Assembly: GCA_951406725.2 (NCBI GenBank)
Contig: OX597821.1
Location: 106,082,001 to 106,146,000, forward strand
Length of the DNA stretch: 64,000 nucleotides
DNA from: Octopus vulgaris
Lineage: Eukaryota
Direction of reading: 5' to 3'
The first letter of the stretch is position 1; each line of letters starts with the position of its first letter. Below are positions 1-64,000 of the stretch, piece after piece. The position numbers and the translations under genes were made by a program. Below the pieces are notes generated by a model that ran no database searches, was not told where the DNA came from, and saw only the letters and a program-made list of their open reading frames with translations.

Positions 1-322
1 TTAACATTAATTTAAATATTTTAATTTGGAATTTAAAATTTTTTATATTTATATTTAATTAATTCTATGTATTGGCTTATGATTTTCACTGTTTGATTTG
101 CCTAATAGTGGTTTTATCTGTAATTTAATATAATATACATATATATATATACAAGCAGTCTATGAAGAACAGATAAATCTCCCACAATACCGTCAAATTC
201 CAATATGTAGCCACATAGACTCTTGCGCTAGCGATAAAAAATCCCAAATTTCACATATTCCCTTTCTACCAATGTAAAGACATATATATATATATATATG
301 AAACGCACAAATATGTGCATAA

Positions 323-410
<88 letters not shown>

Positions 411-2030
411 TATAAGTATATATGTATATATATATGCATACATATATGTATATATCTACATATAGATATACATGTTTCTATATATATATATATAACCATT
501 ATACATTATATATAAATATACGTACACATATTTATGACCGTTATACTCAACCTCCTACAAATGTGTGACATAATGTTTTTGAAATCTACCTAACTACAAT
601 ATGCTTCCTGTCTACATCTGTAGACAATGACATTTTCTCTAGTGTTGAAGAACAATCAATTTTACGACAATATTGAGCCGGATTAGAATGAAGTTATATC
701 CTGGACAATGAATAGATTTCTAATACTTGTTACTCGTATTATTGAATATTACTGTATATTAAATATTCTTGAAGTAAGATTTTTAATCAGTGCTAAATCA
801 ATCCAGATTCATTGTGTGCGCTCTGATGCTGTTTCTGTTTATTTTTATTGAGAATTATTTTGTATTGATAAGATGGTGTTAACTTGTGTATTGAAGAATA
901 GAATATTTTTTATAGTATGCATTGCGTGTTAGGTTCGTGTGGGTTTTAATGACGATAGACTACATGTTTATCTTTAATAAACCAAAATCATCGTCGTTTA
1001 ACTTTTATTGTTATCGGAATATATTACGAAAGCTACATTTTTACATTGTTGCCTGACATTAGTGCAACTTGGTGTGCCACAGTCGATGTAGTTCGTAATT
1101 ACTTAACCAAAACGCGAAGACGTTAACTTCGCGTGTGAGTTGCGGATAATGCTCTGTCCCTATTCATCGGAGATTACTTTAATTGAAGGCTGATCTGCGA
1201 CTAAAGAAACGTGTTTGTTTAACATAAAGGGCATGTTACTCTTGCTTCCAAAATGCACCAGTTTCTTTATTTACAAAAGCCTGGCATGGTCTGAATTATA
1301 AAAGAAAACTAGAACATACTCTAATATGTTGGGATATTCTAAGATACGTCGGCTGACAGAAGTGCTGCTTCATTCTGGTTATTAGACCTCTAAGGTTTTG
1401 ATTCAAACCCTCAATACAGTATCATCATCTTTCCCAGCTCTACCTTCAACGCCATTCTCATAAATTTCTGTTCTCTTTCATTCTTCCACTACAAACACGT
1501 CATCATTACCATGATCATACAAATCACTAAAACCCATCAGCAGCTAAAAACATCCTCAATATCATCATCATTATCAACATCTTCCTCATCGTTGTCGTCG
1601 TCGTCATCATCATCATCATTTTGTCATCGGCTTTATCATTTACCACAAAGCGACAAATAGTACTATTTGTATATCTTTATAGCATATCAGTTTCTAGCAA
1701 ATTTCGCTCAATCAAACAAAACATTAGTTGCAACACTTATCATTTCTCCCTTATCACCATTAACTCTAATAGCGCTTGCCCGAATTTCTCTTTGAATTGC
1801 CATACAAGAACCACTGTTAGTTTCTGTTACTCAGTCCTTGACAGGTCTGGAGCAATACAAAAGCCTTTTATTCGAAGCAATACTTTAGAAAGCCTTCTTT
1901 CCGTATACATACATACATACATACATACATACATACATACATACATACATGCATACATAATTAAATAAGTCAACATTTTAACATCCTAAAGCTGATGAAG
2001 CAACTATTATTCTTCTCCATTTTCTTATTT

Positions 2031-2093
<63 letters not shown>

Positions 2094-2137
2094 TTACATA
2101 TATATATATACATATATATACATATATATATAAATAC

Positions 2138-2223
<86 letters not shown>

Positions 2224-2343
2224 ATATTAAGCTACGCATATATGTAAAGGCTCATATTTTCTTATGTCGGCTGTAGCCTAATGATTGGACCAGGTACTAG
2301 CAGTCTTTTGGGGGTATACCAAGCTGTGCAGATATAATGTACG

Positions 2344-2415
<72 letters not shown>

Positions 2416-2509
2416 TTTATTAATATTGTTATTATTATTATTATTTCATTTATATATATATATATATCCGTATACATAAATTTATGCGTATACGTTATGT
2501 GTGTGTATG

Positions 2510-2561
<52 letters not shown>

Positions 2562-2878
2562 GTGTGTGTGTGTGTGTGTGTATGTATTAGTTATAAATTG
2601 ATCTAATCATTCTACAAGCACACACAAGCACATATATACGTACTCATATAACCACATTCGCATGTATATCAATTTCCCTACCGTCTTAATTAGACCAATT
2701 TATATTTGTTGATTATTTTACTTTCGGTAACTTACAGTAATCTCATTTTAACCTCAATCACTCCTCGATTAAATCAGATATCCTTAATTGGCCGTGACGC
2801 ATACTTAAGGTAAAATAAACATTCGCATACACACACAGATATCCTTACAGTTTTGCATCAACGTATATATGTATGCAT

Positions 2879-2959
<81 letters not shown>

Positions 2960-3072
2960 TATTTATATATATATATAATTATATATATATATATACATAT
3001 ATATATATAGTATATATATATATATTATATATATTATACATATAAATTATATATTATTGTTATTATTATTAC

Positions 3073-3130
<58 letters not shown>

Positions 3131-3824
3131 GCAGCTGTTGTTATTGTTGTTGCTAGTTTTATTATCATTACTGTCATTATTATCATCACCATCATGATCC
3201 CGAACAACGACACCCATCACTACTAACACCATCAACGTCATTATTAATTGAGACATCGGATGTATTCAATTTGGTTGTCCCATGACGTAGATTATTGACG
3301 TAGATTCCTGGTAAACAGGAAAATATATAAATATAATTACTTGCATTAATTCTTCATTGGAGGAAACATCTTTTAATTTGGAAGAAAATATATTTCCTCA
3401 CCTACCACTCGTAAACAGATGAAATGTTTGCATCATTTCAATTCCCCCATCACACACACAAACTTTGAATATTCGAACGGAAGCCAAAAACAGTTTAATG
3501 AAACTTGACAGAGAAATGAAAAACAAGATTCACTTCCTTAGTAAAATGCAGTTATTTCTCGACAATTAATAATGAATTTCTAACGGAAAATAACATAGGT
3601 TCTCAACAATTAGAACGACTTGGATTGCGATAAACAACATCACTGACATTAACAAACACACACACACATACACACACACACGCACACACATACACACATC
3701 TACATGCAAGCATGTACACAGTAATGACCGAGCTGGAGGTTGCCAATTAAGTTATAAATTGATATTTCAAATTGAAAAACAATGAAAAGTTTTTCAGCAT
3801 TTCTACCTCAAACAATAACAATAA

Positions 3825-3975
3825 TATCGAAAAATACTTTAGGAATGAGAACCCAGGTTCTAAATTTCCCTAGGACACCTGATGAAGGCTGAACGGTATA
3901 TCAGCCGAAACGCTGCGTTAACAACAAACAATTTAAGGACAAATATCCGTCAAATATAAATAATGTAAATAACAA
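3825..3975 (+). mobile_element. Short PLE pseudo-LTR-like fragment containing a hammerhead motif
   Basis: Contains CTGATGA-stem-GAAA core and ends in aatgtaaat/aat repeats; the PLE assignment is inferred from the minimal hammerhead type. Confidence 0.55.
3874..3919 (+). ncRNA. Minimal type I hammerhead ribozyme, mutated copy
   Basis: gacac-CTGATGA-a-ggctga/tcagcc (6-bp stem II)-GAAA-cgct-gcgtt; stem I gacac/gcgtt has one mismatch and U16.1 appears changed to C. Confidence 0.7.
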
Positions 3976-5208
3976 TAATACTCTGTTGATTGAGGAAGAT
4001 TAGTGCTAATACTTAGCGATATTTAAAACGTGGGAAGGAAGCGATGGTGTGCTACAAATCAACACAAAATCTTGTATTAGAATACATTGACAACACAATG
4101 CCTCGAAATATATTGATTTACCTGGAGATAATCCCCGCATTTGGAATGAAACAGGATTAGGTCATAAGCGCTGAAATAACAGAAACGATTCGCTAAGGTA
4201 GGGTAACTATGAGGAGAGGATACTCCTCAGAGAGAAAAGAGAACCGCTGGATCTAAGCCTCAATTTGGATGCAGAAAGATAACCCCAACTTACCTGATTC
4301 ACGGGAAAACGCAGAATTTTTAGACTCGAGCGAGAGTGAGCCACCGCATAGTTTACATTTTGGGGGATTAGAAAATATGCGAAACCAAAGCAGTAGAACC
4401 ATCTAAATGACCATGGGTCTCAGGCTGTTGTTTGAGCTTCACCGAGAGACATATCGCAGGTTTCACCATGGGGGATGGTGTACATTTTCACCTCGGTTTA
4501 GGGGCCGAACGTTGAGCACCGGGATTTTACTTCCTCTATCACAGTTATTATGGTTGCTTCATTTTATCATTTTAAAAGAGCAAATCTGAAATTTTTGATT
4601 TATTTTACTTGCTGAGGCAAGTAATAAAACAGAAAAGCAAAGAACCTAACACACCCACACACACACACACAAACACAAAAAGACAATAAATATCACCCTA
4701 AAACTGTCCATGCAGAATATGTAAGAGGTCACTCACAGCTATAAGAAACCGAGCCTGAGACACCATTCGCCTAAGGGGACCCATGAATTCTCAATGATCA
4801 GGACGTACGATAAGAATTTAATGGACTTTCAAAATAATCAGTTGCATCTGATGCGGCAGTGAATGTATTTAGCGGCTTTCTACCGAGGATGTTTCAATAG
4901 ATAAAAACTACAGCAACTGCAACAAATCCCATTGTTTGTTCTTACATATGAGCCACCAGATAAAACTTTAGACTCAGGCTCCGCTCCTGGTATTCGAAAA
5001 GAATGTGCTACATTACCTGAAGCTTATCTAGAAACCACATCAAAAAGCACCTCGGATTCATATCCAGCAGCGGTGATGCGATATACCAAAGCAACAACAA
5101 TAATATCGGTTAATAAACAACCAAGTGTCACTACACATTGTTACTCCATAAAATTGGCTTATAAGTAAGCGACGGAGGCAAGCATACGTGAAATCTGATC
5201 AACGTATG

Positions 5209-5661
5209 TTGATCTCTTTAGCCTTTAAACCGGCCAGGTCTAGACTACATATTTTACATGTTTTATCTTTAAACCAACCAGATCCAGCCTTACCTACCCT
5301 AACATTTCATTTTAGATATGAACGAGCAAGTCCTCAAAATCTTAGAGCTATGAGAGAATGCATGATCAATTTAAACAATGTAAATAAATGAGCATTATAT
5401 TTGATAGTTTAATCCGAAAGTTCACCTTCAAATGACGCCACCCCGCTGGCTAAGCGAGCAGGCCAACAGAAGAAGAAAGAGTGAGAGAAATTTGTGGTGA
5501 AAAAGAACACCAGGGTTCGCCACCAATCCCTGCCGGAGCATCGTGGAGCTTTAGGTGTTTTCGCTCAATAATCCCTCACAACGGCCGGTCTCGGAATCGA
5601 AACCACGATCCTACGACCACTGGGCCATTGCGCATCCACAATCCGAATGTGAAAGGGTTAA
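5209..5661. mobile_element. Decayed piggyBac-type MITE interrupted by a SINE
   Basis: Right end aaagggTTAA, degenerate left end ttgatctctttagc; SINE at 5419-5639 sits between aatccgaa duplications. Confidence 0.5.
5419..5639 (-). mobile_element. tRNA-derived SINE (head B, tail 2)
   Basis: Reverse complement begins ggatgcgcaatggcccagtggtcgtaggatcgtggtttcgattccgagacc (A/B boxes); 8-bp TSD aatccgaa at 5411-5418 and 5640-5647. Confidence 0.85.
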
Positions 5662-6219
5662 AAATTCTAACATCTGAGTAGGGATACAGTTGCCGTCGCA
5701 AGAATCATTACAGAGTAAAAATGAAAATAAAATCAAAAAGGTGATCGTGAAAGAAGATTAAGGATTTCTTTCAACGTAACAACTTTTCTCTCCATTCATT
5801 TCACTGATAATCTCGATACCCATACCAATGTTAATATCTAAAAAAATAAATCGATAAATATATAAAATCATAATGTTGCTGAGATTTACAACAGCATCAT
5901 TGGATTCACATGACAACCATTCAATGTGACGCTGTAAAAAAATATGAAATGTTTTCGCCCTATCGACTGTAAAATGGGTTGTATTATTCGCATTTCTATG
6001 ATTTAAAGATATCTTTATTTCTGCACTGCTGAAAATATTCCTCGAGACATACCAATAACTGTTTTAAATGGCCACATGATACATTGCAAAAATCTACTAA
6101 TATTTTACTGCAATCAGCAATGACATTTAAAACCATAAAAGGTTTACACTTCAATGCATTTAAACGCAGATGTGACAAAAATGGCACTTAAATGCTTCAC
6201 GTTAGAGAATGATTCCATA

Positions 6220-6705
6220 TTTTGGTACAAGGCCAGGAATTTAGGGGGAAGGGTTAAATCAATTACATTGATCCCACTGCTCAACTGGCATTTATTATAT
6301 CGAACCTGAAAGGATGAAATGTAATGTCGACCTCGGTAAAATCTGAACTCAGAGCATAAACACAGGCGGACTTTGCCCGGTGTGTTAACGAATATGCCAG
6401 CTCACTGAATTTGCTTTCAAATTTTGGCAGAAGGCTAGCTAGGTCAAGCGGGGTAGATAAGACGATTACACCGATCTTAGTACTAAGATGACATATATTA
6501 TATGAAGCCCGGAAGGATAAAATGCGAAGTCGACTTCGGCAGAATTTGAACTCAGATCATAAAGATGGATGGAATGCTAGTAACGCCTTTCCTCACCTTA
6601 GATAATCCTTTCTGCTAAAGACACAAAGCCTCAAATATATTCACTGGTACTTAATTTATCGACTCCGAAAGGATGAAAGGAACAGTCGCCCTCAGTGGAA
6701 TTTTC
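6220..6705 (-). mobile_element. Cluster of three decayed family-C SINE copies
   Basis: Three recurrences of gaaaggatgaaa..gtcgacctcggc..atttgaactcag. Confidence 0.75.
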
Positions 6706-9030
6706 TGATGTTAGATAATATGACAGCGTAAATATTTCATTCGCTCTTACGTAAATATTTCCATTATTTTCTCACAATTTTTGTATGTGTCATGAAACTA
6801 TAATCACGTAAGAAAGCGGTAATTCTTTGACATATATTCATCGACAGTTATCAAATAGAATCATGATTAAAGACTTGAAGCTCGTATTTCTCCAAGGATT
6901 ACCTATAATATGCTACATTAGATTAAACCCATTATCTGGCAACACACTTCAGGCTGGTACTGAGGTGTATTTATCACTGTTGCCATCGTTCTATGTTCTG
7001 AAGAATTTTAAAATAGCACCTCAGATAGTAATAATTTTTGGTGATTATTTTTGTTTCTTCATTTCTGATCTCTGACTAAGCTGATATGGATCAAAAGCAG
7101 CTCCAGCATTTACCATTCATTGGTCTGCATAGTATATATATATAAGTATTCAATGTTCTAATACTCTTCTTAATTATGATGAGCAATTTGTGAGCTGATG
7201 ACTTTTGGCTGCTAATTTGAACAGATCCAGTGACCACTTAGAAACTAAACGATATTTCTACGTGGTAGTATTTTAAATATAAATGCCAATCTATACTGAG
7301 TTTTCTTTTATTGACAAGGTTTTTTATCCTAGATTTAGCTCAACATGCAATATTACGATTAAAGACATTCCACACGCGAATAACCCGTCATCTGTTTGAG
7401 ATGGATCTCTGTAGGACTATTTAAAATAATGTTTATTCCGCATTATAGGGCACGAACCTTCAACATTTTGAAAACAGTTCTCTAACCAAGCAGATTTCCT
7501 TCGTTTCCATTACATTATGCGGTATTTCGATTTGTGCAACAATATTTATAACTGGTGCATAATTCTGTTATAGCGAAAGTATTTTAAAATGTATGGAACT
7601 TATTTTAAAAGTAAGGAAACGCAAGGAAGCTTTCAAATAAAGTGCAATTTTGAGAAATATATTGGTTCGTGTCAAAGATCCCAAATCAATAAGCAGCAGT
7701 CCACTTACATTTATTCATAGCAGTTTCAAACGCCTTTGCATAATTTCATCTACAGCAGTTTATATTTGGAAAGAAATTTGCTTCCGGCTGAATATATTAC
7801 TGAGTCACTTATAAATATATAGTGTACCACTTATGAATGATCAGCATCAAATAACCATTATTAAAACGCCGGCAGGCTACACATTATTATTGGCAACCAA
7901 TCATATACATATTCTCTTTTACATATATTAGTAATACATTCAACCTCAAGGCAACACGACTTTATGTTATGAAGCTGCTCCGTTCCTCATAGAAATTTTT
8001 TTATATATATATATTAACCTCTGTAATTCAGTTACGAAAACACTAATGATTTCTTTCTACGAAAAGTATTACGGTTACACACACCATCACAATACCAACG
8101 CCGCCACCACCACAACCACCACCACTATAACAACAACAACATCAACAACACTACTACCATCACTATCAGAAGTAACAACAACAATATTACCAATACTATA
8201 ACCTTAGCATTTCTGAATTTGCGACAAGGCCGACAAAACGAATGAACTCTACCAGGACATAATTAAACGGTGGCAAAACAAGCGATAACTAATAACGAAC
8301 CACACGCATATAAATCATAAGGAATTCAATGAAACACCATAAAATTCGATGGCAGTTAGGGGGAATTTAGGAAAGTTACCTTAAATATCAAATATTGATA
8401 GAAAATCTGACCCAACATACATATATTTGCAGATTAATTATTTTCCAAGTGAAACTTAATCATGTTATTTAGCGTGCTCTGTGAAAAAATGAACAGACCC
8501 CTGCATGCAAATGGCCAAGAAGAACTTAGAGGGTCTGGCACTATACCGAGTCGGTTCTACGCATGATTGTAGCACTGAGATATCCCCAGCCCTGTCAAAC
8601 AAGAGTATGAGTTTGTGAGTGAAAGGAAATTGTCTGACCCCGATCCTTCAAGGATTTCTTAAGCTCTACTTTGTAATGTGTCCCGTCTGTGTGCAGCCCT
8701 GTGTGGCTAATAAAGAAACATATAGCGGTTTAGACTATTACCGCCATACAGAAAAATAAAACTGTCTCCATATCCAACAAGACAGATAAAAGCCGTGGCT
8801 TGATATTTACAATGAACTCTAACAATATTAGTAGATCTAATAGATCTGCTCCAACACATTTCCAGATATCAAAACTCATAACTGTTGCGTGCGTGCATGC
8901 AGGATTTATTTAATGCTTCTTAGTGTAGATTGAATAACGCCTCGACTCGTATTGCTGAAATTTTCACGAACAGGCACAGATCCACATCGTAGCACAACCG
9001 AGTCAAAGATTTCTAAAAATTCCACGAATA

Positions 9031-9432
9031 GGCGCGGGGATGGCTGCGTGGTAAATACCTTGCTTATAGCCACATGGTTCTGGGTTCATTCCCACTGCGA
9101 GGCACCTTGGGCAAGTGTCTTCAACTATAGTCTCGAGCCGACCAAAACCTTGTCAGTGGATTTGGTAGACGGAAACTGAAAGAAGCTCGTCGTATATATG
9201 TATATATATGTATGTGTGTATATGTTTGTGTATATGTTTGTTTGTCCCCTCAACATCGCTTGACAACCGACGCTGGTGCGTTTACGTCCCTGTCACTAAG
9301 TGGTTCGGCAAAAGAAGCCCGATAGAATAAGTACTAGGCTTACAAAAATAAGTCCTGGAATCGATTTGCTCGACTAAAGGCCTTGCTCCAGCATGGTCGC
9401 AGTCAAATGATTGAAACAAGTAAATGAGTATA
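9031..9432 (+). mobile_element. tRNA-derived SINE family A with internal microsatellite
   Basis: Head ggcgcggggatggctgcgtggtaa, B box gggttcattccc, CORE-like accttgggcaagtgtctt, internal (TA/TG)n, tail gaaacaagtaaa; matches other copies in the window. Confidence 0.9.
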
Positions 9433-9571
9433 AATGAATGACAATCAAGCTATTCAGATGAAATTAGTCAAAGTCCTTTCTTTCTCAGAGTATTGTGGTT
9501 TCGGTAATATTACAATAAGACCTCTGAGATGTCATAGCAACAAATAAATAGCAGCCACAGTTTTAAATCAA

Positions 9572-9572
<1 letters not shown>

Positions 9573-9626
<54 letters not shown>
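9573..9626 (+). repeat. (AGT)n microsatellite
   Basis: Directly visible. Confidence 0.95.
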
Positions 9627-9627
<1 letters not shown>

Positions 9628-9684
9628 TACTAAAAGGAAAGAACATTTTAGAAAGAAATATTATAGACATTAAATTAATACTGA

Positions 9685-10107
9685 GAACGGCAGTTTTTAA
9701 CATAATTTCTAGGTAACTAAAAAATTTTAAACTTCGTATACTGGTAGAATGTGTTTATAAAACATCTTTTTCTCTTGACTTTATTGAGAAAATTCAATAG
9801 TTTGTAAGATATTTGTTGTTTCTTTTCTTCAATTTCTGCAATTTCAACCACTCAGTGACGTTTATTGAGTTAAAAAGCATTCTGTGCCGTATGAATATGC
9901 CCCACGTTTAAGAAACAGATTGGGTTTATTTAAATTTGTGAAGAAAAAAAGATACCCTTCCCCCACCCCTAACCCTAACCTTAACCCTAACTAACCCTAA
10001 CCCTAATTGAGATTGAAATGCAATAGATTGATTCTAGGGTCATAATTATGGGTGACAATTTTATATGACACCGCTAGAAAAAACTGCCGTTCAAACCGAA
10101 AAGATCC
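9685..10107 (+). mobile_element. MITE with internal (CCCTAA)n, left TIR truncated
   Basis: gaacggcagtttt ... aaaactgccgttcaaaccgaaaagatcc; reverse complement of the copies at 36231 and 37664. Confidence 0.85.
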
Positions 10108-10425
10108 GAAATAAAATTTCAAACATAGGAATCACTATCAAACTATAGCTCTTAATACTCCAGCTGTTTTAATAAGTAACATTTAAAATATTCAAGATAT
10201 ATTAGCCAGGATAAAGAAACAGAAAAAATCTAGAGAAATAATGATTCCACGTAGAATATAGCACTCACGCATCTGATATGGATTCACCAAAGAACAAAAA
10301 AAATTGATATTGTAGGAAGAAATTATTTAGAAAAAGGACAATGGTGAGAAAGCAACGTTCAGTAGTGAGTACCGGAATTCTTTCAAGCTCTATTCTGTTG
10401 TGTTTTGAAATTTGTGACTTGACGC

Positions 10426-11180
10426 TGGGAAGGGCATTTGTATTCTAAGCATATTGCAGAATGTTGTCCCAGAAATTCAATTTTCTTAGCTTTATGTATT
10501 ATTTTACATCATAAAGGCGCGTAGCTTAGTGGATCGTAAGATCGCAAGTTCATTTATCGACGTCGCGTCGTTGTCATATAGTATTATTCCAAAGGAACAA
10601 CCTTGTTACAGTCTTTTATTAAATTCTTGAAATTTGTGACTTGACAGAAGAACCGGGAAGTTCTGCATGAAGCACGAAAGACATTGTCACCCGTTACACT
10701 AACTGTTGATGTGTGGACTGCGACAAAATAAGGATTCCGTCTATGGATTCTCTTTGGCATCATTGTGTGACAAACGGAGACATCTTCAGGAATTGGAGTC
10801 ATTCGGCGAATAAGACGCATGCAGCTCTCGGTCACATCTTGTCGTATAGTATGATAGACGATGTGTGGGGTAGTAAATGTGTATTTATGTTTTATCTCTC
10901 TCGCGACTGCAATAACGCAATTAGTACGACGGGAAGGACATTTGTATTCTAAACATATAGCAGAATGTAGTCCACGAAATTCAATTTTCTCAGCTTTATG
11001 AATTCTGTTATATCATGAAGGCACGTAGCTTAGTGGATCGTCAGATTGCAAGTTCTATTCTCGACGTCGCGCCTTTGTCCTTAAGCAAACACTTTATTTC
11101 ACATTGCCCTAGTCAACTCAGCTGGCAGAAATTACTAGTACCTTTTTTTTCCCAAAGGAACAACCGTGTTACAGTCTGTG
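10426..11180 (+). repeat. Old local duplication of ~190-250 bp including a SINE head
   Basis: gggaagg.catttgtattctaa.cata...gtagcttagtggatcgt occurs at ~10426 and ~10931. Confidence 0.75.
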
Positions 11181-12980
11181 TCACGCTGAATCTTCTTGAG
11201 AACTACGTCAGGTCAATCAATCAAATCTGTTACATCAATCGGTATTTGGAAATAAATTAGGATTTAACACTACAATTCATTAACAAAATTTAAGAGGATA
11301 GCTATGAGCTAACCGTAGATTTTAATCTACATTTTATATCAGTCAAGCCCTTAAATATTTGTATTTTAAATTCTTCAAAGGGACCGCAATCCTGTGGAAG
11401 GCGCAAACTTCAATTTAAAATACAGGGAGTAACATGTGTATTAATGCATTTGACAATATACTTCTTGCATGGAACACAAAAGTATTTTGGAGCTAAGAAA
11501 ATGATTGCAATCAGTAGAGGTACTTGTAAATCTGCAGGCAGTATATTAAATACTAACTGCGATAATACCGTTTTATATCACCTAATGTTTACGTGGTAAT
11601 TTATACACATTTCGCTCATTAAGAAACCGTAGATTAAACCGTGTAATATAAATAAAATATATAAGTGTGTATACTTAACATGCACAGGAATCCATACAAG
11701 TGTCTGAATGACAAAATTGTTTAGTCCTAGAATTTATAGCAGCAATTTGGCTTCGCAATTCCAGCGAATACGAAATTTAAGCTTTTGATACAGCTTTGAG
11801 AATAAAAATAGGCCTATAGGGAAGTGAACGACATTCATATTTCTGCTAATACTTTAAACGTGTGATTATATATTCCGTGTAAAATTGTCATTGAATATAT
11901 AGAACAATACATAATCGTATTATTTACAGAACAAATCATGCAAATATTGCCAATAACCGACAATATTTCACAGTCTACGTTATATGATTACCACTAAGCA
12001 TTGCATACTATGTCTGTCTGGTTCTTTTGTGCAACTATGTATATTATGCCGTTTCTTAGTGACCAACACTAAATTCTGTAACAGATTTCATGTTACATAT
12101 ATTTGTGTGTTTGTGTGTGTGTGTGAATGTATATATATATATATATACATACACACACACACACATATATATGTAGTTTACTTTTCCGTACAGGTAAAAT
12201 CAACGAAAAAATGTTATCTGTCTGTTCATAGATAAAATATTGTTTAATGTAAACACCATATAATTAAGTGCTACTTAAAGCTCCGTACGTTTGAGATGTT
12301 TCTTTAAAAAATCATGCCTAGAAAACCCGGCCTACAGTACTGCGCCCGGTCGATTCATTCGTCAAAAACGTCTTCGAAGCGGTGCCGAAGGAAGGCCATA
12401 GTCTAGTGAAAGAAGCAAGTAAAAAGTATATAAGACTCTTATGCAGTAGGTATATAAGCAACGCAAATTTAATTATGTCTCCCTAGATTGAAGTGATTAA
12501 TGAACAGATTTACATAGGTGTTTCGAAACTTATTGGTGTCTCATCAGATGTGTCTATATCACCTCATCACTTCCAGAAGAACAAAGAACTGCTCAGTCTA
12601 TATACACAGCAAATCCAGTATCTTCAGAGACCTGGAGCGGCTAATTTGCATTATATTATCATTTAACAGTTTATTTAATATCATCCACCTACAGAGGATA
12701 TCTCATTACAGAAGCATGAAGTTATAATATGATGAATAAACTGGACAATTTTACGTATATCCCCGTTAACTTGTTTCTTATATATATAACTGCGTGTAAA
12801 AGCCAGTTTGCCTGGAGCACATCCACGGATTTACAATATAGAATTGTGATGAACCATAACCTTGGAACCTACTAAAAGATTATTTGGAGTTCTTCACTAA
12901 TCTAGGTAATATTGTTAGCCTGGTGTGCTAATAGAGAGTATTTTCCCGGATTCATAATCCCTTACTAATTGTTATGTATA

Positions 12981-13128
12981 CTCTTTTCACTCTTTTACTT
13001 GTTTCAGTCATTTGACTGCGGCCATGCTGGAGCACCGCCTTTAGTCGAGCAAATCAACCCTGGAACTTATTCTTTGTAAGCCCAGTACTTATTCTATCGG
13101 TCTCATTTGCCGAACCGCTAAGTGACGG
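12981..13128 (-). mobile_element. SINE family A 3' portion
   Basis: ctcttttacttgtttcagtcatttgactgcggccatgctggagcaccgcc matches the family A tail. Confidence 0.85.
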
Positions 13129-13208
13129 TTATATATATATATATTTATTTATATATAGAGAGAGCGAGAGATAGATAGATACATTACATACATATATATA
13201 TATACACT

Positions 13209-13276
<68 letters not shown>

Positions 13277-14903
13277 CACACACACACATACATATACATA
13301 TACATGTATGTATGTATTCACATTAATACAAAATACAGACAACTACGTGCCTGCGGACATTTGTCACGTGTTAATGATAGTCGTGTTGAAGGCTGATGAG
13401 TAACACACAAAAAAACCATCGTATCGTCTACCGGAATAGATTTTTCTAGGACAACTTTTGTAGCAACGAAGGTACTGCAAAAATGGCCAAGACAAATGTA
13501 AAATATATTTCACGAAAGACGTGACCTTCTCTAGTTTCTCTGATCCAAATAAATACAAATTAAATATAATCAAAACATGCACATGTCCCGCCCTTTTTTC
13601 GAAATATTCATCCAATTTGTATTTTGACATTAAAAGTCTATTATACACTCTCTATAGTGAACCAGCATGCCTTGTTGCCAGAATTTTCTCTGCACGCCCG
13701 AGAGAAAATTTGTTCCACAAACTAAGAGGTCCATACACAGCTGCTTTATTAGAATTTCTGAGATTGAAATATCGGAGAAAAGTGATCACACTGTGGTAGC
13801 ATACCGATGAAGTATAACTGTACAATTTAAAGTTAAACCGGATCTATATATATTTTAAAACGTTCAGATATTATAATCCATATCAAAGTGGTTGACAATT
13901 TGTCAAATGAAAAGGAATTGCATATAGAAATATAAAATTTTCGTCGAATGAAATCAATCAAAGCTTCAGGACTGAATAAGGGATTATATAATAAGAAAAC
14001 GGAGCGGTAAATACCGCCTGCATAGCATTAACCATGGAATACTAAACCAGTGTTCATTGACTACCTATACAAATCAAGCTGGATGTGATTCTACCCCTGA
14101 TTACCCTAATAAGCAATGATAATAAATGGAATCGTCTAACTGTGAACATATATACTTGAAGTACGCTACTTAGTTTAATGTACCAGATACAAAACCGTGT
14201 GAAATTACTAAAAAATATTTCTTAATATCAGCAGTTATATACTACAGAAATCGAGAAGTATTTTTAAATGAAATACTTAAAAAACGAACTAAAAGTTTAG
14301 GTAGATATGGTATAATGTAAGACAGCCTATTCCACATCCAGTTTGTGAACGGTAATAGAAATGGATAATGTCTACAGCCTGCAGAAGCAAAAAGGTGTTG
14401 AACATAAATAGAAACATAATTCAAAATAACTAGACATGGTTGAGAAAGAAGAAGCAAAGGGTAAATTATTTGCATAATAAAACATGAAAAGACCAAATAG
14501 AGTTTTCTCTATATATAAAGAAAAAATAAGACTGGATATTGAAGAAAACTGTGGGTTATAGACAAAACAAAAAGAGAACTGCCTATGAGAATACAAAAGC
14601 TAGCAAGAATCCGAAACTAAAAAAGACACAGCCATGAAGAAAGAGAAATATATATTCGTCGCTACTATCAGGCAGAAGTGAATAAAAAAAGAAATGAGCC
14701 AACAATAGCTCAAAGGTTCTGGATTAGGGGATAAATGGAAGTTTTGACTTAACTGCACAAGATCGATACATAGACAAGAATAATAAAAAGGGGTGAGAAC
14801 CAACCAGGCAATCACCACAAAGAAAAAACAATCGATGATGCTTATTTCTGTCTGTACAGTTCCTACAGACTTCGCAATATATGCAATATACGTGTGTATG
14901 CGA

Positions 14904-14967
<64 letters not shown>

Positions 14968-15045
14968 ACATATATATACATATATATGTATATATATATA
15001 TATATATATAGATAGATAGATAGATATATGTATATATAGATATAC

Positions 15046-15100
<55 letters not shown>

Positions 15101-17559
15101 TGTGTGTGTGTGTATGTGTGTGTGTTTTAGTGTCAGTATTTGTATGTGTGTGCGTGCACAAATGTATGTGTATGTGTTTATATATGTGTTTATTCATAAA
15201 CATGATAGGTAAGGAGTAGCCATTGCGCCTTATCTAAAGGGTTTCACATTAAAACTAAATATAATGGTGAAAAAAAATGGCGCTCACTATATCCGGTATT
15301 TGACAATGATATGATTACAGTATTCAAGCGCATAGTTGTCCAGATCAGAAAGAAGATCAAAGCCAACCTACCACACATAATAACAGACTGAAAGGAAGAC
15401 CTGCGAACTCTGGTGAACATTGCAGCACTTTCTCAATAAAATGTGATTCAAAAGGTTCTGAAAATCTATCAAAGTTCAATTGTTTTGTAAGGGATATAAA
15501 GAAGTATGAAAGCGAAAATGCTACTAACAATAGCGGGGGAACACGCTGTGATAAATAACATACGAAGCACATGCAAAATAACAATTATAGACTCTGAGCA
15601 CGTTTCTAAGCAAGATTACAAAAGTTACATAATGCATATCTTACGCAATTGTGTTGCAGTACTATTAATTATAATAATGTCACAATAAACAAGAACGGTT
15701 GGTTCATTAACATACTTTTAACAAACTTCAAAATACGAACCGAGATAACAAAAGTATGCTGTTATGCAACGCATATCCACTTCTACAATCGATAACCTTC
15801 TGTGACAGAGTGATGTTCTGAAAAATAGAGAGTGAAAACAGACAATAACAATCATTTAAATCTCCAGCAGAAAGCCATGAATGCAGGGATGAAGGTATGT
15901 TTTAATTCAAATGTCTCCAGTACATCACTGATTTTATGAATCCGGTGTGCTGGTTCGTCTATTTAGCCAACAGCTGAGTACTGTTCAACCAGGAACTAAA
16001 GAGACTTAACTCGACACCGAAAGGTTAATATAATAGGAATATTCATATCTAATACAAGCATATGGTCACACATAAGGTGAGAAGGCTTAATTGTAATAAA
16101 GCAACCTCGTGGATTTACTGATATTTTAGTTTATCGAATGGACAAGGGTGAAAGGAAAATAATTACCTCAGCAGAAATTGGACTCAATACTTGAAGTGAG
16201 ATCAGAAAATGATTTCTTCGATATTCTATCCATTCCAACAATCTATCACAAACCAGTATATTGGTTAGTAATATAATAACTCAAATAATATTTTCCCTTT
16301 TCAACATCAGTAAAAAAAAAAACGTTTTGGGGAACTATTAGGAGCACAAAATGCATTATTGGCTCTTGTTAGAAGTTTTGAAATAATTTTTTTTTAAATA
16401 GCAGGAAACATATGTAGGTGAAATATGTGTTTGTGTCCATGTACGTGTTTAAGGAAACCGATGAATTTAATACTTCCTGAACATAGACGTTTGAAACAGG
16501 CCATAATTTTTGACAAGGACACTTTCCAGGGCAAAAGGATGCAGAATAAATCATCTCTATTGCTCAGGGAAAGTGTAAAATCGCAGATATGCGACTGATA
16601 TCTATATCGTTAATTCTAGTGAAATGAAAATATAATTTTATTCTATGGAATTTGATCTCGAAACTCATTATAGTGTATTATAATTTTGCAAAGATATAAT
16701 TTCCGTTCTCTACCAAATCTGCCGTTCTATATTTTTCATCTTTAACTAAAAGTTTAATTTTGTCTCTCCTACACATTTCTTGATAAGTGCAATTAATGAA
16801 TAAACCATTTTTCACAAATAAATTAAATGCCATAACTATGTGACTTATCATTAAACATCAAAAGACGTCTGCTGTTTTTAGTTTAATAGATCTGATGAAA
16901 GATATCATACTGAAGCGGTCCTGAATCGTCACTCTATTCTGATTGGTTAGAAGTAGCGTTCGTAATTATTATTTCAATGGAAATAAAGCACTAATGTCTA
17001 ATAAACTTTAAGTAGATCAATGGACTTCAATAATTTCTAGTTGAAAGGAAGATAACTTGTTCATATACGCATCATATTTCAACTGGTTCCATAATAATTC
17101 ACCATTTCCAATGGTATTGTAATTATTCCAGTGGATTGTCTATAGGCTGTCCAGTATTAGTAAGATGCATTGCTCGAACACAATAAGACGTGGATAACAG
17201 AATTATTTAGAATGTCAAGACTCATAATTTTAATACATTTATAGAAATATATGTGTCATATATTACAGTACAACCGTCAATTTATCAATGAGTGTCTGTT
17301 CCGCAACTGCGGTAAGAGTCATCCAAACACTGTCGAGACAAAAGAAATAGATGAGAGATGCCACATACCTTGTACGGAAAAGACAAAAATGTAAAGTATT
17401 CTTGGTCAATTCACAGAGACAAGAGGAAGAATGAAGAAGCAGAAAAATGCACGTGCAAGGAAAAGGCAATTAAAATGTATGAGACACCGTACTCTTCGAG
17501 TGCTGAAATACGGTATTGTAATATAATTTTAAATGGTAATTATACAGGATATTAGCTTT

Positions 17560-17807
<248 letters not shown>

Positions 17808-18099
17808 AACATAATGCTTGTTCCTGAAAGAGCAGGACACGGTACATTTTGGATTTATAAATTCTTGAATCAAGAGGGTGTCTTAAAATTGTGTTCAGTA
17901 CTCTGTAATGCTAACTGATGGATGGATGTTCTGAATGCAACGCTATTGCAAATCAGTTTGTACCGAATAGCATTTCATTATATACATACACACATATATA
18001 TATATATATATTTATGTACGTATGTGTTTGTATATACGTATACATTTTATATGTATGCATGTATGTATATATGTGCAAGAAAGTAATGGAAACCTGTAT

Positions 18100-18930
18100 G
18101 ATTATGTGTTGAGAGCAGAGAAAATGCTGTGTCAGATGTGGTTTCCATGATTTCAATTGGGAAATATTTTGGTCGAAGATGCTGCTCAATCTAGCCGATC
18201 AAGTAAGATTAACCGAACTCCGTTATACAAACAGAGTGATTGTGTTTATTTTCCAAATATCCAAACCGGATATTGAAACCAATCTGCGCCAACTTGGTTA
18301 CGTCAGCAGTCACAACAGTTGGTCTCGCATGAATCGAATAATTAATAACAGCGAGGCCTACCAGATTTCCATCTGTGATTCGTTGCGGATACATGAAGAG
18401 GCGATTCTCTCTTAGGAGAGAATGGCGGCTGGTATCAAAAGAATGGACCGTCTATAACAATGCGAAGTGCAAACGGTCATGAGGGAAGAGCGGTGAACCA
18501 TCAAAGCAAGATTCCACTCCAAGAAGTTTATGGTTTTAATTTGATGGGATTTGAAGTGTTATCTTTTATGAGAGTCTTCTCAAGGACAGAACCATGAATT
18601 CACGTGTATATTGTGAATAGCTTGACAAATTAAATACATCAATCTACCAAATTGTCAAATACTGGATAATCGTATAGGCATTGTCTTTCATCACGGCTGT
18701 GCTTCACCGCATCAGGCGTTCAATGTGCTTTCCGTATTTGCTCAACCTTCAGCATTCAAATTTCCACGTTTCAGTATCTTTAAAATTAATTGAAATGACT
18801 GATCTTCAAACCTCAGGCGGATATAAAAGTTTATCTGGAATAGTTTTTCGCCAGGAAAAACTGGAAATTCTCTCGGCACAGAATAATGGATCTGCTCGCT
18901 AGATTACAAAAGGAAAGGTTAATCGTATCA
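18100..18930 (+). pseudogene. Highly decayed mariner transposase relic
   Basis: Fragments NLRQLGYVS..NSW and SICDSL, then *WDLK (WWD motif) and RTMNS..YCE*LDKL, in mariner order with many stops and frameshifts. Confidence 0.7.
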
Positions 18931-19197
18931 TTGACTGAAGAAATCGCTTTGTATTTAAAACGTGTCATATTTTTGCATAAACACCTGACGCGTACGCACG
19001 TATCCCCACCCCACACGCATCTTTATATACAAGTGTGTCGACAAAAGAATGAAAGAGGTACTCAACAAATTTAGTAGGGGTTACATATATTATTTATAGT
19101 TTATAGTTTGATTCGGTTTCCGTACTACTTCAAGTCTCGCTAACTGGAACCCAACTGCTTCACACTTCTGGAAGTGGGAATACACACACACACACAC

Positions 19198-19599
<402 letters not shown>

Positions 19600-20764
19600 C
19601 ATACATATATATGTGAGTGTGTGTGTGTGTATGTGTGTGTGTGTGTGTGTGTGGTGTGTACGTGTGCCTGTGTGTATGTGTGTATGGTTGATATGAAAAT
19701 GAAAGAAATGACATTCGTGTAGGTACCATACCGTGAGATCGAACCTGGAAACTGGAGAATACGAAAGAAACTTCTTCATTATGCACCCTTGCTGTATCTA
19801 CCTGCATTTTGACATTCATTCATGTATGTGTATTTATGTCTACATCGCTGTGTGTTTACTATGAATATATTAATGGGAAAATGAATATAAAAGTCAAAAA
19901 TATTGCGTAGAAACGAGAAAAATCTTCCGTTTGGCATAGATGAAGAATCTCTAGAAGGCGTATTAAGCGGGTGAAGGAGAGAATTAATTTCATATACACA
20001 TTAATTAGGGAACGTAATTATAAGATATATTTGCTGTACGAAAGTGGTATTTGTCCTGATCGGATTAGACAACAGCAGACAAACTATTAAGAAATCCCTT
20101 TAATTCTTTAATAGCAAATATCTTCGAAATATTTTCTCGTTTATTTTACTAATATCAAGCTTAATAGGTATTTTAAATACGGTGGACAGAGGAAGAGCTA
20201 ATACCCAGTTTGCAGTGATTCTTTCTGTAAATTGTATTGAAATTTAAATGAAAAATTTCAACCAGATATATAGGATATTTAAATTCTAATTTCGAACACT
20301 AATTGATTTTCCTAAAATTTCCGGCATTGCCAATTTTCTATAAACGTCAGATTAGAGTAAAGCCTATTTTGGAGAATCTAATTTATCCTCTGCGGTATTG
20401 AATACTCGCTATTGTATAAAATATATGATTTAATTGTTATATGTATAAATATACGGAGACGATATTTAAAAACAATTGTTGCGCAACCGTCATCTTTTCA
20501 TACACGTACGAACACAAACATACAAGGGCTTATAGGTTTATGTTTCAAATGGATTTCTTTCTCTATTATATATATATATATATATATTACTGAGATTGGT
20601 GTGTATATATCTCCCTCCCTCTCCCCCTCTCTCACGAATATATATGTATATATTTTATCCAACGTTCTTATATTATTACTATTACTGTTGTTTTTGTTTC
20701 TGCTTTCGTTGTTGTTATTATTGCTATTATTAATATTATTATTATTATCATTATTATTATTATT

Positions 20765-21685
<921 letters not shown>

Positions 21686-21722
21686 TTTATCACAATTATT
21701 ATTGATGTTGTTGTTCTTCTTA

Positions 21723-21788
<66 letters not shown>

Positions 21789-21829
21789 AAACGTGTGTTT
21801 GTATGTAATTGTACATGTGTACTTGGGTG

Positions 21830-22045
21830 TGTTATACAGTGTCTGTGTTTCTCCCGCCAACAACACTTGACAAGCGATGCTGGCGTGTTTACGTTCCCGT
21901 AACTTAGCGGTTCGGCAAATGAGACCGATAGAATAAGTACTAAGCTGCCAAAGAATGTCCTGGGGTCGATTTGATCGTCTAAAGGCCGTGCTCCAGCATG
22001 GCCGCAGTTAAATCACTGAAACAAGTAAAAAAGTTAAAGAGTATA
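21830..22045 (+). mobile_element. SINE family A 3' half
   Basis: cttgacaagcgatgctggcg...gaaacaagtaaaa. Confidence 0.85.
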
Positions 22046-22051
22046 TATATA

Positions 22052-22121
<70 letters not shown>

Positions 22122-22124
22122 ATA

Positions 22125-22860
22125 TTACAAATTGAGATAGGGGTTGTGAGTTCAACCCACCATGAGATAACATATATCCAATATACTGCCAGTAAAGCAC
22201 CCAACAAAGTTAATACATAAATGTTAAGAATTGCGATGCAATTAATTCATTTATTGTATTATATGTAATGTTTTACCACAAATTCATAATACAAATTCAT
22301 AATACAAAATAAGAAAACGGAGAAAAACACCTTAATCAATAATCAACTACCAGATAATACCCATTCACATAATTTATTAACCATCTACATATGAACATCA
22401 AGGTCAAACATAATAGTACAGAACAAAACAGTGCACAATGATACAATAAGTACAATATGTATAAATAAATATAAATAAATATAAATATAAATATAAACTA
22501 TATCTTACAGCTGTTTCAGCCATGTAGATATGAGTATCTCATTATGCTCATATTAGCCAGGTGTGATGAGTTAAAATGTGGTTATAAATGAGACACTTAC
22601 AAATATATCCCAAGGCCTCTTCAGGGAATAAAGTACAATCTAAATATGAATATCAGAGAAGGTACACCCATACAAGAATGAGTACATATACATTATATAT
22701 AATATACACATACATATAAGCGTATTATTATATATTATGTATATGTACTCATTCTTGAATAGGTGTACCTTCTCTGATATTCATATTTAGATTGTACTTT
22801 ATTCTCTATCTGGTAGTTGATTATTGATTAAGGTGTATTTCTCCATTTTCTTATTTTGTA
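22125..22860. mobile_element. PLE-type non-coding element with partial inverted copy and a minus-strand hammerhead
   Basis: 22626-22690 is inverted at 22741-22804 and ~22300-22356 at 22806-22860; hammerhead at 22501-22630 (-). Confidence 0.7.
22501..22630 (-). ncRNA. Hammerhead ribozyme motif with extended stem II
   Basis: Reverse complement: CTGAAGA-ggcc...ggct-GAAA-cagctg-TA; palindromic stem III ACAGCTGT, GUA triplet, imperfect stem I. Confidence 0.65.
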
Positions 22861-23364
22861 TATATATATATATATACACATGTATATTAGTGTGTGCGTG
22901 AAGGCACATGGCTCAGTGGTTAGCGTATTCGGTTCACACACATACACACACAAACGTGCACGCATATACACACGCCATCCTACCAAATATTAAACACACA
23001 CAGACACATTTACATACATCACAATAAACCCTGGGACCAATCAAAAACGACCCACACACACAAACACAAACACATGTATACACACACACACTCACACCAT
23101 TCTAACCTCTAAAGACCAATCCCCAAAACCACTGAACCTTGAAAGAGAAAGAAAAATACCTTTCAATTCCACATTGCTCTTCCTTCCCTCCACCCAAACC
23201 AACCTCCTGCACTGTCCCTTGAAACAGAAAATAGCCTTATACGATAAAATGGTGAAAGAGATCAGTTCATCCCAAATTCTTTGCAAACTCCTAAATATAT
23301 CCTTCTGTGTATATATATACCACCAAAATATGACATTTTTGAACTTATAATTTTCTAAAAAACA

Positions 23365-23725
23365 TGATTTTTAATGAAATCCTAATTTTTGTTATGAACT
23401 TTTTAATATTTTCTCAAGATTTTCCTGTAAACTGTTTTTAACATTTTCTTATTATTATCAAAAAATGTATATATGTATTGTAATTTTTTTGTGACAACCA
23501 GTATTTAACACTACAAAGCTTTTACAAGGCTTTCTTATTTTACTTTTGACAATCTTATTTTTAATGAAATCCTAATTTTTTTATGAATTTTTAAATATTT
23601 TCTCAAGATTTTTCCATATAAACTGTTTTTAACATTTTCTTATTAATATCAAAGAATGTATATATGTATTGTAATATTTTCTGACAACCAGGACTTAACA
23701 CATGTTACATATTACTTTTGACAAT
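23365..23725 (+). repeat. Tandem duplication of ~190 bp
   Basis: ttttaatgaaatcctaattttt...gacaaccag occurs at ~23370 and ~23560. Confidence 0.8.
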
Positions 23726-24008
23726 ATTTTTCTAAAAAAAGTGAAACCGGTTAAGTGAATAAGCATCTTTTAGAATTGCATTTTAAAACCTTCTTTCATA
23801 TCTATATATATACACGAAACATGGGCGTTTAGTTCACAGGTGAGCTAAACGATTAGGTACGCTAGGTAAGTGTGATTTAACGGATTACTAGGGCTCTAGG
23901 GTTGTAAGCCGAGATGGTAGTTATGGAGCTATTGCAGATTTCCCATAGAGAGGATATATAATTGTTGCCCCTTTACAATGATATATATGTGTGTTTGTGC
24001 GTGTGTGC

Positions 24009-24061
<53 letters not shown>

Positions 24062-24709
24062 GAGAGAGAGAGAGACCAAAGTGTGCGTACGGCGCTATAT
24101 ATATATAATAGAAAATGGGACAAGAACGCAAAACATCCAGACAGGTGATACAAAAAAGGGACAGCAAAACATCGAGATAGACTTTACAAAGAAAACAAGG
24201 ACGGGGAAAAAAACGGAGTGTGTTACACGTCCTTGTTTTCGTATACATCCAATGTTAAAAATTGGTTATCACTCCAAACTGTGTGGCGCAGAAAACTTCA
24301 GGTTTTTTGTTTTTATGAAACGAAGTATAGATCTTTCTTGGAGGGATTCAAATCAAAAACTAAAGAAGTTTAAAAAGTCATAATTTTATACTCTTTATAT
24401 ATTTATATATATATATATATATAATAAAGTAAGAAAATGGAGAGTTGGGGATATATTTATATATAAAGAGAGAGGGAGAGGGAGGGAGAGGGAGGTAGAG
24501 ACAGAGAGACAAAGACAGAGACGGAAAGAGACAGAGAATATGTTAATCCAACACGGGTTTTTGAATCTCCATTTGTTTGCCTCTTCGTTTCTCTGCGTAG
24601 AAACATTAAAGATTTTAACGTTGATCATTCCCTGTCAGTATCTTGTTATTCTTTCCTTTTCTATCTCTCTCACCCTTCTCGTCTCTCACACACTCTCTCT
24701 TTCTTCCAA

Positions 24710-24780
<71 letters not shown>

Positions 24781-25886
24781 TCGCCATAATAGATCGTTAG
24801 CCACTACACAATTTTGTTTGCTCTCCTTGTTTTTTGTGTGTACCTTTCTGTAGAAGAGCGTAGGCTCGAATGGTAAAAGACTTTTTCTATTCCTGAGCGT
24901 TACACTAATACATCGGTTTGTTTTGTTCACCACCTGTCTTCGTGGTTTGTTTTTTTCGTAAACTCCCCCTATTTGTGCGTGTGAATGCACGTCTATTTTG
25001 CGTGTTGTGTGCGTGCGTTCGTGTGTCTGTGTGTTTCTAATTTATTTTTACCGCTCCGTACTCGACCGACAGCTTGGTTCTGAAGCATGTGTATATTGAA
25101 AATCGATATACCTAAGCGAACTATCAAAATATATAAGTATATATATATAGGCGCAGGAGTGGCTGTGTGGTAAGTAGCTTGTCTAACACACATGCGCAGT
25201 TAGTCAGTTGCTTCCTGTTCAGCCAGAGTGGACGCGAGTCAACCAGCTCCGTCCAATTAAAGAAAAAAGACCAAAAACGGAAAGTTGTCGAGGTAAGTGA
25301 TTTTGTTTATTGTGAGTTGGGCATAATTTATTGCGTACCAATTATTATTTCAGTAAGTTGTGTCCAACTCTGAGACAATTTCGCCTGCTCTCGGCGGCTG
25401 CCGTTTTTGTGTTCATTGAAAAAAAAAAGAAAAAACAGTGGAGGGGCGTATCCTCGGAATTCAATACAGTTACTGTTAAAATTACCGTTGGCGGTAGCCA
25501 GTGCTGTGTTTGGGTTTGTTGAATTTATTCCCTTGTCAGAGTACTTCGCAAGAAAATTATAAAAATAAGCCACTATTGGATTACCTTTCGGACCCATTTT
25601 TGTGGAGGTTGTGTTGCAGTTGCGGCGTTCCAGGTTCAACCCAGGCCGGGAGTACCGCAAGGCCAGAATATTTTTGCTGTGTTTTTTCTGTTTATTAACT
25701 TTCTTTTGAACTTCATTTAACCCCCCTTTGTTTTTTTTTCTTTATTGCGACTTTCCGTTAATTTCTTCCCTTCTGTTGTGCTTCCTCCTTTTTGTTTTTT
25801 CAAAAATCTATCAAATTTTATTTGGACTTTTGAACTTTTTTCTTCCTGCTTTTTGAGTTTAATTTGAATATATTTAAAAAAAAAAC

Positions 25887-27123
25887 ATGGCAATGAAAAA
25901 TAACAAAATTTTGGAGTGGGAAATCATACCACCTAAAAAGTGGTTAAAAGACCGTGAAGATAGGACGGTGGTGTTGAGAACCTACTCCAAGGCACTCGAC
26001 ACCATCGCCCTATTCGAAAAGACGGCAGTTCAAAAAGAGTTGGAAGAGTATTTGCCAACAATTAAATTCATTTCCAGGGGTGTCAAATATGCAACGGTGT
26101 GGTTGCTATTTGACACCCCTGAAGAGGCTTGCAAATTTTCTAGCAAACCCCTGGAGGGTAAAGAAATCTTATTCCTGCCCACGTACAAAAAAAGAAATTG
26201 ATGAAAGCTTGGATCTGCGGACTGCCACCCGACATAGAACCCGAGTGGATAGAGGAGACTATCCGCCGGGGTCTGGGTGACAGCGAAACTAAGCTCCTCA
26301 ATGTAAAAGTTCTTCCTGCGGCTGCTTGGGTTGGGTCAAAAGCAATTTTGACCCTGTGGACCCAATCAGCCAATCTGGTTCTTCCAGACTTTTTGAAAAT
26401 GGCCGGGTGCAGGTACGCGGTGATGCTTGAGGGTCGCCCCCCTAAGTGTCATCGGTGCTTGGAGTCCGGCCACATAAAGAAGAACTGTCCTCGGGAACAA
26501 AATAGGATCCCGGAACAGTTAAGTAAAACCCCTCTAGAAGAGGGAACGATAACGGCCGAGAAAGCAGAGGACTCCTCAAATAGAGGCCGAAAGAGGAAGG
26601 TGAGCAACAATGGGTGCTCACCAAAGGATAATAGGGATGAGGAGAGGAAGGCGAATCTTCCAGCCACGGAGGAGACGCACCCTCCCTCAGATGAAAAGGA
26701 AAAAAAAAGAAAAAGAGGAAGAAAAACGGGACATTACCGGCTGTCAGTGTAGCACCGGAATGTCCCGGAACTACGTCGGTTGGGGTTGTGCCACCGACAA
26801 GAGAAGGAATACCGTTCGCGGGAACTGTGCCGCCAACGAAAGAACTAAACGTATTGGTCCTCTTCTATAGAGGAGGAGAAATTGAAAAAGTGATGGAAGA
26901 GCACTACAAGGGAGCACCTTTAGCCTTCACACAGGACCCCGAATGGCCTCCGCAGGTAGCTGTGGAGGCCGTGGCGTTCGACGTGACGCTTGGGCTAAAG
27001 GAGCTCAATGAAGATTATAACTTGGTCCCGGGCGACGCGAACTCGGAACTTGATTACGTTCTGAGGGAGGCGTGGTTGATGGTGGAGGGCGCGGGCACAA
27101 GCTATTTCGAGGACGATATGTAA
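25887..27123 (+). CDS. LINE ORF1/Gag-like CCHC zinc-knuckle protein, ~412 aa if two A-run frameshifts are repaired
   Basis: Three ORF-track pieces join by -1 shifts at A7 (~26187-26193) and A9 (26700-26708); motif CHRCLESGHIKKNC; homologous to the ORF at 43.0-43.8 kb. Confidence 0.75.
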
Positions 27124-27134
27124 TTATTGAACTG

Positions 27135-27264
27135 TTATTATTAGTAATGGACTTAAGTCCAAAAACTGAAAAATTGTAAGAGGATTAATACCTCGTTTTT
27201 TATTAATAATGGACTGCTAAGTCCAAAAATTGGAAAAATTGTAAGAGGTTTAATACCTCGTTTT
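27135..27264 (+). repeat. Two tandem ~65-bp repeats in the element's 3' UTR
   Basis: taatggact..taagtccaaaaa.tg.aaaaattgtaagagg.ttaatacctcgtttt twice. Confidence 0.9.
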
Positions 27265-27497
27265 GTGTTTATCTTTAAAAAGAACAATGTCCTCGTCCAG
27301 CCCGCAAAGCTAACTTAATCTGTGTACTGCCTTTATGGCAAATGTTTTGAAATAAAGTAGCTTGTTTGCCAACCATATTGTTCTGGGTTCAGTCCCACTG
27401 CGTGATACCTTGGGCAAGTGTCTTCTACTATAGCCTCGGGCCGACCAAAGCCTTGTGAGTGGATTTGGTAGACGGAAACTGAAAGAAGCTCGTCGTA

Positions 27498-27541
<44 letters not shown>

Positions 27542-27776
27542 CGTGTGTGTTTGTGTGTCTGCGTTTGCCCCCCTAGCATTGCTTGACAACCGATGCTGGT
27601 GTGTTTATGTCCCAGTCACTTATCGGTTCGGCAAAAGAGACCGATAGAATAAGTACTGGGCTTACAAAGAATAAGTCCCGGGATCGAGTTGCTCGATTAA
27701 AGGTGGTGCTCCAGCATGGCCACAGTCAAATGACTGAAACAAATAAAAGAGTAAAAGATATATATATATCTATATA

Positions 27777-27811
<35 letters not shown>

Positions 27812-28383
27812 TTGTATGTATACATATATATATATTTGTGCGTATGCATATATACATGAATCCATCCGTATATATTTATGTGTATGTATGTGCATATACC
27901 ATGTTGCAATTAATAAACACTATGGATGGGGTGGAAGTAATCTACTGGGTGCGCTCTGCATCCCAGTTCAAACCACTGCGCAAATAAAGAACCAGAAGTT
28001 TTGATGAATAATTATAAAGTTAAGAAGGTTCCAGAATGGATAATTAATGAGACACTGATATAGGAATTTAGAGCGGTTCTGTTTCTTATATGTATATGTA
28101 TGTGTGCACGTATCTGTTTCAGTGTTTGTATATCCATGTATGTGTCTGAGATTTGTTCAGAATAGTACGTTTATCAAATTAGATAAGAGTACCTCTAAGG
28201 CAAACAAGGAAATTGAGAGAAAGTGATGGACAGAAAGAGAGAGTCAGGGGGAGTGTAGGAAAGAGAAGGAGAGAGAGAGTTAGAGACGGCAGAGGTGGGA
28301 GAGATGCAAATCTTTGTATACATGAGAATGATCTATTTCATAACAAATTCATTGCTCACAGATTTCTGAAATCCACTTGGCTT

Positions 28384-28790
28384 AGGAGTGGCTGTGTGGT
28401 AAGTAGCTTGCTTACCAACAACAGGGTTCCGGGTTCAGTCCCACTGCGTGGCACCTTGGGCAAGTGTCTTCTACTATTGCCTCGAGCCGACCAAAGCCTT
28501 GTGAGTGGATTTCGTAGACGGAAACTGAAAGAAGCCCGTCGTATATATGTATATGTATATATGTGTATGTGTGTGTGCGTTTGTGTGTCTGCGTTTGTCC
28601 CTCCCCCCAGCATCGCCTGTCAATCGATGCTGGTGTGTTTACGTACCTGTAACCTAGCGGTTCCGCAAAAGAGACCGATAGAATAAGTAATAGACTTAAA
28701 ACAGAATAAGTCCTGGGGTCGATTTGCTCGACTAAAGGGGTACTCCAGCATGCCCGCAGTCAAATGACTGAAGCAAGTAAAAGAGTAAAA
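28384..28790 (+). mobile_element. SINE family A
   Basis: aggagtggctgtgtggtaagtagcttgc...gtaaaagagtaaaa. Confidence 0.9.
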
Positions 28791-29349
28791 TAAAACAGTA
28801 CAGAAATATTGAATCAGCGAAGGAAGAATGGAGCTATTGAAAAGAAAATTATTCCACCGAGTTGAGGTTACACATTTAATACATTTGAAGAGAAAATATG
28901 TGGTATTGGCGCAAAGAACAAATAGTTTCAACTACACAGTATCCAAAATTCAAGCGTTCACAGACACACGCACGCTGCAACAGATACAGTCAGACATGCA
29001 GCAAACATCTATGGGTGCTCGTGTGCGCGTCGGTGCGTGTGCGTGTGTATGTGTGAGAGTGTGAATAAGCGTATATCTGTGTGTGTGTGTGTGTGTATCT
29101 TATGTATTTATATATTTCAATGGAATCGAATTCACGAGAATACGAGCGGAAATAATATGCGTGGGTTATGCGATGTTGAGAGATCGAACAGATTAAAATG
29201 CATAAGCACTCAGTATATATGTGTGTGTGTGAGTGTGTGTGTGTGTGTGTATGTGTGTGTGTGTATACGTGTCTGCCTATCTACCTATCTATCTATCTTT
29301 ATAAATGCATGTAAACATTTGTGTGGGTTTATCGGCGTGTGTATTCGTG

Positions 29350-31469
<2,120 letters not shown>

Positions 31470-31485
<16 letters not shown>

Positions 31486-31978
31486 TCAACTTGTGTGTCT
31501 GTGTGTGTATCTGTGCGTGTGACTGTGTGTTTAACTTCCCGGCACATCTCCTCCTAGCCAATAAATCGTAGAACCACCAAAAATGGGTCACTTAAAGTTT
31601 AGGCGAATGAAAATTGAACTGCGCTATTTCTGTTCCGAAATTCATCTCGCAAGTGCAAAAATCGATAATGTGTTCATTTAGGCCTTATCCCATGCATTGA
31701 ATAGTGAACTTTACTCAGTCAGCTGTTTGACGTGAACTCTGTTCACCACGCGTGCAAGCATGCGTAAATTGCATGAAAAATGAAATATCAAGATATGAAA
31801 ACGAATCGCCGTAAACATTGTAGAAATTCGGCAAAGAAAGGAATTTTCAGGATGTAGCCTGGAGGGTTATTTCGTATTAATCGTTTGGACTTTGTGAACA
31901 CATGCCAATTGTTTTCATAACATGTTTAACGCTTTGAATTAAATGTGACCATTTTGCAAAGCCGGGCAATACTGCTAG
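31470..31978 (+). mobile_element. Non-autonomous Helitron-like element
   Basis: 5' tatatataaaa followed by a gtgtct-type microsatellite; 3' end gcaaagccgggcaatactgCTAG followed by T. Confidence 0.6.
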
Positions 31979-32165
31979 TATATATATATATATAAATATA
32001 TATATATATTGTTATATTTCGGAATGGTCATATTGCCAGTTTAGCCAATAAAAACACACGCACTATATATTTGGTGTTATTTTGCTTCAGTGATATTTAT
32101 TTTTTACATTAATCTTAATCTTATTTCGGCCAAAGTTCTTTCGTCACACTCCTGTGACCGCATCA

Positions 32166-32345
32166 TTAAAAGCTCATCGATTCTGTACCAACACGCCGAA
32201 CAAGAACACGGAGGATCAATCAATAACATAGAGATTAAGATATTGTCCACACATAGAACAGATGCAACAATTAGACAAATTACAGAAGCTACACATATAA
32301 TAGAAAATAAACCTAGCCTGAATAGAAAACTAGAATGGTGCAATA
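32166..32345 (+). pseudogene. PLE GIY-YIG endonuclease C-terminal fragment
   Basis: SSILYQHAEQEH...IKILS...RQITEATHIIENKPSLNRKLEW matches the H..H/IL/R..EA..I...P.LN pattern of PLE endonucleases. Confidence 0.8.
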
Positions 32346-32880
32346 GCGCACACCACAACATATGACAATAGTGGATCCTGCAAACATAATAAATACACAG
32401 GTAATTAAAGAAATAGAAATGAATATCTATATATATGTATATGTGTATATATATGTATATGTATATGTGTATATATGTGTGTATATATGTATATATATAT
32501 ATATGTATATGTATATGTATGTATATATATATATGTATATGTATATTCTTTTTTTTTTTTTTTTTTCTCGATTAGATTTATTATTATTATTACTAATATT
32601 GTTGTTATACATACATACAAGCATATGTAATGATAATAATGGATGGATGTAAACACATGAACAAAATTAGAACAAAAGCAACAACAACAAAAACAAAATA
32701 CAAATTACAAGAATGTATATAACCAGAAGATACAAATATTACAGGCATCCCCCCACATACACTAAATAAACATAGACGCACATAGAGATATAAGCATGCG
32801 CAAATGAAGACATACAATAGAAATACAAAATGGCTGACGGTTAGTAAGGAGAGACACAAGTAAGTGAGAAGAAAACAAAG

Positions 32881-32924
32881 GACCACTGATGCGGTCACAG
32901 GAGTGTGACGAAAGAACTTTGGCC
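32881..32924 (+). ncRNA. Hammerhead-like motif with core variant CUGAUGC
   Basis: cca-CTGATGC-g-gtcaca/tgtgac-GAAA-gaac-TT-tgg; perfect 6-bp stem II and a cca/tgg stem I. Confidence 0.55.
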
Positions 32925-33099
32925 GAAATAAGATTAAGATTAATGTAAAAAATAAATATCACTGAAGCAAAATAACACCAAATATATAGTGCGTGTGTTT
33001 TTATTGGCTAAACTGGCAATATGACCATTCCGAAATATAACAATATCTGTTTCAACACACGACTTCACATAAAAAATCTTGCACAACAAATATTTAAAC

Positions 33100-33156
<57 letters not shown>

Positions 33157-33257
33157 ATGAAATGGTAAGACAACAAAAGAATGAAAGAGACCTCGATATT
33201 TTGTAAATAGAGGATTTTTTCTGTAAATGTAATATGTGACAATTATTCGTAGCCATG

Positions 33258-33318
33258 ATAAAACTCCGAGTTTCTTATGTCTGGGTGGAAATCCACGCCG
33301 CCATCTTTTCAGTTTTAT
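33258..33318 (-). ncRNA. Degenerate hammerhead-like motif
   Basis: Reverse complement: aaaa-CTGAAAA-gatg..gtgga/tccac hairpin..cataa-GAAA-ctcggag-TT-ttat; near-palindromic stem III, G8 changed. Confidence 0.4.
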
Positions 33319-33404
33319 ATGATGAGAGCTGACGGTGACAACGATGTTTCGGCTTTGACATAATATATCTGTGTGTGCGTGCGCGTGTGTCTGTGTACAA
33401 GATA

Positions 33405-33835
33405 AGAACGAAAAACTGAAATATATGCAATCATATTCATCCTGAAAATCCTGGAAGGTCTCGTACCAAACTTTGCCAATGAAAGTTACGCGAAAACTAG
33501 ATCGGGGCTCCAGTACTGAATGGGAAAATTCTCAATTTCGCCATCGAGATTCTTGGCAGATACAGCAACAGATAGGGATTCAATTGCCCAGAGATCTTAA
33601 ATATCCCACACAATAACCTAAGAGATATACATGTAGTGGATTTAGATACCTTCATAACAAAACTGGATTTCCTACTGTCAATAGTTCTGGATGAACCTAT
33701 CTCGTCGAGGTAAACACAGATATGGACAGAAAATATCACAATCCTACCAAAATTCAAATATCAGATTGGCTTTCAAGTAGTGAAATTGAATTAATATCAA
33801 CGTCGAAGCCCTGACATTGTCATCTAAACTAAAAC
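33405..33835 (+). mobile_element. Decayed CR1-like LINE 3' fragment
   Basis: Manual translation gives KILEGLVPNF and LRDIHVVDLDTFITKLDFLLSIVLDEP, resembling the C-terminus at 48092. Confidence 0.7.
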
Positions 33836-34153
33836 TAGTAAAATAATAAAAGAATAATATCCAATTATATATATGTTATGTGTATATACATATGTGTGTG
33901 TATACACATCGCACACGCACAAACACACACACATAAACACATATATGAATATATATCTATGCACATACATGCTTATGTGTGCGTACTGCGTGATAAGTAT
34001 ACAGAGCTAAAGAGTGAGAGAGAGAGAGAGAGAGAGTGAGAAAGAGAGAGACCCTCTCAAACCATGCGTATAAAGGCAAACAAATTACATGTCGTTATAT
34101 GATGAATGCGTATGTGTGTGTTAGTATCACTATGCCAGCGAAGGTTTAATATG

Positions 34154-34187
<34 letters not shown>

Positions 34188-34894
34188 TCAATATATACAT
34201 ATATAATACATACATATATATATATATGTGTGCGTGTATATGTATATCAATGTGATTCATGTGATTACTAATACATGTGTGCTTGCATGTGCGTTTGCAT
34301 GATTGGCTGTTGTAAATACTTCTAATACCTATTTTATTTTACGAAGAAGACAGAAATCAATACCCCTGTCATATAGATGTCATATCAATCTATGATGTTT
34401 CGAGATGGATTTATGGAAAATAGTCTTGCGGTGTGAAATATTTCCTGCTCTTTTCTGTTCCAAAAACTAGCATGTTTTCTTTTCTTAATGATTATTTTTG
34501 GTTTTTCTTTCTTATTTACAATATTTTGTAAAAAGAATGGCTTATTATCTCTTGAAGAATTATTCTTTGAATGTATTTCTGTCTAAGTATTGCTTCATGT
34601 TTTATCTTCATAACTGAATACATGCCAGTTCGCTTTGAATATATACAGTTTTGTATTTTATTATTGTTATATTATATCTGTAGCGTTATTCATGAATGAT
34701 ACGAATGAAGTTTAGAAGTCTTGGTAACTGCGTTTGATGTATTTATACATCGTTTTAGTTTGTATATTTTCAGCATTTGCACAACTTAATTATATGCGTG
34801 TTATTTGTCTTTAAACGCTGAGCTCAGACTTAAAACTTTGCAGTAGTTATTTACTATATCTAATTTTCTGACCATCAATTATATAGATTTCATG

Positions 34895-35503
34895 TTTTGG
34901 CACAAGGCCAGCATTTTCGGGCGAATGGGTAAATCGATTATATCGACCCCAGTGCTCAAGTACTGCTTATTTTTCCGATTCTGAAAGAATGAAAAGTAAA
35001 GTCGACCTCCGCTAAATTTGAACTCAAAGAGTAAAGAAAGACAGACGCGATGCCGCAAATCATTTTGTATAGCATGTTATCTCTTTCGCGGAGGCGCAAT
35101 GGCCCAGTGGTTAGGGCAGCGGATTCGCGGTCGTAGGATCGCGGTTTCGATTCCCAGACCGGGCGTTGTGAGTGTTTATTGAGCGAAAACACCTAAAAGC
35201 TCCACGAGGCTCCGGCAGGGGATGGTGGTGATCCCTGCTGTACTCTTTCACCACAACTTTCTCTCACTCTTACTTCCTGTTTCTGTTGTACCTGTATTTC
35301 AAAGGGCCGGCCTTGTCACTCTCTGTGTCACGCTGAATATCCCCGAGAACTACGTTAAGGGTACACGTGTCTGTGGAGTGCTCAGCCACTTACACGTTAA
35401 ATTCACGACTAGGCTGTTCCGTTGATCGGATCAACCGGAACCCTCGTCGTCGTAACCGACGGAGTGCTTCCTCCTATATCTCTTTCGCTAGCGCGCCACC
35501 TTA
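34895..35503 (-). mobile_element. SINE family C interrupted by a younger SINE
   Basis: ttttggcacaaggccagc...atttgaactc, resuming at gctagcgcgccacctt after the insertion. Confidence 0.75.
35090..35476 (+). mobile_element. Full-length tRNA-derived SINE (head B, tail 1)
   Basis: A box tggcccagtggttagg, B box ggtttcgattccc; 12-bp TSD tatctctttcgc at 35078-35089 and 35477-35488. Confidence 0.92.
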
Positions 35504-36230
35504 AGGACCATGAATCACATTAAGAGAAGTTATGTAACAAGAAGAACAGTGAAACCGTATTAATAAAGTCCTACAACCAGTCTCAAAAGTTTAAGCAGTC
35601 AACCACCTCCAGATCTATTTGAGCATCAGGCGTGCTCAATAAACAATTGATTTCAACGTGATTGTTGCAAGCAGTGACGAGACGAAGAACCAATAAATAC
35701 ATGGATATTAACGTGTTTTTTTTTTGTCTTTTATCTTTTTTCTTGTTCTAGTCCTTGCATTGCAACCATACTGGTGGCACCGCCTTGAAGAGTTTAATCG
35801 AACAAAAGGACCCCGGCACATATTTCTTCTTAAAGTCTGGGTTGTATTTCATCCATCTCTTCTGCAGAATCTACATCGGTTGTCAATTCGCAGTGCGGGA
35901 ACAACACAAAGATAAACACACGCACATATACACTCTCTAATTCAACCACAATCTGTCATACACATATATAAGATGGGGCTCAATATAATTTCCATATACC
36001 AAATAAAACTACGTGGTTTGGTCGAAACGAACTATAACAAAAAGCACCCGTTTTAGCATGCAATGTGACTGAACCCCACAAGGAATCCATGGAATGAAAC
36101 AGCCCTGCCTTCACTTATATATAATAGAAGTATATAAACAATAAATTTGTCTGAGATAAACTTCGCACAAAAAACATGTAAACATGAGTAAGGTTACGTA
36201 TGTAATACAGGGATGATATAATATTTTAAC

Positions 36231-36661
36231 GGATATATTCGGTTTGACCGGCAGTTTTTTCTAGCGGTGTCATATGAAATTGTCACCCATAATTATGACC
36301 CTAGTATCGATCTATTGCATTTCAATCTGTTTTAGGTTTAGGGTTAGAGTTAGGGTTAGTTAGGGTTAAGTTTAGGGGTGGGGGAAGGGTATCTTTTTTT
36401 CTTCACAAATGTAAATAAACCCAATCTGTTTCTTAAACGAGGGACATATTCATACGGCACATAATGTTTTCACCTCAATACTCGTCATTGATTGGTTGAA
36501 ATTGCAGAAACTGAAGGAAAAATACAACAAATATCTTACAAACTAGAGAATTTTCTCAATAAAACCAAGAGAAAAAGATGTTTTATAAACACATTCTACC
36601 AGTATACGTTTAGTTACGTGGAAATTATTTTAAAAATCTGCCGGTCAAACCGAAAAGATCC
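36231..36661 (-). mobile_element. Complete MITE with ~28-bp TIRs, 8-bp TSD and internal TTAGGG repeats
   Basis: ggatatattcggtttgaccggcag / ctgccggtcaaaccgaaaagatcc; TSD attttaac on both sides. Confidence 0.9.
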
Positions 36662-36842
36662 ATTTTAACTAATAATGAAATGCGTCTGATGATAAACATA
36701 TTCGTGGTAGGCAAGTGCACCTTATAGCATCTCTGTTACTATAAAAGACAACGATCGGCATTTACCTGTCTAATTATGTAGCGCCAGTGATGTAAGTAAA
36801 TATTATTTATTGTCTCTTCTACATTATTGTTTCCAAAGCAGA

Positions 36843-37060
36843 AAGTGGCGAGGTAGCAGAATTGTTAGCAAGCTGGGCGAAATTATTAGCCGTATGTCGC
36901 CTGTCGCTACGTTCTGAGTTCAAGTTCCGTCGAGGTTGACTTTGCATTTCATCCTTTCGATATCGATAAAATAAGTGCCAGCTGAGTACAAGAGTCGATG
37001 TAATCGACTCAGCCCACCTCCCGCAAGCTGCCGTTCTGGCAAAAATTTGAAATAATTATT
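36843..37060 (+). mobile_element. SINE family C
   Basis: gtggcgaggtagcagaattgttagc...gagttcaagttccg..catttcatcctttcg. Confidence 0.8.
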
Positions 37061-37663
37061 ATTTCCGAAGCATGTGTTTAAACCGAAGGCAGAGTAATCA
37101 TAAGGCATTGTCGATAAACCGACATTGGTTTTTATCAAATGCGTTGTGGTAATGATAATTCCCGTAAAAAATTCCACGCTGTAGGAGTGATTTGATCTGG
37201 AAATCTTACTTTACAGATCTTAGCACATAAAGGTTCTACTGTATTTATATTTCTGCTGTTCTTCTTTCGTTTTCTACATTTTTCTCTGTATGGAACAGTG
37301 TATCATTTTTAATCGTTGATCCATGAATGTCAGACAAGCGTGTACATACACACGCATCAACAATTCAGAGACACTCAAAAACATGCAGACACGCACGCAC
37401 GCTCATTTTGTCTATATTGCCTAGCCATCCGGCCCACCTAGTAAGAGACTGATTCGTCCTAAATAGAAATATCAGTTATCCCTATACGGAGTGCTTTTTC
37501 GTCTGACAGTCAGCACTAATACACGTGTCTGTGTGTGTGTACATGTGCGTTATTGATGTGTACACAAAGACTAACACACACACACACACTCACATATATT
37601 GTCTAAGCCATAAACGTATATAAAACTATCGAAAGAATGTGAACTAATTCTTTTTGGGAAATG

Positions 37664-38073
37664 GCGATCTTTTTGGTTTGAACGGCAGTTTTTTCTAGCG
37701 GTGTCATATGAAATTGTCACCCATAAGTATGACCCTAGTATCGATCTGTTGCATTTTAATCTGTTTTAGGTTTAGGGTTAGAGTTAGGGTGGGGGAAAGG
37801 GTATCTTTTTTCTTCACAAATGTAAATAAACCTAATCTGTTTCTTAAACGAGGGACATATTCATACGGCACAGAATGTTGTTTACCTCAATGGACGTCAT
37901 TGATTGTTTGAAATTGCAGAAATTGAAAAAAAACAACAACAAATATCTTACAAACTATAGAATTTTCTCAATAAAGCCAAGAGAAAAAGATGTTCTACCA
38001 GTATACGAAGTTTAAAATTTTTTTAGTTACCTAGAAATTATGTTAAAAACTGCTGTTCTAACCGAAAAGATCC
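37664..38073 (-). mobile_element. MITE of the same TTAGGG family
   Basis: gatctttttggtttgaacggcag ... ctgctgttctaaccgaaaagatcc; internal ttagggttagagttaggg. Confidence 0.88.
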
Positions 38074-38470
38074 CAAAAATGTTGTAAATAACAGCATATT
38101 TTCAAACCGAATATTTAGCATTTTGGTGCGTTGAGAACCAATTCTCACTCGAAATTTAAGTGTGCTACGTATTTTGTTTTTATACTTCACCAATTTCAGC
38201 CTTTAGATTTCAAAGAGATGGAGGAGGCAGTGAGAACTTTGCGTAATTTATTAATAGCGTTTTCATCCGATTTATCGAACTCGTCAATATATAATATCTT
38301 GAAGTTTTATTGGACTGACGAAAGCGCTAAGTATGTCTTATCCAAAATTCTGACTGCCTCCTTCTTAATATACAATATATGTACACCACTTCAAACACTC
38401 TACACACACACACACACACACACATACACACACATACACACACACACGCGCGCTCGTATATATATATATA

Positions 38471-38828
38471 AAGAAGAAGAAGAAGAAGAAGAAGAAGAAG
38501 AAGAAAAAAGAAGACGACGACGATGACGAAGAAGAAGAAGAGGAAGTAGAAGAATGAGAACAAGAACAAGAACAAGAACAAGTAGAAGAAGAACAAGAAC
38601 AAGAACAAGAAGAAAAAGAAGAAGAAAAGGAAGGAGAAGAAAAGAAGAAGAACAAGAAGAAAGAGAAGGAGAAGAAAAAGAAGAACAAGAACAAGAAGAA
38701 GAAAAAGAAGAAGAGAAAGAAAAAGAAAAAACGAAGAAGAAGTAGAAGAAGAACAAGCAGAAGAAGAAACGGAAGAAGAAGAAGAAGAACAACAACAACA
38801 ACAAGAAAAAGAAGAGAAAGAAGAAGAA
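38471..38828 (+). repeat. (GAA)n-derived purine-rich tract with GAACAA subrepeats
   Basis: Directly visible. Confidence 0.95.
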
Positions 38829-38842
38829 CGTATATAAATAAA

Positions 38843-39204
38843 AGGGTTTCAAACCGTTACATGTTAAAAATATAAAGCCATTTTATAACTAATATTAGAT
38901 CTCTTCTCAATAAAAACTGTCTGCGGCCGACATGATAAATAGAATACAGAACTAGCCCCAAAGTGAAGTCTTGATTTATTTCTATCTATAGGAATATTTT
39001 CCCTCGACAAAACGAATCGGTCTCTTAAGAGGTCCTTAACGTCGAAATTGCAATGGGGAATTAACGAGTTATTTTTAAGTTGTGGATTCTATTTTTCATG
39101 TCGCCTACAGCCAGTTTTTATTGTGAAGAGAAATAATGTGAGTGATAAAATACCTTTATAGCCGTTTTGGCTGCTATTTTTAAAATGTAAGTGTTTTGAA
39201 ACCT
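38843..39204. mobile_element. Old fold-back MITE with ~110-bp imperfect inverted arms
   Basis: ctcttctcaataaaaactgtctgcggccgacatgataaatagaat pairs with attctatttttcatgtcgcctacagccagtttttattgtgaagag; ends ggtttcaaa/tttgaaacc. Confidence 0.7.
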
Positions 39205-39359
39205 TCACAGTTATAAGTGTGACTCGTTCATAATTATAGAGGTTCTTCTATATATTTTATAACATGTTTGGCCATTGATATATTCATAAATAATCTTAAT
39301 TTTTTATAATATATCATACGTAATGGTTTATTACATTACTTTTTAAACATACACACACA

Positions 39360-39468
<109 letters not shown>

Positions 39469-39714
39469 AATTATAAATGGGGGTGAAAAATCGATATTAA
39501 TTTAATAATACCATCAATTTAACACCAAGTGGCTTAGCACAAAAAACTACGGAGAAAATACAAATTTATACATAAATTATTAGAGAGTTATCCACTATGT
39601 GGATAACCCTAGTGCTAAAAATAGCTCCGAAGCAACCACAGAAGATCCGTTTCCAACTAGAATCAACACACATTTAACTGAAGGAAAGTGAAATACAACG
39701 AATAAAATAGATTG

Positions 39715-39790
39715 ACTCTATACAATTGTTTCATTACTAATGCAATATGTAGTTTTACTTACACTTGCATCCATAAATCTTCGGTAGAGT
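39715..39790 (-). ncRNA. Type I hammerhead ribozyme (U4C core variant)
   Basis: Reverse complement of the 40371-40446 motif. Confidence 0.75.
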
Positions 39791-40370
39791 TTGTCAGAAA
39801 TGCAATTAATTAGATCGATTCGAGCGTCAAAAACACGAGCGGTCCAACCAATTACATTTTTGGTTATGTCTCAAATTCCGCGCCAAAAGCATGCCTAGAC
39901 TCCATTGGAAACGTATGCCGCATCAAATAAAATATTAACTGCCGCATGGTTAAATTTATAAAATTATAAATGAGGGTGAAAAATCGATATTAATTTAATA
40001 ATACCATCAATTTAACACCAAGTGGCTTAGTACAAAAAACTACGGAGAAAATACAAATTTATACATAAATTATTAGAGAGTTATCCACTATGTGGATAAC
40101 CCTAGTGCTAAAAATAGCTACGAAGCAACCACAGAAGATCCGTTTCCAACTAGAATCAAATATTAAATTAATATCGATTTTTCACCCTCATTTATAATTC
40201 TATAAATTTAACCATGCGGCATTTAATATTTTATTTGATGCGGCATACGTTTCCAATGGAGTCTAGGCATGCTTTTGGCGCAGAATTTGAGACATAACCA
40301 AAAATGTAATTGGTTGGACCGCTCGTGTTTTTGACGCTCGAATCGATCTAATTAATTGCATTTCTGACAC

Positions 40371-40446
40371 ACTCTACCGAAGATTTATGGATGCAAGTGT
40401 AAGTAAAACTACATATTGCATTAGTAATGAAACAATTGTATAGAGT
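40371..40446 (+). ncRNA. Type I hammerhead ribozyme (U4C core variant)
   Basis: actcta-CCGAAGA-long stem II (atgcaa/ttgcat)-GAAA-caattg-TA-tagagt; perfect 6-bp stem I, palindromic stem III, GUA triplet. Confidence 0.75.
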
Positions 40447-41381
40447 CAATCTATTTTATTCGTTGTATTTCACTTTCCTTCAGTTAAATGTGTGTTGATT
40501 CTAGTTGGAAACGGATCTTCTGTGGTTGCTTCGGAGCTATTTTTAGCACTAGGGTTATCCACATAGTGGATAACTCTCTAATAATTTATGTATATATATA
40601 TATATATATATACACACGGCGGGTTTCTTTCACATTCCGTCTCCCGAATCGATTTGCAAGGCTTTTATCCGCCCGGAAATAAGGCAGAAACACTTGTGCA
40701 AAGTGCCACACCGTGGGATTGAACCCAGACCTATAGGCCTATGTGGTGGACAAGCAAACCTTCTTACCAGGTAGGAACATGCAGAAATATTTTCACAGAC
40801 CCATACTTATATACTGCCATATTTTCAGATAGTCATATTTGCAAAGTTCTATGCGTAAACACTACGATACCTTGTAATGAAACTTGAGATAAAATAAGAT
40901 TGCAACGAACTATTCTCAGGTTATTATAACTCATAGGTCGATAATTAAAAGAAGATTACCTATTGGTAACTGCCAAAATTGTAATTATCAGGATAAATTT
41001 AATTATATATTACGACAGACGAATATTTTGATCGATAGAAGGCTATGTAGAAACCGAGACACGAATAAAGAAACGTGTGGGTGGATAATTTGACAAAAAG
41101 ACAGATAAAAGCAGAGACGAAGTATTACAGAGTATAACGCTATATAATGAGTTCAGCTTCGTTAATCACCCCACACATAAATTGTGACCTATTTTCCTCA
41201 TTCTTATCTTTAACTATTTGCTCTTTCTTTTATTCGTATAGTAATTCCATTGATGTCTTTATGTATGAGGCAATTTCTCGGTGTTCGTTATAATATACGA
41301 AAAGGTTATACCGGTAAATTTCACTGCAGTCTCGATTCCCGTAATATCTTAAAACTACATTTGTTAATAAAACGCGAGAAA

Positions 41382-41413
<32 letters not shown>

Positions 41414-41419
41414 GTATAT

Positions 41420-41463
<44 letters not shown>

Positions 41464-41467
<4 letters not shown>

Positions 41468-41758
41468 GCACATGGCCTAGTGGTTAGAGAAGCGGACTCG
41501 CGGTCGAGGGATCGTGGGTTCGAATCTCAAACCGGGCGATGCGTGTGTTAATGAGTGAAACACCTAAGCTCAACGCGGCTCCGGCGGAATGTAATAGCGA
41601 ACCTCTGCTGACTCTTTCGCCACTACTTTCACTCTTTCTTCCTGCATCTTGCAGCTCACTTGCGACGAACCGGCGTCCCGTCCAGGTGGGGAATCTATGC
41701 ACCAAGGAAACCGGGAAACGGGCCATAATGAGCCTGGCGTGGCTCGAGAAGGGTCATA
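41464..41758 (+). mobile_element. tRNA-derived SINE (head B, tail 3)
   Basis: tggcctagtggttag..gggttcgaatctc; tail ggcgtcccgtccaggtggggaa..gaaaccgggaaacgggcc. Confidence 0.85.
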
Positions 41759-41760
41759 CG

Positions 41761-41817
<57 letters not shown>

Positions 41818-42085
41818 GAAACAATGAATACGGATGACATATTATACTGGAAACTTATTTACACAACAATCCTTTCGACACATCTTATATACCTCTCTCT
41901 CGGGTTGGAGCCTATATAATGGATTACGGTGCACCCTACGATGCTGAGGAGTCTTCAGGTGATGCAACACGGTTTCTCGTTACATAACAATGACCACATT
42001 ACTTTTTTTAAATGTCTGTTATTTATTCTATCAGATTTTTTCCGAACCGCTAAGTAGAGAGACCTAAACGAAACCACGCAACCCT

Positions 42086-42188
42086 TCACGTGAAGAGATG
42101 ATTCAGTATCAGGCGATTCGCCATAATTCATCTTTATAGTTTTCCACCCGTGAGGGAGCGATGCAGAATGTCGAAACGATCGTAGTGA
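42086..42188 (+). ncRNA. Hammerhead motif (C3 mutated) in a PLE-like fragment
   Basis: tcac-gTGAAGA-gatgattc...gaatgtc-GAAA-cgatcg-TA-gtga; palindromic stem III ACGATCGT, followed by aataaa. Confidence 0.6.
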
Positions 42189-42459
42189 TAAATAAAGTTT
42201 ACAGTAATCTATCTCCTTTATCCATTATTTCAACTATACTCAATGTGCACCAAGGTATTCTTAATGTAGATGCAGTGATGATTGTGCAGTTAGCGCTGAT
42301 GACCAGGTAGTCATAGGATGCAGAGGTACTTTCTCGGCATACTACTAAAGGCTGCCCAAAACGTAAAGGTTAAATTATTAAGTTTAAAATCTTAAATTTT
42401 AACTTTTATACCTTTATATTTCTCGCATTATGACGAAGTATTTCGTCATCTCTGCGATA

Positions 42460-43951
42460 CTGGACCAAACACATGGACAAACCAGAGGAGACAAACAATG
42501 ACAGACAAAACAAAAAAGTGGGGAAAGATTAAAATCGAATGAAAAGAATGGTAATGATAAATGAAAAGGTAGAACGACGTCAACTCGAGCCCCACATTCA
42601 TTGAACATTTTGAGAAAGAGTTTGTAAACAGTTATTCAATTTCTGTCTCTTTGTCCTTGCTGTTTGCTGCTTGCATTGCATATTCAGTGTTCTTTTAGGG
42701 ATTAGCTATTTTCTGGCTGTCTGTGTTTCTAAGGATTTTATCTGCGTTCCTATCTCTTCTTCTGAGCTTTTTTTTTGTTTCTTTGTCCTTGTATATTGCT
42801 TGTGTTGTATATTCAGTGTTCTTTTTTGGGGTATTTTTTTCCTTCTTGCTGTCTGCGTTTGTAATGTATTTTTTCTGCATTCGTATCTGTTCTCTGTGCA
42901 TTCATGTTAAACTTTTCTCTTCTTCCTCCCTGCAACTGACAATTCCTCATCACTTACCTCTGGCGAGCAATTCTCCTTCTCCACAGTGTTCCTGCTTCTC
43001 TTTCTCTTCACTTGGAGCTTCCTCGTTAGGCTTCTCTTGCTGTACCTGTGGTTGATCCTGTTTTTTTTTTTTCCTTGTGCTTCAGGTTGAAGGGCCTGGG
43101 GCATGTTTTCCTTATATGCATCTTCAGTCTGCACTCGAAACATCTTGGGATTCTATCTTGGCCCGAGACTCTCAGTTTTGCCTCATCCGGCAGAATTAGA
43201 AATTCTGGAATTACCTCCAGTTTCGCTGGTTTCGCTTGAATTGTCGCCCGAAGACTCCCTCCACACCAGTTCTGCACTTTTTACTCCTCGAACTTCAGGA
43301 TATTGGAGCAATCGTGCCAGAAGCCACGCCGATCTAATTTCAGGTGGATAACTTTCTATTGCAAATTTTGTGGGTTTTTTTTGCCAAGGTATGAGGGTAC
43401 AAGAGCCAGCTCCTTCGTCTGCAGGGTGAGCGCGGAATCATGCCTAGCGTCGTATTCTGACATGAATTGTACCTCCACGGTACCGAATTTCTTTCCTCTT
43501 TTCATGAATGCCACCTTGAACATAATAGGCTTCAGGGCCTTTTCAATTTCTTCCGTAGATGCTATCTCTAGTTTCTTTGTTGTAAGGGATAGTGTTCTAT
43601 AAATTATCGTTCTTTTTCTTGTTTCTTCTGTGGCTTCCTTGGGGGAAGTTAATCTCTCATGTTTGCTCCCACTCCTCGCAAAAATGGTTGGAATTTTTCA
43701 CGGCCCCTGATCTGATGTTGGATCTTCTTTGCTTTTTACCGACCGCTGCTGCATAATCTTCGACACTTTCTTCCGAGTCGCTTTTGTACTCCGAGTCGAC
43801 GTTCTCCAGGGGTTCCAACACGTTAAACAAATCACTAGTCATTTTGTCCGGGCACAATTCCCACACAGAATGCAAATAACTCGCCCCTAACGGGGGAAGA
43901 ACTAGTGCACCAAGCTTGTCCAACGAACAATGTGTCGAAAGACACTAACTG
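42460..43951 (-). mobile_element. Decayed Tx1/L1-like element: ORF1 followed directly by a LINE-type 3' tail
   Basis: Zinc-knuckle-like CFECRLKMHIRKTC; tail ttgtttgtctcctct shared with 44050-44100. Confidence 0.7.
42900..43842 (-). pseudogene. ORF1/Gag-like zinc-knuckle protein with stops and frameshifts
   Basis: KRTIIYRT, FMKRGKKFGTVEVQF, LVPSY, LSPEIRSAW and RIPRCFEC align in order with the 25887 protein. Confidence 0.75.
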
Positions 43952-44047
43952 TTTTTAAACACGAGGCAGTCCCAATGGGAAAAACTGCAACAAAACGATA
44001 TCAACCACTAAATAACCATCCGCATCTCAAAGGCGTAGCTCGCAGAC

Positions 44048-45115
44048 TGTATTTCTTTATTGACTATAGGGGCATACATAGAGGAGACAAACAAGGACAG
44101 TTACAATAAAGGGGCGGAGTTACAAACATGATTCAAAAGGTACAATGAAATCGAGCAAGTGAAATCGAATGAAATTTATAAAATTGGATGATTATAATAA
44201 AAATATAATCTTCGGGTTTTTATTTAACCCGGATATTTTCTCTTTTATCCTTTGAAATCCGCTTTTGTTTTTGTCCTCCATATTTTCTTACCTTTTTCCG
44301 TCTTTTCACCTTCACCGGCTATACTAGCACGGCTCAATTTACTCTCGGTATTCTTACAACAGTCGTCCATTTTTTCGTGAACATTCCTTGGAAAAGGCAC
44401 TTTTTGTCCCAACGGATCTTACAAAGCAGGTGGCAGTTAAAATAACTCACCAACCGGCTTCCAGAGACAAAAATTGCCTGTCTTGAATCCCCTTGCACGC
44501 GTCATCCATTCTGTGTCTTTCAGTGTGGCTACTAAATAGAAAAAAGGCCCCTTCTTTTCCTTGTTAAGGGAGGAAGTCTGTACAAACTTAATTATGGACT
44601 CAGTTGAAAGTCGTACTCTTTCCGTCCACATCAGTTTTTCCACATAGGTCATCATGTCCCTAAGCTCCTCACAATGTACGACGACGTGCGCGATATTTTC
44701 ACTGACGCGCCCGCACCTCGGGAAAATGAGGGAGGTATCAAACCCGTGTTTCTACAGCCTCTCTGTCGGATCGGTAAGGCCGATCGGTAGAACTACGAAG
44801 CCAGGGATTTCTGGACGTTATCAACATACCTCGGCCCGAATGTCTATCCGAACAGGCTGGTTAGCAGTTCCTCATCGAAGCCTAGAAACTCCTCCAGGAT
44901 GTCGTCGGACTCATGCTCTACCAGCCCTCTATAAAAATCCGGAGTGGTAGCCCCGCCGCCGGTACCGTTCGCCCGGGAGAACAAAGTGAGGGCTTGTCTG
45001 CACTCCTTCTGCCATTCTCCCATTCTAGGTCCCCGCTTGATCCATGCGCCTACGTCGTTGTCTCTTTGATCAAGACAATATATTTTACGTGCTCCACCCC
45101 ACCCGTATTTCAAAG
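44048..45115 (-). mobile_element. Tx1/L1-like LINE 3' fragment (ORF2 C-terminus and 3' UTR)
   Basis: DFYRGL...PRCGRVSENIAHVVVHC (zf-RVT-like) ...WMTRARG; tail gtccttgtttgtctcctctatgtatgcccctatagtcaataaagaaata. Confidence 0.75.
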
Positions 45116-45272
45116 CTCAGCCTTGTCTCATTCTGTGTCACGCTGTATCTCCTTGAGAACTATGTTAAGTGCACATGTGTTCGTGGCGTGCTCACCCATT
45201 TGTACGTTAATTTCACGAGCAGTTGTTCCGTTGATCGGATCAACTGGAACCCTCATCGCTGTAACCGGAGTA
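45100..45272 (+). mobile_element. SINE tail-1 fragment
   Basis: gtatttcaaag..ccttgtc..gtcacgctg..gagaacta..gttccgttgatcggatcaactggaaccctc. Confidence 0.8.
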
Positions 45273-45480
45273 GTACAGTATCTACATATAACGTAAAACC
45301 TACCTGCTGATGTGCAAGAGCGGTGCCCAAGTAAAGCAAAATTAAATTTTGAATCTCTAATTAATACATACATACATAATCAAAATAATCGCCCCATTTG
45401 ATTTATTTGGATAATACCATAAAAAATCGTGGTGCCTTTAACTTAAGTACCATATTCATCTGAATCTAAATTTTGCTGAA

Positions 45481-45517
<37 letters not shown>

Positions 45518-45521
45518 CTCT

Positions 45522-45845
45522 ACTCTACTCCGCCGGTTACGACGACGAGGGTCCCAGCTGATACGATCAACGGAACAGCCTGCTCGTGAAATTAACGTGC
45601 AAATGGCTGAGCATTCCACAGACACGTGTACCCTTAACGTAGTTCTCGGGGATAATCAGCGTGACGCAGAGAGTGACAAGGCTGACCCTTTGAAATACAA
45701 GTACAACTCATTTTTGCCAGCTGAGTGGACTGGAGCAACGTGAAATAAAGTGTCTTGCTCAAGGACACAACGCGTCGCCGGGAATCGAACTCACAACCTT
45801 ACGATCATGAGCCGAATGCCCTAACCACTAAGCCACGCGCCCTCA
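45522..45845 (-). mobile_element. tRNA-derived SINE with CORE-like body and tail 1
   Basis: Reverse complement gagggcgcgtggcttagtggttagg..gagttcgattccc..gtccttgagcaagacacttt, then the same tail as 35090. Confidence 0.88.
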
Positions 45846-45867
45846 CTATATATATATATATACTCAT

Positions 45868-45936
<69 letters not shown>

Positions 45937-48091
45937 AACTCATGAGGCATTACTATTACTATAGCACATGTAATGTGCTATAGTAATAGATACTCACGCA
46001 TCCTGCCGCGCAGTGGAACTGAATCCGAAACCACATGGTTAGAGAGCGAAGTTTCTCATGCAGCCATGACTGCGATTATTGATGCTCATAAAAGTTTTAC
46101 CAATTTATTTATATTTGTAGTTTTTTATAAGTAGCTTCATCTCCATATATCGTCTTCCAGTCGTCGAAAAATAATTTATGTAAACTCTAACTCTGTAGAT
46201 TCGTCCTTAGTTAATCTTTATTTCCCTTTTTAAAGTTTCGAAATAACACAGTTTTTCCTTATTTTCTTTTTTCCAGTGTTTATGTATTCCTTCCGATGTA
46301 TTCCTTCCTTTATTAATCAGGAGGATATTTTGGTTGACACAAGCTTACATTCATAATTCTAATAAGTGTTATTATTATTCATATTAAGCTTAACCATGAT
46401 TATGTTTCCAATGACCAGCTATCTTCCTATTTCTTTTGTGTACTTTATTTTATCAACTATTGTCTTTGGAAATAATCTTTTTCTATATTTTCATAAGCAG
46501 ATATACATATTTTTTAATGCTGTCTCTATTAACTTCTTTAGATTGCGTATACCAACGTAAACAAGAAATGTTATGTTATTGTAGCGTAGTTTTGTAGTTA
46601 TCTGATGCGATGCTGTTGTTAATACTTCCATAAAAATATCGACTGAAATTGCATACAACAGACACGATGTTTAAAGGCAATTGTTTTCATATATGCTTAT
46701 AGTTAAACTATCGGGTGAGTTTTTGGGTCATTGTGACATATTTTAAGAATGTATATTCATGCATAGAGGAATTTTCATAAGTCGGTACACTGGAATTGTT
46801 TCTAAGCAATTTTCTCTTGGACCATAAGTGTACTGGATTACAAAGCACGCATTTTGCATTGTGCTAAAGAAATTCAAAAGTCTTTAAAACGTTAACATCA
46901 CTGGTATTATTCTCTTTTTACACCTCCTGGTACTGGATATCCTCTAGATAAAACAGGAGAAAATTCTCTGTGAAATGATTAAGGTTTTCAAAAGAATCTT
47001 TTTAAAATGAGTTTGCATAATTTTGTTTCCCATTTCATAGACAAAAACTTTAGTTTATCAGGGAATATACATATTTTATAAAACAGAACCAGTATGTTAT
47101 TGTTATTTATTCAAGCTACCCCATCGATCATGTTTGATATGTTCAATGAAACAAAACTTCTTTACCTCAGATACCTTACTGTAAGAATAGAGAAAAGCAA
47201 AATGTTTGTAGGGAAATAAGTGGTCTGAAATGAGTCGAATTTATTGCATCGTTGTTATTTCTTTTATTAAAATAAAAAAAATGAAAACGAAGAACTTTTA
47301 AAGCTATATTTATAAAGCAAACCAAATTTGTAACATTCTCAACTAAATTTCTGTTCTTAAAATATTTACTATTCGAGAGCTTATAGAGGAATAAGAATTT
47401 TCATTCTACAAAACTGAAAACCCAATGTATTAATCTGTTTTTGGTTGATAACTAAATGACATATGTAAATATTTTACCGGTGAATTGTATTAGAGATTTA
47501 TATTTTACATTCCCGTGGAAAATTTTCAGAATTTTAAAACCTGTTGTTAATGTTGTTTTGTCTCATTCTTACTTTTGTTTTTTTACTGTAATTATATTTT
47601 TGCTGACTTTAAAGAAAAAAAAAAACTTTCTATAAGATTTAACTTATACAAATACAACTTTCTACTCCTAAGGGAATTTTTAAAACTTTTCCATTCCCAC
47701 AGTCTCTGAAATAATATATTTCGTTTTTTTTATACATTATCTATAATTTACACAGTTCTTCAATTCTGTTCTTTGTTTAAAAATATATTTCTCTTTCACT
47801 GTTTAAAATGTTCTTATTGTTACCTTGATTACATCTACCCAAATAATTTCACGCACTCTCGCCTACTCCTGCCATATTTTTCTCGCATTTGCATGCGTTA
47901 ATGTTGGCGTGAAACATTATAGTTCTTTCCAAACCCAAATCAAATCTAATTCACTTTATTTAACTTACATTCATAACGTCTTCAACTAATTCTCTGTCAC
48001 CCATCAACACTCTCGAATTCCTTTCTTATTTCAAGCTGTCTCTCACTATAAGTATTTCTTTCATTCGCTCTCTGTCCCCTATCTACCTGTC

Positions 48092-48520
48092 ATGTGTGTA
48101 CAAACGTACATGATGTGGAAAATATACCGCCAACTTTGCCCAAACGACCTAAACATTAGCTTCAAGGTTCATCCGAGACTTGGACCACGGGCTATACGTC
48201 CCCTGCCAAATTCAAGATCACAACATACATGTACACTGCAACATAATTTCTTTTCCTCAACAGGCCCTGCCCTATTTAACATTGTCCCGAGGGAGATCAA
48301 AGAGGAAAAGGATCCCATCAACTTCAAACAGAGTCTGGATAGATTCCTTCAAAGAATACCAGACAAGCCACCCATAATTGGATACAACTCACCCAGCAAG
48401 AACTCACTACTTGAACAAAACTTGACTTAAACAGGATTCGAATAATCCTATCAGGTGGTGCTATTAAGTTAGACATGGCCTGGACCAATCTCTGGTCGAA
48501 ACATATCTAAGTTTTATCTA

Positions 48521-48525
<5 letters not shown>
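48092..48525 (+). mobile_element. CR1-like LINE 3' end (ORF2 C-terminus, 3' UTR, repeat tail)
   Basis: MWKI..GPALFNIVPREIK..FKQSLDRFLQRIPDKP..GY..NSLL; gacca/tggtc hairpin and (atctaagttt)x2 tail. Confidence 0.8.
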
Positions 48526-48565
<40 letters not shown>

Positions 48566-48574
48566 TATGTATGA

Positions 48575-48882
48575 ATGGCAAATAAAAGGACAGATAGAAT
48601 ATACCAAAATTTATTATTAATCACGACAATTGTTTCGACATATCTAGTGTCGATTCCTCATGGCTGGGACACTTAACAACTGAAAACACATGAATGCAAA
48701 ACAAGGTGGGAAAAATAGTACTCAAATACCAAAGGTAGAGTAATATGCTCTTTATTAAAGCCGAACAACTCTTCACAAGCTGTTTCTGAGTGTTTCCCTC
48801 GTTAGCTTCGTCGGCCAGGCTGTATGACGAACGGTAACGAGAAACTACATAACAGTTTGTGAAGATATTTTCGGCTTCAATA

Positions 48883-48885
<3 letters not shown>
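48575..48885. mobile_element. PLE pseudo-LTR-like fragments: half hammerhead on the minus strand and a fold-back junction
   Basis: Reverse complement of 48622-48660 has gaca/tgtc-GAAA-caattg-TC; 48752-48883 forms a long imperfect hairpin. Confidence 0.55.
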
Positions 48886-48932
<47 letters not shown>

Positions 48933-49124
48933 CGAGAGAGAGAGAAAAAGAAAGAAAACGAAAGAGTAACAAACTAAAGAAAATAATTCCTTCAAAGAAG
49001 TGTATAAAACACCCAATCCACAGGTACGTCAGATGAATATCATATAAGTATGGGTATAATTCAAATTCCAAACTAAATATTAAATAGAGAGATACAATTA
49101 ACAGTCCAATAATTCATTGGATTG

Positions 49125-50800
49125 TTAATTGTTAAGAGAGTTGTGTGTGGAGATGTATGGTAGGGCTTTTGGTTGCAAATGCTTCTTTAATTTGGGATGT
49201 CTGAATTCGCGGATGTTGAGTTGTAAGGCACGTTGAAGGCATATGTCAATTAGTGAAGGTGGATAGTTCCTGATGATGAGTGTATCCTTTAGTTCATGTA
49301 GTCGTCTGTCCCTGGTACTTGCATTAGAAACTATGGTACATATCCTTTTTGCTAGGTTGAAGGGGATATTCATTCTGGTTCGTTTGGGGTGGCATGATAT
49401 TGCTTGGAGTCCGTGGGCTTATAGTATATATCTGTTTCTATTACGTTGATAGATTTCTTGATGAGGATGTCAAGGAAGGGGAGTTGTTGCAGGCTATATT
49501 CCATCGGGAATCGAATGTTTACGTCAAATCCATTTATAAGTGCTTGAAATTCTATAAGTCTCTCTATACTTTCATGCCAAAGAATGAGACAGTCATCCAG
49601 GTATCTCTTCCAGTTATCTTCTATGTTTGAGGGAGAACGGGATCCCGTATTTTCCTAGAACCTTACGATAAAGACTAATTTCTAGATATCCCACGACTAG
49701 GTTAGCAAAGGAGGGGATTATTGTCGTACTCATCGCCGTTCCTGATTTTTGTCGATAGAAGTTGTCTTCGAAAACAAAGTAGTTATTATCGAAGATAGAT
49801 TTTAGCTCTTCTATCACGAATTCTTTTCTTATGCGATGTGGGAGTTCGTTGGCGTATTTCTTTAACCAGAATTGAATTGCCTCTATTCCTAGGTTGTGTG
49901 GGGATACTGGAATAGAGATTGACTACATCGAAAGATACCAGTAGGGTGTTTTTGTTTATTGTTTCGGGAGGGTGATTGAGCATATCCAGGTCGTCCCTTA
50001 TGTAACTTTTGACACGCTTGAGTAATGGTTTGAAGAGGGCATCTAATAAGTTACTGAGGCGATGGGTTTCGCATATATATATATATAGGTCTCAGTTTGA
50101 GGTCATTAGGAGTAGGGACTTTGATTATTATGACTGTGATATTATTATCCTGCATACCTTACTTATTTTCTCACTTTTGTGTATCTTGAGAATACCGTAG
50201 AATTGATTGGTTTTACTTTTGAAATTGGTCATATAGTCATATTCTTTGTCGGTGAGTCCTCTGTATAGGTTCAACATGGATTTTAGGTCCCTCATTATTT
50301 TCTGCTGACAGTAGTGTTGGGCCTTTTCATATGTTGTGTTTTCTAATATGGATAGTACTAGAGCTATATAGTATACAGTGTCCATTAAGACAACAGCACT
50401 CCCTTTATCAGCCTCTTTGTTTGTTACTGTTTTGTCATCTTTTAATTTGTTTAGCTCAGGCCATTCTTTTTTGCTGAAGTTTGGTTTGTGGTTTTTGTTT
50501 ATGCATATGCTCATATGGATAATTCGAGATGTGTTCACAGAAATGATCAAGAGTTTTGTTCTTACGTTTTGAGGGGGTGGAGTTACCCTTATTTCGGACC
50601 AACAATTCGTCCTCGTTGTATTTGTCGTATAGCACCTCAGCGAATCGTAATTTTCTACAGATTTCCGCGATGTCTCCTTTCATTTCCTTGTAGTTGGGGC
50701 GTTGTGGGGTCACTGTAAACTTGAGCCCTTTGGAGAGTATATTGATTTGGTTTGCTGTTAGTTCGTTGTGACTTAGATTGATAAATTTTATCAATTTTGG
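49125..50800 (-). pseudogene. Penelope-like reverse transcriptase, frameshifted, without GIY-YIG
   Basis: LSKGLKF, ADKGSAVVLMD, FYGILKIHK, LVSFDVVNLYSSIP, YRQKSGTAM..PSFANL and NIPFNLAKR..NYP in the correct order. Confidence 0.93.
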
Positions 50801-52529
50801 TTCCTCCTGCCTGTTTGGTTCTATGTTGCATCTGTGTGTTTGCGTATTGGGTCTAAAGAATGATTACGGCGGTTGGGACAATAGCTTTTATGCAATTGTT
50901 CCTCATTGTTTCGGGGGTGCTATGTTGTGATTTAAGGTGAATGTTCTTGGAACTGTATTGAAAGGTGTACCACGATATCCCATGTTCGGATATATATATA
51001 TATATACGCATATAAGTCTGTGTGTGTCTGTATATGTATCTGTGTATGTGTGTTTGGGACAAACTTCATGCCAAGTATAAAGTATACGTAACGTTTGCAT
51101 GCAGATGATTGGGAGAGAGAAACAGAATAGTGAAGAATTGCAAACAGAATTTATATGGCTACCCTATGCTAGTTTATGTCAAACTGATACCTGACAAGTG
51201 GACAGATGTGAAAATCCTATTGTGATTACACATAGGTTGCATCAATGACTTTTGCTGGCTGCGCGCTACACAGATGATACCAAAATACATAGAAAGTCTT
51301 TCTGAGAATACGGCTAATAGTAATCTTTGCCCCACTGTCACGGCGGGTTATATAACGAGATAAGACTGAAGTTTTCCGCATGAAAGTCTCATGTAATTTT
51401 CGACTTTCGTACATTTGTCATTGATCTGGAATCGATAATTTTTAATTAAATTTTCTATATTTTTATTATGTAGATGTAGTGATTGCTGATCGATGAGGCA
51501 CATGGTCATTTTTTTTTGTTCATATTTGACATCAAATTCAGGATGCTTGAACTGAAATATCTTATTTGACCTTTCTTTCTTTCGGACTAGAGTGTAATTT
51601 GATGGAATTTTGACCACTATCTATAGCAGATCGACTAAGCACGTGTTGGGTGTTATCTATATTGATTGCGATGAGAGGCGCATTTTTCCAATATTAGACA
51701 AGGTTTATTTGGTAATATAAATCTTATATTGCTATTACATAACGGATGAAAGGCAAATTCATTTCGCCTATATTTCAATAAATTATATTGTTTCTTCTAT
51801 CATATGCCATATTTGCTGTCGTTTAGCCTCAGATCAGCTGCCATAGAACCAAGCTAAGATAAAAGATGATACAGTTGTTTAGGGCAACTAGGATCACGAT
51901 ATCCAAGGTGCTGGTTCAATATTTCTTTTGTTTATTTCATTTGTATTTGGCTTGTTTCTTGCAGATGTACCGTTCACACGCAGACCTCTAGTTTAGATAT
52001 ATGATTCCACAGTGTATATATGTGTGTGCGAGCGCGCGCGTGTTTATGTGCGTGAGTGCGCTCCCTCGTTCGCGAGTGCGTTTGGGTGCACAATGAGTGA
52101 TTGTGTACATCTTTACTAGAATTGTATTCAAAGTATTACAATATCAGCACAATTGATTCGTTATATGATGTAGGTAGTACAAATTGCGCATTTTGGTAGA
52201 TTAATTTTCCCGCTTCACCACCTCTTCATCTTGTTCCAATTCATTACAAACAAATAATGGGTTACATAGAAGGAATGTGCTGAGACGGGTGACGAACTTT
52301 AAAGTAGTTTCTATCTGCGAAGAAAGAAATCAAAGTCGGTGATGATCAGCTACTATTGACACGCATCGCTAATGTGTAGAGTTGCAATGTGTGAGCTTGC
52401 AGCATAAATGAATTAAGCCACACTAGATTACAGCAGATTGTGAACCATGTTGTAAATAGAAATGAGTGTGTAAATTGCCAACCCTGGCAGATGAGATACC
52501 TGAACTGATGGGGGAAATGATTGGATATA

Positions 52530-53121
52530 TATTTTTTTATTGCTCACAGGGGGATAAACATAGAGGGGACAAACAAAGGGATTTAGTCGATTATATCGAT
52601 CCCAGTGCGTAATTGGTAATTTATTTATCGACCCCGAAAGGATGAAAGACAAAGTCGACCTCGGCGGAATTTGAACTCAGAACATAAAAACAGACGAAAT
52701 ACCTATTTCTTTACTACCCACAAGGGGCTAAACACAGAGGGGACAAACAAGGACAGACAAAGGGATTAAGTCGATTATATCGACCCAAGTGCGTATCTGA
52801 TACTTAATTTATCGTCTCCGAAAGGATGAAAGGCAAAGTTGACTTCGGCGGAATTTGAACTCAGAACGTAGCGACAGGCGAAATACCTATTTCTTTATTA
52901 CCCACAAGGGGCTAAACACAAAGGGGACACACTAGGACAGACATAGGTATTAAGTCGATTACATCGACTCCAGTGCGTAACTGGTACTTAATTTATCGAC
53001 CCCGAAAGGATGAAAGGCAAAGTCGACCTCGGCGGAATTTGAACTCACAACGTAACGACAGGCGAAATACCGCTAAGCATTTCACCCGGCGTGCTAACGT
53101 TTCTGCCAGCTCGCCGCCTTA
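52530..53121 (-). mobile_element. Head-to-tail trimer of SINE family C with LINE-like tails
   Basis: Three units; the first has the full head, the next two start at ggtatttcg directly after aaagaaata. Confidence 0.9.
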
Positions 53122-54304
53122 AATGGTTGGATATCTGTTCTTAGTTGATAGCGTTTGAATACAAAGAAGAAATTCATTGTTTGGTCTCGTGACACGGTAT
53201 AAAACATTGGCATCGGCTCCTAATCAATATATGAAGGGTCAGTCCAAACGATGCTGTCACACCAATTTTTCAATGTCTAAGACCTTCAAGAGCCAGAGAA
53301 CGCAAATGGAAGTTATTATATAACAGATTGAACGGATTTGTACTTAATATTCTGGAAAGTAGTTTTACTATCAATTTTGACGTTGTAAATAACCTAACTA
53401 TTTCCCGTCTGGTAGATTAACAAGAATTCAAAATATCTAAAAAGTTTTAGAATTCATCAGACACAAAATAATCGGGATTATTTACGAAATAAGAAGAAGA
53501 AACCTTGCATACATTTGATAAAACTCAAACTATTCTTACAACAATACCAATCCTTGCGATAAAATCTTTATTTGCTAACAAAATTACAACGGAGTAAATA
53601 ATCCATGCTACAACATAGTAAATCTCGACACAAGCTGATCATAATTCATCATATTTTGTTTTTTGTTACCTGACGCAAATTTCACGTTATGATTATCCCC
53701 CCACACCGGTAACACAATAATATATCTACCAGCACTAAATTATGGTATGCTCCCTAGCAATTCTCGCCTTCCTTATGAATCCTTATACCCCTCCAATACG
53801 TTTATTTCATACCAATGTAACGTGACCCCTTATTGCATTATTTCATGCAAAGCATATAAGTACCTTAAATACCAGACAGAATTATGTAGTCCCACATGAC
53901 ATAAGTTATATGTTCACAATGCGAATGGTCAAATGCAACAGCATTACAGAATCTAATCCATCGCGTGTGCGCTCGAGTATGTGTGTGTGTGTGTGTGTGT
54001 GTTTGTATACGAGTATGTATGTATAGAACGTTATATTCTCTATACGTATGCTTTTTGTCGCTCTGAATATCTAGATATTCGTGTGAAGGATATTTTGATC
54101 AATTTCTCATGCATAGGGATTTAACTTAGCTGTATATTCTACTTACCTTTGTTCTTGTTTGAGTGTTGGATATTGTTAACGAAAATCTTTTAAAACTGAG
54201 TGCTTTATTCATATCTGCCAGCATTTTAAAATCCCTTTTTATTTATTATACATATATATACAAAATGCACATATATACAGACTCATATATGATATATATG
54301 TATA

Positions 54305-54397
<93 letters not shown>

Positions 54398-54416
54398 TTA
54401 TATTTATATATGTTTA

Positions 54417-54466
<50 letters not shown>

Positions 54467-55504
54467 GTGTGTATACATTTCTCTATATGTATATATGTGA
54501 GTGTACACACACACACAAACATACATGTATATGTACGTATATATATATATATATATGCGTATATATATGTATATATATATGCATACATACTTATGCAATC
54601 GTACATATGCAATAATTTTTATTAATATTTTAGCATCTTATAGTGTAGCATATTTTGCTAGAATTAGAAGGAAGGAAGCCGAGGTTGAAATTCAATTTTA
54701 ATTATCAGTATACTTACTATAACTTGGAGGAAAATCTGTTTTTTTTTTAGAAGTTTTCTCCAATTTCCGTCGAGCAAACACAACTACTACTGACTTTCTT
54801 ATTAAAGATTATTATTTAGATTATGAGAGATGAAGAATAAGATACGTTTCTGCAATGATAATATTATTAACATATTTTATAATGCTGTATTTAACAGCAT
54901 CAAAATTTATAGATGAAAATATGTGTGAAAGATGCACTTTGAAATGTTAATAGAATTCAAATAAGTGTTAAATCTTCAACTCACAGCATTTTACAGTACA
55001 TTTCACTCAATAAAATGAATCCTAGTTTGACATCAAAACATGCCTTAACACATTTTTTTTTATATAAAACATGTTTTCTATAAGTCTCTCAAAGTAACAT
55101 GAATTATAATTTGAATCATTTCTCGGTTTATTAAATTTACAAAGATTAAATCAAGTGATTTGCATACGTCTGAGAATATTTAGCTCTTTCAGTCACCATT
55201 AGCAACCACATGTTACTTATTCAATTCTTAAATTCATCAATGATACGAAATATTGTCTGCTCTGACTCACTTTTTTGAAGTAAGCTAATTCAGAAATTCT
55301 TTCATTTCCTTTACACATATACTTCAATACAGAAATCTTAATTTAGACAGTACAGCTCCAGATGTAAAGTGTTCGAGTGCGCAAAAGAGCAGATAATTTC
55401 ATGTTGGTTTCCTAAAGTCGTTGGAAGCTTATGTACTTTACAATTTTTCTTTCCTATAAATTATTTAAACTATGGACAGTACTTATATATTCGAGACAAA
55501 TGTC

Positions 55505-56270
55505 AGCACAAGACCAGCTATTTCAGGTGATAGCCTAAATCCAGAACAATGATCCCGGGGCTCAGCTGGTACTTATTGTATCAACCCCGAAGGAATAAAA
55601 GGAAAGTTCGACGTCGATGGAATTTGAACTCAGAACGTAAATATCTACGAAATGCCACCAAGCATTTAACGTGCTGACGATTCTGCCGGCTCACTGACTC
55701 ATATTAGTTTTATCTTGATTTGAATTTTTTGGTTCAAACAGTACTTATTTTGTGAACCCCAAAGTGGTGAAGAGAAAATCGACATTGCTCTTATATTTTA
55801 ATTCTAGATGCATATTTTCAATAAATAGTCATCTACAATTAAAATATAATGGTTATTCGTGAGCAGAAACATGACGAACGGGGCCTCAATGTCCAGTGCG
55901 ATTTCTCTATATAGATTCTCATGAAACGGTGGGCTCACAGAATCTTTAGCACGCCGGACAAAATGCTCAGCAGTGTTTCGTCTGTTTCTATGTTCTGAGC
56001 TGAAATTCGCCAAGGTCGACATGGCCTTTCACCGTCTAAATGGTCAATAAAATGAATACCAGTCAATTAATACTGATCATGTAATTGACTTGCCCCTCTC
56101 CTCAAAAACTATGACCTTGCGCAAAAATATCAAACCATTTTTTTAGGCAGCAAGCTCGCAGGATACGTTTCCGTATTTGACAAGATCGTTTTGGGGATTT
56201 CTTCTATTGTTTACGTTCTGAGATCAACTCTGTCGATTTTGCCTTGCATTTTTCCGGATTCGATACAATA
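55505..56270. mobile_element. Cluster of decayed family-C SINEs in both orientations
   Basis: aatttgaactcagaacgtaa at ~55621; gttctgagctgaaattcgccaaggtcgac at ~55992; ttacgttctgaga at ~56211. Confidence 0.65.
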
Positions 56271-56356
56271 GGTACAGATTCCCCAAAATGGGAAATACAC
56301 TTGAATCAGGATTCGAATATTTCTTTCTTGGCTCTTCACGTTGCCGACTTCATAAG

Positions 56357-56550
56357 GGAGAAAGAAAGAATGAATGAAAGAAAGAAAGAAAGAATGAAAG
56401 AAAGGAAGAAAGAAAGAAAGGATGGTAGAAAGGAAGCCAGGATGGAAGGGAGAAAGAAAGAAAGAGGGAGAGAAAGAAAGAGAAAGAGAGAGAGAGAAAG
56501 AGAGAGAGAGAACGAGAGAGAGAGAGGGGGAGAGAGCAAGAGAGTGAGAA
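56357..56550 (+). repeat. (GAAA)n/(GA)n purine tract
   Basis: Directly visible. Confidence 0.9.
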
Positions 56551-58575
56551 AGAATCGGGGTAAAATCGTCTTCAGTACTTCATTATTCACTTCGATGGAA
56601 CCGGAAACAAAATCTCTTGAGTGGAAAGTAACGGGGGTCTCTTATTAAGACACGCTAGAACTAGTAGTCAAATCTCCCGTGGAAGGCACACCTCCTCATC
56701 ACAAACGGGAAAGACACTTTATATGAAGTGTTTCTTGAATCATGTAAAGCTTCATAAGGTAATATTCTTAGTGTGCTGTGATATTCATTACTATCTCGAA
56801 GAAAATTCTTCGAACAACCCAGATTTTACTGAGAACAGAAACGTGTTGCAAATTCTGGTCACTGAAAACTTATAATTCTACACAACAATATTGAATAAAC
56901 TACTTTAGTATGACATATGTATTAACATCTCTTTATAAGCGTACAAAATAGCATATTTTTACAAATACTCTATGTCACCCGGGGAAACATCTTGAAATAG
57001 AGAAAACGGTTTCAATATGAATTTAAACACGAATAAGAAATTTGATTGATTGCTTCATGGATCGGGAACTATATTAGTTATCGATGTTTCCAAGGGTATT
57101 AAACCGGGTAAATACGGTAGCAAATGACCTCAATAAAATATATTTCAGTGCTGATGAGGTAACCCCTAATCACAACATTCATGATGAGCTTAGCTTACTA
57201 TTTAATATTGGACTTCAGATAAATGAATGCACCATTGCGAGTCACTTTAAGAATATGAAAAATCGAGGCGTGAGGTTGTTTATGTACCTGATCCACTGAA
57301 ATAAAATAACTTGTATCATTTTCTTATAGTAAAAATGCACATTAAAACGACACGTACTTCACATTATTCTCCTTTTTGTCGACCGTTTTTACGAAAGCAA
57401 TCGTTGAAATATTAATGGATGCAATTGTTTTCCCAAGTTCAGTATATTAGTCACGCTCAATTTGTACTCTCTCTCTCTCTTCCTCCCCCCTCTCTCTCTC
57501 ACATACTCATGCACAAACACTCAATCTCCTCCTATCTCACTCACAAAAATACACAAACAACGAAGAATGTTAAAAAGTATAATCGTTTTTAACATGAATT
57601 GAATACAGATTAGGTTGGCACCGATGTATAGTAAATCATTTCTCCAGAAGCATGCATTTAAAGTGATGGCTCTACTGTAATGGCAACATAAATTAAAATA
57701 ATACAAAGTGATTTCATTTCATTAAACCCGTAATCCACACCGATCAAGTGGTAACGAATGTGATTGCTGTATTAAACCCAAGATGGCGACCCTTGTGCGT
57801 TGCGCTTCGAAAATTTCTAACTATTCCTTCTCATTGCATAAATACATGTGAAAGTGCGCATCAGAGTGAACGTGTTTCGAAAAGCGATTATCAACCAATA
57901 CCGTTTAATTTACAACACGGTATCGTTTAAATTTATACATCAATGATAACATTATTGAGATGAAATTTTTATTATGCAACCGTACTTAACCATTCGATGA
58001 TATTGAAACACGATATCGTATTAGATACTTTAATATCCAGAAATGATGGGAAACCAGTTGGAGCATATGGGAATTGAATTCGTCTTTCTCGTTTCAGTGT
58101 TACAATACGGTTGCGAAATGTTATGGTAGAAGAACATTTTTAGATCGATTGAAATTTCGTACGGTTTTAGTGCCGTTTCCAATTCTTCTAGTATTGACTG
58201 TTGAATGCTTAGCTATTGGCATGATTGATAGTCATCATGAAGGATTCAACAATTGTAAAACAATAGACTATTATATTCCATATATATATTTAAGTATTGT
58301 TATAAAAATACAATTATAGTAAAGGCCGCAGAAGTGACAACGCCTGTATGCTAGAAAAGGGCGCCAAATGGACTATAAACCACTTAAGTTATTATTCCGT
58401 AGACTACAATGCGAAGAAAATAGACAGAAATGTTTATAAAGTTATTATAGACAAGATTTCATGGGTTGCGATACTCAAAACGCTTTCCAATCATCAGTAG
58501 ATCGTAAATAAATGAGAAATACAGATACATACGATAGATATACAGTCGTACAAATACGAAGGAATACATGCAGTT

Positions 58576-58634
<59 letters not shown>

Positions 58635-58806
58635 GAAGTAAAAACCCCATCGTCAATTTCAAATATATGCATATTTACTCAGAATAATTCCGCAGCAAAC
58701 ACGTTTGTGGAGTGAATGAATATATATTTATATATAATTAGGATGAAGTAATTATTAATGATTTATCAGTGACCAGCGTAGCAACAAGACCACATTGGTT
58801 AATTTA

Positions 58807-60084
58807 TTAGGTTGTCAAGAAAGTTTTTGTGGCTTTTATTCTTTAAATTCAGATGCACATATCTCGGCTCAAACAAAACTTTATTAATCGAAATAAACAC
58901 CATCAGAATCAACACACTTTTGCCAACGCGAAACAAGTTTATTTATGCGCAAAAATCCTGCGTTCTGGTGGTGATGAAGTCGTTGAAGGCGCGTTTGGCA
59001 TCGTCTTGGTTTTTGAAGCGTTTCTCACGCAGGAAGTTGTCGAGATGCTTGAAAACGTGATAGTCGGTAACCGAGAGGTCTCCTGAGTATGGCGGATGAG
59101 GCAGAGTTTCGTAGCCCAATTCGTTCAACTTCTGCAGGGTCAGTTGTGCCACGTGCGGCCGAGCGTTGTGGTGGAGAAGAATTGGTCCTTTTCTATTAAC
59201 CAATGTTGGTTGTTGTTGGAGTTTCTATGCATTTCATCAATTTGTTGACTGTAATTCTTCGCTGTAATGGTTTCGCTTGGATTCAAAATGATGTGATGGA
59301 TGAGACCGTCCGCAGACCACCGAACAGTCACCATGATCTTCTTTTGGTGCAACTTTTGCTTCGGGGAGTGCTGTGGAGCTTTGTTGGCGTCCAACCACTG
59401 AGCTGAGCGTCGCCGGTTGTCGTAAAGAATCGACTTTTCATCGCAAATCACAATCGGGTCGAGAAACGGATCGTTCTTGTTGCGTAAAAGAAGGGAAGAC
59501 GACACTTCAAAATGGCGTTTTTTTCTTTTGGTTGTCGTTCATTTCGTGCGGCACCAATTTCTCAAATATTTTTGTTTTCCCAATATCTGTCAAGTCGTAG
59601 GAAATTGTCGTATACGTTACGTCTAATTCATAAGCAAGCGCTCGAACAGTTGTGCGTGGATTGGCTTCGACTAAGGTTCTTAGTTGATCGTTGTCAACAT
59701 CCGATGGGCGACCACTACGCTTATCATCTTCAAGACTCTCGTCTCCGTTACGAAATTTCTTGAACCGACATTGTGCTGTAAGTTCATTAGTGATTCCTGG
59801 GCCAAACGCATCGTTGATATCGCGATGTGTTTCAGTAGCTTTTTGGCCTACCTTGAACTGGAATTAGAAAATTGTGAGAATTTGCTTTTCATCCATGATG
59901 TATTCAACGTTCCGGAAAAAATGGCCTAATTACTCACAAAGAAAAAGAGTATCCCGATTAGATAGAGTGAAAAATGGGCTTTAAAATGATATATAAAGTC
60001 AAAGTAATTTAACGAAAATTAATTTGAAAATACATCACTCTAACCAAATTTTAAAATCCCGCAAGAACTTTCTTGACAACCTAA
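58807..60084 (-). mobile_element. Full-length mariner transposon (1278 bp)
   Basis: TIRs ttaggttgtcaagaaagtt.ttg.gg at both ends with TA TSD. Confidence 0.95.
58884..59896 (-). pseudogene. Mariner DD34D transposase (Hsmar1/cecropia-like), inactivated
   Basis: MDEKQI..SGRPS, ICDEK..YDNRRRSAQW, HHNARPH, PPYSGDLSVTDYH, RWQKCVDSDGVYFD; internal stops and frameshifts. Confidence 0.93.
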
Positions 60085-60633
60085 TATATTTAAGTATAAT
60101 TATAAAAATGGACAGAAATGATATCTGAAATGCATGTATATATTCGTATTTGTACGACTGTATATATATATGGGATGTATATGTATATCTCATATATTTA
60201 CGATTGGTTTAACCTACTGATGATTGGAAAGCGCTTCTAATATCGCAAAATACATTATCTTAAGATATAGGGTTGCCCACAATAATTTTATAAATCTTTT
60301 CTATTCAGTTTCTTCGCATACAACCTTGTGGTACACGGTCTAATTACACAAGTGATTTATAATTCACTTGGCGCCTATTTCTGGCGTACAAGCGTTGTCA
60401 ATTCATTATAATTATTATAATTATATTTTTATAAAAATACTTAATTATAAATTAAACAGTATGGCGTTATTGGCACGCTGTTCACCGATAAATAATCATT
60501 TAATAATAACTTTATCTTAATTATGTATATATATATATACCGTTAAGGCGGAATTTGCACTCATAACGTAATAAGGACGAAATGCCGATAAGCATTTTCC
60601 TCGGTGCGGTAACGATTCTGCCAGTGCGACGCG

Positions 60634-60975
60634 TTATTACCTCCGCCCTATCGAAGACGGATGTATTGTTTAGGTCGCGTTTATTTGTTTGTCTGTGGAC
60701 AAGCTATCTCAAGAACCCCTGCATAGATTCTAATGAAACTTTTAGGGATGTTTAGCCTCGTGACTGGTACGAACTCATCGGTTTTGGGGATCGATTGGTT
60801 ACAGGACAAGGATTCTGGATTATTTTTTCCGTATTCTCTACACAATGTTTGAGAACGGTCGTGTCCATTGTTAGTATTCTCGTTTATGAGCGCAGCCGAG
60901 TTTATTTCAGATATTCTCATTTTAAAAATCATCTCATTCTAATCGTTTTGAGGACGTTGGTGTTGCACTTGTTGT
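60634..60975 (+). mobile_element. DINE-1/HINE-like (Helentron-associated) non-autonomous element
   Basis: ttattacctccgcc start, ccgcc/gacgg hairpin, gtttgtctgt microsatellite, then atgaaactt core. Confidence 0.55.
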
Positions 60976-61134
60976 TTTAGTATATTAGAAGGAAACTATA
61001 TTAGAATCTACAGTCAAAATAGAAAATACACGTTCAATAAGGAACCTTATAAAGCAAGTCTACGCAAATGGGGATTTTACACAATTTATGACACGATGAA
61101 AACCTTTTACCTCATATCTATTAGTTCTTTCCAA

Positions 61135-62065
61135 TTTTGGCACACGGCCAGTATTTTAAGGGTAGGGGAAGGGTCAGGTTGACTACTTCGACCCCGGTAT
61201 TATTTTGACACATTGTTTTTTATCGACACTAAAATGGTGAATAGAAAAGTTGATCCCCGAGGATTCGAGCTCAGTGCATAAAGAGCCGAGAAAATATCAT
61301 TAAACATTTTCTCCGCCGCCTTAACGAAACGGCCAGCTTTCTGCCTTCACCACTTCCCTTATTAACAACACAACATGCTTAGCTCTAATTCGTATTTTTC
61401 TTTATCTTAATACTCAACAAGTATGAATGTACAACAGATGTTTAATATTTTTGTCTACTCTAGGTACAAGGCCAGAAAATTGTGGGGAGGGGGCCAGTCG
61501 GTTAGGTGGACCGCAGTACGTAACTGGTATTTCATTTATCGACTTCGAATGGAAGAAAGGCAAAGTCGACCTCGGCGGAATTTTAACTCAGAACATAAAG
61601 ACAGGCGAAATAGCGCTAAGCATCTCACCCGACGTGCTAACGATTCTGCCAGGTGGCCGCCTTACAATGGATATGTTCTGGGTTTGTCGTCAAATATTTT
61701 TCTCTATAAATTGATAAATTCTACTGCGAGGATTCATAACAATCAGCATAGATTATTCACTGAAAAAACAATACATTTCTTTATTTATTTCTGCCTCTAT
61801 TCAAAAACCTTCTAAGCCAACGTTATCATACAAAATTACATGTGACTCATGAGACGGCGTGGCAGCCGAAGCATTGCAGAGTAGTGGTTAAATGACTTGC
61901 CGGATTTATTTATTTCTTTTACGTTTCCGGTTCAAATCATGCTGGAGTTAAATTTGCCTTTCATCTTTCCGTAGATAACTAATAGTCAAAACAACTGACG
62001 TCAGAAGCATCGACTTAAGCCTCTCCTAAAAAAAATTCTTGCGGTTATGCTTAAATTTAAAACCA
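61135..62065. mobile_element. Three family-C SINE copies (61135-61345 -, 61455-61665 -, 61855-62065 +)
   Basis: gaaaggcaaagtcgacctcggcggaa..aactcagaac and the complementary tttgcctttcatc. Confidence 0.7.
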
Positions 62066-62318
62066 TTATTCTTGACTCATCTACAAAACATTTATTCCAA
62101 TGCCATAGTTTGGTGACGCCTTACTTTAACCATCTCTGTTTCTCATCATCAATATTTGTACATACGCATATACATCTATAGATACAAACTCTCATACACA
62201 TGCACACACGCATACATATATATGTATATATATTTATCTTCATGTATGATACATACATGCATGTGTGTGTACATATATATATATATATATATATACATAT
62301 GATACATACATGTATGTG

Positions 62319-62373
<55 letters not shown>

Positions 62374-62603
62374 TTACTCTCTTTACTCTCTTTTACTCTT
62401 TTTCTTGTTTCAGTCATTTGACTGCGGCCATGCTGGAGCACCGCCTTTAATCGAGCAACTCGACCCCGGGACTTATTCTTTTGTAAGCCCAGTACTTATT
62501 CTATTGGTCTTTTTTGCCGAACCGCTAAGTGACGGGGACGTAAACACACCAGCATCGGTTGTCAAGCAATGCTAGGGGAACAAACACAGACACACAAACA
62601 CAC

Positions 62604-62668
<65 letters not shown>

Positions 62669-62817
62669 TACGACAGGCTTCTTTCAGTTTCCGTCTACCA
62701 AATCCACTCACAAGGCATTGGTCGGCCCGGGGTTATAGCAGACGATACTTGCCCAAGATGCCACGCAGTGGGACTGAACCCGGAACCATGTGGCTGGTAA
62801 ACAAGCTACTTACCACA
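62374..62817 (-). mobile_element. SINE family A
   Basis: ttttactcttttttcttgtttcagtcatttgactgcggcc...aagctacttaccacac. Confidence 0.9.
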
Positions 62818-62832
62818 CACACACACACACAG

Positions 62833-62899
<67 letters not shown>

Positions 62900-63807
62900 T
62901 ACACATATTCTCATGTATACATAAATATACATGTGTGTGTTTGTGAATAACTCATCGCATATGTACTCGCGTATGTATGCGCTTGTTTACGTGTGATCGT
63001 ATGAGTACGCATAAATTCGTTGGTGAACATCTGGAGAAAAAGTTAGCTGTTATATCACAGCTATCGTCTACCCTTTCTTCAAAACGAAGTAAGTTAATCC
63101 AGATAAAACAGAAACATAATAAACATCCATTTATAACAATAAACAATAAAATGAGAAGTCGTCAAGTTGACAAGAGGACCATTACATCCTTTGGGAATAA
63201 CCCATGACATACCGCATCATTTAATGTACAGAGCAGTCGCCGTGTGTTTGCCAACATATTGCAGTGAGAGGTGCGGTAGGAGTAGTGGTGGTGAATGCAA
63301 GTGTTTAAGAAAAAAATACGATTAATACTTCTTAAATTAAAGAATAAATTATAAGTTTTAGCTTTCCTTAAATATTCACATTTAATTTTAGCTAAACACA
63401 CAAACACACATACAAACACTTATACACATACACATTCACGCACGTACACACACACATATATGCACACACACAAAGGCACACACAAACATTCATATATACA
63501 TAAATGTCAAAATAAGAATATGATGGTTAATCTATATATGCATATATATGAGAATATGTATGTGACTCACACATACACGCACGTACACACACATACATGC
63601 TCACACACACACACAAACATTCATATATGCATACGTATATACATGTCAAAATAATGATATGCTGGTTAATGTATGTATGCATATATATGAGAGAGTTTGT
63701 GTGTGTGTATATTTATAAACAAATGTACAATTGTATATATGTATTTATATATATGCATATATATATATACATACATATATGTATATATATATGGGTGTGT
63801 GTGTATG

Positions 63808-63841
<34 letters not shown>

Positions 63842-63956
63842 TGTATATACATATGTATATATATATATATCCTTACATATATATGCATATGTAAATATAT
63901 GCATATATGTATATATAACAAGACATATAGATGTGTGAGTATATATATACATATAT

Positions 63957-64000
<44 letters not shown>

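What the first reader, a model, noticed from the sequence alone, without database searches (positions are those of the whole stretch)
25183..27354. Apparently young retroelement encoding only a Gag/ORF1-like protein, with no RT
Seen: a 2172-bp insert splits a family A SINE, so the empty site is known, and it is bounded by an 11-bp TSD. It has a long 5' UTR, one zinc-knuckle reading frame with a basic stretch and an acidic C-terminal domain, and a 3' UTR with tandem 65-mers and a tgcc-tttat-ggca hairpin just before aataaa. There is no room for an endonuclease or RT. Known: mammalian HAL1 elements are ORF1-only L1 derivatives. Inference: this is an independently evolved half-LINE of the Tx1/L1 clade, mobilised in trans, possibly undescribed in cephalopods.
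Basis: partly seen in the sequence, partly recalled or inferred. Interest (0 to 1): 0.85.

Follow-up and report, generated by a model that had tools for sequence, protein, structure and literature searches.

The report
Half-LINE family targeting a SINE head
This is one of a few hundred copies of a jumping gene, in a probable octopus genome, that keeps only its predicted RNA-packaging protein, lands at one exact base inside a very common short repeat, and likely borrows its copying enzymes from a full-length relative that uses the same spot.

Summary
Observation largely confirmed; the inference is supported and extended. The insert belongs to a ~2.25-kb family: 216 exact 3' ends in G000, 200 followed directly by AAGTAGCTT. 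All 30 inspected copies sit at the same base of a tRNA-head SINE (67,944 exact empty sites) and were inserted independently. Intact copies carry one 414-aa ORF (two predicted RRMs, CCHC knuckle, basic linker, acidic tail) and no endonuclease or RT. The window copy has two frameshifts and a private 85-nt deletion. A 5.45-kb LINE with intact EN+RT uses the same site and the same 3' hairpin/end and stacks in tandem with these elements: the likely helper. The ORF1-only elements form their own clade of at least five families, under purifying selection (dN/dS 0.09-0.27), only ~29% identical to the helper's ORF1. Corrections: the TSD is 9-10 bp and identical at every locus, not different; AATAAA is completed by target bases; Tx1 clade membership was not tested by tree. 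ORF1-only LINEs and target-specific Tx1 elements are both known; I found no paper on this combination. The scan noted this system before on other pieces of this genome.

The parts
25150..25171 (+). 5' part of the host SINE head, with an A-box-like TGGCTGTGTGG at 25160-25170
   Evidence: sequence; same head upstream of 27 of 30 loci; A-box reading is recalled, ARAGORN and Rfam gave no tRNA hit
25172..25181 (+). left target-site duplication AAGTAGCTT(G)
25183..25886 (+). 5' UTR, starting with element-borne CTAAC that mimics the next target bases; donor-like GTAAGT at 25293-25298; GGGCGTA motif at 25444-25450
   Evidence: 106 exact SINE-head/5'-end junctions of this UTR type in G000
25887..27123 (+). 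ORF1, 414 aa in intact copies; here broken by two one-base frameshifts (A run 26187-26193; near 26698)
25926..26442 (+). two predicted RRM domains (aa 14-103 and 104-185)
   Evidence: AlphaFold model pLDDT 75; Foldseek top hits are tandem-RRM proteins; VIA Z 9.7, rmsd 2.4 over 82 residues to the La RRM
26447..26488 (+). CCHC zinc knuckle
26490..27123 (+). basic linker (22 K/R in aa 206-300) and acidic C-terminal domain (22 D/E, 7 K/R in aa 301-414), alignable among the ORF1-only families, no known family
27138..27264 (+). two copies of a 65-mer in the 3' UTR (one or two copies in other loci)
27286..27290 (+). site of a private 85-nt deletion between AATGT repeats
27304..27316 (+). anti-target motif GCAAAGCTAACTT, a bulged reverse complement of the target AAGTAGCTTGC
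27328..27354 (+). TGCC/GGCA hairpin and GAAATA end, the only DNA shared with the candidate helper (78% over 37 nt); no poly(A) tail
27355..27364 (+). right target-site duplication; its first two A complete AATAAA
27365..27759 (+). rest of the host SINE (about 420 nt in all), B-box-like GGTTCAGTCCC at 27386-27396
   Evidence: box reading recalled

Best explanation
It is a copy of an ORF1-only non-LTR retrotransposon family that inserts at one fixed base in the head of an abundant SINE and is likely mobilised in trans by a 5.45-kb L1/Tx1-type LINE that uses the same base. Shown: fixed ends, fixed site, independent insertions, no EN/RT, ORF1 under purifying selection, an intact EN+RT LINE with the same target and 3' end, mixed tandem arrays. 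Inferred: the element is transcribed from its own 5' UTR; its RRM-RRM-CCHC protein coats its own RNA in cis, which is why the ORF is kept; the helper's ORF2p binds the shared 3' hairpin/end, nicks the bottom strand at CTT/AC and primes reverse transcription; a second cut 9-10 nt away gives the duplication. Because AATAAA is completed by target bases and there is no poly(A) in the DNA, the RNA likely ends with a few target bases that pair with the nicked primer, which would explain the exact 3' junction. Each insertion rebuilds AAGTAGCTT(G)CTWAC at its 5' side, so later copies stack head to tail.
For: 25 near-full-length matches (self included, 92-98% for the others) among 40 scored of 2714 candidates. 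30 of 30 loci end on AAGTAGCTT; 200 of 216 family 3' ends genome-wide do so exactly. Host SINE flanks differ 8.6% on average against 2.5% for the elements, without correlation (Spearman -0.13, Mantel p 0.91, 29 copies); elements 0.2-0.5% apart sit in SINEs up to 8-30% apart. 926 hairpin+target junctions against 0 for the reversed pattern; of 98 examined, 52 are ORF1-only, 13 ORF1+ORF2, 6 ORF2-only truncations, 27 short or unassigned. L061: 5455 bp, ORF1 467 aa, ORF2 1133 aa with Exo_endo_phos, RVT_1, zf-RVT and YADD; 108 exact 3' ends. L068/L069 hold seven ORF1-only junctions in a row followed by a full LINE at one SINE site. dN/dS 0.09-0.27 in 9 of 10 family pairs (the tenth has saturated dS); dN 0.011-0.022 against dS 0.11-0.14 between subfamilies of this family. 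Precedent for cis-acting ORF1 with ORF2 in trans: TRE5-A.2 (PMC3159450, passages); for downstream target bases aiding priming: R1Bm as cited in PMC7265360 (passages).
Against: Trans-mobilisation was not observed. The ORF1 is only 29% identical to the candidate helper's over 196 aa, no closer than to the ORF1s of two other LINE families (27-28%), and in Dictyostelium a 25%-identical heterologous ORF1 did not support TRE5-A. DNA shared with the helper is just 37 nt (E 0.036). Only 2 of 40 compared copies lack a frameshift, which either reflects homopolymer errors or means few copies can make protein. The fold of this family's 3' end with read-through target is not more stable than shuffles (z 0.4 and -0.6).
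Confidence: 0.85

Rival explanations
1. Same biology, different helper: the family is moved by another, unseen autonomous LINE with a closely related ORF1, and the L061 family only shares the target.
For: ORF1 identity to L061 is low and the clade sits on a long branch. Only 98 of 926 junctions and the best 150 of 11,789 protein candidates were seen. Older ORF2-bearing families at the same site exist (L064, L066).
Against: All 13 full-length ORF2-bearing elements sampled have L061-type ORF1s; 0 of 30 sister-family loci have ORF2; young L061-type copies lie in the same arrays.
Confidence: 0.08
2. The SINE plus insert is copied as one unit (a SINE that captured an ORF1 gene), so the constant position is inherited and not targeted.
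For: Every copy has the same SINE flanks; most hosts are of the CTAAC SINE variant.
Against: Flank divergence is uncorrelated with element divergence; different families and the full LINE use the same base and stack on each other.
Confidence: 0.02
3. The family is now non-coding in practice: master copies carry a split ORF (104 aa + TGATG overlap + 309 aa) that is dead or read by reinitiation, and ORF1 comes from other copies in trans.
For: 24 of 40 copies have the shorter A run that creates the stop/start overlap, across subfamilies.
Against: Near-identical copies differ at that run, 46 of 53 homopolymer indels are deletions, sister families read through, contigs of all six public runs laid include the longer run, and substitutions between subfamilies are mostly synonymous.
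Confidence: 0.05

Closest known systems
'ORF1-present' non-autonomous LINEs: HAL1 (L1), HeT-A (Jockey), Ag-Sponge (CR1) (PMC5786205, passage; PMC5753468, passages)
   Same: Keeps ORF1 and both ends, lacks ORF2, multicopy, needs a helper.
   Different: Type I ORF1 (RRM + CCHC) and not the mammalian type II; no poly(A); strict site in a SINE head; at least five families with an ORF1 only 29% like the helper's. None of the three listed examples is from Tx1.
TRE5-A.2 of Dictyostelium (PMC3159450, passages)
   Same: ORF1-only, position-specific, moved in trans by ORF2 of the full element, ORF1 acts in cis, 3' structure needed.
   Different: TRE5-A.2 is a deletion derivative with the same ORF1 as its helper, targets by protein contact with TFIIIB about 50 bp upstream of tRNA genes; here the site is a fixed base inside a SINE and the ORF1 is deeply diverged.
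Target-specific Tx1 elements: Tx1L in Tx1D, Tx1-Mar and SINEU-3 in Mariner-N4_AMi, Keno, Kibi, Koshi (PMC4494074, sections 3 and 15 read)
   Same: APE-type LINE that targets a multicopy sequence, in some cases another mobile element, with passengers sharing the target.
   Different: Targets named there are DNA transposons, LTR elements, snRNA/rRNA genes and microsatellites, not a SINE; passengers there are non-coding.
L1-Tx1 families of the Octopus vulgaris repeat annotation (PMC13282606, parts 1-2 of 3 read, supplement searched)
   Same: 13 recently active L1-Tx1 families with 421 insertions are counted; these elements may be among them.
   Different: The text gives no ORF1-only class and no target analysis; its consensus library could not be seen.

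Membership tests
ORF1-present non-autonomous LINE (HAL1-like class) | encodes ORF1p, no ORF2 | tested here: met
ORF1-present non-autonomous LINE (HAL1-like class) | multicopy with fixed ends and TSDs (not a one-off deletion) | tested here: met
ORF1-present non-autonomous LINE (HAL1-like class) | ORF1 maintained by selection | tested here: met
   dN/dS 0.09-0.27
ORF1-present non-autonomous LINE (HAL1-like class) | moved in trans by an autonomous LINE | not testable with these tools
   candidate helper with same target and end; no assay
ORF1-present non-autonomous LINE (HAL1-like class) | 5' and 3' parts derived from an identifiable autonomous counterpart by internal deletion | tested here: inconclusive
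   ORF1 homologous (29%, E 9e-25) but only the last 37 nt align as DNA; parent not identified
HAL1 proper (mammalian) | L1 type II ORF1p (Transposase_22; coiled coil-RRM-CTD) | tested here: not met
   only zf-CCHC in Pfam; tandem RRM + knuckle model; ORF1 types from PMC5203782
L1/Tx1 group (helper) | ORF2 with APE endonuclease, RT and C-terminal zinc domain; closest solved relative L1 ORF2p | tested here: met
   (L1 ORF2p E 1e-66, R2 E 6e-20)
Tx1 clade (helper) | RT groups with named Tx1 elements in a tree | not tested
   no named Tx1 sequence came from any call
Tx1 clade (helper) | type I ORF1p and target preference | tested here: met
   criteria from PMC5203782 and PMC4494074
tRNA-derived CORE SINE such as octopus OR2 (target) | tRNA head with A and B boxes and CORE domain matching the published family | tested here: inconclusive
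   box-like and CORE-like motifs seen by eye (recalled consensus); ARAGORN and Rfam blank; OR2 named as an octopus CORE SINE in PMC4758252 but no sequence was compared

The most novel reading that the evidence does not exclude
These elements are an old, self-standing lineage of ORF1-only parasites that work with a foreign ORF2p, and their RNA helps pick the site: a 3' UTR segment complementary to the target pairs with read-through target bases, then swaps partners with the nicked DNA, so one RNA strand holds the primer and the other holds the displaced top strand. That would be RNA-assisted targeting in a LINE, with a SINE head as a renewable landing pad.
Probability: 0.25. Interest if true: 0.85.

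Novelty: new variant of a known kind. Interest (0 to 1): 0.62.

Why it matters
It gives a natural, apparently still active three-tier system: a SINE as target, a LINE as helper and coding passengers that outnumber it (216 against 108 exact 3' ends for this family alone). It makes testable why half-LINEs keep ORF1, since passenger and helper ORF1 differ by 70% and intact copies of both exist. A compact endonuclease/RT that writes full-length 2-kb cargo at one base of a 68,000-copy repeat, recognising a very short 3' element, is also a useful model for site-specific insertion. Annotation pipelines would miss these elements, which have no RT and sit inside SINEs.

Tried and rejected
Single-sequence fold of the 414-aa protein: pLDDT 38, not used. 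Homolog search of ORF1: two Octopus sinensis proteins only (72% over the N-terminal part); search of longer proteins with the alignment: none, weak evidence. The profile search of protein representatives was unavailable, so distant ORF1 relatives outside octopus remain unsampled apart from Atlas look-alikes (CCHC and ZCCHC3-like RBD clusters at 0.90-0.92). Atlas gave nothing for the acidic domain. A programmed split ORF with TGATG reinitiation was considered and judged unlikely. A 5' UTR intron: donor-like RGTRAG at +70 to +160 in 3 of 8 UTR clusters against 0.7 expected, with others just outside that window; no spliced joint in contigs, and one contig crosses the site unspliced; left open. 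Expression: no holder is on record as RNA, so no claim is made. The best ORF2 hits to an Argonauta protein were a different family that inserts in (ATT)n, not the helper. The Bao and Jurka 2010 HAL1 paper was not held, so non-mammalian HAL1-like cases in it were not seen. Repbase, Dfam and the Zenodo library of PMC13282606 could not be checked. No complex prediction was run. Sequence look-up in earlier findings gave nothing.

Full report
Observation. The reading frame is in three pieces in the window. Nothing in the insert matches an EN/RT protein. The organism is not given; the only close database relatives of the protein are from Octopus sinensis, so an octopus is likely.

Family. A DNA search of G000 scored 40 of 2714 candidates: 25 cover nearly the whole element (self included), 12 share all but the first 360 nt, 3 are partial. 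Typical length is 2.23-2.27 kb; the window copy alone among 30 lacks 85 nt of 3' UTR. Exact patterns give 216 family 3' ends and 106 SINE-head/5'-end junctions of this UTR type; both are floors. The youngest copies differ by 0.07-0.5% over 1.5 kb; the window copy is about 2% from its nearest match. Copies with unrelated 5' UTRs (L026-L029) and elements with this 3' end on other ORFs (L121, L131, L142) show module swapping.

Targeting. All 30 loci end on AAGTAGCTT; 27 have the SINE head upstream and 3 have the 3' end of another element; 29 continue into the SINE and 1 into another element. Genome-wide 200 of 216 ends are followed by exactly AAGTAGCTT. The empty site occurs 67,944 times by exact pattern, so under 2% of sites are filled by the 926 junctions counted. 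The insertions are independent: SINE flanks differ by 8.6% against 2.5% for elements, with no correlation among 29 copies (L030 left out because its flank is not SINE). The site lies between the A-box-like and B-box-like motifs, so insertion would disable the host SINE's promoter (inference from recalled consensus). The duplication is 9-10 bp. The next five bases (CTAAC, CTTAC) belong to the element: they differ from the local target in 26 of 70 scorable full-length elements. They rebuild the site, which explains head-to-tail arrays such as L068/L069.

Protein. L067 and L100 carry an uninterrupted 414-aa ORF, L124 one with an in-frame insertion; six rows show the same 420-aa open frame. A model of aa 1-205 from a 10-sequence alignment (pLDDT 75) has two RRM-like domains and a knuckle, the type I ORF1p layout that PMC5203782 links to Tx1-type elements (passages). 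Only 2 of 40 copies compared with L067 lack a frameshift; 24 lose one A in an A8 run and 14 one A in an A9 run, and homopolymer indels are 46 deletions against 7 insertions. Nine ORF2 copies, which have no run over six, show no such indels. Contigs of all six public runs laid include the longer run at the first site. Assembly error or RT slippage on long A runs both fit; I could not separate them.

Helper. Of the first 100 listed junctions I examined 98: 52 ORF1-only, 13 ORF1+ORF2, 6 ORF2-only truncations, 27 short or unassigned (array members counted singly). L061 is 5455 bp with ORF1 of 467 aa and an intact 1133-aa ORF2 (EN, RT, zf-RVT), nearest solved relative human L1 ORF2p. It has the same target, duplication, 5' CTAACC and 3' TGCC-N5-GGCA...GAAATA end, and 108 exact 3' ends. 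Only the last 37 nt align with the half element as DNA.

Evolution. ORF1s of the ORF2-less elements form one clade (100/100; SH-aLRT 100) of at least five families 64-69% identical to this one, on a long branch, 25-32% identical to the ORF1s of the autonomous families seen. The tree warns that long branches meet, so the parent is not identified. dN/dS is 0.09-0.27 between families, with bootstrap pN/pS never above 0.54, and synonymous sites are 40-75% different (only copies with an open N-terminal frame were used). So the lineage has replicated for a long time without ORF2 while keeping ORF1 functional. None of 30 loci of a sister family has ORF2 nearby.

Mechanism. Most likely: own transcription, cis coating by the own ORF1p, capture of helper ORF2p by the 3' end, target-primed reverse transcription at the SINE site. 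TRE5-A.2 shows this division of labour experimentally, including a strong ORF1 cis preference, but also that a 25%-identical ORF1 failed (PMC3159450, passages), which makes the 29% here notable. There is no poly(A) in the DNA and AATAAA is completed by the target, so the RNA likely ends with target bases that pair with the primer, as reported for R1Bm (cited in PMC7265360). The junctions are related, so this is two target classes, not 135 tests; in this family the motif is bulged and the fold is not significant. The strand-exchange role is a hypothesis.

Known and new. ORF1-present non-autonomous LINEs are a named class with three examples from L1, Jockey and CR1 (PMC5786205, passage); HAL1 arose several times in mammals (PMC5753468, passages). 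Target-specific Tx1 elements, some aimed at other transposons and with passengers, are known (PMC4494074, sections 3 and 15 and passages). Eight searches aimed at prior description gave no paper on an ORF1-only Tx1-type family or a SINE-head target; PMC13282606 counts L1-Tx1 families in Octopus vulgaris without such detail (parts 1-2 of 3 and its supplement). Repbase entries and subscription papers were not searchable. PMC8869645 and PMC4758252 were seen as passages; other listed papers only as search listings. The scan has reported the same system from other pieces of this genome; those notes are not independent support.

Verdict. Real, multicopy, site-specific half-LINE; new variant of a known kind; interest 0.62.

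Noticed in passing
window about 42500-45060, minus strand: An old 3' fragment of a related LINE ORF2 (45059-44358, 39% to the helper) is followed directly by an element with a degraded ORF1 (43652-42999, 28-31% to both ORF1 types) and apparently no ORF2, not at the SINE site: possibly a second ORF1-only lineage with another target.
   Followed up: partly
L176-L210, e.g. G000:C4:93803118-93828600: A second intact LINE family (ORF2 1145 aa, 61% to the helper) inserts in (ATT)n and forms tandem arrays of about 5.87-kb units; many copies have open ORF2.
   Followed up: partly
L068-L070, G000:C1:223689309-223715246: Array of seven 2-kb ORF1-only junctions plus one full LINE at a single SINE site, with an inverted copy nearby.
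   Followed up: partly
L026-L029, L121, L131, L142: 5' UTRs and 3' ends are swapped between families; the same UTR types appear on different ORFs.
   Followed up: partly
window 25293-25298 and 25444-25450: Splice-donor-like GTAAG 65-115 nt from the start in several unrelated 5' UTR types including the helper's, and a shared GGCGTA motif at about +230 to +270 in four UTR types.
   Followed up: partly
P0004: An annotated Octopus sinensis gene (LOC115225585) is an ORF1 of this clade, 72% identical, so the lineage is annotated as a host gene there.
   Followed up: no
L144:425-5777: A third, degraded autonomous family (ORF2 52-65% to the helper) lies head to head with copy L006; its target was not determined.
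   Followed up: partly
window 28390 (+) and 62818 (-): Two empty copies of the target SINE in the window.
   Followed up: yes
sample: Young elements start with CTAAC and sit mostly in the CTAAC SINE variant (40 of 55), while empty sites of both variants are common: age or a microhomology preference.
   Followed up: no
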